A stretch of 64,000 nt of DNA from an uncultured Pseudobdellovibrionaceae bacterium (GTDB lineage: Bacteria > Bdellovibrionota > Bdellovibrionia > Bdellovibrionales > JAGQZY01): positions 64,433-128,432 of the forward strand of contig CAZPOV010000009.1 of assembly GCA_964588335.1 (NCBI GenBank), given 5' to 3'. The notes below the pieces were generated by a model. It saw only the letters and a list, made by a program, of their open reading frames with translations, did no database searches and was not told where the DNA came from. This document shows, piece by piece, positions 1 to 64,000 of this stretch. Within the stretch, counting starts at the first letter, position 1. Each line of letters opens with the position of its first letter. The translations under genes and the position numbers were made by a program.

Positions 1-2
1 CA

Positions 3-1229
3 ATGCTCACCGAGTTTTTGTATCGCGAAAAGTATAAGAGCGACCAAGTTGTTTCGTTTATGGCGGGTGGAGACGTGGCCTTGGTGCACTCTCTGGAAGG
101 TTTTGAGGATTACCCTGAGTTAGGAGCGCGGCACCTGATGCAGTTGGGGTTTACCGAAAACGATCTACTGATTTCAACCACGGAGGGTGGAGAGACACCC
201 TACGTGATCGGTGCCACTGAAAAAGCGGCAGCGGTTTCAAAGCATCCTCCGTTTTTTCTGTATTGCAATCCTGACGACGTTTTAATCGAAAAAGTGGAGC
301 GTTCAAAACAGGTCATCAAACATAATTCCATAGAAAAAATCTGTTTGTTTGTCGGTCCGATGGCCCTTTCGGGAAGCACGCGAATGCAGGCCAGCACGGT
401 GTTGCAGTTGGCTTTAGGGTGTGCCCTTGTCGAAACCGATATTTCTGTGAATGCTCTGATCGATGAGTTTATTAAAAGCTTTGAGGCCATGGATTTCTCT
501 GAATTGGCCGATCTGATTGAAAAAGAGCACTGGATTTACTCTGAAAAAGAGTACGTGATGTATATGCCGCGCGAATACGCCATAACTGTTTTTACGGACA
601 CCACAGAGCGCTCACCGACATTCAGTCTGCCATCTTTTGAAAACAATGACTATCGAGGCGATCGCCCGTCTCTGTGCTACATCCTTTTGCCAGCAGCGAA
701 TACGCCGGCCGACGCTTGGAACCAGTTGCTTTTGCATGAACCCCGGCCTCTTGACTGGGAAGAGATCGATAAGCAAACAACCACCGGTTATTTGCAAAGT
801 TTTGATTTCAGCAAAAGCTCATTGGAGTCCCGTGAAGAGCGTGTGGGTGATATCCGCCAGTATCTTTTTGAAATTCTGTGCCGCGAGGAACATCTGATCA
901 TGTCACTGGCCGGAGTCGAAAAGCAGTGGCAGTGGCCCACTCAACGCTCTCTTTTTCGACACACACTTTTGAAAGTCTTACTGAATACTCACTCAACCTT
1001 GCTAATGGGCTTATTGGGGCGTTATCAATCCAATGTTATGACTTGGGTTCGACCCACCAATGGCAAGCTGGTTGATCGTGCCACTCGCTATGTAGAGGCG
1101 CTGTTGAAAGAGCAAGGTCTTTCCGCCAGCTATCTTGATATCGTTGATAGAATCTACCAATATCAAGCGCAGTTGGGACCCAAAGAGTGTATTGTTTTAA
1201 AGGTCGTTCAAAGTTACACCAACCCATAA
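3..1229 (+). CDS. SIS-domain MurQ/glucokinase-regulator-like protein (probably 5' truncated by window edge)
   Basis: GPMALSGSTRMQAST and PTNGKLVDRA resemble the MurQ motifs GPE..TGSTRMKAGT and N.KL..RA; large insertion relative to MurQ. Confidence 0.65.
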   Translation: MLTEFLYREKYKSDQVVSFMAGGDVALVHSLEGFEDYPELGARHLMQLGFTENDLLISTTEGGETPYVIGATEKAAAVSKHPPFFLYCNPDDVLIEKVERSKQVIKHNSIEKICLFVGPMALSGSTRMQASTVLQLALGCALVETDISVNALIDEFIKSFEAMDFSELADLIEKEHWIYSEKEYVMYMPREYAITVFTDTTERSPTFSLPSFENNDYRGDRPSLCYILLPAANTPADAWNQLLLHEPRPLDWEEIDKQTTTGYLQSFDFSKSSLESREERVGDIRQYLFEILCREEHLIMSLAGVEKQWQWPTQRSLFRHTLLKVLLNTHSTLLMGLLGRYQSNVMTWVRPTNGKLVDRATRYVEALLKEQGLSASYLDIVDRIYQYQAQLGPKECIVLKVVQSYTNP

Positions 1230-1243
1230 CGAAAGGGAGCCCC

Positions 1244-2617
1244 ATGGATTTCAGCGAACTGAATGCAATCGCAACCACAACAACTTCGCCTGACGATTTG
1301 GGTAAGTACGGCAAAGATTGGTCAATGAACTTTCCGGCCAACCCCAGTGCCATAGTTTTTCCTGAAAGCCAGGAGCAAGTTGTAAAAATTGTAGAATGGG
1401 CGAATGCCCACAATGTGGCCTTGGTGCCCTCGGGTGGGCGAACCGGATTGAGTTCGGCGGCGACCGCCACCAATCATGAGGTCGTGGTTTCCTTTGAAAA
1501 GATGAACAAGATTTTAGAGTTTAGTGAAGTCGATCAAATGATCCGAGTCGAACCGGGTGTGATCACTGAAGACTTGCATAAATATGCGGAAGACAAAGGC
1601 TATTTTTTTCCCATTGATTTAGCGGCCAAAGGCTCTTGTCACATTGGAGGCAACGTCGCCACCAACGCCGGGGGTTTAAGGGTTCTTCGCTACGGAATGA
1701 TGCGAAATTGGGTATCGGGCCTGACGGTCGTCACAGGTTCAGGTCAAGTTTTGCATTTGAACAAAAGTTTGGTGAAAAACGCCACTGGCTTTGATCTTAA
1801 AAACCTGTTTATCGGCAGCGAGGGAACCTTGGGTTTTATTACCGAGGTTGAGTTGAAAGTGACTCGCCCCCCTGAGAACACAACGGTCTTGGTTTTTGGC
1901 TTAGAAAAATTAGGAAACGTTATTGAGGTGTATCGTCATTTTATGAAAAACACTCAGCTTTCAGCCTGTGAAGTCTTTTCTGAATTTGCCTTAGAGAAAG
2001 TGGTCGAAATGCACGATTTGGGGCGTCCATTCGAAACTCAAGCTCCTTTTTATTTACTTCTTGAAGTGGAGCATGGATCCGATGATCAGTCAGAGTCCTT
2101 AGGCGCTCTTTTTGAGCATTGCTTTGAGCAAGGATGGATCAATGATGGTGTGATCTCTCAGTCGCCTCAACAGGCAAAAGACCTTTGGAATTTAAGAGAA
2201 TTCATCAGCGAGTCCTTAAGTCCGATGAGTCCGTACCGTAATGATGTTTCAGTCCGCACTCCCAGCATTCCGGCTTTTGCTGAAGAAATTGAATCCGCCT
2301 ATAAGCGAGAGTACCCCGATTTTGGCGTGGCCTGGTTTGGTCATATTGGTGACGGCAACCTGCACATCGATATTCTGAAACCTGAAGGCATGGCTAAAGA
2401 AGACTTTATCAAGAAGTGTAAAGAATCCGACAAAATTCTGTTTTCTGTTGTTTCGAAGTTCAATGGTTCAATCAGTGCTGAGCATGGTGTGGGCCTTTTA
2501 AAGCGCGATTATCTCACTTACTCGCGCAGCCCGGAAGAAATTGAAATCATGAAAGGTATTAAGAAAGTTTTTGATCCAAAAGGCTTGATGAATCCGGGGA
2601 AAGTTTTCGAGGTTTAA
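1244..2617 (+). CDS. FAD-binding oxidoreductase (GlcD/D-2-hydroxyacid dehydrogenase family)
   Basis: PSGGRTG, IGGNVATNAGG, GSEGTLG, GHIGDGNLH, SAEHGVG, NPGK motifs; ATG at 1244 follows AGGGAG RBS. Confidence 0.9.
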   Translation: MDFSELNAIATTTTSPDDLGKYGKDWSMNFPANPSAIVFPESQEQVVKIVEWANAHNVALVPSGGRTGLSSAATATNHEVVVSFEKMNKILEFSEVDQMIRVEPGVITEDLHKYAEDKGYFFPIDLAAKGSCHIGGNVATNAGGLRVLRYGMMRNWVSGLTVVTGSGQVLHLNKSLVKNATGFDLKNLFIGSEGTLGFITEVELKVTRPPENTTVLVFGLEKLGNVIEVYRHFMKNTQLSACEVFSEFALEKVVEMHDLGRPFETQAPFYLLLEVEHGSDDQSESLGALFEHCFEQGWINDGVISQSPQQAKDLWNLREFISESLSPMSPYRNDVSVRTPSIPAFAEEIESAYKREYPDFGVAWFGHIGDGNLHIDILKPEGMAKEDFIKKCKESDKILFSVVSKFNGSISAEHGVGLLKRDYLTYSRSPEEIEIMKGIKKVFDPKGLMNPGKVFEV

Positions 2618-2648
2618 AACAAGGGCCCACCTAAGAGCCCTTAATTCC

Positions 2649-4268
2649 CTAAACCCCGCGGGGTTGCATGGTGTTTGTTTTTTTAGACCTGTCATCAGTC
2701 GACACGGAACAATGAAAATGGGGGTCGGTGTCTTTATGGTCGTAAAGTTCGATCAATGTGACTTTGATATCTCGGCTCTTCGCTGAGATCACAAAATCCT
2801 CGATAATTTCCAATACATCGTGATGCAGATAGTAGGTTTTAGAGGCGTCAATCGTCACTTCTCGTCCGTTCGGCACATCGGCCAATACTTTCAAAATCGA
2901 AGCTTTCTTAAAAAACGAAACGTCTTCAGAAAGTTCGATAGTAATGTTTCCTTCTTTTTGAAACTCGTTGTAGACCAAAATTGGAATTTTGAAGTTGTGG
3001 TAAAGAATAAAAACAATAGACACCGCAATTCCGATACCAATACCCACAAGGAGGTCTGTGAAAACAATTCCTAAAATCGTCGCCAAAAAAGGTATAAACT
3101 GCTTATAGCCTTGCTTCCACTTCATTTTAAACAATGAAGGACGAGCCAGTTTAAATCCAACCACTAATAAAATAGCGGCCAAGGTCGCAAGCGGAATCAT
3201 GTTTAAAAGAGTTGGAATAGCGATAATCGAAATAAGAATAATGAATCCGTGAATGATCGTCGATAGTTTGGTTTTGCCCCCAGCTTGCATGTTGACAGAG
3301 CTGCGAATAATCACCTGAGTGATAGGAAGGCCTCCAATCAAACCGGATAATATATTTCCAATCCCTTGTGCTTTGAGCTCACGGTTGGCTGGTGTCACTC
3401 TTCTCTCGGGATCTTGCTTGTCCGTGGCCTCAACGCAAAGTAGGGTTTCCAATGATCCAACTACCGCCAATACAACGGCTGTGATATAGATTTGGGGATT
3501 GTTCAATTGCGAGAAATCAGGGAAACTGAAATTACTAAAGAAGGATTGGATGCCTTCCGCCACTGGAATTTGAACTTTTTGATCGGTCGCTAATGCAAGT
3601 GCTTCAATGCCAGAGAACACGGCATTGAGAATCACACCTACAACCACAGCCACAAGAGGTCCTTGGACCAACTGGAAAAATTTGATTTTTTTCATAAATT
3701 TCATTTCCCACAAAATCAGAATTAACAGGGAAACGGCAGCAATGATCATTGGGCCATAGCTGATCTTATCCATTAAATGGAAAATCTCAGAAAAAGTATT
3801 CTCATTGTCTATTTGTTGGAATCGATAATCGCCTTCCGGAACGGCATCATAACCAAAGGCATGAGGAATCTGTTTTAAAAAGATAATCACCCCAATACCA
3901 GCGAGCATTCCCTGAATCACCGAAGAAGGGAAATAGTAAGCAATCACTCCCGTTTTCAGGTATCCCATTATCAATTGAAAAACACCCATAAGGACAACAG
4001 CAACCAAAAAGGCATCAAAGCTTCCAAGGTCTTGAATGGCGGCTAAAACGATCACCGCGAGGCCCGCTGCGGGGCCGCTGACCCCAAGCGAGGAACCACT
4101 GAAGAAGCCAACAACAATTCCACCGATCATACCGGCAATCAGACCAGAGAACAGAGGCGCTCCCGAGGCCAAGGCAATTCCCAAACACAGAGGCATGGCG
4201 ACAAGAAATACAATCACACTGGCTGGCAGATCATATTTCAATTTTGAAAAATCAAATTCCTTTTTCAT
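2649..4268 (-). CDS. SulP family anion (probably bicarbonate) transporter with STAS domain
   Basis: VFLVAMPLCLGIALASG, VSGPAAG, NRELKAQGIGN, ITQVIIRSS; overlaps carbonic anhydrase by 4 bp. Confidence 0.93.
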   Translation of the reverse strand: MKKEFDFSKLKYDLPASVIVFLVAMPLCLGIALASGAPLFSGLIAGMIGGIVVGFFSGSSLGVSGPAAGLAVIVLAAIQDLGSFDAFLVAVVLMGVFQLIMGYLKTGVIAYYFPSSVIQGMLAGIGVIIFLKQIPHAFGYDAVPEGDYRFQQIDNENTFSEIFHLMDKISYGPMIIAAVSLLILILWEMKFMKKIKFFQLVQGPLVAVVVGVILNAVFSGIEALALATDQKVQIPVAEGIQSFFSNFSFPDFSQLNNPQIYITAVVLAVVGSLETLLCVEATDKQDPERRVTPANRELKAQGIGNILSGLIGGLPITQVIIRSSVNMQAGGKTKLSTIIHGFIILISIIAIPTLLNMIPLATLAAILLVVGFKLARPSLFKMKWKQGYKQFIPFLATILGIVFTDLLVGIGIGIAVSIVFILYHNFKIPILVYNEFQKEGNITIELSEDVSFFKKASILKVLADVPNGREVTIDASKTYYLHHDVLEIIEDFVISAKSRDIKVTLIELYDHKDTDPHFHCSVSTDDRSKKTNTMQPRGV

Positions 4269-4861
4269 GAGCTAACGCTCCCGTCGCTCGTCAACTCTGA
4301 AGTGTAAGTGATTTCACCATTCACAAAGTCGTAGACCATTCCATAAACTTTTAAATTTCCGGCCTTCATCGCTTCTTTGACAAAAGGGTAGCTAAACAGG
4401 TTTTCCAGTTGGTTATCCACATTCCAAGAAATCAACTGATCCAAGTCTTTGCCTTCAATTTCTTTGGAGTGAGCTTTTTTGTAGTTTTCCAAGGCTTTAT
4501 GAACAATGGGAAGTGAAACAAGTTTCTCAAGGTTGGCAAGTCCTCCCATTGCACCACAACCGGCATGACCACAGACCACGATCTCAGGGATTTTTAGAAC
4601 AGAGATACCATATTCCAAAGTGAGTCCCTCGTTTGTGGGGTTGTTGGCATCATGAGGGGGGATGAGGTTGCCGGCATTGCGGATAACAAAAATCTCTCCG
4701 GCTTGGGTTTGCGATATCTCTTGGGGGCACAGTCTGGAATCCGCACAGGTGATTAAAAATGTGTGAGGGGACTGGCCATCGGCTAAAGATGAGTAATGAT
4801 CAGCCAATTCTTTAAATTTGTTATTCTTATAGACATGAATCTGATCTTGAAATCGTGACAT
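4265..4861 (-). CDS. beta-class carbonic anhydrase
   Basis: CADSR, RNAGN and CGHAGCG zinc-ligand motifs. Confidence 0.93.
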   Translation of the reverse strand: MSRFQDQIHVYKNNKFKELADHYSSLADGQSPHTFLITCADSRLCPQEISQTQAGEIFVIRNAGNLIPPHDANNPTNEGLTLEYGISVLKIPEIVVCGHAGCGAMGGLANLEKLVSLPIVHKALENYKKAHSKEIEGKDLDQLISWNVDNQLENLFSYPFVKEAMKAGNLKVYGMVYDFVNGEITYTSELTSDGSVSS

Positions 4862-4918
4862 AAAGGTCTCCGTGGTTAAAAAAATTAATTTTAAATTTAT
4901 TATTTAATGAAAGGTTGG

Positions 4919-5227
4919 TTATGCTCGGGGTGGCCGAGAACTCACTTCGAAAAAAGGCCATTGGTAGGGGCCGCAGCGATTGGAAGCCGTTAGGGTTTGA
5001 AGTGAAAGGTGGTCGGGCGAAGATATGCCGAAAATGAAATCGTCTTCACCTTCTTCATCGTCGGGTTCCGCATCTTCTGTATCGCTTTCAATGGGGCGAT
5101 CGAGCGAACTGCTATCATGTTGACTAGCCACAATGACTGGTTTTTCCTCATCTTCACTGATCGGCATCACGGGTGGAGCGAGCAGGCTGAAAACGAAGGT
5201 AAAGACTAATAAGATCGACCAGTACAT
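4919..5227 (-). CDS. small exported acidic protein, possible leader/arrest peptide
   Basis: hydrophobic N-terminus, D/E-rich linker, C-terminal RPPRA, co-oriented 57 bp upstream of carbonic anhydrase. Confidence 0.65.
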   Translation of the reverse strand: MYWSILLVFTFVFSLLAPPVMPISEDEEKPVIVASQHDSSSLDRPIESDTEDAEPDDEEGEDDFIFGISSPDHLSLQTLTASNRCGPYQWPFFEVSSRPPRA

Positions 5228-5375
5228 GAGGGAAGTATGCCTTGCTCAATGGGATTTTTCAAGATTTCTCCCGACCTTTCATGAAACGGAGAATTAAGGC
5301 TAAAGCACCAAAACAAGGCCATTTTTTGTAAAATCCATCGACTCTTAGCGAAGTTTAAGATACCTCTTCAAGAGC

Positions 5376-6713
5376 ATGAGACTGAAAAGAGCGAACCTCA
5401 CCAGGGGCTCCATCCCCAAGATTCTGCTGCGCTTGAGCTTACCAATGATGCTCGGAATCGCCGCCAACATGTCTTTCAATGTGGTTGATACCTTTTTTAT
5501 CGGACAACTGGGCGTAACCCAGTTGACGGCAATCTCCTTCTCTTTTCCAGTGGTGATTATTTTGCTCAATCTCGCCATCGGAGTCAGTATTGGTTTAACC
5601 TCGGTCCTGTCTCGACTTTTAGGGGCCGGTAAAGAGACCAAGGTGAAAGAGCTGTCCTCGCAAATGACTTTTCTTGTTCTGGTGGCGTCCATGGCTTTGG
5701 GTGTGCTGGGAACTCTAACCATCGAACCGGTTTTTCGTTTTCTGGGCGCGGGGCCCGAGTCGATGGGGTTTATCAACGAGTATATGATCTGGGCTTACTG
5801 GGCCATGTGTTTTCGGATGACGTCGATCTGTGTGTCCGGGATCTTTAAAGCCCACGGAGTGACGGTTGTCCCAAGCTTTGCGATTTTTGTAACGGCTTTT
5901 GTGAACGTCGTTCTTGATCCCATTCTTATTTTCGGGTGGGGAGTGATTCCCGCATTGGGTATTCAAGGCGCCGGGCTTGCCACGTTCATTTCCAATTTTA
6001 TCGCCTTGCTTGTGGAGTTTTTCTTAGCTTTTAGAGTTTATGGTTTGTTTGGCCCCTTAAGCTTCAAATACCTCCATGACCTGAAAGATGTCATGCGAAT
6101 CGGCGCACCTTCGGCGGGTGGTAACGCCTTAAACCCCATTTCGATCAGCTTGGGAAACTACTTTTTGTCCAAGAGCTCCCCAGAGCTAGTTGCTGGTTTT
6201 GGGGTGGCTTCAAAAATACAAATTTTCACAATGATTCCCATTCTGGCTTTGTCGGCAGCGCTGGGGCCAACTGTCGGACAAAATTTTGGGAACAATAGAA
6301 AAGACCGCGTGATTGCGGCCTTGACCAGTGCTTTCTTGTTTTCTCTTTTTTACGGACTCTTTCAAGGATTCCTTCTCTATAGTTTTTCAGACGCCATTGG
6401 TTCTCTTTTTACAGATAGCGCGCAAGCCATCTCTTTTTCCAGTCAGTATTTAGAAGTGGTCGGTTGGACTTTGTTTGGGTATTCGTTTGTGATCGTCACC
6501 AGTTCAGCCTTAAATGCCGTCGGTCAGCCGATTGCCGGGAACTCTGTAATCGCTCTGCGAACCATCATATTTTTTCTGGCATTGTATTTTCTGTTTTCGC
6601 GTTTGAATCTGGATTTCGATTTAATCTATGCCTACTCGGGGGCCAACGTTTTGGCAGCCGCCAGCTCTGTCTTTTTAGCCTTTGCATTTATAAAGAAAAA
6701 CCGTGCGGCCTGA
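5376..6713 (+). CDS. MATE family efflux transporter
   Basis: LTRGSIPKILLRLSLP, VDTFFIGQLG, NVVLDPILIFG, GIQGAGLAT, VGQNFG. Confidence 0.92.
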   Translation: MRLKRANLTRGSIPKILLRLSLPMMLGIAANMSFNVVDTFFIGQLGVTQLTAISFSFPVVIILLNLAIGVSIGLTSVLSRLLGAGKETKVKELSSQMTFLVLVASMALGVLGTLTIEPVFRFLGAGPESMGFINEYMIWAYWAMCFRMTSICVSGIFKAHGVTVVPSFAIFVTAFVNVVLDPILIFGWGVIPALGIQGAGLATFISNFIALLVEFFLAFRVYGLFGPLSFKYLHDLKDVMRIGAPSAGGNALNPISISLGNYFLSKSSPELVAGFGVASKIQIFTMIPILALSAALGPTVGQNFGNNRKDRVIAALTSAFLFSLFYGLFQGFLLYSFSDAIGSLFTDSAQAISFSSQYLEVVGWTLFGYSFVIVTSSALNAVGQPIAGNSVIALRTIIFFLALYFLFSRLNLDFDLIYAYSGANVLAAASSVFLAFAFIKKNRAA

Positions 6714-6789
6714 GTTTTACTAAAATCAAACCTAAAGCTTGGACTCTACAGACTCCGCCGGCGCTTTCCGCGCCAGCAGCTTTCTGTCA

Positions 6790-7995
6790 TTACTCGTAAT
6801 CGACTTCAATGGTCAATTTTTCATCGGCCTTTGCTGAGTAGCGAAGATTTAAAGAGGCGCGATCCAACCCTAAAAAGAACTGTCGTCGGGCCAAAGGTTT
6901 ACCATTAACTCGAACTTCTTTAATCTTCTTCACCTTGTTAGAAAGCTCAATAAAAACGGAGCCGGTGTACTTTGAGTCATCAATCAAGCTGGCGGCCACA
7001 CCTCCCCAGTTGTCACTCTTGGCGTGGGCCACAGCACCATCAAAGCTTTTTATTACAGGTAGGTAAGAGTAGTCCCAGGTCCCTTCATTGCCGACCTTGG
7101 CTTCTTCATCCGTTTTTGGAACTTCACCGATGACTTTCAACCCATCAAGAGCTGGATGTCCTTTTTTGGGAAGTGGAAGAATACCGCCGAATTTCACCGA
7201 GGCGACACCACGGCTGTTAGCATGAATCATAGAGATCAAACTTTCGGGGTCACTTTTCATGGATTCAGGAGCCCCCGGTTTGCCAAAATAATTGGCTCCC
7301 GGCTCATGGGTGTCGGACACAAAGATAATATTGACGAAAGCCCCTTCACGAAACAAGCGTTGGTTTTGCGAGGTTTTGTAGCTTAAGAACTGTTCCAAGC
7401 TTACAAGTCCAGCTTCGGTCACTGTGCAGGCACCCCCCAGCTGAACAGCCGCCGATAAACAGCTATCTCCGTTGGAATTTTTAGAGTCGGGGTCAAACCA
7501 ACCCTCGTGACAGGCGGGGCGAGTGAATCGACTGGCTTTTTCGGGAAAGGCATTTAAGTAATCGGCTACGCCCTCTTGGTTCACAAGCCGCAGGTAACCT
7601 GGTTGGTGGACCGACATGTTATTGTGCCAGACTTTTCCGTAATCAATGCTTTGATCCTCGTTCACCCAAGCGGTTGACATATAGGTGACACCCATCTGCG
7701 TGTCCTTGGGGTAATTGGCTTGAGCAATGGTGGCAAAGCCATCGCGCATGGCATTGGCGATGGCGGACATCGAGCACGACTCATCCAAGACAAACAGGAT
7801 ATCAGTGGGAGCCTGCTCAAAGGTTTTTACTATGGTTTCGGTTTTGGTGTTGGTGGAGTTACAATTTTCAGTGCAGACCTCTTCGCCACCACTGCCCGAG
7901 GATTGATTGGTGGGAGCCGACACAGATTTGGAATTACAGGCCGCTAAGCCTAAGAAACCGATACTTAAAAGACTAAAAACTATGGAGCGCATCAT
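6790..7995 (-). CDS. lipoprotein with vWA-like (MIDAS) domain
   Basis: lipobox LAAC; DILFVLDESCSM (DxSxS) and IIFVSD. Confidence 0.7.
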   Translation of the reverse strand: MMRSIVFSLLSIGFLGLAACNSKSVSAPTNQSSGSGGEEVCTENCNSTNTKTETIVKTFEQAPTDILFVLDESCSMSAIANAMRDGFATIAQANYPKDTQMGVTYMSTAWVNEDQSIDYGKVWHNNMSVHQPGYLRLVNQEGVADYLNAFPEKASRFTRPACHEGWFDPDSKNSNGDSCLSAAVQLGGACTVTEAGLVSLEQFLSYKTSQNQRLFREGAFVNIIFVSDTHEPGANYFGKPGAPESMKSDPESLISMIHANSRGVASVKFGGILPLPKKGHPALDGLKVIGEVPKTDEEAKVGNEGTWDYSYLPVIKSFDGAVAHAKSDNWGGVAASLIDDSKYTGSVFIELSNKVKKIKEVRVNGKPLARRQFFLGLDRASLNLRYSAKADEKLTIEVDYE

Positions 7996-8244
7996 AACAT
8001 CCTTCCCCTGGTTTTCTGCACTTACAACATTATAAAAGGATACCTGTTCTCAACATAGCTTCTTTCTCAGCATCAGAATCTTGCTAAGTTTTTTGACGTT
8101 TTTTAATGAACTGAAGGCGGGTGTCTCGAAAAACATCCTATTTAGTGAAAAAGTTTTGAACACTTTGTCAGACAGCAGTGGTGAAGACCGGGTTGGGGAG
8201 ATTCTCTCTTGCGAAACAATCGCCAAGGAAATCAGAGTCAAATA

Positions 8245-8847
8245 TTATATTTCGATAGAATAGCCAGCCGGGATGATTTCTTCAGGCGGCACATCGTCTT
8301 CAAGAGGTTCGGCCACTTGAACATCTTCGACAGGGACATAGTGAAAATCATAGGCCGTTTCCACTTGCACCCAACGAATCGTACCATTGACGGCAATTCG
8401 AAACGTGGCCCCTGCGTAACAGTCGGCCTCTTGTAAATGGGAAAATGAAACGCGGTCTCCTTCTGGAGTGATTGCGCGAGCACGACAAGCGATCTCTGAG
8501 TAATCGGGGTTAACAGTTTGGGCGTAGACGCTGCCCTGGTCGCGACCATCGGAGAACTGATAAAAGTCACCAACAGCGACCACTCGCAAGCGTCGGCCAA
8601 ACATAGAAAGAGTCGAGCCATCCAGGGCCCGTCCATTGCGGCAAAAACGTTGGGGAAGATTGCTAATTAAGTGCAGATCTCCCGCCAAGCGATCGCCCAA
8701 AGGTCGGTATTCACTGACATAAGCTCGGCAGACAACATCACCATTTTCTGGTTGCGGAATTGCTCCTAAGTCTTGGGCTTTTGCCACAGAAAATCCAAGG
8801 CCTATTGTCACGGCCAACAATGTCTTTTTAATCAACCAACCAATCAT
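8245..8847 (-). CDS. hypothetical secreted protein
   Basis: ATG at 8847 (MIGWLIKK) with GGAGG RBS; signal peptide ending AKA-Q. Confidence 0.7.
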   Translation of the reverse strand: MIGWLIKKTLLAVTIGLGFSVAKAQDLGAIPQPENGDVVCRAYVSEYRPLGDRLAGDLHLISNLPQRFCRNGRALDGSTLSMFGRRLRVVAVGDFYQFSDGRDQGSVYAQTVNPDYSEIACRARAITPEGDRVSFSHLQEADCYAGATFRIAVNGTIRWVQVETAYDFHYVPVEDVQVAEPLEDDVPPEEIIPAGYSIEI

Positions 8848-8874
8848 GAGTCTAACCTCCTCACTGATTCCTAT

Positions 8875-8890
8875 TGCAAAACAGAACCCA
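8875..8890 (-). promoter_or_regulatory. putative sigma54 promoter
   Basis: minus strand TGGGTTCTGTTTTGCA (GG-N10-GC) just upstream of the RBS. Confidence 0.5.
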
Positions 8891-9310
8891 GAAATTAGAG
8901 TTGGGTGATTTAAGGTATTTAAGAGCAAGGCCCGCTTCAGCTGCGGGTTCTACAGTAAATTTCTTTCAAAACCGGTGACAAATTCAGGCCCATTCCCGGT
9001 GGCGAAAATCGACGAAAGGGACCTTTTGATCCTACCGCGTGCGAGTGTCCGGTCGAGTCGACGACGATTTCTTTACAGGAAAAGAAATTGAAGCCAACTT
9101 CGTGACCGAACTGATTTAATTCGAATGATCAATCAAAGGCTGTCGATTGGCGGAGCCCCATCGCTCCTTTGACTTCACTTCCCAAGGGTCAACACCTTAA
9201 GCTATTGAAATAACTAAAAACTTTGAAACCCAAAAACAGCCAGTGGGATAGAGCTTTACAAAAAGTACCCTGAATGCTAAATCCCTGAGTTCACTAGGTT
9301 TCCAGACTTC

Positions 9311-9401
9311 GGAGAGGTGGCAGAGTGGTTGAATGCGCACGCCTGGAACGCGTGTAGGCGTTAATAGCGTCTCGAGAGTTCGAATCTCTCTCTCTCCGCC
9401 A
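9311..9401 (+). tRNA. tRNA-Ser(GGA)
   Basis: acceptor GGAGAGG/TCTCTCC, anticodon stem CACGC/GCGTG with loop CTGGAAC, long variable arm, TTCGAAT T-loop, discriminator G, encoded CCA. Confidence 0.97.
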
Positions 9402-9404
9402 AAA

Positions 9405-10058
9405 TCAAAAGGTACCAAGTCCCTTTCTGTACCGCCCCGCCGATAACTCTATCATTTTGCGATTCCGATCCTTCGGCAATTGGAACTCCCGTCTTCGTAA
9501 CGCCTTTCTAAGAGCCTCATCCATTTCCGAGCTAAACGATTCGTTCAGCCACTCAAGATCAAGTGCAATTGAAGTCTCAGCATCATCGAAAAAGTTACAC
9601 ATCTTAAAAGGCTCAGGTGTTGAATCAAGAGTGAGCGACGAGAATTCATAACACTCCACTCTCGTACAGAGTTCTGCTTTCACCGGATTTCTAAAGACAT
9701 ATTTAACCGCATTCCAGTAATAATCTTCATTATGGATTGAACACCACTTGTAGCGTCCTCCAAAGAAGTGATTGATTCGCCCGGCCTGCCGATTTGCACA
9801 GCGAGAGACCTCACGATGAAAATAAGTCATCGCTTTAGAAAGATTTTTATCAGGCGTACTGAGAATCCAATGATAGTGATTCGACATCAAAACAAAAGCA
9901 TGTGACCGAATGTGAAGGTGTTTATCGAGGTATCTAATTTTATCCAAGATGATTGGCCAAAGAATAGGGAGTGGAAGATAAAAGAACTCCTTATTATTGG
10001 ATCGATTGGTAATGTGATAGGGATACTCATCGGATTCATTCAGTGTCTTTCTAGGCAT
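9405..10058 (-). CDS. REP-associated tyrosine transposase (RAYT, Y1/HUH, IS200-like fold)
   Basis: YHITNRSNN, AFVLMSNHYH (HUH), GRYK, KYVFRNPVKA (catalytic Tyr), YEFSS. Confidence 0.9.
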   Translation of the reverse strand: MPRKTLNESDEYPYHITNRSNNKEFFYLPLPILWPIILDKIRYLDKHLHIRSHAFVLMSNHYHWILSTPDKNLSKAMTYFHREVSRCANRQAGRINHFFGGRYKWCSIHNEDYYWNAVKYVFRNPVKAELCTRVECYEFSSLTLDSTPEPFKMCNFFDDAETSIALDLEWLNESFSSEMDEALRKALRRREFQLPKDRNRKMIELSAGRYRKGLGTF

Positions 10059-10168
10059 GAAAAATTATCGATGCAATCCTCAGACAAAGCTTTCCTGAGG
10101 ATCAAATGCAAGACAGTGCAAAAAATCCTAAATCAAACCCGTTTCCCGGAAAAGGGACTTGGTACCTT
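9409..10168. mobile_element. RAYT unit bounded by 18-bp perfect inverted repeats
   Basis: AAGGTACCAAGTCCCTTT at 9409-9426 and its reverse complement AAAGGGACTTGGTACCTT at 10151-10168. Confidence 0.75.
9966..10166. repeat. copy 1 of a ~201-bp direct repeat (RAYT 5' end, upstream region and REP-like motif)
   Basis: ungapped alignment to 11334-11534, about 11 mismatches counted by eye. Confidence 0.92.
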
Positions 10169-10170
10169 GA

Positions 10171-10920
10171 TTATGGGTTGAATTCCTTGTTCATAACACA
10201 GGTAACTGGGTACTGATTGTCTACAAGATTGAATGTTGCATTATAATAATTCTCATCATAGACAGTGTCTAAATGAACAACCATTGCGCTTACATACAAG
10301 ACATTGTCTAATACACGTGAGTAATCAATCGTAAAATCATTACCAGATAGATTCAAAGTATTTTCGCCTGAACGCTTCCCCTCATGATGGTACAACTTAC
10401 CATCGATAGGATGGTAGCCCCCCGAGTTGATTTGCACAGAATTATCAATCGATGGGTCTCCTTTTGATCTCAAAATTAAACGATAATACTCATAATCATC
10501 AGTGCTTTCATCAGTGAAACAATACAAGAGAACTTCCTCGTCAGGCTCGGTGGCGTCATTGAGATCACTGCCGATGTACTCAAATATTGATCCATCATAA
10601 ACAATTATACCTCCATTGCGTTCAAGCACTAGAACTTCAGAGGTATTTAAGTCATTTGTTGAAACAGATTGGTCAGAGCAATCGATGGTCGACAATTTAA
10701 AGTTGCCAGTATTCACATCCTTCTCGATGTAAGATTCTAATGTGCTTTCACAACTTGAGTCGGGCGAATATTTGCCATAATAATTGTAGCCGGAAGAACT
10801 AATGATCTCTCCTGGGTTGTTTTGTGTACCTCCCTCAGCACTTTGAGATACTCCAGGGCCTGATCCCGATTTGCAAGAACAGATAAACAAAGCAATGAAT
10901 ACTAAAGTTGAAAGTCTCAT
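10171..10920 (-). CDS. orphan lipoprotein
   Basis: ATG at 10920 with GGAGGGG RBS; signal MRLSTLVFIALFICSC then G/S linker. Confidence 0.75.
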   Translation of the reverse strand: MRLSTLVFIALFICSCKSGSGPGVSQSAEGGTQNNPGEIISSSGYNYYGKYSPDSSCESTLESYIEKDVNTGNFKLSTIDCSDQSVSTNDLNTSEVLVLERNGGIIVYDGSIFEYIGSDLNDATEPDEEVLLYCFTDESTDDYEYYRLILRSKGDPSIDNSVQINSGGYHPIDGKLYHHEGKRSGENTLNLSGNDFTIDYSRVLDNVLYVSAMVVHLDTVYDENYYNATFNLVDNQYPVTCVMNKEFNP

Positions 10921-10944
10921 GTCCCCTCCATTTTCAATAAAAGA

Positions 10945-10960
10945 TGCAATCACAGTGCCA
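10945..10960 (-). promoter_or_regulatory. sigma54 promoter
   Basis: minus strand TGGCACTGTGATTGCA, exact match to TGGCAC-N5-TTGCA. Confidence 0.75.
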
Positions 10961-11333
10961 AGAGTGTCACCACAGCCTATTCAAACTCAGTGTTTCGTTA
11001 TGATAAAATGGCCCTATTTGAGATCATAAATTTTCTAATTTGTGTCCAATGAATCGACAAATCAACTTTATCTACAGGTTTTGATTTTAAACCGTCGAAA
11101 CTACAAGGTAATACCTGTACTTTTTATTTTGATAGAAGTGTTGAGTTCATCGACAGTGTCCAGGCTTTTAGCAATTTCAATTTAAATCAATAATCTTAAA
11201 TGTTTGCAACCTCAACTTCAATGTCGAAACGATGTTGTGTTAAAATCTGCCTTAACGAAAAGCTGTTACTCAGACACACCCTTGAAATTAAACAACAAAG
11301 ATTTCAAAATTAGAAAAGCGGACCGAGATGGGC

Positions 11334-11534
11334 AGGGAGCGGAAGATAAAAGAACTCCTTATTATTGGATCGATTGGTAATGTGGTAGGGAAACCCATCG
11401 GATTCAATCAGTGTCTTTCTAGAGATGAAAAATTATCGATGCAATCCTCAGACAAAGCTTTCCTGATGATCAAATACAAGACAGTGCAAAAAATCCTAAA
11501 TCAAACCCGTTCTCCGGAAAAGGGACTTGGTACC
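11334..11534 (-). pseudogene. truncated RAYT 5' fragment with REP-like end (copy 2 of the direct repeat)
   Basis: about 94% identical to 9966-10166; start codon ATG changed to ATC; ends in AAAGGGACTTGGTACC. Confidence 0.85.
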
Positions 11535-11583
11535 CTGCGAAGCTTTCGTTGATTTGAAGAGTAAATAAAGATTTAATCAAGGC

Positions 11584-11967
11584 ATGCTTCTATCCAAATT
11601 TAGATCAGAAATCTATATCTTGATACATGAGGACACGGTCCTCGCTAAGAATCTTAATAGCAAAGATAGGGTAAACCTTCCCGGAAAAGGAGCTTTTAAA
11701 CACCCCAGAAGTTTGGTGAGTGATTTTAAGCTGGCGGTAAGTGTAGTGAAAGATTGCATTGAAAAAGTTAATATAGGTAGTTTTGTGAAGCCCAAAGTAT
11801 TGTTGCATTGGAGCCCAGAGCTAGAAGGTGGATTTTCTCCTGTAGAGGCTCGCGTACTTTCTGAAATGGCAAGAGAGGCTGGTGCTCGGGAGGTTTACCT
11901 TCATACATCGTCTAACGAAATTTCCATAAATGATGTTAAGAGGGCTTTAAAAAAACATGCTAAATAA
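11584..11967 (+). CDS. small YjaA/MreB-subdomain-like protein
   Basis: FKHPRSLVSDF, KPKVLL, EGGFSPVEARVL.E...AGAREVYL resemble an MreB segment. Confidence 0.65.
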   Translation: MLLSKFRSEIYILIHEDTVLAKNLNSKDRVNLPGKGAFKHPRSLVSDFKLAVSVVKDCIEKVNIGSFVKPKVLLHWSPELEGGFSPVEARVLSEMAREAGAREVYLHTSSNEISINDVKRALKKHAK

Positions 11968-12135
11968 TGATTTGATGGTATTATTTTTGACTCTTACCAG
12001 TTTGCAGTCAGATAAAGTTTGTATCAGCCCTATATCACTTGGCCGATTTTAACTAGGAAGGTGGACTCATTTAGCCCGGGCTGGACATCCCGAGGCATCA
12101 TGTTCAGTTAGTATCTAAACCTAAAATTTCGTTAT

Positions 12136-12804
12136 CTACTGGAAAACGAGCTGTTCAACACCCATTGCGCAGCCGATATTTTCTTCGGCTGAAGTGAGAG
12201 AGTGTTTTATGTTTTTCATTAGCATTTTTTCGTTGAGAGCTGGCCCCATGTTAGAGAAAACATCGGCAGATACTTCAGCTTGAATGGCGTTATGCATTTG
12301 AAAAACAATTGTATCTTCGCCGTTGAGTTCAAACCCGTTTTCGATGGTTACAACGGAGGCACCACTATTTGCGGTTAGTTCAAGTTTGCCGTTTGATAGT
12401 TTAACATTGCCGTCAACTTGGGATGAAGCAATAACGGAAGTCCCAGTGATTCCAAATTGATTTGTGGACTCAGAAATTTCAATAAGCGTTCTGAATTGGT
12501 TTTTTGATAGAAAAAGATCAACAGATATAAAGCGACCATTGCCAAGCTCGATATTCGTGTTGATAGAGGCATTGACCGCCGCTGGAGTTTTGAGCCATTT
12601 GCTTCTGCCAGCATCATCACAATAAAGAACTTCAGAATAAAACTGAGAATAAAACTCATCTGGGGTTTTGCCATTGAAGGTAAAATTTGTGTTTGTGCCA
12701 TCGCCGCCATTTCCACCGCTGGCTGAATCGCCGCCTCCACTGCTACAGCCCAAAAGCGCTGAAGTAATTACAAAAACTGTCAATAAACTTAAAGACTTAC
12801 GCAT
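12136..12804 (-). CDS. orphan lipoprotein
   Basis: lipobox LLGC then Gly/Ser linker; GAGGA RBS before ATG 12804 (alternative start 12816). Confidence 0.75.
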   Translation of the reverse strand: MRKSLSLLTVFVITSALLGCSSGGGDSASGGNGGDGTNTNFTFNGKTPDEFYSQFYSEVLYCDDAGRSKWLKTPAAVNASINTNIELGNGRFISVDLFLSKNQFRTLIEISESTNQFGITGTSVIASSQVDGNVKLSNGKLELTANSGASVVTIENGFELNGEDTIVFQMHNAIQAEVSADVFSNMGPALNEKMLMKNIKHSLTSAEENIGCAMGVEQLVFQ

Positions 12805-12849
12805 CTGAATCCTCATACCTAGGTTTTAATGTTTGTGGAATATCATAGG

Positions 12850-12865
12850 TGCAATAAGTATTCCA
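12850..12865 (-). promoter_or_regulatory. putative sigma54 promoter
   Basis: minus strand TGGAATACTTATTGCA (GG-N10-GC). Confidence 0.55.
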
Positions 12866-12999
12866 GTGTTGAAAATCTTTTCCTTGATTTAAAAGTAGTG
12901 CAGCAGGCTATCTTCAGAGGAAATTCGATGATTTCCTCCACACATTTCAATGGACGCAGACAGGTGTGTCCTTTAAAAAAATGCTACTTAGGTAGCTTG

Positions 13000-13656
13000 T
13001 TAAATTTTATTGAGTTCCGTCAGTTCTTCGCGCTTTTTGTTTCGATTATAGTCTTCCGTTTTTTCAACATCGATAGACATTACGAAATAGACTCCAATAC
13101 TATCTCCTCGGAAGGGTTGTCCAGATGTGGCTTCGCTATAGGTGATCGAAGTGTATCTTATTCCTGTTGATAGATGACCACTAGGAACGTTGCTGTATCT
13201 CTCAATGGAGAGCGTATACCCAAAGGTGGCTTTAAATCTGAAGTCATTCTTCACTCCAGATCTTTCAGAGTCTAAGCTGTTGGAGAATCGGTAGGTTAAG
13301 CCGTAGCCTATTTTGAATTGATTGCGGCGGTTCACATAAAAATATTCAAGGTTTAATGGGATGCTTGTCCAGGTTGAAAGCCTATCTTCGCCGCCTTGGC
13401 TTTCTGCGGCATTGAGTCCCAAGTGAATTCGGGCTTCATAGGAATGGGGCTCGTTATCGACGATATCAAGCTTCGCACCTAAGGAGAAATAAATACCTGT
13501 ACCCGCCGATAAAGACTCCACAGGTTTGCCAGAGATTTGCGATATTTTTTCACCCCCCAATTCTCCACCAAGAGTCATTAATGGCGAGGCGGCAAAGGCC
13601 GAAGCCAAACGGGGAATGACTGAAAATGCAAAAATAAATACAATTGTTTTTAACAA
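13000..13656 (-). CDS. putative small outer-membrane beta-barrel protein
   Basis: signal peptide; alternating aromatic/Gly strands (SIPLNLEYFY, KIGYGLTY, TGIRYTSITY). Confidence 0.6.
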   Translation of the reverse strand: MLKTIVFIFAFSVIPRLASAFAASPLMTLGGELGGEKISQISGKPVESLSAGTGIYFSLGAKLDIVDNEPHSYEARIHLGLNAAESQGGEDRLSTWTSIPLNLEYFYVNRRNQFKIGYGLTYRFSNSLDSERSGVKNDFRFKATFGYTLSIERYSNVPSGHLSTGIRYTSITYSEATSGQPFRGDSIGVYFVMSIDVEKTEDYNRNKKREELTELNKI

Positions 13657-13657
13657 T

Positions 13658-14347
13658 CTACTGACCTTTAATCATATTCACAACTTGCTGCTTAAGATCA
13701 GTTAAGGCAGCTTGTTTCGCTTCCGATGCGATTTCCTTATCCGTTTTCCCAAAAGCCGGAGCATAGGTCTCAGAGGCTTGGCCTTCCGTTTCTGCGGTCA
13801 GGTAAAGGAATTCATTGCGAACGTCCCACATAGTGGCAGAGGCCACAAACAGGCCATCGACTTGAGAGCCATTGACAAAAAAGGTGGGAAGAATAAAAGC
13901 ATACGTCCAACTCCAATTGTTGGCATAGCGATCGATATCAGAGATTCCACTGATAATTAAAAGCGCATCGGCTCCATGCCGGGCGGCTGCCAACCTTAGA
14001 CCTTTTAAATCTTCCGATCCGACAGCGGAGCCGACAAGAGGGAAGACTTTAGAAACAATTTTTTGAACTTGCAGACTTTTAGTCGCTGAAAATATGAGGT
14101 CCTTGTCTTCCTGAGTCCAAAGCCATTTAGGCATAGTTGTTCCATAGTGCTCGGGTTCAGAGAAGTAAATGGCTATTTTAAAAGGCTTTGGCAGATTCGG
14201 CTTCTTCTTTAGTGCCTTGGCAATGTCGGCATCGGTCGTTACCGGTTTAGAAATCCCTACCTGTTGCTTTAATTCCCCTCTGTTAAAACCTTTGCTCGAG
14301 CATCCACCAATAACCAGCGCCGCTGAAACTATAATCAGAAACCTCAT
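13658..14347 (-). CDS. lipoprotein (rhombotarget-lipoprotein-like)
   Basis: lipobox IGGC; PKPFKIAIYF, LRLAAARHGADALLI, MWDVRNEFLY. Confidence 0.65.
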   Translation of the reverse strand: MRFLIIVSAALVIGGCSSKGFNRGELKQQVGISKPVTTDADIAKALKKKPNLPKPFKIAIYFSEPEHYGTTMPKWLWTQEDKDLIFSATKSLQVQKIVSKVFPLVGSAVGSEDLKGLRLAAARHGADALLIISGISDIDRYANNWSWTYAFILPTFFVNGSQVDGLFVASATMWDVRNEFLYLTAETEGQASETYAPAFGKTDKEIASEAKQAALTDLKQQVVNMIKGQ

Positions 14348-14484
14348 AATCACCTCATTTTTTTAATAAGTATTAAAGTGTATTTAAACTAGGTCAATAG
14401 AAGCCGCTTTTGAATTGTTTGAAAATGGGGTGCACCGAAAACTGACTGAATGGATGAGATTTACATGATCTTGATAGGATATGC

Positions 14485-14784
14485 TTAATTCGTTGGTAAT
14501 TTTTTTGATGGAGTTTTCAGGGTGCACTTTTTTTCGATGCAAAGAGCTTTGGTTTCTGCGCATTGAACTCTCATCGTATGGCACTTTTCATCACTCGGTT
14601 GTTGGAGCTTTTCGGCAAAGTCTTTGTGGACAGCGAGATCGGTCCCGCAGCATCCGCCTCGGCCAATAACAACACAATCTGAATCTTGTGAGCAGGCCAA
14701 GGAGTTGGGCGTGACATGGGGCTTGCAGGAGGCCAGGAATGCTGTAAATAAGACGACTCTGGTAATTAAAAAGACTCGCGGCAT
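14485..14784 (-). CDS. small Cys-rich lipoprotein
   Basis: lipobox LASC; CSQDSDC..GCCG plus four further Cys. Confidence 0.65.
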   Translation of the reverse strand: MPRVFLITRVVLFTAFLASCKPHVTPNSLACSQDSDCVVIGRGGCCGTDLAVHKDFAEKLQQPSDEKCHTMRVQCAETKALCIEKKCTLKTPSKKLPTN

Positions 14785-14832
14785 GAGCTCACCCTAAAAA
14801 ATTCTGAAAGAGGTTTCAAGCAGATATTGAGC

Positions 14833-15075
14833 TTAGCGGTCAGGGGAGTGATCGGGGTGGTTGCGGAGTTGATGAAATAAATACTCGAGTCCGTTCAATT
14901 TGACCTCGTAGAGAATGGCTAAAAGACGTCCCAATTCACCCTTCGGATAGCCCTTGTTGTTGAACCAGTTGACATAGGATTCGGGCAGATCCACGAGAAC
15001 CCACCCTGCATAACGCCCAAAGGGCATTTTGTAGTTTGCTAGTTTTATAAGATCATCCGAACTTTCAATCATCAC
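14833..15075 (-). CDS. DUF3820 family protein
   Basis: MPFGRY.G..LVDLPESY..WF..KGYPKGELG..L...YEVKLNGLE. Confidence 0.85.
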   Translation of the reverse strand: MMIESSDDLIKLANYKMPFGRYAGWVLVDLPESYVNWFNNKGYPKGELGRLLAILYEVKLNGLEYLFHQLRNHPDHSPDR

Positions 15076-15304
15076 AATATGTTACCTACACCTTCCTTTA
15101 TTAGGCAACTTCTGGTGAAGCCTCTTCATTGAAAGGCTGTTCCCAGGCCCGATAATTCAGTTAGGGTTGATTCGTCCATTGGGTGGGTGACGAGAATTGA
15201 AATGGAAATAACGATAAAAATTTTTCAACAAATTGAACATAATAAAGCGACCTAATGATTTGTCTTCAATTTGAATGCCGACTCGCAAGGTTCTGTGATA
15301 GGCA

Positions 15305-16600
15305 TTGCTGATGATCTATAAAGTACTCGTCTTTTTACTGTTTTGGCCGTCTGTTTTATGGGCGAATTTCCTTGCTGAGGGGACCTCCTATGGAGGGGCC
15401 TTTAAAGCTCAAGAAACCATACCCTTTTACCAGTGGGTGACAGGATACGAAACCTGTTCCACTGAGATTGAAGGTCTTAAGGACATTGTCGATCAATACG
15501 AGGCGCATTTTTTTAAACAGCAGTACGAAGCCGCCGAAGGAAGTTTTGTACAGATTCAGAAGAGATTAAAAAGTTCTTCATGCTCTGACACTCTTTGGAA
15601 CGCCTACCTTGTGATGTTGGCCGGACTGTCTTCGGGCAGTTATTCAATCATCGATGAGCCCAATAATGACCGACAAGTTGATTATGGAAATGAGAATCAA
15701 GTTCTCGTTCTGTATCTTGTTAACAAAGGCGTAATCAAGCCTCTGACTCTCGATAAACGAGAACAGTTGCAAAAATCAAATGATTCGAAGATGTGGACGG
15801 CTGAATTGTCTGGAAGCTACCAAATTACCGGTTTTTATGATTGTTTGAAAAGCCGTGTTTATTTGGGTTCAGATCTTAGGCCTTATAACCTTTTAGCCTC
15901 ATTGCGCCACGAGATCGACCACCTTTATCGTGATAAGTTTGTCGACTTAGAAAGCTTCGCCAATCAAATTTCTGTCGACTCAGACAGTTCAATGAAGTCC
16001 TACATTTCCCATGATGAGCTTTTTGCTTCAGCCATTGGAGGATTTTTACAGCGAAGAATTCTGCAAAAGCAAAAACTAGAGGCCGGCTACCATCAAAGTT
16101 CGCATGGAGATTTTGATTTTTTTTCACCCACTGGAAGTCTTAATGATATTTACTCAGACTCCCAACGACTCCCATTTTTCGTTAACTTTCTTTGGCCCGT
16201 TGATGTGTTTGGAGCCAAAGGACAGGAGACAGGCAACAAAATTTTTGATCTTTTCCGATACGTTCGCCAAGGTTATTTTGCGAGCTCCTCTGCAAATGGT
16301 GGCGAAAACAGTTTCAGTCTCACAGTTTCATTTCAGACTTATCCCCAAAATTTAGAGTGGGGATTTCTAGTTCCACTGCGCTATAGCGTTCTCAGTGCTG
16401 AACCCGATGAAGTGATCCAGACTGTGAAAGCGAGCTTCGATGTTTGGCCGCAGAAGTTAGAGGCGCCCTCACAGAGCTGTTTACAGATGGTTCAAGAGCA
16501 AGAGGCTGGCGGGCTGGACGACTATTTGGGAACTCAAATGGCGTCCGGTGGTAAGGGTGGTAACGGCGGGATCCGCCCCTGTTTGAAATTAAGTCTTTAA
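15305..16600 (+). CDS. secreted protein with HExxH motif (possible zinc metallopeptidase)
   Basis: signal peptide; LRHEIDH with downstream DELFA. Confidence 0.55.
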   Translation: MLMIYKVLVFLLFWPSVLWANFLAEGTSYGGAFKAQETIPFYQWVTGYETCSTEIEGLKDIVDQYEAHFFKQQYEAAEGSFVQIQKRLKSSSCSDTLWNAYLVMLAGLSSGSYSIIDEPNNDRQVDYGNENQVLVLYLVNKGVIKPLTLDKREQLQKSNDSKMWTAELSGSYQITGFYDCLKSRVYLGSDLRPYNLLASLRHEIDHLYRDKFVDLESFANQISVDSDSSMKSYISHDELFASAIGGFLQRRILQKQKLEAGYHQSSHGDFDFFSPTGSLNDIYSDSQRLPFFVNFLWPVDVFGAKGQETGNKIFDLFRYVRQGYFASSSANGGENSFSLTVSFQTYPQNLEWGFLVPLRYSVLSAEPDEVIQTVKASFDVWPQKLEAPSQSCLQMVQEQEAGGLDDYLGTQMASGGKGGNGGIRPCLKLSL

Positions 16601-16658
16601 AGTCTATGGCTGAAGCTATAGTGTTTTTGGTGAGCCCACATTTTAGTGAATTAAAACT

Positions 16659-16679
16659 TAGGCGGACCAGAGCCGCCTA
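16659..16679. terminator. hairpin, probable terminator
   Basis: TAGGCGG-ACCAGAG-CCGCCTA downstream of 16600; no strong U-tract. Confidence 0.4.
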
Positions 16680-16780
16680 TTAGGATGTCTGACCATCGGT
16701 TTTTCATTTCTAAGTCTATAATAGGATTTTTCTGTTTAGTTTTATGGCAAAGCGAGTTAATGTCGGGCTTCTTTCTATAG

Positions 16781-17080
16781 GTGGTCGAAGTGAAGAAGAC
16801 GTTTTCTGTGAATGTGGCCAATAAAAAGCCCGCGCGCCAAGTGGACGCTATCAAATTTGAAATCAAAAAATACATTGCCCGCGAACGTCGGCGTGATTTA
16901 CCAGAAAACTTCGATTTTTGGGACTTTAACTGTAAGATCGGTCCGGATGAGAGCTCTGTAGAAGACGTCCACGTCACCAAAATTAATTCAATGATCGATC
17001 AGCTGGTGGATCAAGGCCATGAAAGCTTCTTTCTGATTGTTGCAGCTAAGCCGCGCAAACGGCAAAAGAAAAAGTCATAG
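16781..17080 (+). CDS. DUF6172-like protein
   Basis: KKTF..., IKKYIARERRRDLPE.FDFWDFNCKIG. Confidence 0.75.
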   Translation: MVEVKKTFSVNVANKKPARQVDAIKFEIKKYIARERRRDLPENFDFWDFNCKIGPDESSVEDVHVTKINSMIDQLVDQGHESFFLIVAAKPRKRQKKKS

Positions 17081-17576
17081 GATCTCAGCCTTGCAACGTT
17101 TGACCTGTGTGATTTGTAATAGAAATAAAACCGCCCTGCGCTGCGAATCCTGCGGGGATCCCAGCTGTAAAACCTGCGTTCATTTCGTGGATGAAGACCA
17201 CTTTGAGATGATTGAGATGCTGCCCGATGATCTGAAGAACAAAACCTTCTGCACCAATTGTTACAATCAAGGTGTTGGGGATCGAATCACGGGCTATTTC
17301 GAAGTGGTCGAAAAGGCCAAAAAAGTGGACGTGTTCAGTAAAACCCAGACCAAGGAAACTCGCAGAATCAAAAGAACCCAGCCTGCCATTCGCGTTGATG
17401 ACTGTAATGACCGCGAGGAGGCTCTAATGAAGCTTGCCTTCCTGGCGGCGGAAAAAGGTTTTGATACCATCGTGGATGTCGATCTTAAGTCAAAAAAAGT
17501 GGGAGAAGGTAAAACCTATAAAAAACTGGTGTGGACAGCTGTGGGGATTCCCGTCGATCCCACTCTTCGAAAATAA
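17037..17576 (+). CDS. hypothetical zinc-finger protein (start uncertain)
   Basis: four CxxC pairs then EEALMKLAFLAAEKGFDTIVDV (YbjQ-like tail). Confidence 0.65.
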   Translation: MLQLSRANGKRKSHRISALQRLTCVICNRNKTALRCESCGDPSCKTCVHFVDEDHFEMIEMLPDDLKNKTFCTNCYNQGVGDRITGYFEVVEKAKKVDVFSKTQTKETRRIKRTQPAIRVDDCNDREEALMKLAFLAAEKGFDTIVDVDLKSKKVGEGKTYKKLVWTAVGIPVDPTLRK

Positions 17577-17579
17577 GAG

Positions 17580-19076
17580 TTAACGACGGCCTCTGGACCC
17601 ACTATTTTTCTTCTTAAAACTTCTGCGTGAATTTTTTCCGGCGCCAGAACCACTGCCAGTTTTCTTTTTCGAAGTACCAGAACCACTGTTTGTTTTCTTT
17701 TTTGACCTTCCTGAGCCACTAGCCTTTTTCTTATTAGACTGCCCAGACTCGCTATCGGTTCTCTTTTTTGGCTTTCCCGAAAAACGTCTTTTTTTGCCGC
17801 CCGGTCCAGATTTCTTTTTGCCGCCTGATTTCTTGGTGTTTTTTCTAAAGGTTTTGCGGCCTTCTTGTTTGCGTTCGTTTTCAAGCTTTCGTTTTGCCTT
17901 TCCAACCTTCACCGTTGTCGCTTGGCGCGCCTCTTCACAGTGATAGGGTTGGTCGATATCGACAGGGATTTCTTGGTCCGTGGTTTTCTCAATATTGACG
18001 AGGTAAGACTTCTCGTCCGCCGTTACTAAAGAAATCGCAGCTCCGTCGGCTCCCGCACGGGCGGTGCGACCGATCCGGTGAACGTAGCTTTCGGCCACGT
18101 TAGACAGCTCGTAATTGATGATGTGAGTGATTCCATCGATATCGATGCCTCGCGACGCAATATCAGTGGCCACCATCACGCCCACCTTGCCATCGGTAAA
18201 ATCTTTGATGGCCTGTTGACGGGCGTTCTGGGATTTGTTGCCGTGAATAGCCACAGCGCGGATGCCGTTTTTCTCTAATTTTTCAGTCACTCGATTGGCA
18301 ACATACTTCATTTCCACAAACACCAATGTCTTTTGTTTCTTTTGACCTTGGAGCAGATGAATCAGCAAGTTCAATTTGTCTTTTTTATCGACATACATCA
18401 CGGACTGATCAATGCGACTGACGGTTGTTGCCGGAGGTGTCACTTCAACTGTTTTTGGATTTTGCAAAATGGTATTGGCAAGCTTTTCAATTTCAGTGGG
18501 CATGGTGGCCGAGAAAAACAGGTTGTGACGTTTCTTGGGAAGAAGCGGAAGAATTTTTTTAATATCCTTCATAAAACCCATATCGAGCATACGGTCGGCT
18601 TCATCAAGGACAAAGACTTCAACACTATCGAGCTTTAAAAAACCTTGGTTGATCAGATCAAGCAGTCGCCCAGGAGTGGCGACTAAAACATCCACACCCT
18701 TTTTAAGCTCGTTGACTTGTTTTCCTTGCTTTACGCCGCCAAAAATAACCGAATACTTTTGTTGAGTGTTCTGCCCATACTCTTTTAAATTCTGATGAAT
18801 TTGGATCGCCAGTTCCCGAGTCGGAGTTAAAATAAGAGCGCGGGGACTTTTGGGAGCTCGTTTGGCCATGTTCACCAACAGGTGATTCACCATCGGTAAG
18901 CAGAAAGCGGCGGTTTTGCCGGTGCCGGTTTGCGCGATCCCAAGCACGTCGTGACCATCCAAAACATAGGGAATGGTTTGTTGTTGAATTGGAGTTGGGG
19001 TTTCATAGCCAACGGTTTTCAAAGCGTCCTGGATAGGGTCGGCCAGCTTTAAGTCAGAAAAATTAAGTGTTTTCAC
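17580..19076 (-). CDS. rhlE: DEAD-box RNA helicase (RhlE-like)
   Basis: AQTGTGKT, PTRELA, TPGRLLD, DEAD, SAT, HRIGRTAR; basic K/G/S-rich tail. Confidence 0.92.
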   Translation of the reverse strand: MKTLNFSDLKLADPIQDALKTVGYETPTPIQQQTIPYVLDGHDVLGIAQTGTGKTAAFCLPMVNHLLVNMAKRAPKSPRALILTPTRELAIQIHQNLKEYGQNTQQKYSVIFGGVKQGKQVNELKKGVDVLVATPGRLLDLINQGFLKLDSVEVFVLDEADRMLDMGFMKDIKKILPLLPKKRHNLFFSATMPTEIEKLANTILQNPKTVEVTPPATTVSRIDQSVMYVDKKDKLNLLIHLLQGQKKQKTLVFVEMKYVANRVTEKLEKNGIRAVAIHGNKSQNARQQAIKDFTDGKVGVMVATDIASRGIDIDGITHIINYELSNVAESYVHRIGRTARAGADGAAISLVTADEKSYLVNIEKTTDQEIPVDIDQPYHCEEARQATTVKVGKAKRKLENERKQEGRKTFRKNTKKSGGKKKSGPGGKKRRFSGKPKKRTDSESGQSNKKKASGSGRSKKKTNSGSGTSKKKTGSGSGAGKNSRRSFKKKNSGSRGRR

Positions 19077-19208
19077 AGGGAACCAATCGATAAATCATGA
19101 GTAAAATTTGCAGTAGTCCTACCTTGAATCAAAGGTGGCGTCCACCAGGATTTAGACACAGGAATACTTTGCAAAGCCTAAAAGCCGCAGGTAGGTTCTG
19201 ATACCTCT

Positions 19209-19928
19209 ATGAGCCTTAATTATGAAGAAATTGATTTTCGACCCACGCCGATTGGCGATCTGATGCTTCGGCGTCGGCGCATGGCTCAGTTTGGCGATCT
19301 CGATATTTTCGAAGTCAAACTCGGTGAAGAGTTTTTGATGACCAGTTTGTTTCACGAGGCTGAGGATCAGTTGGCCGTTTTGGGTTTAAAAGCCGTTTCG
19401 GGAAACAACCTGGATGTGGTGGTTGGTGGGTTGGGCCTTGGCTATACTGCTGTTAAAGCCCTGGAGGACTCTCGAATTCAGTCTTTGGTGGTCGTCGACT
19501 ACCTAGAAGGAGTTATAGAATGGCACCAGAAGGAATTAGTCCCAATGGGAGAAACCCTCAATAACGATCCTCGGTGTCGCTATGTCCACAATGATTTCTT
19601 TGCCCAAGCTCGGAAACAAGGTGAGGGCTTTGATCCTAGCCGTCCAAGAAAAAAACATCATGCGATATTGCTGGATATCGATCACACTCCCACCCATGTC
19701 CTTCATCCCACCAACACACACCTCTACAGTCTTGACGGACTTAAAGAGCTTGCCAGTCATCTTCATCAGCAAGGCGTGTTTGCTCTGTGGACCGATGGGG
19801 TTGCGAACCCTGACTTTACAGAAAGGCTAAAACAGGTTTTTAGCCATGCCGAAGGCCATACCATCGAATTTCAAAACCCTCTCCATCAGGGCGTTTCAAC
19901 GGGTGCTGTTTATACAGCTGTTCTGTAA
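19209..19928 (+). CDS. spermidine synthase-like SAM-dependent transferase
   Basis: EEFLMTS, VVVGGLGLGYT, ILLDIDHTP. Confidence 0.8.
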   Translation: MSLNYEEIDFRPTPIGDLMLRRRRMAQFGDLDIFEVKLGEEFLMTSLFHEAEDQLAVLGLKAVSGNNLDVVVGGLGLGYTAVKALEDSRIQSLVVVDYLEGVIEWHQKELVPMGETLNNDPRCRYVHNDFFAQARKQGEGFDPSRPRKKHHAILLDIDHTPTHVLHPTNTHLYSLDGLKELASHLHQQGVFALWTDGVANPDFTERLKQVFSHAEGHTIEFQNPLHQGVSTGAVYTAVL

Positions 19929-20018
19929 ACAGATCCCAAGAGCCAAGTCGAACAAGGTCATTGGTATGAAAATTCAAAAAAATCTGACGAAACAAGGGCA
20001 TTTTTAAAGCCCATTCTT

Positions 20019-21068
20019 TTAAAGGAGGTCTGACTTGGAAACAATGCGACCGACTTCAGCCATGATCTTTTCGGCATCCGAGAGTTTTTTCCAATTTCGG
20101 GTGCAGACTAAAATAAGAACCTTGGGGCGCTTGCTTTCAGCCCGCCAGGCCACTCCCACATCACAAGCCCGTTGGTGTTGGGTCCCGGTTTTATGGGCAA
20201 AGACAACATTGCGAGGAAGTCCATATTGAACGCGCTTTTTGCCAGTTTGAAGGTTGGCCATAATGGTGACTAGCTTGCGAGTGGAGGCGCCGCTTAAAAG
20301 CTTTTTGCCAACCAGGTTACGAAGAAGTTTTGCATAGCCGGTCAAGGTGGCCGAGTTCCAGTCTTCGGCGTAGTACTGTTCGAAGCCTTCGTCTAAAGTT
20401 TTTGTTTTAAAATCACTTTGTTTCACTTTTAATTGTTTGGCCAGCTCTTTCATTCGTCTTTTCGGAGTCCGAGCTTTTTTAATGGCAAAGTAGGCCATAT
20501 TCGAAAGGCCTTTGGCGCCAGGGTGAATTTTACCGTAAGCCTTCTTGCGAACATCCAATAACGTGGTGATCGGTCCAAAACCGTTGTCCGAAGCCGCTGC
20601 TGCTACTCGGTTGACGTTTTTTAAACCCACTTTTTGGATAATCAAATCGGTGGCCGCGTTGTCACTATAGATCAGCATTTGCTCCAAAAGGTACTGATAG
20701 GTCACTTGGTTGCCAGGCTTCTTCCAATTGACCGAGCCAGCGCCATCGCGATAATGAGACTTTTCGATGGTTACCTTTTCACTGAGTTTTATTTTCTTAT
20801 GGTCCACCATCTGTAACAAGGCAATCGCCACAGGAACCTTCACTGTCGAACTTAAGTACCAAGATTGATCCGCCTTAAAGGTAAAGGCTTCCAGGGTTTC
20901 TAGATCTTGAATATAAACCCCAAACTCGCCATCAAATTGGTTTTGCAGTTTTGTCATTGAATTTTCAAACTGGATGGTCCAAGACGCAGCCTTTTTGGGA
21001 GCCAGCGAAGAAACGCAGGACGAGTGGGCCAGATAGAAAAAAAGAAATAGGGCTGTCCAAGTTTTCAT
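20019..21068 (-). CDS. class A beta-lactamase-like serine hydrolase
   Basis: SxxK (STVK), SDN, HKTG; signal peptide. Confidence 0.85.
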   Translation of the reverse strand: MKTWTALFLFFYLAHSSCVSSLAPKKAASWTIQFENSMTKLQNQFDGEFGVYIQDLETLEAFTFKADQSWYLSSTVKVPVAIALLQMVDHKKIKLSEKVTIEKSHYRDGAGSVNWKKPGNQVTYQYLLEQMLIYSDNAATDLIIQKVGLKNVNRVAAAASDNGFGPITTLLDVRKKAYGKIHPGAKGLSNMAYFAIKKARTPKRRMKELAKQLKVKQSDFKTKTLDEGFEQYYAEDWNSATLTGYAKLLRNLVGKKLLSGASTRKLVTIMANLQTGKKRVQYGLPRNVVFAHKTGTQHQRACDVGVAWRAESKRPKVLILVCTRNWKKLSDAEKIMAEVGRIVSKSDLL

Positions 21069-22225
21069 GCAAACACCGTCTTTGTTTTATTCCAAAAATA
21101 CATTGAAGCGATTATACCGATAATACAAATCCCAGTGAGTCCCAGACTTTGCAAGTAGGTCACTTTATGGTGAAGGTCGAAGTAATAGCGGTAAAAATAA
21201 AATATAATAATGATATGTAAAATAAAAGCATTCAAAGAGTGCTGGCCAATATAAGAGATGGGTTTTAAAAATTTCCGGATCGATGTTCCTATCATAAGCG
21301 ACAGACCCAGAACAAGAAGAGCCCCTCCTAGGCTAAAACTAAGAAAGTTGGCATCAAAGGGGTGTTTCCCGACATTGTTAGCGATATCGTTAAGGCGTGT
21401 CTTCACATCTTCGGCATTGAGAAAGTAAAAGGTGCCAAGTCCGATCAAGCCCAGGGCCACACAGTATCGGGGCACCGGGTTTTTCGAATAATTTTCAGAA
21501 TTAAAATGCTTATAGAGGTCTCCAATAAACAGGCCGAAAAAAATCAGCGCGCCTCGTTGAAATTGACCAAAAGTGTAAAATCCCTCTTGTTCGACGAGCA
21601 ACGCCTTTAGAACATCATAGCCCCAGAAGTCGAAATTAAAATGCAACCAATGTCCTGTAAAGAACAGCCCGAGAGTTAAGGTAATCTTTGCTACACCATG
21701 AAGACGGGTCCACATCGGTAAAAACAATGGCAACCAAAGCAAAGCGATAGAATAGAAGCAGAGGATCTCAACAAAATCCGGCATACTTCGAAACAACAGA
21801 GTGTCAATAATCATCGACTGAGGATAGAATTGAAACATTTGAACAACAGTCAGAATCTTGTACCAAACCATCAGTTCGATGCCTCGTTTGATCATCCATA
21901 AACGTTTTTTCCTCCAGCGTTGAGTTCCAATATGAGGGATAAAGTACAAGGAGACACTCACACCAAAAACCAAGATAAAGAGACTAGAAGAAAACTTCGT
22001 AATCAAGTGCACGGGCACAACACCCCAATCGGGAATGAGGGAATGAATCATCAGACCTTTTACGCAATGACTTAAGATCATTAAAATAATGGCAAAGCCA
22101 CGGGCGATATCAAGAGACGTCCAACGGGCCGGCTTTGGAAGACTTTCCAAATCGGGCGCCCGCAGGTTGTACCGATCGACTGTCGTCGTTTGATCGGCTT
22201 GAGTCACTTGATTTTTTTTGGCCAC
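21065..22225 (-). CDS. OpgC/DUF1624-like membrane acyltransferase
   Basis: RWTSLDIARGFAIILMILSH; IGQHSLNAFILH; multiple TMs. Confidence 0.75.
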   Translation of the reverse strand: MAKKNQVTQADQTTTVDRYNLRAPDLESLPKPARWTSLDIARGFAIILMILSHCVKGLMIHSLIPDWGVVPVHLITKFSSSLFILVFGVSVSLYFIPHIGTQRWRKKRLWMIKRGIELMVWYKILTVVQMFQFYPQSMIIDTLLFRSMPDFVEILCFYSIALLWLPLFLPMWTRLHGVAKITLTLGLFFTGHWLHFNFDFWGYDVLKALLVEQEGFYTFGQFQRGALIFFGLFIGDLYKHFNSENYSKNPVPRYCVALGLIGLGTFYFLNAEDVKTRLNDIANNVGKHPFDANFLSFSLGGALLVLGLSLMIGTSIRKFLKPISYIGQHSLNAFILHIIIIFYFYRYYFDLHHKVTYLQSLGLTGICIIGIIASMYFWNKTKTVFA

Positions 22226-22469
22226 GGCAATCTCAACCTCATGTCGAAGTTTTGTATCGACAATGATCCGAACAACCGGGTGAGGTGGTTCGGGCTAAAT
22301 AGTTTGTATTACTCTCCTCTTCGGAATTTAGAGACGAGGACCTAAGGGGTGTTTTAGACTTTGGTCGGATGTTTCAGAGAAAGGAAAAGGCCTTTGCCTG
22401 GATTTATGGATAAAGGACTAGGATATTGACAACCAAGGCTGACAACAAAATGTTAAAAGGTCCCTGATC

Positions 22470-23948
22470 TCAGAGCTCTAGGTTATTCAGTCTCTGGTGC
22501 CACTGGTATTTGTTTTCAAGTTGCTGTCCAACATTTAAAAGCAATTCTTCCTGTCCCATGGCGGCTCCTAACTGCACGCCAATTGGTAGGCCGTCTTTAT
22601 TCACATACGTCGGTAAACTGATAGCCGGCATGCCTGAAAAATTATAGATCTGAGTGTTGGGTGATCTTTCAAAAGCCTCGGCAGCCAGTTTCTCGACGGC
22701 TTTCAGCATAAGACCCTTCAAGGGGAGATAGCCCATGACCTTTATTCCCAGCTGTTCAACAGAAGAGAGATTGAGTTGATTGACTGGGCTTGGCGGGTGA
22801 GCCAAGGTGGAGTGGATAAGAATATCATATTTCTCAAAAGCCTCATCCATAACCCGAGTGACTTTGCGAGTTTGTTCGATGGCCCATTGATACTCGAGGG
22901 CTGTTAGAGTCTGGCCGAGGCAAAACAAAAACCAGGTGCTTTTTTCAAAATACTTTTCAACGGGTTTGCGATTTAGAATTTTCGCCCAGTGCATAATCTC
23001 GTTGGCAATACTCACAGCAACGATAATAAAATAGGTGAGGCGCAACTCTTCTTTATTAAGTTCAAGATCGAACTCTTCCACATGGTGCCCTAAGCTGGCT
23101 AGAGCGGAAGCTGTTTCTTTCACAGCCTCCTGACAAGCAACACCCGTTGTTTGACCTAATACAGATGCGGTTGAATAACCAATGCGCAATTCAGTGACAG
23201 GCTTTTCAATGGCGTTGAGGTAAGGGCCCTGGGGCGGCGGTGCAAAATAGGCGTATCCCGATTCGGGGCCTTGGCTGACATCTAAAAGCTTTGCGGTATC
23301 GCGAATTGTTTTAGTGACCGCTAGATTAGAAACCAATCCGGCCCAAGATTCGAACTTACGGGGGCCAAGGGGTGTACGAGCGCGTGTCGGCTTTAAACCG
23401 ACAAGCCCACAGCAAGAAGCGGGAATACGAATTGAGCCTCCACCATCATCGGCTTGGGCGGCTGGAACAATGCCTGCGGCGACGGCCGCGGCGGAACCGC
23501 CACTGGAACCTCCGGGAGTGTGCTGTAAAGACCAAGGGTTGCGACAAATACCGGCGAGTTCAGACTCGGTGACGCCAAAAATACCAAACTCGGGAACATT
23601 GGTTCGACCAAGGATATTGAGCCCGGCCTCTTTAAATCGAGAGACTAATGTCGAATCATAATCGCTAATATAATCCGCACAAAAGCGACTGGAGTAGGTC
23701 AAAGGATGGCCCTTCATGTGGAGGCCGAGATTTTTAATTAAAAAAGGGGCCCCAGCAAAAGGATTGCTAAGTGGTATGTCGGTTCTTGGCTCGTCAAAAA
23801 AAGAAAAACTAACAGCGTTTATTTTAGGATTGATTCTTTCATGGGCCTGTTGCGCAGTTTCACACACCTCTTGAGCGCTGAGTTCTTTTGATTTTAAAAG
23901 TCTGGATAGATCGAGAAGATCTAATTTTCGGTACTCTTCGAAATTCAT
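22470..23948 (-). CDS. amidase signature family enzyme
   Basis: GAPFLIK, PGGSSGGSAAAVAAG, DGGGSIRIPAS. Confidence 0.93.
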   Translation of the reverse strand: MNFEEYRKLDLLDLSRLLKSKELSAQEVCETAQQAHERINPKINAVSFSFFDEPRTDIPLSNPFAGAPFLIKNLGLHMKGHPLTYSSRFCADYISDYDSTLVSRFKEAGLNILGRTNVPEFGIFGVTESELAGICRNPWSLQHTPGGSSGGSAAAVAAGIVPAAQADDGGGSIRIPASCCGLVGLKPTRARTPLGPRKFESWAGLVSNLAVTKTIRDTAKLLDVSQGPESGYAYFAPPPQGPYLNAIEKPVTELRIGYSTASVLGQTTGVACQEAVKETASALASLGHHVEEFDLELNKEELRLTYFIIVAVSIANEIMHWAKILNRKPVEKYFEKSTWFLFCLGQTLTALEYQWAIEQTRKVTRVMDEAFEKYDILIHSTLAHPPSPVNQLNLSSVEQLGIKVMGYLPLKGLMLKAVEKLAAEAFERSPNTQIYNFSGMPAISLPTYVNKDGLPIGVQLGAAMGQEELLLNVGQQLENKYQWHQRLNNLEL

Positions 23949-24156
23949 GGATCGGCAGTATAACGAAACACCAATCTATAGCAAACGGATTCGTTCACAG
24001 AACCGGAAATACTTGTAAATTGATATATCGTCAAAATGGGTTGTGGCAGGGGGGGCAGGCTCGGCGGCACAGTTGTGTGATTCTGTATCATTAAGAGAAA
24101 GAGCAACTTGCGGACATAACCACTTGCACAATAAAGCTTTTCTTTGAGTCCTCAAC

Positions 24157-24183
24157 TTTAGAACGGGATAATCATGCCGATAG
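24157..24183 (+). promoter_or_regulatory. putative sigma28 promoter
   Basis: TTTA-N15-GCCGATAG. Confidence 0.4.
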
Positions 24184-24191
24184 AGGTATTT

Positions 24192-26066
24192 ATGGGTGTC
24201 ATTCAGGTGGGAACAAAAATTGATCATTACGTTGTCGAATCCGTTTTAGGCGAAGGCGGCATGGGCGAAGTTTTTCTTGCAAAAGATTTGAATCTCGATC
24301 GTAAAGTCGCAATTAAAACTCTCATTCCAAATAAAAGCTCTGAGAAACTTCAAAAGCGGTTTGAAAATGAAGCCAAGATTTTGGCGTCCCTCAATCATAA
24401 CAATATTGTTTCGGTTTATAATTACGGACAGTACGAGGGCATCCATTACATGGTCATGGAGTTCATCCAAGGCCAAGATTTGAGTGCCGCCATTAAGAGT
24501 CGCGGTTTCGGTATTGGTGAATGTTTGGAGGCCTTTCAGCAAATGGTTGAAGGAATTTTAGAGGCCCACAACCAGGGCGTTCTTCATCGAGACATCAAGC
24601 CTGCAAATTTAGTCATCGACAACCAGGGGCGCGTGAAAGTTGTCGATTTTGGTATATCCAAAGATTTTAAAAAAGAAGATGTCAATTTGACCGACATGGG
24701 AAGGGTCATTGGAACGACAAACTATATGGCACCCGAATTATTTGTCGGCCAACGCCCCAGTGTAACGTCTGATATTTTTTCAATGGGAATTGTTCTGTTT
24801 GAAATGCTAGAGGGGTTCAATCCCTTCACCGCTGAAACACGTTATGAAACAATGGAAAATATTCGTAATAAAGAAGTTCAGTTATCGAAAGAGGTGGCCC
24901 GTATCGTGCCACCCGTAATAGAAAAGATACTGTATAAAATGCTGGCCAAGGATCCTGATCAACGTTATCAAAATTTGACTGAAGTCAGACAAGATTTTCA
25001 AAAAATTGATATGTCGACGATTCCCAATGAGTTGATGGCTGCTCGTCGACCAGAAGTCATGATTTTGAATGAGCAGAAAATTCGTTTAAAATTACTGAGC
25101 CAAGGTTATGCCACTCGCGAAATCGGAATTATTCTAAGTTTAGCGGCCCAGATTCAGGAAAAGGATGAACCTCTCTCAGAAAAAACAGAAGTTGTCGATG
25201 AGGTGATCAAAAGAAAAGTGTCTTTAAGTCAGGAAGCTCTTGAATCAGCCATTCGTCGCTTTAAAAATGCACAATCTCGATTGTCATCCACACGTGAAGT
25301 GGGGTTTGGCCAAGACATTACTTCGGTGATCCAACAACACTATAAAAATTTATCAGTCACTCAATGGGCCGCCGCTGGCGCCTTTGTTATCGCGATCATG
25401 GCCCTTGGAATATGGTGGTCTGGAAATTCACAGCCTGATCCTATTCTCACGTTACAAAAGCCAGCGCCAAAAGTTTCGCTGGCCGTGGGCGCTCAGTGGA
25501 CAACACGAACGCGGGTCTTGAATGAAAATACGGGTGAACTTGTACAAGATACCTCTCGTCAAGTCACCATTTCTAAAAATGAACTGGGTGATAAAATAAC
25601 TGAAACAGAGGATCTTCGATCCGGGCAAAGGGCCATAAGCTCTTTATCAGTCAGTCCCTTTTTACCCAGCCATACTTACCAGACTGTGGCCGGAGATGAA
25701 GGTGAGCAAATTATTTTGGGCGACTATGATAAAATCTTCCCTCTCCAAATTGGAAGTGAAATGAATTTTGAAGCCAAAGGTAAAAGCAAGTGGGATGGCG
25801 AATTTCGTTACAAAAAGAACTGTAAAGTGACTGGTAAAGAGATTTTATCTTTAGAAATCGGTCAGACTCCAACCTGGGTTGTCGTTTGTCGTTCATTTAA
25901 TGGAGACGGGACCTTGGAAGAAGATCGCTACCGAAAGTTTTTCTACTCTCCCAAACACGGAAACTTTGTAAGAGTTGAAGCGCGACGGTCAACCGGCAAG
26001 GGTGTAACCTTGTTGGAAACCAAAGAATGGGTGGATGTTTCGAATTATATTTTCCCAAGCTACTGA
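24192..26066 (+). CDS. membrane Ser/Thr protein kinase with C-terminal extracytoplasmic domain
   Basis: GEGGMG, VAIK, HRDIKPAN, DFG, APE; one TM; ATG 24192 after GAGG (ORF extends to 24174). Confidence 0.92.
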   Translation: MGVIQVGTKIDHYVVESVLGEGGMGEVFLAKDLNLDRKVAIKTLIPNKSSEKLQKRFENEAKILASLNHNNIVSVYNYGQYEGIHYMVMEFIQGQDLSAAIKSRGFGIGECLEAFQQMVEGILEAHNQGVLHRDIKPANLVIDNQGRVKVVDFGISKDFKKEDVNLTDMGRVIGTTNYMAPELFVGQRPSVTSDIFSMGIVLFEMLEGFNPFTAETRYETMENIRNKEVQLSKEVARIVPPVIEKILYKMLAKDPDQRYQNLTEVRQDFQKIDMSTIPNELMAARRPEVMILNEQKIRLKLLSQGYATREIGIILSLAAQIQEKDEPLSEKTEVVDEVIKRKVSLSQEALESAIRRFKNAQSRLSSTREVGFGQDITSVIQQHYKNLSVTQWAAAGAFVIAIMALGIWWSGNSQPDPILTLQKPAPKVSLAVGAQWTTRTRVLNENTGELVQDTSRQVTISKNELGDKITETEDLRSGQRAISSLSVSPFLPSHTYQTVAGDEGEQIILGDYDKIFPLQIGSEMNFEAKGKSKWDGEFRYKKNCKVTGKEILSLEIGQTPTWVVVCRSFNGDGTLEEDRYRKFFYSPKHGNFVRVEARRSTGKGVTLLETKEWVDVSNYIFPSY

Positions 26067-26090
26067 ATGAGTTTTCAGGAGAAAGCTTTT

Positions 26091-26651
26091 TTATTGCCAG
26101 TCTGTCTTTCGAAACCAATGGTCTGGGTAGTTGAATTCAAAGGGAAATGAAACAGTCAAGCTGACGGTGTTTACCTCGATGTCAGCCACAACTTCGGTGG
26201 GGCCTAAGTCTCTAGAAACTTCGGAGGCGTATTTTATATAGCGGACCCCAATCCAAAAGCTTTCATTTAAAAAATAAGACAACTCCACTCCGGTGCCGAT
26301 ATAATCGGTATCAAAGTCATAAGCTCCAGCGATCAGGTATGTTCGAATTGGGATGTTCCATTCGTAACCAATTCCAATACCTCCAAAAGGTAAAAACTGG
26401 GTAGCGAGATCTCCTGCGGAAAAAAAAGTTCCTTCGAGAATGCCTGTAACATGAATGTAGCGTCTTGTAATTCCATAGCGAAATCCAAAAGTACCAAGTG
26501 TTTCCTGAACCTCTGGAGTCTGAGCGGCTGATAATCCTTCCACTGTTATTTGGCCCACTCCTGTTCCAAGTGACAATCCCGGTTCAAAGATAGTTTTGCT
26601 ATGAGCCAATTGAGTCAAAGACGAAATAAGTATTATCATGATGAGCTTCAT
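26091..26651 (-). CDS. putative outer-membrane beta-barrel protein
   Basis: signal peptide; amphipathic strands GIGIGYEW, GVELSYF, WIGVRY. Confidence 0.6.
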   Translation of the reverse strand: MKLIMIILISSLTQLAHSKTIFEPGLSLGTGVGQITVEGLSAAQTPEVQETLGTFGFRYGITRRYIHVTGILEGTFFSAGDLATQFLPFGGIGIGYEWNIPIRTYLIAGAYDFDTDYIGTGVELSYFLNESFWIGVRYIKYASEVSRDLGPTEVVADIEVNTVSLTVSFPFEFNYPDHWFRKTDWQ

Positions 26652-26807
26652 GTATTAATTTTCCTATAGGAATAAACAGGGAGCAACTCAAAGCCGTGGA
26701 ATTCCTAGACTTTAACAGAGCTGATTCAATGAATCTGTTATATTCAGGAGGATTGTCTAGTCAGGGGTTTCGTTGCCCCGCTCTATAAAACTTAATAAAC
26801 TAGTAAA

Positions 26808-27587
26808 ATGAAGCTGTTATTGTTCTCAGTGGTTTTTGGACTTCCTGTTTTTTGTTGTGCGCAACAAAGTGGGGCCAAGTTGAATCAAGTCGCTGTCGGA
26901 CAGGGGATTTCATCGCCAGCGCTTACCAACACCGCTTTATTCTCCAATGGTTTTACATATGAAAATCCCGTTGGTGTTTCCTACCAAGATCAATATCGAC
27001 TGACCGCCGCCATCGATGGCGCCGACTCTTCAAGCTTTGGAGCTGAGTTTGGTGTCGGTGATACCAAGTACGGTTTTGCCTTAGGAGCTTATTCCAACTC
27101 GTGTGATGCTTGCGAGGCCTATATCCGGGGCACAATGAGTGCGATTTGGGGTTGGTTTGCTTTGGGCTTCGGTGTGCAAGAAGATTTGTACACCCTGGGA
27201 ATCATGATCGACCCTGAAAGCAGCCACCGCATAGGGTTGGTCGGTGAATTCAATGAGCCCAACGGGATTAATAACGATCGAAGCTCCGTTGGTTTTGGCT
27301 ATTCTTACGTCCTTCCTCAGTTCACGTTTGCACTCGACATGTCTTATCAGTTTTTTGAAAACAATCAGCTGGCCGATGACACGATCGTTGTAACTCCAGG
27401 GTTTGTGGTTCGGGTTGACATATTTACTCTGTCGTTAAATTACGACGCTCATATCAGCGACACTCAAAACCAGTACGCCGACCAGGTGTGGGTCGGTGTG
27501 AGTGCTCGTCCCTTTAAAAACTGGGAATTCACTTTTTACGGAGAGTACGTCGATCGATGGACGTTGATGACGTCATTTTTCTTCTAA
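26808..27587 (+). CDS. putative outer-membrane beta-barrel protein
   Basis: signal peptide; alternating strands; terminal Phe. Confidence 0.6.
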   Translation: MKLLLFSVVFGLPVFCCAQQSGAKLNQVAVGQGISSPALTNTALFSNGFTYENPVGVSYQDQYRLTAAIDGADSSSFGAEFGVGDTKYGFALGAYSNSCDACEAYIRGTMSAIWGWFALGFGVQEDLYTLGIMIDPESSHRIGLVGEFNEPNGINNDRSSVGFGYSYVLPQFTFALDMSYQFFENNQLADDTIVVTPGFVVRVDIFTLSLNYDAHISDTQNQYADQVWVGVSARPFKNWEFTFYGEYVDRWTLMTSFFF

Positions 27588-28715
27588 AGTTTTTGTTAAA
27601 AAGCATTTTTCAATAATGTAGAGTTGGCCGAGCTTTGAACGCACATTAATCTTTCGGGGCAATTCAATTCTTTTAATGTCCTTTTCGAAGGCAATGTAAG
27701 CGCTGTTGTCAGAGGCCGGGAAAAGACTAATAAACAGGTCGTTTACAGACTTTTCTTTTTCCATGACATTTAAAATCATGGCGATCTCTTCCAGTTTAAA
27801 AAAACGAAAGGACTTGTGTTCAAAACACTGGTAGCGCAAATGATCGGCCCAACGATGCTCTTTGAGTTTCTCTAAAAAAAGTCCTGAAGTCAGATGATCA
27901 ATAATAAAAACATGTTGGTAGCTGTCTAAGTAGCGATGAAAAGACTCGCGGATTTCGGCGATGGATCGACCCACCAACCAGGGGCTGAGTTTTTGTTCCA
28001 TTGTCTGCAAGCGACTTTGAGTTTCTGAATCAGTTTTAAGGGGAAGCCAGACTTTGACTTCAACATAAGGCTTATGAAGGCGATAACCAATTTCCAAATC
28101 CTCCCCCAAAACACTCTCAACGATATGAGCCACTTCCGACTCTGGGGCGCCAAGGCAAATCCAGGTGTTTAAAACTTTTCCTTTTTGAGGAGAAAGATTT
28201 TTGAAGATCAGTGGCTGCAGCTTGTTAGTGAACATGGGTTGAAGTTCGTCAGGTGGGCCAGGCAATGAAGCTAAAAAGCAATTGTGGCCTTTCACAAAAA
28301 AGCCCGGGGCGACCCCCTTTTCATTGCCAAGCGCTGTCGCGGTTGCTGGAATCAAGGCTTGTTGCTTATGACCTTCGCGGATGATCAGGTCACGAGATTT
28401 TAATTTATCTTCAATAATCTTCCACTGTTGCTTGTCGTGCTCCAAGGGAAGAGACAACCAGTCGCTGAGACATTGGCGGGTGGTATCGTCTTTCGTGGGT
28501 CCAAGACCACCACTGACTAGAATCAGGTGGCAATGCTGAGCCAAAAAATTGAGACTTGTTAAAATCTCTTGGCGCTGGTCTCGGCAAGAAAGATGGTACA
28601 GGGGTGACGCGCCCAGAGTTCCAAGTTGTTCAGAAAGCCAAGCGGCGTTGCGGTTGATGATCTGTCCCTCAACAACTTCATTTCCAATGGCTAGTATTCC
28701 GACAAGAGTCTCCAT
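27573..28715 (-). CDS. cinA: CinA-like protein (MocF/ADP-ribose pyrophosphatase domain, degenerate C-terminal domain)
   Basis: IGNEVVEGQIINRNA, GGLGPTKDD.T, N..G.APG, LPGPP.E. Confidence 0.8.
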   Translation of the reverse strand: METLVGILAIGNEVVEGQIINRNAAWLSEQLGTLGASPLYHLSCRDQRQEILTSLNFLAQHCHLILVSGGLGPTKDDTTRQCLSDWLSLPLEHDKQQWKIIEDKLKSRDLIIREGHKQQALIPATATALGNEKGVAPGFFVKGHNCFLASLPGPPDELQPMFTNKLQPLIFKNLSPQKGKVLNTWICLGAPESEVAHIVESVLGEDLEIGYRLHKPYVEVKVWLPLKTDSETQSRLQTMEQKLSPWLVGRSIAEIRESFHRYLDSYQHVFIIDHLTSGLFLEKLKEHRWADHLRYQCFEHKSFRFFKLEEIAMILNVMEKEKSVNDLFISLFPASDNSAYIAFEKDIKRIELPRKINVRSKLGQLYIIEKCFLTKTLEEK

Positions 28716-28765
28716 GCCCGAACTGTACCAATATTGTAAGTTAAAGTCTTGTTTCTTTTTTAAGA

Positions 28766-29569
28766 CTAATGCTTGATAAGAATTTCAATCCGTCGGTTCT
28801 TACTGCGATTGATCTCAGAGTTGTTACGCACAAGAGGTTGTGTAGGCCCATGGAACTGGACAGTCACCCTTTTGGGATCAATATCGCCTTTCTTCATTAA
28901 AGCCTGTGCCAGTGTATTGGCCCGTGCCGCTGAGAACTCCCAGTTGGATTTGAACTTTGGTGTTTTAATGATTTTGTCATCGGAATGCCCCGATATGGTG
29001 ATGTCGCCATCAACGTCTTGGACAACATCGGAAAGCTTTTCCAACATTGGGTTAAATCGCCCGGATAGCTTCGTTCTGTGCTTTGGAAAAGCCGCTTTTT
29101 CGGCGATTCGAATCACAAGGTTGCCATCTTTTTCTTCGATTTCAATTTCACCCTTTTTCCACTCGTTTTCAAATTTATTCATTACCTTAACAATGTTTTG
29201 TTTAAGACGTTTCTGACGGTTAAGTTCAGCGATAGCATTCTGCTTTTTCATCTTATTTTTAATTTGCTGAAGTTGCGGATCAAGAATGTTGGCAGTCGCT
29301 CCACCGACACTCAAAGGAGCTCGCGAGGGTGAACCTTGACTGTGCTCTTGTTTGATAAAGCTTGAACCTTTTGGAGGTTCGTCGAAGATGTTCTTTCTTT
29401 GCACACCAAAGGCCATCTTTAAGGAACCAGAGACCTTACGGAATTTTGTCGCGTCAATCTCAGCCATGGATAGCAACAGTACGAAGAATGTCAGCAGCAG
29501 TGACATCATATCTGCGAAAGTTGCCATCCAGGCGGGAGCGCCTTTTTTAGGTTCCTGTTTCTTGGCCAT
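28766..29569 (-). CDS. motB: flagellar stator MotB/PomB
   Basis: WMATFADMMSLLLTFFVLL; OmpA-like GHSD, SNWEFSAARA, NRRIEI. Confidence 0.93.
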   Translation of the reverse strand: MAKKQEPKKGAPAWMATFADMMSLLLTFFVLLLSMAEIDATKFRKVSGSLKMAFGVQRKNIFDEPPKGSSFIKQEHSQGSPSRAPLSVGGATANILDPQLQQIKNKMKKQNAIAELNRQKRLKQNIVKVMNKFENEWKKGEIEIEEKDGNLVIRIAEKAAFPKHRTKLSGRFNPMLEKLSDVVQDVDGDITISGHSDDKIIKTPKFKSNWEFSAARANTLAQALMKKGDIDPKRVTVQFHGPTQPLVRNNSEINRSKNRRIEILIKH

Positions 29570-29572
29570 AGG

Positions 29573-30346
29573 TTACGCCGCCTTTGTAATATCTTCGGAA
29601 TCTCTTTTGAGATGCGCTGGTAGATATTCTCTAAGGGAATCTTTAATAATTTTAGCATTGAGACCAGAGGAAATTCCCATAACGGCATCAATACAAAGAT
29701 TGTAATTCTTTTCCTCTTCTTCACTGCGAAGAGCCAGTTTGTCAGCTATCGGTTGCGCGATCACGTTAGCGATCACAGCACCATAAAGTGTTGTTAACAA
29801 GGCAACCGCCATCGCGGGACCAATAGACTTGGGATCTTTCATGTTCGATAGCATGTCCACCAGACCAATCAAGGTCCCGATCATCCCCATGGCCGGAGCC
29901 ACGTCGGCAAAGGCTTCAAAAACTTTGCGGCCTTTTTGGTGTCGATCAATTGTCAGTTCTTTATCTTTAGTTAAAATTTCACGGATCACGTCGGGATCGT
30001 AGCCATCGACAAGCATCATGATTCCTCTTTCAAGAAATCCGTTGCTGATATCAAAAGATTCCAAAGCAAGAATTCCACTTTTCTTTGAAGCTTTGGCTAG
30101 CTCGTAAACCTGGTCAATAAGGTCTTCTGGCTTATCCACCTTCGAGGAGAAGGCTTTGATTGTCACTTTCAGTGTATTGAGAAGTTGTTTTAAACTAAAC
30201 TTAACGGCCACCACAAACAAAGATCCACCCACAACCACAAGTATTGAAGGGATGTTGAAAAACATCGCTGGCTTATTACCCATCATGATCGTGGCCAGAA
30301 TAATTACGACCGCGCCAAATAACCCTATGAGTGTTGCTATATCCAC
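29573..30346 (-). CDS. motA: flagellar stator MotA/PomA
   Basis: APAMGMIGTLIGL, IGPAMAVALLTTLYG. Confidence 0.93.
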   Translation of the reverse strand: MDIATLIGLFGAVVIILATIMMGNKPAMFFNIPSILVVVGGSLFVVAVKFSLKQLLNTLKVTIKAFSSKVDKPEDLIDQVYELAKASKKSGILALESFDISNGFLERGIMMLVDGYDPDVIREILTKDKELTIDRHQKGRKVFEAFADVAPAMGMIGTLIGLVDMLSNMKDPKSIGPAMAVALLTTLYGAVIANVIAQPIADKLALRSEEEEKNYNLCIDAVMGISSGLNAKIIKDSLREYLPAHLKRDSEDITKAA

Positions 30347-30379
30347 TTGAACCCTCTTTTGTTAAGTTCTCTAAGAATT

Positions 30380-30407
30380 CTATCGGTTTATAGGTTTAGA
30401 AAGTTGA
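30380..30407 (-). promoter_or_regulatory. putative sigma28 promoter for motAB
   Basis: minus strand TCAA-N16-ACCGATAG upstream of motA. Confidence 0.5.
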
Positions 30408-30547
30408 CTCGCCAAAGGTCGAAAAGCCGAAAAATAGACGCATCCGCCAAGGGACCTTGCCAATTGCCAAAAGCTCAAGGATTTTGTATGGTTGCCTTCA
30501 GTTTGAGAGGTTCAATGCAACCTCAATGTTCGCTGACGGAGGAAAAT

Positions 30548-31030
30548 ATGAAAAAGGCAATCTTAGTACTGGTTATGGTGAGCTTACCGTTATTGGCTGG
30601 GGCTGGACTAAAGGACAGCAAAAAGATGAACCCAAGCGAGACTGTCGGCAAAGAATTTGGTGGCAAAATCACCTCAAAGAAGGTCACCGATCTGGGCGAG
30701 GTTATGAAAAACTACCACAAGTACAAAGGCGAAGCAGTCGTATTTGAAGCCAAGGCCAAAAAAGTCTGTGAACAAAAAGGCTGTTGGATGGTTTTAAAAG
30801 ATGGCAACAAAGAGGTGCGAACTCTTTTTAAAGACTATGGATTCTTTGTGCCCAAAACAATTGTTGGTAAAAAAGTGCGCGTTCAGGGCACCATGAAACG
30901 CAAGAAAGTCTCAGCGGCCACCATTCGACATTTTATGAAAGATGAGGGCAAGAAAATGGAAGATATCCAAAAAGTAAAAACCGGCCAAATCCAGTATGAG
31001 TTTGAAGCCGACGCTGTAGAAATAATTTAG
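30548..31030 (+). CDS. DUF4920 domain protein
   Basis: VCEQKGCWM, FKDYGFFVP; ATG 30548 after GGAGG. Confidence 0.85.
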   Translation: MKKAILVLVMVSLPLLAGAGLKDSKKMNPSETVGKEFGGKITSKKVTDLGEVMKNYHKYKGEAVVFEAKAKKVCEQKGCWMVLKDGNKEVRTLFKDYGFFVPKTIVGKKVRVQGTMKRKKVSAATIRHFMKDEGKKMEDIQKVKTGQIQYEFEADAVEII

Positions 31031-31038
31031 TTCTCAAA

Positions 31039-31692
31039 ATGACCAAGCAAGAGCGGGCTGATATTGTCCGCAAACGACTTAGAAAGCTTTACCCCCAGAC
31101 ACCAATTCCGTTGGATCACAAAGATCCTTATACATTATTGGTTGCGGTGTTACTTTCTGCCCAATGCACTGATGAGCGGGTGAACCAAGTCACCCCGGTG
31201 TTGTTTAAAATGGCTGACACCCCTCAAAAAATGGCGAAAAAAAGTCCTGAGAAAATTCGCGAAATAATCAAACCCTGTGGCCTGAGTCCTCGCAAATCAA
31301 AGGCCATCCATGAACTTTCAAAAATCTTGATAGACAAGCATGGCGGTCAGGTTCCAGATAATTTTGAGGACCTGGAAGCTTTGCCCGGGGTGGGACATAA
31401 AACCGCCAGTGTTGTTATGAGTCAGGCTTTTGGTTACCCAGCCTTCCCGGTCGATACCCATATTCACCGGTTGGCCCAACGTTGGCGTTTAACCAATGGC
31501 AAAAATGTTGTGCAGACCGAAAAGGATCTAAAAAAACTTTTTCCGGAAGACACCTGGAATGAGTTGCATTTGCAGATCATTTATTACGGACGGGAACACT
31601 GTCAGGCCCGGGCTTGCCATGGACTGCAATGCCCAATCTGTAAGGAAGTCAATCCCGGGAGAAAGTCTCCCGTCGTCTTTAAAAAGGCTTAG
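31039..31692 (+). CDS. nth: endonuclease III
   Basis: LLSAQCTD, Hh[15 protein letters not shown]-x4-C-x4-CxxC Fe-S cluster. Confidence 0.95.
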
Positions 31693-34600
31693 TTGTGGTA
31701 TCCCAAATGCGGCGATAGCCATTTTTCAATGCGCTCTTTGGTCATGCCTTTGCGTTTGGCATAGTCTTTTATTTGTGACTGGTCCAATTGACCGACGTGA
31801 AAGTACTTCGCTTCGGGGTGCAAAAAGTAGTAGCCAGAAACCGAGCTGGGAGGATTCATGGCAAAGGTTTCTGTCAGACTGACTCCGGTTAACTTTTCCA
31901 CGTCCATCAAGTCCCAAATTGTTTGTTTTTCGGTGTGATCGGGACAAGAGGGGTAGCCCATGGCCGGGCGAATCCCTTGGTATTTCTCCTCGATAAGCTC
32001 TTGGTTTGAAAACGACTCTTCGATCCCATAGAACTCTTTACGAACTTTTTCATGAAGGCGCTCGGCAAAGGCTTCCGCAATCCGATCGCCAACAGCTTTC
32101 ATCATAATCGATGAGTAATCATCGTTGTCTTTTTCGTACTCACTGGCCATTTCATCAACTTCTTTTCCCGCGGTGACCGCAAAGGCCCCGATGGAATCGG
32201 CGACACCACTACTGTCGCCGGCCACAAAATCAGCCAGGCAGTGGTGAAAGACTCCCTCTTTCTTTTTAGCTTGTTGCCTTAAGAAATGCAGGCGGGCCAT
32301 TTCTTTATTGGGATCGTTGGGATCAAGAACCACAACATCGTTGGTGTCTCGGAAGGCAGGCCATACACCAAAAACACCCTTCGGTTGAACACGGCCATCA
32401 CTGATGATGGTTTCAAGCATGGTTTGGGCTTCGTCAAAAAGTTTGCGGGCTTCAACTCCATACTTTTCACTTTCAAAAATTTTCGGAAACACACCTTTAA
32501 TTTGCCAGGCCCAGAAAAACGGAGACCAGTCGATATAAGGTATCAGCTCTTCAACACTCATATGAGCTGGGAACACACCAAACTCTTTGGGCAGCGGTGT
32601 TGGGTTGGGGTTTTTACGAATCCAATTGTTGGTGTTGGCATAGGTATAGGGAACTAAGTCGGCACCATTGTCTTTACGCCCTAAATAGTTGTCTCTTAGC
32701 TTTTTGTATTTAGTTTTGTACTCATCCAGGGTTGGTTTCGCCGTCTTTTCACCTAATACACGATTGCAGACGTCAACAACCAGAGACGCGTCACTCACGT
32801 GACCAATCAATCCCGAATACTCAGGATCGATCTTAACAGCGGTGTGAATTCGACTGGTGGTGGCTCCTCCCACCAAAAGGGGAACTTTCAATCCTTGTTT
32901 TTCAAATTCCTTGGCATTTTGAATCATTTCATCAAGGCTTGGTGTGATCAGCCCACTCATGCCGACAATCTCGGCCTTATGTTCTTTGGCAGCTTCGATG
33001 ATAGCTTCACAACTGACCATCACTCCTAAATCGACAACTTTATACCCATTGCAGGCCAACACCACGCCGACGATATTTTTGCCAATGTCGTGAACGTCGC
33101 CTTTAACAGTGGCAATGACAAAAGTCTTTTGTGTGTCGGTTTCCTTTTTTTCTTCTTCCATGTAGGGCTCAAGGTAAGCCACCGCTTTTTTCATAACCCG
33201 AGCACTTTTCACAACCTGGGGTAAAAACATTTTACCGGCACCAAACAGGTCGCCCACCTGTTTCATTCCGTTCATCAGTGGACCTTCGATCACTTTTAGG
33301 GGAGTTTTCAGGTCTTGGCGGGCCTCTTCAGTGTCTTTTTCAACAAACTCGGTAATTCCGTGAACAAGGGCGTGCCGCATGCGATCTTCGTAAGAGGCTT
33401 TTCTCCAACTGAGATCCTGTTTTTGCACATTGCCTTTCTCGCCTTTGAATCGAGCCGCGTAATCGGTGAGGCGTTCGGTGGCATCCTCGCGCCGATTCAG
33501 AATCACGTCCTCGACTCGGGTTAAAAGCTCTGGCGGTATGTCTTCGTACACCGTTAACATACCGGCGTTGACAATTCCCATGTCCAGCCCTGCGCGGGTG
33601 GCATGAAATAAGAAGACGGAGTGCATGGCCTCGCGGACCACATTGTTACCACGAAAGGAAAACGAAACGTTACTGATACCACCGCTGGTTTTGACAAGTG
33701 GACAGGTTTTCTTTATTTCGCGCACAGCCTCAATAAAATCGACGGCGTAATTGTTGTGCTCTTCAATACCGGTGGCGACGGTTAAAACGTTGGGATCAAA
33801 AATAATATCTTCCGGGGGAAAACCAACCTCTTCCGTTAAAATTTTGTAAGCTCTTTGACAAATTCGGACCTTGTCATCTTTGGTGGCGGCCTGCCCCTTC
33901 TCGTCAAAGGCCATGACCACAACGGCAGCGCCATAGGTTAAGAGCTCACGAGCCTGCTCTTTAAAGACCTCTTCTCCTTCTTTTAAAGAGATAGAATTGA
34001 CCACCGATTTGCCTTGGGTGTTCTTCAAGCCTTGCACTAAGACCGACCATTTCGAGCTATCGATCATGATCGGAATTCTGGAGATGTCGGGTTCAGAACC
34101 GATGAGTCTTAGAAAGTGCTCCATAGAAGCTTCGCCATCAATCATGCCCTCATCGAAATTGACATCAAGAATATTGGCGCCGTTTTCAACCTGCTGACGA
34201 GCCACATCTAAGGCCTCTTCAAATTTGTTTTCGGCGACCAGGCGTCGGAATTTGGGCGAACCTGTGACGTTTGTTCTTTCGCCCACCATGACAAAGGATT
34301 GGCTGTTTTCAATGGTATCGAAATTAAATTTCTCTAAACCGCTGAGGCGGGTGCGCTTCGGCGGAGACACCAGGGTGCGGGGTGGTTTGTCCTTGGTTTT
34401 TTCAATGGTCGCACGGATGTGATCCGGCGTTGTCCCACAGCACCCACCAACGAGATTGACGTAGCCTTCATTGACCATATCTAAAAGAGCATTGGATGTG
34501 TATTCTGGATCCTCATCGTAGCCTGTTTCACTCAATGGATTGGGCAAGCCAGCGTTGGGATAACAGCTGACATAGCAATCCGCCAGGTCGCTGAGCTCTC

Positions 34601-35348
34601 GAATATAGGGTTTAAGTTCATTGGCGCCAAATGCGCAGTTCATGCCCACCGCTAAAGGCTTGGCATGGCGAACGGAATTCCAGAAGGCTTCAATGGTTTG
34701 ACCCGACAGGGTGCGGCCCGACTTATCGGTGATGGTTGCCGACAGGATCATGGGTAGTTTCTTTTTTTGTCTTTTAAAAACATTGTCAGAGGCTTTGATG
34801 CAGGCCTTCAAGTTCAAAGTATCAATGAAGGTCTCTGCCAGCAGCAGGTGCACGCCGCCATCCATCAACGCTGTAATCTGTTCTTCATATTCTTCAGTCA
34901 ACTGATCAAAAGAGATATCGCGAAAGGCCGGGTCACTGACCTCTGAAGAGATAGAGGAGATTTTGGTGGTCGGACCGATGGAGCCGGCTATCCATATTGG
35001 ACGATCAAACTCATTGGCCACCTCGTGCGCTAGTAAGGCCGATGTTTTATTAAGCTCGTAAGTGTACTCTTCGCAGGCGAAATCCGACTGCGAGACACGG
35101 GTGCCACTGAAAGTGTTGGTCGAGATAATGTCAGAACCGGCTTTAAGGAATTCTCGGTGCATCGATTTGACTTTTTCTGGGGCGCTGAGGGTCAGAAAGT
35201 CATTGTTCCCTTTTAACTTCACTTTATGGTCTTTAAAACGTTCACCCCGAAAGTCGTCCTCTTCCAGATGCATTTTTTGAAAGCTGGTTCCAATTCCACC
35301 ATCAAAATACAGGATTCTTTTTTTCAGTTCTTTTTCAATATCGATCAC
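31689..35348 (-). CDS. metH: B12-dependent methionine synthase
   Basis: [45 protein letters not shown]. Confidence 0.97.
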
Positions 35349-35433
35349 AAACGCACACCTTTTTAAGCCCCCATGATAGAGGCTGAGAGGCTGTCTGTGT
35401 ACTTAAAAAGGTATTTTTCGACTCAGAATATAA

Positions 35434-36132
35434 CTACTCTTTCAGTTTGCGCACCGTTTGCTGGATAACCATTTCAAGCTTGTGGAGTTCATCGTTGTTA
35501 GGAGCCGCTCGCAAGATCAATTGCTTCAGCATGGTCAGCATATTCCATCGGGGCTGGCTGTCTAAATCGAAATCAAGAGCCTCCAACCACAGTCTCAGAG
35601 CCGGTTCAGGATCCTTGATCGGCTCTTTTTCGAAATCATCGAGTTTTTTCTGCCCCAATTTTTGATGAAAACTTTGCAAGGCGACCAGCACGGAGTGGGA
35701 CAAATTCATGCTTTGCAGCTCTCCGGGCAAATGAAAATGGACCAATCGATGCATAAGATCTAAGTCATCGGCGGCGAGGCCGTGATCTTCCGCACCAAAA
35801 ACTAAATAAGTCGGGCGATCGACATTTAAAATGGAATCTTCGAGCAAGTTATCAAGAGCCACACTGGGCCGGCGTTTGCCTTGACGTCGACTAAAAGCAA
35901 TTCGCAAGCCTTCCGGTTCATTTTCTATAAACTGGTTCCAAGAGGGATAAATTTGCACATTCTGCAGGGGCTTTTGCCCCTGTGCCGCCCCTTGTTTGGC
36001 CTCTTCATTCAGTTCGCACTGGGGAGCGACCAAAATCAACTGTTCAACGGCAAAATTGCACAGAATTCTTGAAACCATACCCACATTGCGTGGGTATTTT
36101 GAAGCAACAAGAACCACTCTTAAAAAATTCAT
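35434..36132 (-). CDS. SPOUT RNA methyltransferase (TrmJ/LasT-like)
   Basis: PRNVGMVSR, VFGAEDHGL, SMNLSHSV. Confidence 0.85.
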   Translation of the reverse strand: MNFLRVVLVASKYPRNVGMVSRILCNFAVEQLILVAPQCELNEEAKQGAAQGQKPLQNVQIYPSWNQFIENEPEGLRIAFSRRQGKRRPSVALDNLLEDSILNVDRPTYLVFGAEDHGLAADDLDLMHRLVHFHLPGELQSMNLSHSVLVALQSFHQKLGQKKLDDFEKEPIKDPEPALRLWLEALDFDLDSQPRWNMLTMLKQLILRAAPNNDELHKLEMVIQQTVRKLKE

Positions 36133-37877
36133 AGGTCTTTGTCAGCTAAGGTGAGTCCGTCTTCGATGACAGTGGCCTTATCGGGATCTTTTGATTTGAT
36201 AGTCATTAAACTTTTCACGATCGACTCTCGAAGCCCCTCGCTTCCAGAAATTCGGTACGTCATTTCAACCAATTCGACTCGCGTCAACCAGTCCATTGGG
36301 TGGCTGGCTTCAAGTTTTGTAAAAATCTCTTGGATATCATCAGCTGAAAAGGTGCTCTTGTTTCTGAGGTCGCGGATGTCCTGATAAATCCTATTAAGAG
36401 CGCTGGCCTCTTCAGAGGGTTTCTTACGTTGCACTGTTTTTTTGGGAAATGAGTCGGTGTGGCCGTAGCTTTTCCGGTCGGCCGGGCCAGAAAAAACCGA
36501 TTCGATGCTAGAACCGACGGCCATATCGAAGGTTCCCCAGTCCGGCATAAACAAAGTCTTGCCATTGAAAGTGACGGTACAGTCCTCCCAAGAGATCAAG
36601 CACAGTTCTTTGCGAGGGGTTCTTTCTGTCCCTTTGACAACACCTTCCACCAACACACCCGACTCAAACTGCAGCTGGGCTTTTTGACCCGGCTTGATAC
36701 CCAAATGTTCAAGGTCCTCTGTCGAAGCCCAGGAGAGACAGTCTTCAAAACCTTCAACATAACCCAAGGGCGAGCTAAATCCATGGGTGTGATAGTCTTT
36801 GTCGTGACCTTTTAGTTGATGGCCACCCACGCAAAGTTGGGTGGGGCCTTCCAAGCGGAAGTAGAGGCAGTCACCATTTTCGGCGATGTAGTCGACAACC
36901 TTACCAGAAACTTGCAACCCGGAATTCAACTGCACGGTGTTCACGGTTTTCGCTTCAATGGCGCGATCCAAACCAAAAGTTCCGCCTTTTTTATAAGCCA
37001 AAGTTTTCGCTAACTCGTGCAAGACGCGCGTTAGGTCTTCAAAAGACTTGGCAACAAACAGCTGCGGTTGGGGTTCTGTAATATCATAAGTGAAATTAAC
37101 GCAATCCACAGACAGAGGAATCTTTTTCACTTTGTCTTTAAGGCACTCTTTGGCTTCTCCATAAGAAGAGAGAAGACCGGCGCCATAAATCTTTGGATCA
37201 TCCAAGGAGCCAATCAAACCATACTCAGCCGTCCACCAATTCATACGGCCCAATAGAGTGGCCTCGGAGGTGACAGTCATATTGTTGGCGATGTGATCCA
37301 ATTTTTCGTTGGCCCGCTTAATCTCTTCCTCGGTGGAGTCGGGATGTTCTTTAATATCAGAGAGTTCTCGAATGGCTTCGTACAGGGCTAAATCTTCGCT
37401 GGAGACAATTGCATTTTTTGCAACCGCAGCATATTGCTTTAAATATTTAGCAAAGTCTGGATGAATGAGGATGGGGGCGTGGCCGGCGGCTTCATGGACA
37501 ATATCAGGCGCTGGCGTGTACAGGATGTGTTCTAAGCTTCGCATGTCGGAAGCGATGGGTAAGATTCCTAAACTTTGCATTTCCATAAAAGCTGCCGGAG
37601 GAATAAAACCACTGACCGGTACTGCCGACCATCCGAATTCTTTTAGTTTTTTACAAATGCTATCGATACTAGGAATTTCATCGACAGTGATGCCAGTTTT
37701 TTTGAGTCCATCAAGGTAGCAGTCATGGGCGTTTTGACTTAAAAAGTTTTTTAGCTGACGAAGTGTGTATCGCCAAACCGCGTGATCAATCGGTTGGTAC
37801 TGAGTTGTGTCCTGTTCGACAATAAACTCTTTCAGGTGATCAGGAATGCTTTGTTTTAGTTTTTCAATATTTTCCAC
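36129..37877 (-). CDS. phhA: aromatic amino acid (phenylalanine-4) hydroxylase, long form
   Basis: YTPAPDIVHEAAGH, WWTAEYGL, IYGAGLLSS, DITEPQP; GTG start 37877 after GAGG (ORF extends to 37940). Confidence 0.9.
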   Translation of the reverse strand: MENIEKLKQSIPDHLKEFIVEQDTTQYQPIDHAVWRYTLRQLKNFLSQNAHDCYLDGLKKTGITVDEIPSIDSICKKLKEFGWSAVPVSGFIPPAAFMEMQSLGILPIASDMRSLEHILYTPAPDIVHEAAGHAPILIHPDFAKYLKQYAAVAKNAIVSSEDLALYEAIRELSDIKEHPDSTEEEIKRANEKLDHIANNMTVTSEATLLGRMNWWTAEYGLIGSLDDPKIYGAGLLSSYGEAKECLKDKVKKIPLSVDCVNFTYDITEPQPQLFVAKSFEDLTRVLHELAKTLAYKKGGTFGLDRAIEAKTVNTVQLNSGLQVSGKVVDYIAENGDCLYFRLEGPTQLCVGGHQLKGHDKDYHTHGFSSPLGYVEGFEDCLSWASTEDLEHLGIKPGQKAQLQFESGVLVEGVVKGTERTPRKELCLISWEDCTVTFNGKTLFMPDWGTFDMAVGSSIESVFSGPADRKSYGHTDSFPKKTVQRKKPSEEASALNRIYQDIRDLRNKSTFSADDIQEIFTKLEASHPMDWLTRVELVEMTYRISGSEGLRESIVKSLMTIKSKDPDKATVIEDGLTLADKDL

Positions 37878-37887
37878 AGGTATTTCC

Positions 37888-38853
37888 TCATAGAAAGGGG
37901 TCCTCTTTGTCGAGATATTGGATGTAGTCACGAATTCCATCTTCGAGCCTCCACTGGGGTTGGCTGAAACCTTGACTCAGAAAACGTTCCATTTTGGCTT
38001 CAGTAAAATACTGGTATCGTGGACGAATGTCTTCAGGGACATCCACCCATTCAATATTCATTTCACGATTCATGTTTGAAAAAGTTGCGGATGCAAGATC
38101 AAGCCAAGTGCGCGCCTGACCGTATCCCATGTTATAGATGCCGGAGTAGCCTTTACCATCCATAATTTCACTGATCCAACGAGTGATATCTTTGACATAG
38201 ACAAAGTCTCGCAATTGTTCACCGTCTTTATAATCAGGATGATGAGATTTAAAAAGTTTCAAAGTGCCATTTACTTTAATCTGTCGGTAGGCTTTAAACA
38301 CCACACTGCTCATATCTTTTTTGTAATATTCATTAGGACCGTAAACATTAAAGAAGCGTAAACCCATCCAGAAAGGTGGAAACTTATCTTGTTTTAATAC
38401 CCAACGATCGAAATTCACTTTCGAGTCACCATAGGGGTTTAACGGTTGAAGAATGTCTGGATCGGTTTGGTCATCAAAACCTTGGCTGCCATCACCATAG
38501 CACGCACCACTGCTGGCATAGATAAAGCGAACGTCGTTATCGCGACAGTACTCAAACAGTTTTTGGGTGTACAAGGTGTTGTTCTCTCTTAAGAACTCAA
38601 CATTCATTTCTGTGGTTGAAGAGCAGGCTCCCATATGAATGATCCACTCAATTTTTTCAGAAGGGCCTTTTTCCAGTTCCTCTAGAAATTGATTGTGATC
38701 CATAAAAGCTTTGTATTGGCGCTTGTCGAGGAGTCCGGGGCGCGCTTGCACAGGCACCGTATCGACACAAAGAATGTCGGTGATTCCCTTATTGTTAAGT
38801 TCCCAAACAATGGCGCTTCCAATGAAGCCTGTGGCACCTGTTACAACTATCAT
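37888..38853 (-). CDS. hldD: ADP-L-glycero-D-manno-heptose 6-epimerase
   Basis: TGATGFIGS, HMGACSSTTE, YASS, PLNPYGDSK, RDFVYVKD, YQYFTEA. Confidence 0.93.
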   Translation of the reverse strand: MIVVTGATGFIGSAIVWELNNKGITDILCVDTVPVQARPGLLDKRQYKAFMDHNQFLEELEKGPSEKIEWIIHMGACSSTTEMNVEFLRENNTLYTQKLFEYCRDNDVRFIYASSGACYGDGSQGFDDQTDPDILQPLNPYGDSKVNFDRWVLKQDKFPPFWMGLRFFNVYGPNEYYKKDMSSVVFKAYRQIKVNGTLKLFKSHHPDYKDGEQLRDFVYVKDITRWISEIMDGKGYSGIYNMGYGQARTWLDLASATFSNMNREMNIEWVDVPEDIRPRYQYFTEAKMERFLSQGFSQPQWRLEDGIRDYIQYLDKEDPFL

Positions 38854-38948
38854 CTGTGGTTCCTTTCCCGTCCCCTAAAAAGGCATAAAGCCTGAGAATT
38901 TCCTAACAAATCCGTTCTAATGGAGCCAAGGCACGGCGACAAGAAATC

Positions 38949-40058
38949 TTAGGGGGCGGCGCGCAAATGGGTCCTTAGAAAGCCCAGGATTTCTCTAGAG
39001 CCCTTGAGCAAACAATGACAGACAAACTCGGAGAGGGGAAAAAGCCCAAAAACCACCCAATCAAAGATAGGCCAATGGTTAATATAAAAGGTTTCGAGAT
39101 TGCTGAAAATGCCAATCAGAATCCAGTTCACGATATAGAAAAAGAAGAAACGTCGATTGAGGTAAATATTTGAAACCCAAGCCAAAGCGGGGCGTGACAA
39201 AGCCCATTGGTTGATGGACTGAACAAAGCCTAGGCGTATAAAGAAAAATACAAAAATCATATGCGCCAGCCACGCCGGTCGTTCAACGTTTTGTACAAAC
39301 TGATAAAAATCAGGGCCGATAGGCACCGGGTAAAAAGCGCCCCAATAGGGCCCACTGACTAAGAAGGACAATGCCCATAGTCCGGCCTCCAGAGGATGGA
39401 TTGTGTGTAAACGTTTTTCCCATCGTGGTTTCATGCGAAGCATCTTACCCAAACTGAATCCTATGATTGGGAGTCCCACCCAAGGCACTAAGGGCCAACT
39501 GCCACCACCGCGCAAATGATAGCTGCCAAAGATTCCGGGGTAGAACCATCGGTCTTGTAAGCTTGGCAGAATCCAGGTTTCGGGAGGAAGGGCGATCAGT
39601 ACGACACCGATGATGGAGCCAACAATCAGCCCAAAAGGAATCCGAGTCAGTACCGCCAGGGCCAGACTGGCGACACCAATAAAATGATAGATGTCCCATT
39701 CTAAAGCCAGGTGGCTTTCTTCGAAATAAATAATAAATAGGGTGAAAATGCCTAAAAAAACCACGCCCATCAACTGCTTCAATTTCTGTATCGAAAGTCC
39801 AATCCAGCCAATTAGAAAATAGGAAAGAAAGACAATCGAGAATCCACTGAAAGCCATGAACCGGGAGTAATGTTCAAGGGGGAGTTCCAGAAGACCATGG
39901 TTTGCGAGATGGTGTTGATTCGAGTAAAATGTGGCCTCATGAATGTGGAAATGGGCAATGGCAATCATCGATAACAAGCGAAGAACATCGACAAAAAATA
40001 GCCGCGGCCGCGAGGAAGCAATTTCCCTATCGGAGGATGTATCATTTTGAGGCGTCAT
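38949..40058 (-). CDS. DUF1624/HGSNAT-like membrane acyltransferase-type protein
   Basis: RLFFVDVLRLLSMIAIAHFH, WDIYHFIG, WPLVPWVG; about 10 TMs. Confidence 0.65.
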   Translation of the reverse strand: MTPQNDTSSDREIASSRPRLFFVDVLRLLSMIAIAHFHIHEATFYSNQHHLANHGLLELPLEHYSRFMAFSGFSIVFLSYFLIGWIGLSIQKLKQLMGVVFLGIFTLFIIYFEESHLALEWDIYHFIGVASLALAVLTRIPFGLIVGSIIGVVLIALPPETWILPSLQDRWFYPGIFGSYHLRGGGSWPLVPWVGLPIIGFSLGKMLRMKPRWEKRLHTIHPLEAGLWALSFLVSGPYWGAFYPVPIGPDFYQFVQNVERPAWLAHMIFVFFFIRLGFVQSINQWALSRPALAWVSNIYLNRRFFFFYIVNWILIGIFSNLETFYINHWPIFDWVVFGLFPLSEFVCHCLLKGSREILGFLRTHLRAAP

Positions 40059-40169
40059 CGAGAAAATTGTAACGGAAAAACTGTGTGAAAACGAGATTGA
40101 ATCGGTGAAATGCCGGCAATTTACTGATTTTTTTCATATAATGAAGATGGGTAATTAAAGGGGGAAAGT

Positions 40170-41975
40170 ATGACTAAGAAGTCATATTTGGCATTTCTAT
40201 CAAATCAGCAAGGTATGAGCTTTCCGTTAGTCATGGTTCTAGGAGCCGTGGGTGCGGTTGTGGTTCTATCAATGTCTGAAACCATTGTGGGTGCCGCCGG
40301 GCTTATGTCGGATCGAAACAAAATTGTGGCCTACGAGAGTTTCGTTGAAAATATTCGCAACGTCATGGAAGATCCAGCAGCCTGTACTGAAATGTTAGAA
40401 GGAATTCGAGTCAATACTGGAATGGCGAGCACAACGTCTGTCGACGCTATTGATTCTGATTTTGATGAGGCGCCGGCGCTGGCTTCAACGCTGTTGACCA
40501 GTGATGCCGACAATATTCGTCGTGGCTGGCAAGATCCTGAAAAATCTTTTGGAATTGATCGCATGGAAATCGAAATTTTAGGTCGTGATGTGCCAGACCG
40601 ATCACAACGACCTTTTGTGGATAGTCATTACATGCAATTGGACAACCCGGCATTAACACCAAGTGTTCAACTGGCCTTTCCGGCGCGTTTTATTTTTCAT
40701 CCCTCGGGGATCAAGTCGAAAACATTGCGTGAATCCGAGATGTATGATGAGCGCTTTGAAGATGCCGATGCCGCTGTCGAAAATGCTAAAAAACTGATGC
40801 AGTTCGAAGATGCCAACACAGACAGTTTAGAGCGCGGACGGATTGACGTTCGTGTATTCTTGAACGTTCAAATGACGGCCGCCGGGCAGGGTATTATTCG
40901 AAGTTGTTATGGTTACAATAGTGCCGCGTCGATTTGTGCTGGTTCGGGGGGAACTTACCAATACAAGGAAGATCCGCAAGATCCTCATCCCGAAATTAAA
41001 TGTAAGCCTTGGAAAAAATGCTTTCAATCACCGGATGGTTTAGTCGACAGTAAGAATCAGTGTCCAGAACCGTTCAATCAAAAAGGCAAAGATGGCGAGT
41101 ATTTGTTTGCTGACAAGATTGGTGTCGCCGGCTCCGGAGATAAATATCTTTGTAACTGGTGCCATCCCTGGCCTTACGATAAAAATGGTCTTGATGAAAG
41201 TGGCGATGACTTAACTAAAAAAACCTTAGAGTGGCTCGAACAAGAATGGTTGCGTTTAGCTCAGTTGGCACAATCATTAATGCCTCATGTGCCAGACCCT
41301 CTTAATCCGCCACCGGCTTATGCTAATGAAATTTATAAGCTGGCTACGGAGTGGACCTATTTAGAGGAATTAACCAAAGAAAGTGGTTACGCCCAAGACA
41401 CCTCCAGTGCTGAATATAAAGAGGCCCGTGCCTTACAGGACGCGGTGATCGCTCTTCAAAATGACATCTTCGCGAAGAAGGCTGAAGTGGTTAATTTGGA
41501 AATGGAAGTTGAGGATTTAGAAGATGAACTTGAGGCTGTGAAGTTAGCAAAAATCAAAATGGCCTTCGGTGGTGAAGTTAAACAATCGGATGTCGATGCT
41601 GCAAAGGCGGCTATGGATACAGCCAAAGCGACTTACGATGCCGATCCAACAGCAGCCAACGAAATTGCCTATAACGATGCTAAAGGTGACTATGAGTCAG
41701 TTAAAGCCATGTATGAAGATCCAAATATTGAGAATACCATTAAAACTCAGTTAGCCACGGCCAAAGCACAGCTTTCGACCGCCAAGTCAGAATTGGCGCA
41801 ACTAGAGGCTGATCTCGCAGCCGCCATCGCGGCCAGAGACTCAATGACCACTTCGACTGGCCAGTCTGTTGAGGACTTTTTGAACCCCATCGAATCGGTC
41901 AAAACTCAGTTGGTCACTGATTTTGGTATTGACGAGTCGGTGATTGTTTTTATGGATGAAGTGCGTGGATTCTAA
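40170..41975 (+). CDS. large pilin-like protein (PilX/GspK-type, no Glu5) with C-terminal coiled coil
   Basis: NQQG|MSFPLVMVLG prepilin-like site, Cys-rich middle, Ala/Glu/Lys heptad tail. Confidence 0.7.
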   Translation: MTKKSYLAFLSNQQGMSFPLVMVLGAVGAVVVLSMSETIVGAAGLMSDRNKIVAYESFVENIRNVMEDPAACTEMLEGIRVNTGMASTTSVDAIDSDFDEAPALASTLLTSDADNIRRGWQDPEKSFGIDRMEIEILGRDVPDRSQRPFVDSHYMQLDNPALTPSVQLAFPARFIFHPSGIKSKTLRESEMYDERFEDADAAVENAKKLMQFEDANTDSLERGRIDVRVFLNVQMTAAGQGIIRSCYGYNSAASICAGSGGTYQYKEDPQDPHPEIKCKPWKKCFQSPDGLVDSKNQCPEPFNQKGKDGEYLFADKIGVAGSGDKYLCNWCHPWPYDKNGLDESGDDLTKKTLEWLEQEWLRLAQLAQSLMPHVPDPLNPPPAYANEIYKLATEWTYLEELTKESGYAQDTSSAEYKEARALQDAVIALQNDIFAKKAEVVNLEMEVEDLEDELEAVKLAKIKMAFGGEVKQSDVDAAKAAMDTAKATYDADPTAANEIAYNDAKGDYESVKAMYEDPNIENTIKTQLATAKAQLSTAKSELAQLEADLAAAIAARDSMTTSTGQSVEDFLNPIESVKTQLVTDFGIDESVIVFMDEVRGF

Positions 41976-42799
41976 GGGTAGTAAACCTTCAGTTCATCGG
42001 CACCCCTGGTGTCGATGAAGTCAGCGATCTGTTTGAACTCAGAATGATGTTGGGCGGCTATCCACGCGATTCCCGATTTTAAAACGGGTAGAAAAGTTCC
42101 CTTGGTGCGAAACTTCCAAGTCACCTTTTGTTGCGAGTCCATCACACGAAAAGCTTGGGTAACAAGACGAGCATCCAACTCTTTTGGAAGGTGATCTTGG
42201 AAATCTGAGGCCGGAAAAACCAGGCCGCGTCTTTTCTCCTCACTTCCCTTAAACTCGACAAAGCCTAGAAGGGGGAGTTGATCTCTCTTGGTTCCTAAAA
42301 AGCTTTCTGGTAGAGGGTTTTTAAACCAGATTTTCAGTGTCGTATTAGAAACATCGTGGGACCATCCGAAAAAATCACCAACCGTCCACTCAGATAGGTT
42401 AAAATCTTTAATCTTTGTTTGCAGAAAAGCTTCAACATATTTGTATCCCGACTCGTTCCAGCTTGGCAGTCCGGCATAGTAACAGGAGTGTTTCCTTTGG
42501 TCTGCGATCAGGTGATGGCGGGTTAAAAAGTTTTCGACGTAGTGATCCGACCGTAAAGGTTGACCAAATGTTTCAACGTTCTTAAGCCAATAAGAAAACA
42601 GCTGTTTTTCTTGAGAGCTCATTTGGTTAGTAAAGTCGAACCATTGAGCCTGGTACCAATCCCAATAGCGACGAAGATAGGCTTGCACATACGACTTTGG
42701 GGGACGCCCGAGAATGCGGTCCAAGGGATAGGCCAGCGCGCCGCGAGACAGAAGGGTCCAATGGACAAGGTTTACTAAAAAAGTTCGTCGACTGATCAC
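41972..42799 (-). CDS. hypothetical protein with Tat-like signal
   Basis: MISRRTFL ... ALA; 4-bp overlap with upstream gene. Confidence 0.65.
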   Translation of the reverse strand: MISRRTFLVNLVHWTLLSRGALAYPLDRILGRPPKSYVQAYLRRYWDWYQAQWFDFTNQMSSQEKQLFSYWLKNVETFGQPLRSDHYVENFLTRHHLIADQRKHSCYYAGLPSWNESGYKYVEAFLQTKIKDFNLSEWTVGDFFGWSHDVSNTTLKIWFKNPLPESFLGTKRDQLPLLGFVEFKGSEEKRRGLVFPASDFQDHLPKELDARLVTQAFRVMDSQQKVTWKFRTKGTFLPVLKSGIAWIAAQHHSEFKQIADFIDTRGADELKVYYP

Positions 42800-44985
42800 C
42801 AGCTCACCACCTTTTTAGGGCGATAGACACTGTTGACTTGGTCGGAATCAGGGAGTTGCAGAACTTCTTGAATGGGAACCAAATTGACAAAACTTGAATT
42901 TGGTAAGGTTTCAGGCAAAGACTGATAGTTAAAAGCCAATGCTCTTTGTTGTCTTTCAGCGTATATAAAAGGCTCGATGGATCCGAAAGGTAAAACGGTT
43001 TGAAAGCCTGAGGTCTTGAGCGTGTTCAAAAGGGTTGCGGTTGGCCTTAAATGATCCGATGAATTGTTATTGAATCGAAAAGAAATGGGGGCGTTCATTA
43101 TCAAAAACCCCTTGGCATCCAGTCGACGAGCCACCAGACGATAAAACTCTTGTGAATACAGCCGTGAGAGCTCGTAGTTGGTTGGGTAAGGAAAGTCGAC
43201 AAAAATGGCATCAAACACCTGCTGGTGGGACTTCAGCCAAGAGAAAGCATCCTCTGTGAACACTTTTAGACGGCTGCTTTCAAAGATATTGCCGTTGGCT
43301 TTTTTAATTCGCCAATGACTTTTTGCCAGATCAATCATCGCCGGATCCAACTCGATAAGAGTCATCGACTGTATTCCTTTTTGCTGACTTAGTTTATGGG
43401 CGAGAAGCCCGTCTCCGCCTCCAAGAATAAGAACTTTCTTTGGCTTTGTTTCTGCCAGATTTAAAGCGCCAACACTAAAAGAGTCATGATAAAGATCGTG
43501 ATAGAACAATGAAAACTGCGGTTGTTGGTTTATATAAAGGTGCAAGTCATCGTATCCGGTGCCGGTATTGGGTATCTCAGTGCGAACCAAGTCAATATTT
43601 TGGTAAGGGGTGACTATTCTTCGGATATCTGAAAGCTCGCGATCCAATGTTTGAAAGCTATTAAAAGTCTGTAAAGAGAGTTTTGCCACTTTCACTTTGT
43701 TGTAGGTGGCTTTTAAATAAATTTGTTCCCATTGCTTTGTTAGGTCGGGGACAAACGCTAAAGCCAGTGCAATCAAAGCCAAACCAGAAAAAAGATCTAG
43801 GCGTGGCATACTAAAAACTCCACGAAAAACCAAAAATAAAAAAACATTGGTGGCCACCACCAAAATTAAACTGATCTGTAAACCGAAAGAGGGCAACAAA
43901 TAAAGGCTGACGACGACACTGGCAACAAGTGCTCCTAGGTAATTCCAAAAGAAAAGTGCCGGCCAGGCTTTTTGATCTTCCGTTGATAAAGATTTCATCA
44001 GTATTGGCAGTTCATGACCTGATAGAAAACCGATCCAGCCGATGAAAAGAAGAAAAAAGAACTGCATAACAATTTGGCTTTGGGGTGTGAAAAAATAAGT
44101 TGTCCACATTGTGGCCAGTACAAAACCGAGTAGCGGAAGGCACAAGGCACTGGCTATCAGCATTGTTTCGATTTTGATCAATTGCTTACCAAGGTTTTTA
44201 TCGTTGACGGTAAATGATCCTAAGGCCATTCCCATAAGAAAAAATCCGATTCCGTAAGTCATTGCATAAACTTCGTTATGAAAGAAATCCACCACCCAGC
44301 GCGCCATTAGAAGTTCATAGGACAGACTGCAGAACGAAAACATGAAGCTTAGAAACAGCAGTCGACCTTTGCGGAGGTGTGAATGGCTTTCTTTGCATGA
44401 GACATTTTCGGTGAAAGGCAAAACCAGGAGGAGGAGAAGTGTCAATGCACCGATGACCAAATTCGCGTAAATCAAATTAAAGACACCAAGTTTTTGAAAC
44501 AGGAAAGGAAACGCCATACAAGCGATAAACATTCCTAAATAGTCGAAGCCTAAAATATGGGACTCTTTTGAGCCAACGGTGGTTTGTCCCAGAAAAATAA
44601 GAACAGGGAGGTCGAGACCGGTGATCAGGCCGACAACAATAAGCGGTGCATAGGCCAGCCAAGCGAAGGGGTTGGCTAAGGTGAGCTGCCAGGTCTCACC
44701 AATGGTGTAAATGAGCGCTGGCCCGAGAATCGAAAGGCTGATTAGACTGAGGGTGGAGAAAATTAAAATCTTAGAATGGTCGAAGAGGCTCCCCAGTCGC
44801 AAGTAAAGCAACGACCCCATGCCCAACGAAAAAATAAACAGGCCGATTCCTAACTGGTACTGGAGAAGTGTTCCACCTAAGCTGGCGGCAATGGTCTGAG
44901 TGATATTAGTTTCAACTAAAAAGCCGTTGCCTGCACACAAAAGTGTGATCAACAGAATTGTTGGTTTTTGTATTGATTGAGTCAT
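42796..44985 (-). CDS. membrane-fused spermidine synthase-like aminopropyltransferase
   Basis: two hydrophobic TM modules then TPYQNI, LILGGGDG, IELDPAMI, EDAF, VDFP, LYSQEFY. Confidence 0.85.
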   Translation of the reverse strand: MTQSIQKPTILLITLLCAGNGFLVETNITQTIAASLGGTLLQYQLGIGLFIFSLGMGSLLYLRLGSLFDHSKILIFSTLSLISLSILGPALIYTIGETWQLTLANPFAWLAYAPLIVVGLITGLDLPVLIFLGQTTVGSKESHILGFDYLGMFIACMAFPFLFQKLGVFNLIYANLVIGALTLLLLLVLPFTENVSCKESHSHLRKGRLLFLSFMFSFCSLSYELLMARWVVDFFHNEVYAMTYGIGFFLMGMALGSFTVNDKNLGKQLIKIETMLIASALCLPLLGFVLATMWTTYFFTPQSQIVMQFFFLLFIGWIGFLSGHELPILMKSLSTEDQKAWPALFFWNYLGALVASVVVSLYLLPSFGLQISLILVVATNVFLFLVFRGVFSMPRLDLFSGLALIALALAFVPDLTKQWEQIYLKATYNKVKVAKLSLQTFNSFQTLDRELSDIRRIVTPYQNIDLVRTEIPNTGTGYDDLHLYINQQPQFSLFYHDLYHDSFSVGALNLAETKPKKVLILGGGDGLLAHKLSQQKGIQSMTLIELDPAMIDLAKSHWRIKKANGNIFESSRLKVFTEDAFSWLKSHQQVFDAIFVDFPYPTNYELSRLYSQEFYRLVARRLDAKGFLIMNAPISFRFNNNSSDHLRPTATLLNTLKTSGFQTVLPFGSIEPFIYAERQQRALAFNYQSLPETLPNSSFVNLVPIQEVLQLPDSDQVNSVYRPKKVVSW

Positions 44986-45746
44986 TATTTCTTGGAATTT
45001 TGAGGAGGGTCCATGGCTTCAATTTGACCAAATATCTTATCCAGATATCCGTCATTGCTATCCAATCTTCCTGGCGGAGCTGTGTATACGAAGACATAAC
45101 TGCCTTTCTTGTCTTTTCGATTCACCAAAGCAAAATGCACTTTCTGGCCATCGTCGGTGTCTGCACTCATGACGTCGATCTGTGAAATACCCTTTTTCCT
45201 TGAAGCTCCTGGAATGCTCTGGGGTTTTGAGAAATTACTAAGCTTTTTACCGTTAAGATTGGGGATGGCATCACTCTCCTCTTCCATGTATTGGCGCACT
45301 TGCTCAATGGTGGTTGGTCCCGGTCGAGCCGCCGCGGTGAGGGCTTCTTTCGAGTGAGAATTGTAGCCATAAATGGTTTTAACCCCATCTTCGATATCGA
45401 CATCGATGTAATTCAGGTGGCCTGGCAACGGGACTTTTAAGAATGTTTGTTTGGTAAATCGTCGTTTGCTGATCTGGGACTTGATTTCAATCTGTTTTTT
45501 TACAGAAACCTTTGGGGCGTCTATTTTCTTTTTTGCGCGGGCCGATAGAAGGCGAGGTTTTTGATTGGTTGGATTTGCGCGATAGCGGCGTTCTTCCGGT
45601 TTGACAAGTCGTCCCTTCGCAATCGGGGCAATATCTCCTTGCTCTGCACGCTCAAGAGTATAGAATTTATACAGAAGCACTGCGCCGGCACACAACATGA
45701 GGCCAAAAAGGCCATATAATAATTTTTCTTTGGTGTCGTGGGGCAT
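44985..45746 (-). CDS. hypothetical single-TM basic protein
   Basis: start MPHDTKEK avoids overlap with the divergent pilin gene; N-terminal TM. Confidence 0.65.
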   Translation of the reverse strand: MPHDTKEKLLYGLFGLMLCAGAVLLYKFYTLERAEQGDIAPIAKGRLVKPEERRYRANPTNQKPRLLSARAKKKIDAPKVSVKKQIEIKSQISKRRFTKQTFLKVPLPGHLNYIDVDIEDGVKTIYGYNSHSKEALTAAARPGPTTIEQVRQYMEEESDAIPNLNGKKLSNFSKPQSIPGASRKKGISQIDVMSADTDDGQKVHFALVNRKDKKGSYVFVYTAPPGRLDSNDGYLDKIFGQIEAMDPPQNSKK

Positions 45747-45793
45747 AGTGAAATTGGAACATATATGTAATTGACACGCAACGGGGAAGTGCA

Positions 45794-46693
45794 ATGAAAT
45801 CGAAATTAAGCGCATCAAAAGGGATGTCCCTAATAGAAGTCATGGTGACCACGGCGGTGGCTTCAATTATTATGGTAGCCATTGGGAACTCGCTAATTAG
45901 CCTTTACCAACATCAAAGCACCGTGACTGCAAAAGATGAAGGCAACGAATTTGCCGCCGATTTCTCACGTTTGTTATCACAAAATGATGTGTGCACTTCG
46001 ATGCTTAATGGAATCACTCTCAGTGCCAGTGGTGCACCTATTGAAATCACAATTCCCGACCTGATTACAGCCAATAAGCAAAAAGCCCTAACCGACCCAG
46101 CCGCCGACGACTTGCAAGCCGGAACTGATATTTATAATGGTCTTCGCACACTGAGTTTGACCATAGAAAACTCCAGCCTGCCGGATCAAGAAACTGAAAT
46201 AGACCTGACTCCTAACGATGCCGATACAACTTTAACCACGGTTGTGCGTCGAGTGGCCGAGATTGAACTGCGTTTAGGTATTGTGAAAGCCGATAACGTC
46301 CAAGAGTTAAAACCCAGGCGGTACCAGGTTCCCGTTATGGCACTACAATCAAATGACCGGATCCACAGTTGCGCGACCGAACTTCAAGTCACTGATGCCT
46401 GCTCAACCATAGGAAGCGCCTACGATCCGACCACTGGCTCCTGTGTGCCATCCACAAACTGTTTTATGAAAGGTGCTTACACTACGGTCAATTGTAAAAG
46501 TTCCGACGGTGTGTTAACTGGTTGTCCCGATCCTGTTTTAAATAAAATCACCAGTGGGCAGAACTGTCCGGGAGCTGGAATGGCGACGGAGTCGGGAAGA
46601 AACAGTTTTCAAATTGCTGAAGACTGTGGAAAAAAGTGTACCCGGTACTATGATGTGGAGATTATCTACTATATATGTTTGGAGTGTAGCTAA
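45794..46693 (+). CDS. type IV pilin-like protein with Cys-rich C-terminus
   Basis: KG|MSLIEVMV N-methylation motif with Glu5. Confidence 0.85.
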   Translation: MKSKLSASKGMSLIEVMVTTAVASIIMVAIGNSLISLYQHQSTVTAKDEGNEFAADFSRLLSQNDVCTSMLNGITLSASGAPIEITIPDLITANKQKALTDPAADDLQAGTDIYNGLRTLSLTIENSSLPDQETEIDLTPNDADTTLTTVVRRVAEIELRLGIVKADNVQELKPRRYQVPVMALQSNDRIHSCATELQVTDACSTIGSAYDPTTGSCVPSTNCFMKGAYTTVNCKSSDGVLTGCPDPVLNKITSGQNCPGAGMATESGRNSFQIAEDCGKKCTRYYDVEIIYYICLECS

Positions 46694-47676
46694 GATTCAA
46701 AGACCTTAGCAAATTCAGGGTCCTTTTTTCGCCATATCACGGCATCTAGAAAATAGTGTGTCATTAACGGGGTGACCACCAAACTAACCGCCAGCGAGGT
46801 GCCCCAGTCTCCGCGGTATTCAAAGGAAGCGGCCGATTTTACGAAGTTGATTTGGGTGAGATACTCTAAGAAACCGAAAACAGCACTGACAACGACTACC
46901 GGAATGATCAAAAGCCAAAGACTTAACTTGCGATTCGAGGTTCTTTCTAAAACTCGAGCAGTCAAAAAGAAGTAAGCGATGCCGTGAATAGCGACCATTG
47001 GCACTAAAACCTGATCGACAGTGGTTCCTAAACTAAAACAGCAGAAGTTCACCAAACCCGGAAACAGAATCGAGAAAAACACCGGACTTTGCAATTGGCC
47101 TTGTTTATGAAGTCTCAAGGAATAAGAAAAAAAAGTGAAAAGCGTTAATGCATTCAGACCAAGAAAGATAAGGAAGAGAGTTTGATCAGGATAAAAGAAG
47201 AATTCTTTTTCATGATAGATTCCACTGTAACGAAAGCTTTTAAAGTGAAAACCAATAAAAGGAAGGACCGTTAAAGCGTAAAGAAACAGGCCACTGTTCG
47301 GGATCGAGTGATTGATTTTTTCGTACCATTTTAGAATTCCGTAGTGCTGGCGCGTGTTGTGATAGAAAGTGGCATACAGAACAAAACTCCACAGGTAGGG
47401 GACTCCAAGGTAAGCCCAACTAAAAAAGATAAGAAAGCATAGTAGGGGGACGCTAAGATACAACGGACTGGAGAAAACAATGTTCTTCTTGAAGTAAGTT
47501 CTGAAGGCCGTGGCATAGGCATGACCGGAGTCAATAAACACATAGGCCACCAAGGCTAACAGTCCCCAGGCTTTTCCTTGTGGGGTGTACATCAAAAGCA
47601 AGATCAATGGAAAGGCGGCGCCCCAAAGGACCGCGAAATCTTTGATAAAGCTGTTGAAAATCCACTGTTTTTTCAT
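46690..47676 (-). CDS. polytopic membrane protein with conserved His motifs
   Basis: GHAYAT, YHNTRQHYG, HGIAY, HYFLDAVIW. Confidence 0.65.
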   Translation of the reverse strand: MKKQWIFNSFIKDFAVLWGAAFPLILLLMYTPQGKAWGLLALVAYVFIDSGHAYATAFRTYFKKNIVFSSPLYLSVPLLCFLIFFSWAYLGVPYLWSFVLYATFYHNTRQHYGILKWYEKINHSIPNSGLFLYALTVLPFIGFHFKSFRYSGIYHEKEFFFYPDQTLFLIFLGLNALTLFTFFSYSLRLHKQGQLQSPVFFSILFPGLVNFCCFSLGTTVDQVLVPMVAIHGIAYFFLTARVLERTSNRKLSLWLLIIPVVVVSAVFGFLEYLTQINFVKSAASFEYRGDWGTSLAVSLVVTPLMTHYFLDAVIWRKKDPEFAKVFES

Positions 47677-47711
47677 TTTTCCCCAAGTCTCCTTATGATA
47701 GTTTCAAGTCC

Positions 47712-48182
47712 ATGCTTCGATTGTCAATATTGTCCCTCTATTTATGCTTAGTCTCCGCCATCGGACTCACCTTTGGTCCTTTCGAAGACACGGCATTTCA
47801 GCTGTATAATATTTTTTCGACTTTAGGGACCAATCCCTCTTTCACACCAGTGACCTCGGATATGTCGATGATGACTAATGAGAAAGGCAGCAATAACTTT
47901 GCGAAGCCGTTACAGTTGATTGCATACCAATCGGCTGAAAGTTGGAGAGTCTTTTTGCCAAGTGAATTGGATCTGTATCGCCTCAAAATTCCTATTATTC
48001 TTTTGTTGGAACAAGCCGCAGAGGGAATCGATTTAAAAGAGGCGCGCTATGCTATTTGTCATCAGTTGGCAAAAGAGTTAGGAGGACCATTAATATCATT
48101 TGCTGTGACCGAGGGCCGCATTCAGGTCTCTGACTTTCTTTTTCAACGGGAGTTTGATTGTGATTTTACCCCGATTGAATGA
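47712..48182 (+). CDS. hypothetical exported/membrane-anchored protein
   Basis: N-terminal hydrophobic segment; overlaps HTTM gene. Confidence 0.55.
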   Translation: MLRLSILSLYLCLVSAIGLTFGPFEDTAFQLYNIFSTLGTNPSFTPVTSDMSMMTNEKGSNNFAKPLQLIAYQSAESWRVFLPSELDLYRLKIPIILLLEQAAEGIDLKEARYAICHQLAKELGGPLISFAVTEGRIQVSDFLFQREFDCDFTPIE

Positions 48183-49002
48183 TCAACAGGTTTTTTCAGC
48201 GCTGCGAGTGACTTGTGGGTTGCATTTTTTATTGCTGCAGCTATTGATCCAGCTTCCTAATTTTAACACTTTCTATTCGGCTCAAGGTATGGTTGATCCT
48301 TATCTTTTTGAATTTTATCGACAGTCACCTTTGTTCTTCATTTGGCCGTGGGACGGACTAAAATTTTTTCTTTTTATAGTAACTATTCTATTGAGCGGCT
48401 TTTTTGCGTTGGGTCTTTGGGCGCGTATTGTCCACCTCCCTCTGTTTTTTCTCACTCTCAGTTTCCAGATGGCCAACCCGATGGTGATCCATGAGCCGCA
48501 GCAACTCTTGCAATTGCTTCTTTTTGTTTTGTGGTTTGTTCCCTACGAAAACCATTACTGTATTAAGCGCAGCATGGGCTTCGACTCCTATGAGTATCTC
48601 CGAGAGAAATGGGGAAGAAAATGTGTGTATGTCATACAAGGATTTTTAGCCTACTACTATTTACTTGCAGGTATTAAAAAGCTTCCCGACCCCCTTTGGC
48701 GTTCTGGCGAGGCGGTCGGAGTTCTCCTAAAGTCTCCATACCTAGGAAGATCTCACTTTTTGGTGGATTGGCTGACTCAATCTTCGTTGACGAGAATGGC
48801 GACATATTCGGTATTAGCTTTCGAACTCCTATTTATAACTTTGGTCTTTACCAGACACCGAGTTTACCTATTTTGGATGGGTGTGATGTTTCACCTGTCC
48901 ATATTTATTTTTATGGATGTCGGGCTTTTCTGGGCGGCGATGTTGATGTGGTATCCAGTCCTCCTTTTTAAAAAGGATGCCAAAAAACCATCGGGCCTTT
49001 GA
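48154..49002 (+). CDS. HTTM-domain membrane protein
   Basis: YYYLLAGIKKL.DP.WRSGEA, LAFELLF, GVMFHLSIFIFMDVGLF. Confidence 0.8.
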   Translation: MIVILPRLNDQQVFSALRVTCGLHFLLLQLLIQLPNFNTFYSAQGMVDPYLFEFYRQSPLFFIWPWDGLKFFLFIVTILLSGFFALGLWARIVHLPLFFLTLSFQMANPMVIHEPQQLLQLLLFVLWFVPYENHYCIKRSMGFDSYEYLREKWGRKCVYVIQGFLAYYYLLAGIKKLPDPLWRSGEAVGVLLKSPYLGRSHFLVDWLTQSSLTRMATYSVLAFELLFITLVFTRHRVYLFWMGVMFHLSIFIFMDVGLFWAAMLMWYPVLLFKKDAKKPSGL

Positions 49003-49966
49003 ATTCTTTAATGGGTTTTGCAGATTTAAAGTTGTAGAGACTGGCGATACTTCCACGGTTCTCATTACTAATAAGGTAATGCTGCCCTTTTTTCACCATG
49101 GCATAATTGTCTGAAAAACTTTTTGGAAGTTCAATCTCTGTGGTTTTTTCACAGTTGTCCTCGCAAAGCAAAAATGGTTTCACCGGATGGAGTTCGTCAT
49201 CCAAAGATTTTTTAAACAGCAGACCCTTGTCGCCGTCTAACGCTAGGTATCCTATGCTTTCAATTCCGTTGTCGACCACCTGCAACTTCTTTTCGAAACG
49301 ACTCAGGTCCCAAAAGCTGGAAGATGGTAGTTTCTCACAATTATTCCCGGAGCATTCGTTGTAGGTGACAATTTGTCGTGAACTAAGAACACTCATATTG
49401 TAGAGATCCTCGTCGAAGTGGCTATTGTTAAATCGTCCGACAAGCTTAATTTTTTCTGTTTTCCATTTTTTTGCACCTTTGAGCCATCGTCGAATCACTC
49501 CGGCCGCTTTTTGTTCGGTGGCAACTCCATTAAAACTATACGGATCGATGGCTTGGCTTTGAAATTCATAGCTGTCTTGCTTGTTAACGCGAACATGCTT
49601 TACGCCGGGATCGATCACCATAACATGAATGGAATTGTACTGGCCTTTCACCCCCCAAATAACCTCTGAGCTAGAATTAAAGCCTTTGCGAGCCGATTTG
49701 ATATTGGTAATGACTTTTGGATTTTTCGACCATCGATTGGCCCAATAAACATTGTGGTCAATGGAATAGTAAAACGATTTGTCTTTCAACCAGACGATTT
49801 GGTTGGGGCATTTCTTGGTTTTAAAGTAGACTTTGTCTTTGCCTTTTTCCACATCATACAGCTTCCACTCACAGCGACTGCTTTTATTAACCAAGTGGAA
49901 AATATGGGAGGCCCAAATCGACTTAAAAGGAATTATCACTATAAATAGGCAAAGTAATAGTTTCAT
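48968..49966 (-). CDS. hypothetical secreted protein
   Basis: signal peptide, GGAGG RBS, 332-aa ORF. Confidence 0.7.
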   Translation of the reverse strand: MKLLLCLFIVIIPFKSIWASHIFHLVNKSSRCEWKLYDVEKGKDKVYFKTKKCPNQIVWLKDKSFYYSIDHNVYWANRWSKNPKVITNIKSARKGFNSSSEVIWGVKGQYNSIHVMVIDPGVKHVRVNKQDSYEFQSQAIDPYSFNGVATEQKAAGVIRRWLKGAKKWKTEKIKLVGRFNNSHFDEDLYNMSVLSSRQIVTYNECSGNNCEKLPSSSFWDLSRFEKKLQVVDNGIESIGYLALDGDKGLLFKKSLDDELHPVKPFLLCEDNCEKTTEIELPKSFSDNYAMVKKGQHYLISNENRGSIASLYNFKSAKPIKEFKGPMVFWHPF

Positions 49967-50174
49967 AGAATCCTCCTAGTTGATTGCGTCCCGACCTCTT
50001 GGTTTTAAAAACGTAGGCTATGGAGTTTAATTATCCTCGATATTCGATGCCATGCCCATTTGATGCTTCAATCTCAGATTTTAAAGTCTGGGTTTGTTTT
50101 CAGGAATCGATGTGTTTTAGGAAACTGGAATTTTCTGTCAATTCCTTGAATGACTGGAATTGAGACAGGGTTGT

Positions 50175-50858
50175 TCAATCGCAGGTGCATATGTAGAAGA
50201 TACTGTTGCCTTTGCTGGTCGCTTCCAAACCAGTGGTTATGCAGTCACCAAGACTACCACCACCGGTGCAGCAATTTCTGAAATCTTTTTTTGGGTCAGG
50301 AAGTTTACCGGCTTGCAAAAATAAGGTGTCGCCACAAATGGGGGCTCGTTTCGGGTAGCAACTTTTCACGAAGCTTTTATTGTTCACAACCACTGGAATT
50401 CGTAAATGCACAGGTGTCATTTGGGTATTACTGCCGCCTTGCCTCAGTCTTTCAACGCCCATAAGAAGCTCAAGTTCGCCGATGCTGTTCGGGCCTTTGA
50501 CAGAAAGGTTTCGAATGTGGGCGTGAGTGATTTTCAAATGGTCGTAAACATTGTCCTTTGAGGCAGGGTCATAAAGGACACGGCCTAGATCATTTTCAAT
50601 ACGTATATTCTGCGGATCTTGATTGTTTTTAATTCTCATTTTTTGCAAAAGGGCCAGGCAGTGGGTACGATCACCCAATATTTGTTCCACCTCTTGCATC
50701 AGGTGGATTCGAGACAGGCGGTCTTCCATATAACTGATTTGCTGATTTTGGGAGTTAATAAATTGCGCAGCTCCTAAACTTATAATCAGCATAAGGCCAG
50801 CAACCATCATTGCTTCAATCAGAGAAAATCCAGATGCGTTGCCAAGAAGTTGTTTCAT
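50175..50858 (-). CDS. type IV pilin-like protein
   Basis: SG|FSLIEAMMV N-methylation motif with Glu5; Cys-rich end. Confidence 0.85.
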   Translation of the reverse strand: MKQLLGNASGFSLIEAMMVAGLMLIISLGAAQFINSQNQQISYMEDRLSRIHLMQEVEQILGDRTHCLALLQKMRIKNNQDPQNIRIENDLGRVLYDPASKDNVYDHLKITHAHIRNLSVKGPNSIGELELLMGVERLRQGGSNTQMTPVHLRIPVVVNNKSFVKSCYPKRAPICGDTLFLQAGKLPDPKKDFRNCCTGGGSLGDCITTGLEATSKGNSIFYICTCD

Positions 50859-50864
50859 AGGGTC

Positions 50865-50891
50865 TTATCGGAGAAAAACCCTGGGAAATTA
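50865..50891 (-). promoter_or_regulatory. putative sigma28 promoter
   Basis: minus strand TAAT-N15-TCCGATAA ending 6 nt before the ATG. Confidence 0.5.
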
Positions 50892-52013
50892 AATAAAGCG
50901 AATGGGGGCAAGGCCTCCCCATTGGGTTTTCATATTAGTGGTTTGACCTTGGTAGAGTCGGGCCCCATAGTTCTGCACTTCACCGGCAAATGTAAAGAAC
51001 CGAAGATCAAATTTCATAGTAAACTCTTCATCATCGCGATGAAATTGACGTTTGCCAGCCGGGCAATACTCCTGGGCAATGAAGTCGGGCGTGTAGAGAG
51101 CCTCAAAGGCTTTTTTTGAAATGCTTTTACCAGCAAATGCGCCTTTACTTCCGTAGCCTTTGCTGGGCTTGAAAAAATACTTTTTTCTTTGTGACCAAAG
51201 GTCATCTTTGCTTTCAAATTCCGAAAAAAGTCGGGTTTCAGGAATGATCCCCGCGAGCTGACGGTCTTTTTCAAGCAAGTGGTTTCGCAAAACATTCAAA
51301 CGCCTTTTGTCTGCCAAAAGCGCATATTCACGGGGATTAGGAGAAAACATTTTCTGCTTTTTATAGTAGGCTTCGCGTGGGGCTTGAGACTTATCACTGG
51401 AAAAATAAAAATCGGTATAACGATTGTAAATGTTAGATTCTGCATGGCTGGCAAAACGATCCAGTGAGATAATGTTGGTCGGATACCCTTGCCGTGTGAG
51501 CCATTCTTTAAAGATTAAAAATTCGAAGAATAAGCCTTCTTTTTCCGGCTGCTCATCGAAAATGCTTATCCGGTCCTTTGGCTTCAGATTAAAGGCCTTT
51601 ACAAAACTCTTGAGAAGATCATCCATCTGCGGAGGTTCACAAACGTCAGCTTGGGCGCATCGTTGCAGAACAAGCGGTAGGTAGAGTGACGCATTGGTAT
51701 TGATTTCAATCAATTTAAGTCCAACGTCCTCACTGTAGTGAAAATCAAAACAAGTTAAAATACTTTCGTTAGTTGGCCAATCATGAAACTCCACAGGCAA
51801 AGAAAGTTCGTTTTGGTATTTTTTTTCTTCTTTGATTTCGTAGACAAGTTTTACGAACTGTTTGATTTGCGGAAGAATTTTTTTGGGAATTTCGAGAACA
51901 AAGGGAGAGAACAGGTGAGGGTTGATGAGATCATGTTTATCAATCTCCTCAAAAGCCTCTGGGAAGCAAAATTCTATATAAGCCAATAAAGGTTTAAGAT
52001 GATCAGCGGCCAT
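50889..52013 (-). CDS. ATP-grasp-like ligase (glutathione/glutathionylspermidine synthetase-like)
   Basis: DFH..LKLIEINTN, KPSKGYGSKG, IAQEY, KFDLR, ARLYQGQTTN. Confidence 0.65.
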   Translation of the reverse strand: MAADHLKPLLAYIEFCFPEAFEEIDKHDLINPHLFSPFVLEIPKKILPQIKQFVKLVYEIKEEKKYQNELSLPVEFHDWPTNESILTCFDFHYSEDVGLKLIEINTNASLYLPLVLQRCAQADVCEPPQMDDLLKSFVKAFNLKPKDRISIFDEQPEKEGLFFEFLIFKEWLTRQGYPTNIISLDRFASHAESNIYNRYTDFYFSSDKSQAPREAYYKKQKMFSPNPREYALLADKRRLNVLRNHLLEKDRQLAGIIPETRLFSEFESKDDLWSQRKKYFFKPSKGYGSKGAFAGKSISKKAFEALYTPDFIAQEYCPAGKRQFHRDDEEFTMKFDLRFFTFAGEVQNYGARLYQGQTTNMKTQWGGLAPIRFI

Positions 52014-52055
52014 AGATAACGGCTCTAATGAAAAGAGCCGTCCCGGTTAGAAGGA

Positions 52056-52580
52056 TTAATTAACAGCGACGTGTTTGTCGCCAGGAGACCAGCCGGCGCC
52101 ACAGAGTTCGCCGGATTGAAGGCCTTGTAAGACACGAAGAATTTCTCCAGCATCGCGGCCAACAGAGAGGTTGTGAATTCCCATGTATTGAATGGTTCCT
52201 TCAGGATCGATGATAAATGTTCCGCGCGTGGCAATTCCCTCGTCTTCAAGAAGAACTCCATAATCGCGACTCAATCGTTTGGTGACATCACCGATTAAGG
52301 GGTATCCCAAGTCTTTCAAATCATCTTGGATCCAGCGTTTGTGGGAATGAACAGAATCAATACTGCATCCAACAACTTCAGCGCCAAGCTCTTTAAATTT
52401 CGGCAAGGCTTCACGAAACTGGGTGATTTCAGTGGGGCAGACAAAAGTAAAATCTAGGGGATAGAAGAATAAGACTGTCCATTTCCCTTTAAAGTCCGTC
52501 AAATGAATGTCTTTAAATTCTCCGCCATCAATAACTGCAGGAGCAGTGAATTGAGGGGCTGGTTGACCGATCATAGGCAT
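52056..52580 (-). CDS. ahpC: 2-Cys peroxiredoxin (AhpC/Prx1)
   Basis: FFYPLDFTFVCPTE, RGTFIIDP, GELCGAGW. Confidence 0.93.
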   Translation of the reverse strand: MPMIGQPAPQFTAPAVIDGGEFKDIHLTDFKGKWTVLFFYPLDFTFVCPTEITQFREALPKFKELGAEVVGCSIDSVHSHKRWIQDDLKDLGYPLIGDVTKRLSRDYGVLLEDEGIATRGTFIIDPEGTIQYMGIHNLSVGRDAGEILRVLQGLQSGELCGAGWSPGDKHVAVN

Positions 52581-52698
52581 AATCCGGCTCCTTATTAGTG
52601 AGTTCAGTATCCATGTTTAGAACCATCGAGCCAGCGAGTCAAAAGGGAATTGAATTCCTGAAACCATTCGTCTAGTTTGGCCAAAAAAGAGGTGTGTC

Positions 52699-53469
52699 AT
52701 GAAATTGGTGACGTGGAATGTAAATGGTATACGTGCCTGCCAAAAAAAGGGCTTTTTAGACTTTGTGGAACGCGAAAAGCCTGAAATTCTCTGTATCCAG
52801 GAAACCAAGGCTCATACAGAGCAATTGGATGAAGAGATTATCAATCCCCTGAATTATGACAGCTTTTGGACCTCGGCTTCGACGCGCAATGGTTATTCTG
52901 GTGTCGCCACCTATTCTCTGTTGCCGGTGGAAAACGTTGAGCATGGAATCGGCATTAAAAAGTTCGACGATGAGGGTCGCTTTGTGGTGACCCAGATTCA
53001 TGACATTTTGCTCTACAATGTCTACTTCCCCAATGGTTCAGCTCGTGAAGAACGGCATCATTTTAAGCAAGAATTCTTAAAAAAATTTTTACGGCACCTG
53101 ATGAAACAGATCGCTACCGGGCAAAAAGTCATCGTTGTTGGCGACTATAATGTGGCTCACACCGATATTGATGTTCATGATCCGGTACGTCTCAGCTCAG
53201 TCAGTGGTTTTTTGCCGGAAGAGCAAGAGTGGATGTCACAGTTTCTGGATGCTGGCTTTATCGATAGCTTTCGATATTTTCATCCCGATGAAAAAGAACG
53301 ATTCACTTGGTGGTCGTATCGCGAAATGGCACGACCAGCGAATCGAGGCTGGAGAATTGATTACATCTGTGTTTCTGAAAACCTAAAATCACAACTCAAA
53401 TCGGCTAATATCCTAGATCAACAGATGGGGTCTGATCATTGCCCGGTGGTTGTTGAGTTGGAAGTCTAA
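52699..53469 (+). CDS. xth: exodeoxyribonuclease III
   Basis: WNVNGIRA, QETK, GYSGVA, YFPNG, GDYN, GWRIDY, SDHCP. Confidence 0.95.
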   Translation: MKLVTWNVNGIRACQKKGFLDFVEREKPEILCIQETKAHTEQLDEEIINPLNYDSFWTSASTRNGYSGVATYSLLPVENVEHGIGIKKFDDEGRFVVTQIHDILLYNVYFPNGSAREERHHFKQEFLKKFLRHLMKQIATGQKVIVVGDYNVAHTDIDVHDPVRLSSVSGFLPEEQEWMSQFLDAGFIDSFRYFHPDEKERFTWWSYREMARPANRGWRIDYICVSENLKSQLKSANILDQQMGSDHCPVVVELEV

Positions 53470-54015
53470 ATGTTTGGTCGGTTATTATTTTTACTCACCG
53501 TCGTCCCCTTTCTTGAACTTTATTTTTTAATTCAATTGAGTGATTCCATCGGGTTTGGAAACACAATATTGATCGTTTTGGTTACCGGTGTGCTTGGGGC
53601 TTGGATGCTCCGTTTGCAAGGTCATTCGATACTGCTGGAAATGCAAAAACAGGGGGCTCAGGGACAATTACCGTCAGAGGCGATCGCCAAAGGGTTTTTA
53701 ACTTTTATCGGTGGAGTCTTGTTGTTAACTCCGGGAATATTAACCGATGCTTTGGGGCTAAGCCTGATCTTTCCTGTGACTCAGCTGTTATGGAAAAAGT
53801 TTTTTATGGGCCAATGGGAGAAGGGTGTTAAGTCTGGAAACATTCATGTGTTTTCAAATCAAGGTTTTCAAACACCTCGGCCCCGGGAGGATCCGTTCGG
53901 TCGTCAGCAGCGGAATCCCTTTGAAGATTTGCAAAGACCTCGACAAGTCGATAGCGACGTGATTGATGTTGAAGTTCGCTCTTCAAAGACAGTTGATAAG
54001 AAGGAAGACAACTGA
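53470..54015 (+). CDS. fxsA: FxsA family protein
   Basis: PFLELY, GGVLLLTPGILTDALG. Confidence 0.9.
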   Translation: MFGRLLFLLTVVPFLELYFLIQLSDSIGFGNTILIVLVTGVLGAWMLRLQGHSILLEMQKQGAQGQLPSEAIAKGFLTFIGGVLLLTPGILTDALGLSLIFPVTQLLWKKFFMGQWEKGVKSGNIHVFSNQGFQTPRPREDPFGRQQRNPFEDLQRPRQVDSDVIDVEVRSSKTVDKKEDN

Positions 54016-54240
54016 TCTTTTTGCTTCGTTTTGTCACAAAGCGCTAACATTTTTTTCTGAGAAAATTTGTCTCATTTTTTTTAAAAGAAAAATTCTTTGT
54101 ATTTCATGATGTCAAAAAATCCGATTCTGTGACATTCAGTCTCATCCAATAAAAGCGACCCTTTCGACTTCGGTTAGGGCTTTGCCAGTCTTTATTTTTA
54201 GGAATAAAAGATCTCCGTAACATTTTACTAGGGGGAACCT

Positions 54241-54783
54241 ATGAAACTCGCGATTTTAATTTTTTCAATGGGCTTAACAATTAACGCCAATGCGAATTTT
54301 ACTGATTTTAGTGAAACCGGGAGTAGTGCAGCTCAAAATCTTCCAGGAATTATAAATCAGTCAAAAGTGGACGAAATTGTATGTGAAGGCAATTATACAA
54401 TTAAAGACCATATGGCTCGAATGGGTTTTATTATTCGCAACCTACGCGAATTGGTCAATGATTTGATCGACGGCAGTAGCGCCGACGAACTCAAAGCTGT
54501 GGTCATGATCGATAGCCAAGTTCTGCGCACCCATCTGATTGCTGTTTTGCCACAAACACCGACGAAAATAAAAAACATCGATATTGATAATCTTCAGAAA
54601 AATAAGCTGATCTTTCAGCGCTATCTGCTAAAGATGATCTCATACACCATCGACATCGAAGAGGCCCTTCTTGTTCGACCGATCACACCTGATGAGATTG
54701 CGGCCCAGCGCTTAAAAATTGCCAACTCAATCATTAGAATTGATGAAACTGTTCAAGAGGCTCACAATTTATTTCGCTTTTAA
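54241..54783 (+). CDS. secreted helical protein, cytochrome b562-like pattern
   Basis: signal peptide; IKDHM..M in the first helix and terminal EAH.LFR. Confidence 0.5.
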   Translation: MKLAILIFSMGLTINANANFTDFSETGSSAAQNLPGIINQSKVDEIVCEGNYTIKDHMARMGFIIRNLRELVNDLIDGSSADELKAVVMIDSQVLRTHLIAVLPQTPTKIKNIDIDNLQKNKLIFQRYLLKMISYTIDIEEALLVRPITPDEIAAQRLKIANSIIRIDETVQEAHNLFRF

Positions 54784-54883
54784 GCGACACTCCGAAATGG
54801 AGTCCTCTGTCTAGGGACCGGTTTCAGTGCGAGGTCTTTGTTTGGTATTGGATGGTGCTTTCAAAATTGGTTGTTGTGCTGGT

Positions 54884-54905
54884 GGAAGAGGGTGGTCCCT
54901 CTTCC
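54884..54905. terminator. perfect 9-bp hairpin between convergent genes
   Basis: GGAAGAGGG-TGGT-CCCTCTTCC. Confidence 0.45.
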
Positions 54906-54942
54906 TAGATAAACCGGCGAGCATGCGACAATAAGCTTTAAG

Positions 54943-55878
54943 CTACGCCAGTAAAAGCTTCAGGGCATAGGCGCTGTAGGCCATGAACATTAAGAATCCC
55001 ATCCCTCTTCTTAGAACAGGATGGTTCAGCAGATACAACACCAGGACCAATGCGGTGGCGCCGGCCATGATATAAAAGTCGAACTCTAAAAAGCGTTGGT
55101 TCAGTTCAAGGGTAAAAAACGTTGCTACGGCACCTGGAATCGCCAGAGTGTTAATGACGTTTGAACCGATCACATTGGCGATCGCAATATCGCTGTGGCC
55201 GCGAAAAGCGGCGGCTACAGAGGTTGCTAACTCAGGAAGGCCCGTGCCTGCCGAAATAATGGTGACAGCGATCACTCGCTCGGAAAGACCGGCGTATTGA
55301 CCCAAAGCCACGCCCCCGCGAAGGGCCAATTCGGCTCCCATGACTAAGCCTCCAAAACTTAAAACGAAAAAGAAGAATGTACGCACTTGCGACTTAGATT
55401 CCAGGTTTTCAAATTCGGATTCAGGCTCACGTTTGCGGAAGAATGAAAAAACGAAAAACGTCAGCAATGTGCCAAGAAAAATTAACCCTTCGACCTGAGA
55501 CAGCTCAAGATTTAAAAGTGAAATATAATAGAGAGTTGTGGCGCCAACTAAGACCATCCACGAGACAAAAGTTCCACGAATGTTACCGCGAGGTTGAAAG
55601 AATAATGAGATTCCTCCGACCGCTAAGATATTAAAAGTGTTGGAGCCCATCAGGTTGCCGATAGCAATGTCACTGCTGCCACGAAATCCAGCGAGTACGC
55701 TGGTGACAATCTCTGGGGCTGAAGTGCCGGCGGCAATGATGGTGGCGGCGATCACGGAAGTTGGAACATTCCAACGTCGAGCAATCCGCACTGAGGTTTC
55801 CACAAGTTTGTCTCCAGACAATATGAGGAGAGTGAAGCCAGCCAAGAGTATTAAGATATTAGAAAGAACTACGACCAC
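54943..55878 (-). CDS. calcium/sodium antiporter (YrbG/CaCA)
   Basis: two alpha repeats GTSAPE...GSN and GTGLPE...GSN. Confidence 0.92.
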   Translation of the reverse strand: MVVVLSNILILLAGFTLLILSGDKLVETSVRIARRWNVPTSVIAATIIAAGTSAPEIVTSVLAGFRGSSDIAIGNLMGSNTFNILAVGGISLFFQPRGNIRGTFVSWMVLVGATTLYYISLLNLELSQVEGLIFLGTLLTFFVFSFFRKREPESEFENLESKSQVRTFFFFVLSFGGLVMGAELALRGGVALGQYAGLSERVIAVTIISAGTGLPELATSVAAAFRGHSDIAIANVIGSNVINTLAIPGAVATFFTLELNQRFLEFDFYIMAGATALVLVLYLLNHPVLRRGMGFLMFMAYSAYALKLLLA

Positions 55879-55941
55879 GGGCTAAATCCTATACGACATT
55901 TGTAGGGGAGTCCACGACGGACCTGTCCATTTTAGGCGACT

Positions 55942-56424
55942 ATGCTAGCATGGAAGGATATGTATCTCATGCGGATTTTCTTTATCAGCTGCGTTTTGTT
56001 GCTGCCCCAATGGGGACACAGTCTTTGCGTCAGTGTCAGCCAGGCTAACCTTAGGGCTGAGCCCAAAGCCAGTAGTAAACTTCTATGGACAGTGGGTCGC
56101 TATATGCCTTTGCTTGAGGTGGACTACCAAAATGGTTGGTATCTAGTAAAAGATCTCGAGGGTAAAAAAATGTGGATATATAGTAGTCTGGTTTCAGAAG
56201 ACTTTGATTGCGCCGTTATTAAGGTCAGTACCACCAACTTAAGGAGTTTACCCAACCCGACCGCGCCACAAACACCTTTGAGTGTTGCCTATAAGTACCA
56301 GCCCTTCAAAAAGTTACAGCGGGAAGAAAACTGGCTCTATTTGCAAGACTCCTATGGCGGCAAACATTGGGTGATTGATCGCAATCTTTGGGAGCCTTTG
56401 GAGTACACAAAGGTTAGTTACTAA
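55942..56424 (+). CDS. secreted tandem bacterial SH3 domain protein
   Basis: ANLRAEP..GWYLVKD.EG..WI and TNLRSLP..NWLYLQD..G..HWV. Confidence 0.8.
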   Translation: MLAWKDMYLMRIFFISCVLLLPQWGHSLCVSVSQANLRAEPKASSKLLWTVGRYMPLLEVDYQNGWYLVKDLEGKKMWIYSSLVSEDFDCAVIKVSTTNLRSLPNPTAPQTPLSVAYKYQPFKKLQREENWLYLQDSYGGKHWVIDRNLWEPLEYTKVSY

Positions 56425-56861
56425 AGAGTTTTTGTTCGTATATTAAGCAATTTTTCAAAAGTCTCTTTCCCTTTTTTGTTTGTTAATTGAGCAAAAAAAG
56501 TCTCACTATCAATATAGTTAATAGCTTGAAGCAAAAATATGTTGATGAATTAATAGGTTAGCGACCAAAAGGCCGAACTTTTGGATTCCGCAGTAAACGA
56601 CACTGTAAGAAAATGAAACCTGATTTTAGAACGAGTTAACTCCGCGCCAGTGCTGCATTTTATAAAATTTCTTAGAATTACTTAAAATTAAATTGTGGAA
56701 ACCTGGACCTGACAAAGGCCTGGAATTTCTATGGTTTTTTAATTTTAACCGAATTTCGACTTGCCTTTTTTTCTTCTGATGTGTCTAAATAGATCAGTTC
56801 CAAAGATGGGACAGAATAAGAATTACTAATACTGGCATTAAACACGTTGATAGGGGGGGAA

Positions 56862-57230
56862 ATGTCTAAAATTAGTAAGAGTTTGGTGGAAGAGTGTAAA
56901 TCAAAACTCTTAGGATCCAAGGAAGATCTTCTGAACAGAGTTCAAGATATTCGCAAGAATTTGCACACTGAAGAGAAGGGCGGGGATGAAGCTGACCAAA
57001 CAGTTCGAGTGTTAAACGAGAGCGAAGTTCTTGGGCAACATGATCGAATTAGAAAGCAGCTTTTTGAAATTGAACAAGCCCTGGCTAGAATCGAAGGTGG
57101 AACTTACGGAATCTGTGAAGAGACCGATGAATACATCGAGGCCGAAAGACTTTTGGCAATCCCTTGGACGCGATTAAGCATTGAAGGCGCCGAAATTCGT
57201 GAAAGCCTTAAGCGTAAATACGCGCGATAA
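56862..57230 (+). CDS. dksA: DksA/TraR family regulator, single-Cys type
   Basis: DEADQ tip motif, ALARIEGGTYGICEET, RLLAIPW. Confidence 0.85.
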   Translation: MSKISKSLVEECKSKLLGSKEDLLNRVQDIRKNLHTEEKGGDEADQTVRVLNESEVLGQHDRIRKQLFEIEQALARIEGGTYGICEETDEYIEAERLLAIPWTRLSIEGAEIRESLKRKYAR

Positions 57231-57882
57231 GTTTTTGAATTGTTTTTGTATACTGGTGGCTGTGCTTGTCATGGTTGCCAGTTGTCAGTCGTCAGATATC
57301 CAATCTGCAAAACGACGTCCGGCCAATAGTACACAGACATTGGCCTTCTCAGTTCAGCCGCAATGTCCGGAGCGCACCGAGCGAGCCGCTTTCACTACGA
57401 CAGTGGATATTAACAGGTGTCTCAGTAATTACGTCCATGATCGCACTGAGCATGGAGTCCGCCGTCATCTTTGGTGTTATGACTCTCATAAAAGCCACGA
57501 AAGATTTTTACGCAACAACATGTATCCTCAAAAAATGTTTTTGGATCAGAATATTCGCTATGAATTGCCGACTCATGATCCGGAGATTCGATTGCAGTTG
57601 GTGACCAACGCATCTTTTTATTATATCCAAGGCATTGCATCGGACGGAACCGAGGTGTCTGCCGATGACATGCGGCAAGCCCTTCAATCCGTCGCCGGTC
57701 TTCATGGGGCGCCACTGTCCCTTTTTCGTTGCGAATGCCGTCTCAACCAGGCGGAGTTGGAAAATTCAATGAACCAATGCCAACAGCAGCTAACAAGCGC
57801 CCCCAGAGATAACACCCTTCACAATGCGACAATGGTGGGTGGAGAAGAGGAAGACTCTCTTGCGAGTCCGACCAGCTTGTAG
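57181..57882 (+). CDS. hypothetical lipoprotein (true start probably downstream)
   Basis: hydrophobic stretch ending VASC; several Cys. Confidence 0.6.
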   Translation: MKAPKFVKALSVNTRDKFLNCFCILVAVLVMVASCQSSDIQSAKRRPANSTQTLAFSVQPQCPERTERAAFTTTVDINRCLSNYVHDRTEHGVRRHLWCYDSHKSHERFLRNNMYPQKMFLDQNIRYELPTHDPEIRLQLVTNASFYYIQGIASDGTEVSADDMRQALQSVAGLHGAPLSLFRCECRLNQAELENSMNQCQQQLTSAPRDNTLHNATMVGGEEEDSLASPTSL

Positions 57883-58118
57883 GGCTCCTTTCATTGCATT
57901 TGCTGACATCTTTATTAAGGCACCGAGAGCTGTTAGCTGAACAATACTAAAAAGAAATCAATTGTGCTTTTGTTCAACGAAGCAGGACCTAATTGTAAAA
58001 GTGCAGCTATTTTCCTGTGGTTTCTCTACAATTCAGTAGATCTGGTCGATGGTAGGTCTTTTTTGTAAATTTTTATACCGATTCCTTTAAGTAACTAACT
58101 CTTGTAAAGGATCAAAAG

Positions 58119-60053
58119 ATGAAGCAACTCATAAAGACCTTATGCGATTATCCGGCTCATGAACGTGGACCCATCATTTTTAAAGACCACTTGGATTTTG
58201 GATACACCTTGAAAGATCTGGCCAGTGATTTTGTGCTGGACTGTGATCTTGGAAATGTAGCGATCTTTCCAGGGTCTTTCGAAGATCCGGAATTGAATTG
58301 GGACAATGATTGGGTTGAGTCGTTGCAGAGTAACTTCAAGTCCGCCGATGATTTACCTTGTACAGTGATTGTCAAAGGTGATCTCAAAGTTAAAAACTTG
58401 GTTCCAGTTGATCGTTTTAATCTGATTGTCTTGGGTGAAGTGCAGTGTGAAAACTTCTACGTTGGAGGCTCCACTTGGGTTTCAGTGGCCGGGAATGTGA
58501 AGGTCAAAAATCTTCTGAGTCAAGAATACAATGACACCCTCGCGGTCTTGTGCTCGTCGGTATCGGCTTCCTTTCTTGTGTTTGACAGCATTCCGAACTT
58601 GGTGGTTGAAAATTTTCAAGGGGATGTTTTCAGTTGTCGTCGCGGGGCCCTGGAAAAATTTATTGAAGATGGAGTGCAAGAGCCAAATACCGATTTTATG
58701 GCGCTTGCAGCTGCTGGAGAGAATCCTTTTAAAATTCTTTTGGAGGAAGCAAAAACCCGTTATCCAGATCATGTCGTTCGAGGAGTCATGCCTCAGGCTG
58801 ATAGCAAGTCTGTTAAGGTTAGTAAAGACTGTGGCCAAATCGAGGATTTTTCTGAAACTCTGAAACAAGTATGTTTTGATCGAGTCTCCGAAGATTACCA
58901 AGACAAGCTTGAATTTACCAAGACGATTCAAAAGGTTTTCGTTGTCAGTGAAAACCTTGAAGTTGATGGTGATCTTGATGATCGAACCTTTGATTTCCTT
59001 GATGATGAAGTTGCTGTTTACTTCAAGGCTAATCTGAAAGTGCATGGCAACATACACACTCGCCGTCATTTGATTGGTCTAGAGGAAATCAAGGCCAACA
59101 ATGTAATCAGTCAGAAGGGAAGTCTGTTCGCTCCTCGTATCGAAGTTGAAAACACGGTCGTTTTGGATGATGGCGAAGGTCTCTTTTTTGCCTCTCAATA
59201 CACCACTCCGAAGAATGTGATCGTTTTCTGTGAAGATAAGTCCGAGGATATTCTGATTTTTCAAGAAAACACTCTTTTTATATCAGTCAAAGATTTGGAA
59301 GCCCCAGATCTTGATCAAAGTTTTTTGAAAAAAATCCTTAACAAAGACCTCTATTCTAAAGACGAATTTATAAACAAAGAAAAACTTTTTGAAGCATTAA
59401 AACATAACCAAGAAGTCTTCATATTTAAAAACTTACCAAGAGTGGCACATTTAGCATCAAGAGTCAGTGGAGAGCAAGATTGCTTAGCTCCAGCCAAAAA
59501 GCTATGGCATTTAGGAGCTTGTAACTACATTGATGTTTTTGGAGATAAGGCTTCTTTGCTCCTAAAAATCGTTCGCAATCATAGAGACAGTCTATGGGCT
59601 GGTGGGCCATTGTTGAACCCCTATTCGGCTAAAATCATTGAAATGATTTTGTCGTGCACGAATTTTGATGGAGAAAAAACCGATGTCGACGCTCATTATT
59701 TCATCAACGAAATTTATCTCGACAAAGTCAGTCCATTGCACATGTCATTTTTAATGGTCGACCTCGAGTTGAGTGACTGTCTCATAGAACAAGGTGCCGA
59801 CCTTGCATTAACGTACCGAAATCAGAACAACTCATTTGACAATACCGTTTACGATTTAATGTTTCTTTGGGAGCGCAACACTCAAGATATGTTTGATCTG
59901 ATGCGTGAACAAAATAGTGCCAACCATTTGCAGCTATTCAAACAGGATACCGACGCTCAATACGAATTTTTGAAAAAACACAATTATCCAGGTATCGACG
60001 AAGTTTATCAGAAACTGAGTCATAGCATTGATACTTTTACATTGGCAGGCTAA
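58119..60053 (+). CDS. hypothetical protein, two beta-solenoid-like segments and an ankyrin-like C-terminal motif
   Basis: VIVKGDLKV/LIVLGEV/VAGNVKV repeats; SPLH...LIEQGAD. Confidence 0.65.
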   Translation: MKQLIKTLCDYPAHERGPIIFKDHLDFGYTLKDLASDFVLDCDLGNVAIFPGSFEDPELNWDNDWVESLQSNFKSADDLPCTVIVKGDLKVKNLVPVDRFNLIVLGEVQCENFYVGGSTWVSVAGNVKVKNLLSQEYNDTLAVLCSSVSASFLVFDSIPNLVVENFQGDVFSCRRGALEKFIEDGVQEPNTDFMALAAAGENPFKILLEEAKTRYPDHVVRGVMPQADSKSVKVSKDCGQIEDFSETLKQVCFDRVSEDYQDKLEFTKTIQKVFVVSENLEVDGDLDDRTFDFLDDEVAVYFKANLKVHGNIHTRRHLIGLEEIKANNVISQKGSLFAPRIEVENTVVLDDGEGLFFASQYTTPKNVIVFCEDKSEDILIFQENTLFISVKDLEAPDLDQSFLKKILNKDLYSKDEFINKEKLFEALKHNQEVFIFKNLPRVAHLASRVSGEQDCLAPAKKLWHLGACNYIDVFGDKASLLLKIVRNHRDSLWAGGPLLNPYSAKIIEMILSCTNFDGEKTDVDAHYFINEIYLDKVSPLHMSFLMVDLELSDCLIEQGADLALTYRNQNNSFDNTVYDLMFLWERNTQDMFDLMREQNSANHLQLFKQDTDAQYEFLKKHNYPGIDEVYQKLSHSIDTFTLAG

Positions 60054-60094
60054 GAAAAATGACAGATGTGTCCTCGCTTCTTAGCTTTGAGTCT

Positions 60095-60538
60095 TTAGCG
60101 GGGGACGTATTCGTCCTCGGAGTCTTCCTGGATTTTCAGTTGTTCAGAGATATCTTTTTTTGACCAAACTTTGCCACGGCCGACGCCCGGGCAAAAGGCG
60201 GCCACTTCTTTATTCCAAGTTTTAGCATCCATAACCTCGGGCCAAAACGGCCAGGTTCGACATTGGGTGGGGCGACCTTCATAAACTTGGCACTGTTTGT
60301 TGTCTAAAAATTGGCAATGACCCTTTTCACCGTCGATCAGGTGATAGACACCATCTTCTTTCTCGCAATACTGTTTTGTAAACTGACGAGTGGTTAAATT
60401 CAGGTGCTGGGCCATGCGAATACGATCTTGTTTGCTTAAATAAACATAACCGTACTCGCCATGGGAGACGCAGCAGCGGCCTGAGCCCTGGCATTCAAAG
60501 CGAATGCCCTCATGCCACCACTCTTTATTATCGGACAT
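60095..60538 (-). CDS. YkgJ family Fe-S/Zn cysteine cluster protein
   Basis: FECQGSGRCC, CQFL..CQVY.GRP.QCRTWPFW, CPG. Confidence 0.88.
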   Translation of the reverse strand: MSDNKEWWHEGIRFECQGSGRCCVSHGEYGYVYLSKQDRIRMAQHLNLTTRQFTKQYCEKEDGVYHLIDGEKGHCQFLDNKQCQVYEGRPTQCRTWPFWPEVMDAKTWNKEVAAFCPGVGRGKVWSKKDISEQLKIQEDSEDEYVPR

Positions 60539-61338
60539 TAAAACTTCGCAATCAAAGCTGTAGTGAACGTGAAGTCGGTGTACTTCGTGGCCCCCGGAGC
60601 TAATTTGTAACGGTAGCGACCCTCATAAGCCACTTTCAGAGAAAAGATATCTGTTAATACCGAAGTCAGGTAAGGGCTGTAATTCAAACGTTGATCGTTA
60701 GAAAAGTTGGTAACACTTGGTAAATACTCAACCCACGCACCTAGGCTAAAAGATTTGCTGTATGTATAATCAGCCTGGGCGTAAAGACGAGCATAATGAT
60801 ATTCGGGATAAAAAAGGTTTCCTACTCCGACTCGATTTTCTTTATATTCGTCTATTTCTGCTTGGGTGTCGGGTACAACCAAATCCTCTCGCGTGTAACG
60901 ATAACCAACCTCAAAAAATTGTTTGTATTTTTCTGAGTTGGCTGTGAAATATTTCACACCAATATCGGTGTCATGCCCATACTGAACCCCTTGGAACCGA
61001 TCGCCGCGCCAGCCGTGGGAGACAAATCCGTTAAACCATTTGGGTTCAAAGACTTTTTCATAGCGAAGGGTAGCCGCCCAGTTTTCGGCCGTCACATTTT
61101 TTGTGTCCGTTTCTGTGTCGACACCTGAGGTTTGAATGTAATGTCCGGTCAGCTGTAAAACATCGCGTGTCCAATTGTAGGTGGTTCGATGTTTTAGCGA
61201 AGTGGTTTCGGATTCTGAGTTCCCCCCAGTCACCACATATCCAAGGGCGGTTTCGTTTTCTAAACCGACTTTTTCTTCCTCCGCATAACTGAAGAGAGAG
61301 AATATGAGAATTGAAGCTAAAATCAGTGTACGAGTCAT
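60538..61338 (-). CDS. DUF481 (YdiY-like) outer-membrane protein
   Basis: signal peptide; LGYVVTGGNSESET; beta strands; terminal Phe. Confidence 0.8.
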   Translation of the reverse strand: MTRTLILASILIFSLFSYAEEEKVGLENETALGYVVTGGNSESETTSLKHRTTYNWTRDVLQLTGHYIQTSGVDTETDTKNVTAENWAATLRYEKVFEPKWFNGFVSHGWRGDRFQGVQYGHDTDIGVKYFTANSEKYKQFFEVGYRYTREDLVVPDTQAEIDEYKENRVGVGNLFYPEYHYARLYAQADYTYSKSFSLGAWVEYLPSVTNFSNDQRLNYSPYLTSVLTDIFSLKVAYEGRYRYKLAPGATKYTDFTFTTALIAKF

Positions 61339-61552
61339 GGGGAGATCCTTTCTTTTGCTTGGCTCAAAAGCTTTTGGGGTCCAAAGTAGTTTTCAATATA
61401 GTTAAAGAAGCCTTTAACAAAGGTCACTCACTAATGCGACCAGTCTTGAAACCAAGAGCAGCTCTGGCTGTTGGCTGACGGTTCCGTGTGAGCTCTCTCT
61501 GAAGGCCGGCCTCGATTTTTAAGGGTGGTTTTAGAAAGGGCCCGTTTTTGGC

Positions 61553-62593
61553 TTAAGGAGTGGGGTTTTGACTGCGCAGCAAGCAGCCCGCCAGCTTGAA
61601 AAGGATACGAGCGCCAACATTGGCGTCCCAGCCTTCAAGATCGTACTGAGATTCCGGAGCGACTTCACAAAGGTCAAATCCAATCACGCGTTTGCCAGAT
61701 TCAACGACTTCATGGAGAAGGGCTTCCATCTGAGGAAAGGTCAAGCCTCCGGGAACTGGGGTGCCCGTGCTGGGGCACAGATCCGGCGTCAGTCCATCCA
61801 CATCAAAAGAGATATACACCTGGTCACTGAGCTTAGAGACGGCCTCACGGCAAATGGCCCGCCAGGACTCACCATCAGACAATCTTAGGTTCACCTGCGA
61901 GTCCAAATAGCTGTGGATCTGTTTGTGGTCTTGGCTAAAAGACTTTTCCTCTGGGCAGAAATCACGAATTCCCAATTGCACCAAAGCTTCCGGCTTCAGA
62001 TCTTGCATCACATTAAACATGATCGAGGCATGGGAATGGTCGTAACCTTGGTAGGCTTTGCGTAAATCCATATGAGCATCGACATGCAAAATACTGATTT
62101 TATCAAACTTTTCTTTTAAGGCTTTGATCAATCCGTAGGGTGCTGAGTGATCACCGCCGACGGCAGCCACCCATTTGTTTTGCTGAAGACAAGTCTTGGC
62201 TTTTTGGTAAAGCCAGTCGTTCAGTTCGATTGAGGCTTTGTTGATTTCTCCTTGGATATCGGCATCTTCGCCTTTGATCTCTTCACCCTTTTCTAAAAGG
62301 TCTCGCAAAAACAAAGCCTTTTCTTTAAGAAGGCGCGATTGGCTAAGAATTTCTTCAGGGGTGGGGAACTGATATATCCCGTGGGTGTAAAATTCGCCGA
62401 AAAGGCCATCACAAAGGTCCATTTGCTTACTGGCGGCAAAAACCCCGTCCGGGCCCATTGAGGTTCCGTGACCAAATGAAGTGGTGACCTCCCAGGGAAC
62501 CGGAATGAAAACCAGTTGCGCCTTATCGTAGTCATAGGGAAGGGCGAAAACTCCAGAATCTTTTTGGCCAGTGGCATTCGGATCAAAACTCAT
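61553..62593 (-). CDS. speB: agmatinase/arginase family ureohydrolase
   Basis: GGDHS, DAHMD, SFDVDGL.P..CPSTGTPVPGG, DLCEV. Confidence 0.88.
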   Translation of the reverse strand: MSFDPNATGQKDSGVFALPYDYDKAQLVFIPVPWEVTTSFGHGTSMGPDGVFAASKQMDLCDGLFGEFYTHGIYQFPTPEEILSQSRLLKEKALFLRDLLEKGEEIKGEDADIQGEINKASIELNDWLYQKAKTCLQQNKWVAAVGGDHSAPYGLIKALKEKFDKISILHVDAHMDLRKAYQGYDHSHASIMFNVMQDLKPEALVQLGIRDFCPEEKSFSQDHKQIHSYLDSQVNLRLSDGESWRAICREAVSKLSDQVYISFDVDGLTPDLCPSTGTPVPGGLTFPQMEALLHEVVESGKRVIGFDLCEVAPESQYDLEGWDANVGARILFKLAGCLLRSQNPTP

Positions 62594-62628
62594 AGTTTTT
62601 CATACCCCATATTCTGTGAAAAAGAAAA

Positions 62629-64000
62629 TTACTGAGCCGAAGGCCGGTAATATTTTACCTTCTCTGGTTTCAATGGAGTGTTCCCCAATATTAAATCCGC
62701 CGACTTTTCAGCTGTCATCATGATGGGGGCGTAGATATTTCCGTTGGTAATATAGGGCATCACCGAACCATCGACCACACGCAGTCCTTCAAGACCGTGC
62801 ACTTTCATGGATGATGGATCGACCACCGCCATGTCGTCGACACCCATTTTGCACGTGCCACAGGGGTGAATGGCCGTTTCGCTGTCTTTGCGGACCCACT
62901 CCAAAATCTCTTCGTCGGTTTGCACCTCGGGGCCTGGAGACAGTTCGCCGCCGTTGTATTCAGACATGGCTTCTTGGTTCAAGATTTTTCGAGCCTTGTG
63001 GATCGCCTCCACCCATTCTTTCTCATCTTCTTTTGTCGATAAATAATTGAACAGCAAAGCGGGGTATTGCTTCGGGTCCTTCGATTTGATTTTGATGGAG
63101 CCACGGGAGTTTGAATACATCGGGCCCACATGAACCTGATAGCCATGGCCACCCTCCGGTGAACTGCCATCGTAACGGATGGCCAAAGGCAGGAAGTGAA
63201 ACATTAGATTTGGATATTTGTAGGTGTCATTAGAGCGAATAAAGCCACCGGCTTCAAAGTGGTTGGTCGCAGCCGGTCCCTTGCGAAACAGCCATTGCAA
63301 ACCAATCCAAGGTTTGCGGTACCATTTCAAAGCCGGGTTCATGGACACCGGTTTTTTACAAGAGTACTGCACGTAAACTTCCAAGTGATCTTGCAAGTTT
63401 TCACCCACCCCTTTTAGGTCGTGGACCACTGGAACGTCATGTTCTTCAAGCAATTCGGGATTGCCAACCCCAGACAGTTGTAAAAGTTGTGGAGAGCTCA
63501 CCGCTCCTGAGCAAAGAATAACTTCACCGGCACGAACTTGATGTCTTTTGCCTGATGAGTCTTCATACTCAATTCCAACAGCCCTTTTGCCCTCAAAAAG
63601 TATTTTAGTGGTCAGAACCTTCATTTTGAGGTCAAGGTTGGGTCGGTCTTTAATGGGATGATAGTAAGCGCGCGCTGCACTCCACCGGCGCCCTTTACGG
63701 ACATTGCGATCAAAAAGTCCAAAGCCTTCTTGTTGAAAGGCGTTGACGTCGTCTGTTCGAGGAAAGCCAGCTTGTTCACAAGACTTAAGAAAAGCTTGAA
63801 AGAGAGGATTAACGCCCGGACCTCTTTCTAAAACCAAGGGACCGTCGGTGCCGCGATACTGATTGCCACCGGCGGTGCAGTTTTCCATTTTTTTGAAGTA
63901 GGGGAGGCAGTGTGAATAGTCCCAGTTTTCCATGCCGGGGTCGGCTCCCCAGCGCTCGAAGTCCATGGGGTTACCCCGTTGAAAAATCATTCCATTAATA
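62629..64000 (-). CDS. betA: choline dehydrogenase (GMC oxidoreductase), 5' truncated by window edge
   Basis: [55 protein letters not shown]. Confidence 0.88.

Follow-up and report, generated by a model that had tools for sequence, protein, structure and literature searches.

The 3′ flank of tRNA-Ser(GGA) in this uncultured Pseudobdellovibrionaceae bacterium (genome G000) carries a gene for a RAYT-like protein between two inverted repeats. The repeat, REP1, forms a dispersed family, the block of DNA that holds the gene is replaced in the nearest relative, and RAYTs and REPs recurrently occupy the same tRNA flank in the genus. From the sequence comparisons laid out below, we think it somewhat more probable than not that the locus is a REPtron in a block that turns over, in which a second copy of the RAYT 5′ end would be a stump, the intact gene would have entered by recombination and the RAYT would reside in the hotspot but would not itself capture genes. 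The features are as follows, with positions counted in the whole stretch of DNA that was analysed (64,000 nucleotides, the window).

9311..9401, plus strand: tRNA-Ser(GGA), left anchor of the variable block (Rfam tRNA match)
9405..10058, minus strand: gene for a RAYT-like Y1/HUH transposase, 217 aa (ORF list, profile matches)
9409..9426, no strand assigned: left REP copy (REP1, AAGGTACCAAGTCCCTTT), 18-nt inverted repeat
10059..10150, minus strand: leader of 92 nt, from the upstream REP to the RAYT start
10151..10168, no strand assigned: right REP copy (REP1), 18-nt inverted repeat
10171..10953, minus strand: near-orphan lipoprotein gene (ORF list, protein search)
10954..11333, no strand assigned: AT-rich spacer of 380 nt upstream of the lipoprotein gene
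11334..11537, minus strand: truncated second copy with RAYT codons 1–31, leader and REP1 (11519–11534)
11584..11967, plus strand: YjaA-like accessory gene, score below threshold
12136..12816, minus strand: second lipoprotein-like ORF, part of the low-GC block, without family match
9417..13053, no strand assigned: variable block of 3.6 kb, low in GC and replaced in G003

The geometry next to the tRNA agrees with a preliminary description of this DNA. The RAYT gene is convergent to tRNA-Ser(GGA), and its stop codon (9405–9407) lies 3 nt past the tRNA end. The arms of the 18-nt inverted repeat (9409–9426 and 10151–10168) are 100% complementary; the left copy starts 7 nt past the end of the tRNA and falls within the last seven RAYT codons (RKGLGTF), and the stop of the lipoprotein ORF sits 2 nt outside the right copy. 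An Rfam scan returned the tRNA as its sole match above the gathering cut-off, and a scan for promoters and terminators gave counts at chance level, with no promoter-like site in the RAYT leader. The encoded protein matches NF047646 (REP-associated tyrosine transposase; E 9.4e-19, 67.7 bits, cut-off 80) and, over residues 39–121, Pfam Y1_Tnp (PF01797; E 1.8e-4, 22.1 bits, cut-off 23). Since these matches are significant yet score under both curated cut-offs, we file the protein on its profile matches as divergent RAYT-like and not as an NF047646 equivalog. Its H61-Y62-H63 aligns with HMH of E. coli TnpA_REP (4ER8) and its K-Y120-VFRNPV with D-Y-IYINPV of the same protein (the Y-x-x-x-NPV motif), Y120 being presumably the catalytic tyrosine of the Y1 fold. 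A tblastn search of the G000 genome found one intact RAYT copy, a fragment of 29 aa and a single paralogue, which is 30% identical and has a REP family of its own. The earlier view of the gene as encoding a RAYT-type Y1/HUH protein bracketed by its own hairpin repeat stands.

REP1 makes up a REP family of low copy number whose members lie just past gene ends. The window contains the 16-mer AAAGGGACTTGGTACC three times; when up to 3 mismatches were tolerated, shuffled sequence gave a mean of 0.62 matches, and three were reached in 4 of 100 shuffles. The genome scan that had been proposed for the motif found 8 exact REP1 copies; tolerating up to 2 mismatches raised the count to 14, compared with 4 for a reversed control. 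The five REP1 loci elsewhere in G000 each lie 2–23 nt past an ORF stop, all in the same orientation, and among 10 ORFs adjoining the other copies Pfam recognised families in 3 (DUF1552, ABC transporter, flagellin-type). REP1 follows only 1 of the 34 tRNAs of G000, and no RAYT relics were found in this genome after tRNA-Ser(TGA) or tRNA-Leu(GAG), where relatives have RAYTs. The repeat had been described as an imperfect hairpin, and as single-stranded DNA it does fold at both copies flanking the gene on the AAAGGGAC... strand; the predicted fold is weak (−3.8 to −5.0 kcal/mol, z −1.4 to −2.1) and confined to that strand, the hairpin being the predicted structure neither at the third copy nor on the complementary strand. 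Palindromes of related lineages are altered on both arms, informal examples being GGTACCAAGTACC and GGGAACTGTTACC.

We compared the locus with RAYT loci of relatives in the Bdellovibrionales, 36 in two sets (19 + 17). Lineage-specific inverted repeats of 14–39 nt flank the gene at 33 of these loci (17/19 + 16/17), the stop of a co-directional upstream ORF lies no more than 4 nt from the upstream repeat at 12 of 17, and the upstream REP is 44–138 nt from the RAYT start (92 nt here). A stop abutting the repeat, a repeat over the RAYT 3′ end and a bracket of inverted repeats are likewise generic to the family in what is available of the survey by Di Nocera 2013 (PMC3733652). The features from which RAYT-driven gene capture had been proposed are therefore family traits, and neither the locus nor the comparison with relatives gave a direct sign that the RAYT captured a neighbouring gene. 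Related bacteria repeatedly have RAYT-REP units at tRNA-Ser(GGA): among 13 genus genomes, the 3′ flank of this tRNA, which is 100% identical in 8 of them (G000 included), unexpectedly holds RAYTs of three distant clades in 4 genomes and solo REP-like hairpins in 2. The RAYT tree, a quick IQ-TREE run, comprised 76 of 78 loci after two translations shorter than 190 aa had been dropped.

The architecture is for the most part the known REPtron layout. According to the available portions of the reports on E. coli, Stenotrophomonas and Marinomonas (PMC8266576, PMC5581495, PMC3733652), REPtrons share with it a Y1/HUH protein with HUH and Y-x-x-x-NPV, a single intact RAYT copy per lineage, inverted hairpin repeats that bracket the gene with one of them overlapping its 3′ end, dispersal of this repeat past ORF 3′ ends and variation of the repeat sequence with the RAYT lineage. 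The copy number here is very low (8 exact), resembling the figures of 12–14 for groups 1 and 4 in the accessible text of PMC5581495. The REP1 head is GTAC and not GTAG, its weak hairpin contains a G.A mismatch, and the protein, at 217 aa, is ~50 aa longer than E. coli TnpA_REP (165 aa); the NF047646 score below the cut-off, the adjoining tRNA gene and the truncated second copy are further differences. TIRtrons or TIRYTs (Di Nocera 2013, PMC3733652; subclass 2.1, Quentin 2018, PMC6006769) also have, as far as the available text of these papers goes, a RAYT-like gene with terminal inverted repeats, a moderately abundant repeat family and a protein exceeding the classical RAYT length, but the TIR consensus that they give, GGGG[AT][CG]A[CG], was not found here. 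Unlike in TIRtrons, each repeat here is in itself a short, imperfect palindrome, and Pfam detected no HTH or DnaA-like C-terminal domain in the RAYT. The protein also belongs to the same Y1/HUH enzyme superfamily as those of IS200/IS605 elements such as IS608 and ISDra2, which bind single-stranded DNA hairpins and insert beside a short specific target. Such elements occur in multiple copies, and their subterminal hairpins are arranged directly and not as inverted pairs; we rejected this identity for the locus given its one intact copy, its best paralogue at 30% aa and its inverted flanks; their targeting is, by analogy, a possible model for landing just past a tRNA.

The flank of tRNA-Ser(GGA) is indeed a spot of gene turnover, as the comparison with related genomes suggested by the preliminary description revealed. 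The block at 9417–13053, which comprises the RAYT, the orphan gene, the RAYT fragment and two further accessory genes, has a GC content of 39.6% (with dips to 37–40%) against 45% in the flanks. G000 and G003, its nearest relative, are syntenic on both sides of the block at 77–85% nt, and G003 has at this position 3.2 kb of unrelated ORFs and no RAYT. The lipoprotein gene (10171–10953; likely start ATG 10920, with a predicted signal peptide and Cys) has one distant relative among 1.84 billion representative proteins and is, like the block, missing from both G003 and G002. The gene past the second copy (11584–11967) had also been called an orphan; it was not found in 60 relatives, but its product does match the YjaA family (NF041448) at 53.5 bits, below the cut-off of 125. 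The variable, low-GC block right past a tRNA, with content differing between relatives, recalls the tRNA islands of integrases. This identity was rejected as well: the 17 ORFs scanned (2.6 to 22.2 kb) contained no integrase family, the last 24 nt of the tRNA did not recur as a direct repeat in the 64-kb window (up to 3 mismatches), and the block measures only 3.6 kb. A hotspot driven by the RAYT, as proposed earlier, finds no support in these data, since the gene lies inside the block and not at its edge, and the block has turned over in G003 without a RAYT there.

The second copy of the RAYT 5′ end was found in the sequence as described and was delimited. It includes the 5′ end of the gene, the leader and the repeat, and forms with the intact gene a pair of direct repeats (9966–10169 and 11334–11537) of 204 nt, 1368 nt apart, that are 94% identical with 12 differences, among them the change of the start ATG to ATC. 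The outer end of both copies is the REP end, whereas the inner end of the fragment (11333/11334) falls inside RAYT codon 31 and has no hairpin. Seven differences are coding; codons 1, 2 and 11 are derived in the fragment alone, while at codons 7 and 14 it is the fragment, and not the intact RAYT, that agrees with the closest orthologue (G002). Both copies have changed since they split. No RAYT remnants were detected between the two copies by blastn (word size 7) or tblastn, and the 380-nt spacer resembles neither the RAYT body nor any other part of the genome. Searches for closer RAYT relatives found 9 loci in metagenomes (best 56% aa) and 15 in genomes (best 61% aa), none close enough to date the duplication. 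Against the idea of capture at hairpin ends, the lipoprotein gene has a hairpin at one boundary only, its far boundary being the break in codon 31.

These observations are most consistent with a REPtron, that is, a single-copy divergent RAYT between two inverted cognate REP1 hairpins, whose 204-nt second copy would be what is left of a RAYT that was either older or allelic. Recombination anchored on the homology of the invariant tRNA and the RAYT probably brought in the intact RAYT together with the lipoprotein gene, and at its other end the incoming DNA may have been fused by illegitimate joining to codon 31 of the resident RAYT. The RAYT would then maintain and spread REP1 hairpins as a resident of the hotspot without being the agent of capture. 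The closest genome compared is at about 85% nt, and the order of events, the donor and any junction microhomology were not observed.

Rearrangement by the RAYT itself, which would nick single-stranded DNA at the feet of REP1 and, by strand transfer between REP copies, place the lipoprotein segment and a REP-bearing end, seems to us rather unlikely, but it has several observations on its side. Both direct-repeat copies end at the outer REP edge; the homology between G000 and G002 begins at the REP, with synteny breaking within 2–4 nt of it; and inverted REP1 pairs enclose a 3.1-kb segment at flgL-csrA that is specific to G003, the corresponding DNA of G000 being 0.68 kb long and containing an orphan ORF. 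At this locus and in the flgL-csrA spacer, synteny breakpoints do touch REP copies, as the idea in the preliminary description would require, and all three observations are also compatible with REP-directed breakage. REP1 moreover is mobile or was so in the past, as seen from a clean 38-nt indel 2–5 nt past tRNA-Ser(TGA), where REP1 is present in G003 and missing from G000, and from the 57 REP1 copies of G010 against 0 for the control. In the available part of PMC8266576, TnpA_REP of E. coli and others is described as cutting and rejoining REP single-stranded DNA in vitro. However, no hairpin lies at the distal boundary of the lipoprotein segment (11333/11334), the G003 block turned over with no RAYT of the same type detected, and REPs lie at ORF 3′ ends everywhere (PMC3733652, as far as its available text goes), so that a coincidence with accessory edges is expected anyway. 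The junctions or circles that had been suggested as intermediates were sought in assembled contigs, not reads, of the one public run found to hold the locus, and the only joint and loose ends at a REP were other REP1 loci of the same genome.

The same run bears on a decidedly unlikely alternative, namely that the second copy and the region 10912–11640 stem from a minor strain and that the MAG contig joins two haplotypes, in which case the intact RAYT and a fragment 1.2 kb away from it would not occur together in any single genome. A 45.8-kb contig at 24x matches 8800–10912 exactly and then ends, having passed 9966–10169 unbroken despite long stretches identical to the second copy; depth is 2.9 at 10960–11130, positions 11131–11639 are uncovered among the matches listed, and the next contig starts at 11640 with depth 12. 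With no listed contig over it, the second copy is without independent confirmation, and since 10912–11640 is weakly covered or uncovered in this run, the two-copy arrangement may be a minority haplotype. A hole in contigs, however, proves nothing alone, the junction at 11333/11334 fuses non-RAYT DNA to a RAYT fragment and so implies a truncated copy in some genome regardless, and 10912–10960 belongs to the 5′ part of the lipoprotein gene, which a haplotype with this stretch should therefore also have. A local tandem duplication of the region of the RAYT 5′ end, with subsequent deletions and drift and with the lipoprotein gene as an old resident, would account for the spacing of the direct repeats and the lost start codon but is highly improbable given an intervening segment without a second copy, the 6% divergence, the orthologue-like states that the fragment keeps at codons 7 and 14, and the lack of the lipoprotein gene and block in G003 and G002.

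The mechanisms by which REPs disseminate are called poorly understood in the accessible text of PMC8266576. The locus, in which gene capture is not shown, is of value as a compact natural system with a low-copy REP family that has a clean indel polymorphism right past a tRNA gene, a sister genome in which REP1 has expanded to 57 copies, one tRNA flank holding RAYTs of three distant clades in a single genus and variable segments edged by REP. A wider proposal, which we put forward tentatively and consider doubtful, is that REP hairpins and whole RAYT-REP units of this genus are still mobile and land preferentially a few nucleotides past tRNA 3′ ends, above all those of tRNA-Ser, and past ORF stops. 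In that case different units would share the tRNA-Ser(GGA) flank as a landing pad, and at the REPs left behind DNA would be broken and rejoined in the exchange of accessory cassettes. If the choice of targets past tRNA 3′ ends is not real, the locus amounts to no more than a REPtron in a variable spot beside a tRNA, whereas if it is, a defined target becomes available for tests of REP insertion. Were the landing-pad proposal true, the flank would offer a natural target site for the study of REP insertion, and RAYTs would gain a role in local gene turnover.

The window contains a single tRNA gene, tRNA-Ser(GGA) (9311-9401, plus strand; ARAGORN), adjoined by a gene for a REP-associated tyrosine transposase (RAYT) that lies between copies of a hairpin-type repeat, here REP1. 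The preliminary description had drawn the tRNA, the RAYT ORF, the repeats and the lipoprotein stop accurately. We locate the features as follows:

9405-10058, minus strand: RAYT-like ORF of 217 aa, stop 3 nt beyond the end of tRNA-Ser(GGA)
9409-9426 and 10151-10168: perfect 18-nt inverted repeat (REP1)
10171-10953, minus strand: lipoprotein ORF, stop 2 nt outside the right REP1 repeat
11519-11534: third copy of the 16-nt REP1 core
9966-10169 and 11334-11537: direct repeat of 204 nt (94%) containing the first 31 RAYT codons, a 92-nt leader and REP1

We read the product of the RAYT ORF, from its sequence, as a divergent RAYT-like enzyme. Against the REP-associated tyrosine transposase family of NCBIfam (NF047646) it has an E-value of 9.4e-19 and 67.7 bits at a cut-off of 80, and against Pfam Y1_Tnp 22.1 bits at a cut-off of 23. 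Its H61-Y62-H63 and Y120-x-x-x-NPV align to E. coli TnpA_REP (4ER8), a protein about 50 aa shorter.

As single-stranded DNA, the REP1 hairpin folds weakly and on just one of the strands (-3.8 to -5.0 kcal/mol; z -1.4 to -2.1). Scanned for the motif, as the preliminary description had suggested, the source genome (3.67 Mb, 49 contigs, GC 45%) contains eight exact copies, and 14 with up to two mismatches, compared to four for the reversed control; REP1 thus forms a small REP family. Away from the window locus, copies are found on contigs C5 (four), C32, C2 (an inverted pair) and C4, and at each of these five loci a copy, oriented stop-AAAAGGTACCAAGTCCCTTTTCC, is found 2-23 nt past the stop codon of an ORF. 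Several copies adjoin a second palindrome family, GGTGCC[AT]GGCACC (16 copies), which also flanks the second RAYT of this genome (C3:286481-287182, 30% aa identity to the window RAYT). Counted with up to two mismatches, REP1 occurs 57 times in the related genome G010 (control 0), whose REP1-type RAYT is located at tRNA-Ser(TGA), 11 times in G003 (control 4), three times in G002, with two copies flanking its RAYT, twice in G005 and once in G011. Many of the G010 copies form tandem or inverted clusters. Searching G003 with the window RAYT revealed no REP1-type RAYT (sole match 34% identical), though this genome has REP1. REP1 moves, or once moved, independently, since a 38-nt REP1 unit located 2-5 nt past tRNA-Ser(TGA) in G003 (stretch L148 4860-4900, C141) is missing from the aligned site of the source genome (C31:22427-22440), its boundaries being ambiguous by ATC.

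Stop-codon adjacency and a repeat within the last RAYT codons had been taken as signs of gene capture. They are not, because the same layout is common in relatives and in the published systems. Of the 61 genomes of the order that were searched (source genome counted; relatives surveyed were Bdellovibrionales/Pseudobdellovibrionaceae), 43 carry homologues of the window RAYT, and an inverted repeat of 14-39 nt, whose sequence varies by RAYT lineage, brackets the gene in 17/19 fetched loci and 16/17 further loci of relatives. Its upstream copy lies 44-138 nt ahead of the RAYT start and its downstream copy at the 3' end of the gene or overlapping it. At 12 of 17 loci the stop of an upstream co-directional ORF is found at most 4 nt from the upstream repeat, and such ORFs often use a TAG or TAA inside the repeat. 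Five RAYT loci have a conserved upstream gene in common (~230 aa, 70-98% identity); at the others the upstream genes are unrelated. Di Nocera et al. 2013 (PMC3733652) describe flanking repeats that overlap the 3' end of the RAYT gene in REPtrons and TIRtrons, REPs lying under 20 bp from the 3' ends of ORFs, and read-through as the probable route of RAYT expression. The bracket at the window RAYT is thus a family trait, with a layout that matches these REPtrons/TIRtrons exactly.

Comparison of the tRNA-Ser(GGA) locus across relatives, likewise suggested by the preliminary description, revealed different genes there. The nearest genome found, G003 (75-88% nt across aligned stretches), is collinear with the window on either side of the tRNA, and a variable block lies at 9417-13053 (GC 39.6%; a drop to 37-40% spans 9500-13000). 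This block carries the RAYT and the RAYT fragment, the lipoprotein gene and a second lipoprotein ORF, and a YjaA-like gene. In G003 its place is taken by a 3.2-kb segment (GC 41.6%) that has three unrelated ORFs and opens with a solo hairpin belonging to another REP type. In G002 (RAYT aa identity 61-63%), nucleotide homology to the window is limited to REP-RAYT-REP-tRNA, with unrelated genes on either side inside a 15-22-kb non-syntenic region. For the lipoprotein, a word-indexed search returned only itself, and one relative (34% identical) was found among 1.84 billion representative proteins. The YjaA-like ORF (11584-11967, 127 aa) scores 53.5 bits, below cut-off, to the enterobacterial YjaA stress-protein family and was not found in 60 Bdellovibrionales relatives; it is also weakly similar to a segment of MreB. 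No integrase family was seen among the ORFs scanned around the locus, and the window has no repeat of the tRNA end. By these comparisons, the surroundings of the RAYT are a tRNA-adjacent variable block.

The 204-nt direct repeat has sharp boundaries at either end and 12 differences, among them ATG to ATC in the second copy, and the DNA between the copies contains nothing RAYT-like. Both copies have changed since their split, because among the seven coding differences codons 1, 2 and 11 are derived in the fragment alone, at codons 7 and 14 the fragment, not the intact RAYT, agrees with G002, and at codon 12 the fragment carries the RAYT-family majority residue. Two alleles would fit this pattern better than a fresh copy. 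In the simplest account, an inference as to donor and order of events, incoming DNA with the intact RAYT and the lipoprotein gene would have recombined, anchored on invariant tRNA/RAYT homology, with an illegitimate joint at its other end, at codon 31 of a resident RAYT. A single public run was found to contain the locus, and it was examined as contigs, not reads. In it, a 45.8-kb contig at 24x is identical over 8800-10912 and ends at 10912; depth is 2.9 at 10960-11130, 11131-11639 is uncovered among the contigs listed, and a 12x contig begins at 11640. Since the fragment has no support among these contigs, it may be a minority haplotype, and the drop in coverage at 10912-11640 (from 24x to 3x at most or nothing, and back up to 12x) suggests that strains vary at precisely this stretch.

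Among 78 RAYT loci, window locus counted, six carry a tRNA that is convergent to the RAYT and lies between -22 and +24 nt from its 3' end, namely Ser-GGA (source genome, G002, G005, G010), Ser-TGA (G010) and Leu-GAG (G017), and at one additional locus a tRNA-Asp is found 54 nt upstream. In a quick ML tree of 76 RAYT sequences, five of these seven, tRNA-Asp locus counted, belong to the clade of the window RAYT (10 members, SH-aLRT 99), and the G005 RAYT and second G010 gene fall in two other, distant clades; well-supported branches force at least three origins. The first 60 nt past tRNA-Ser(GGA) in 13 genomes of the genus (source genome counted) hold a RAYT in four, a solo REP-like hairpin in two (G003, G011) and neither in seven. 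The flgL-csrA spacer is 0.68 kb in the source genome, with one ORF not found in four relatives, and in G003 (stretch L145 10620-13830; C99:25620-28830) it holds a specific 3.1-kb segment between two inverted REP1 pairs. This segment, which separates flgL-like and csrA-like genes, contains small ORFs, among them an RHS-core-end-like fragment. The tRNA-flank and flgL-csrA patterns would fit landing and exchange directed by REPs, and are equally expected if REPs merely gather at gene ends bordering accessory DNA. Among the papers searched, none was found joining REPtron with 'tRNA gene' or REP with 'downstream of tRNA'.

Two further features of tRNA flanks were observed. A similar stretch of ~60 nt (cacc.ctc.tgg ... 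cacttccc ... gatgttg) follows each of four tRNA genes of the source genome outside the window and might be an element end common to all four or an attachment-type site:

C6:8217-8293: tRNA-Pro-GGG
C8:51729-51813: tRNA-Leu-TAG
C16:885-960: tRNA-His-GTG
C27:8173-8260: tRNA-Leu-GAG

In the relative G008 (C15), a full tRNA-Ser(GGA) (755662-755752) is followed 2.5 kb downstream by a partial copy (758198-758254; positions 33-91, 95%), a pair like the att sites of a small integrated element.

The sequence observation of the preliminary description is thus confirmed; the gene capture driven by the RAYT that it proposed is unsupported and, though possible, unlikely. The window element is a member of the REPtron kind inside a tRNA-adjacent variable block.
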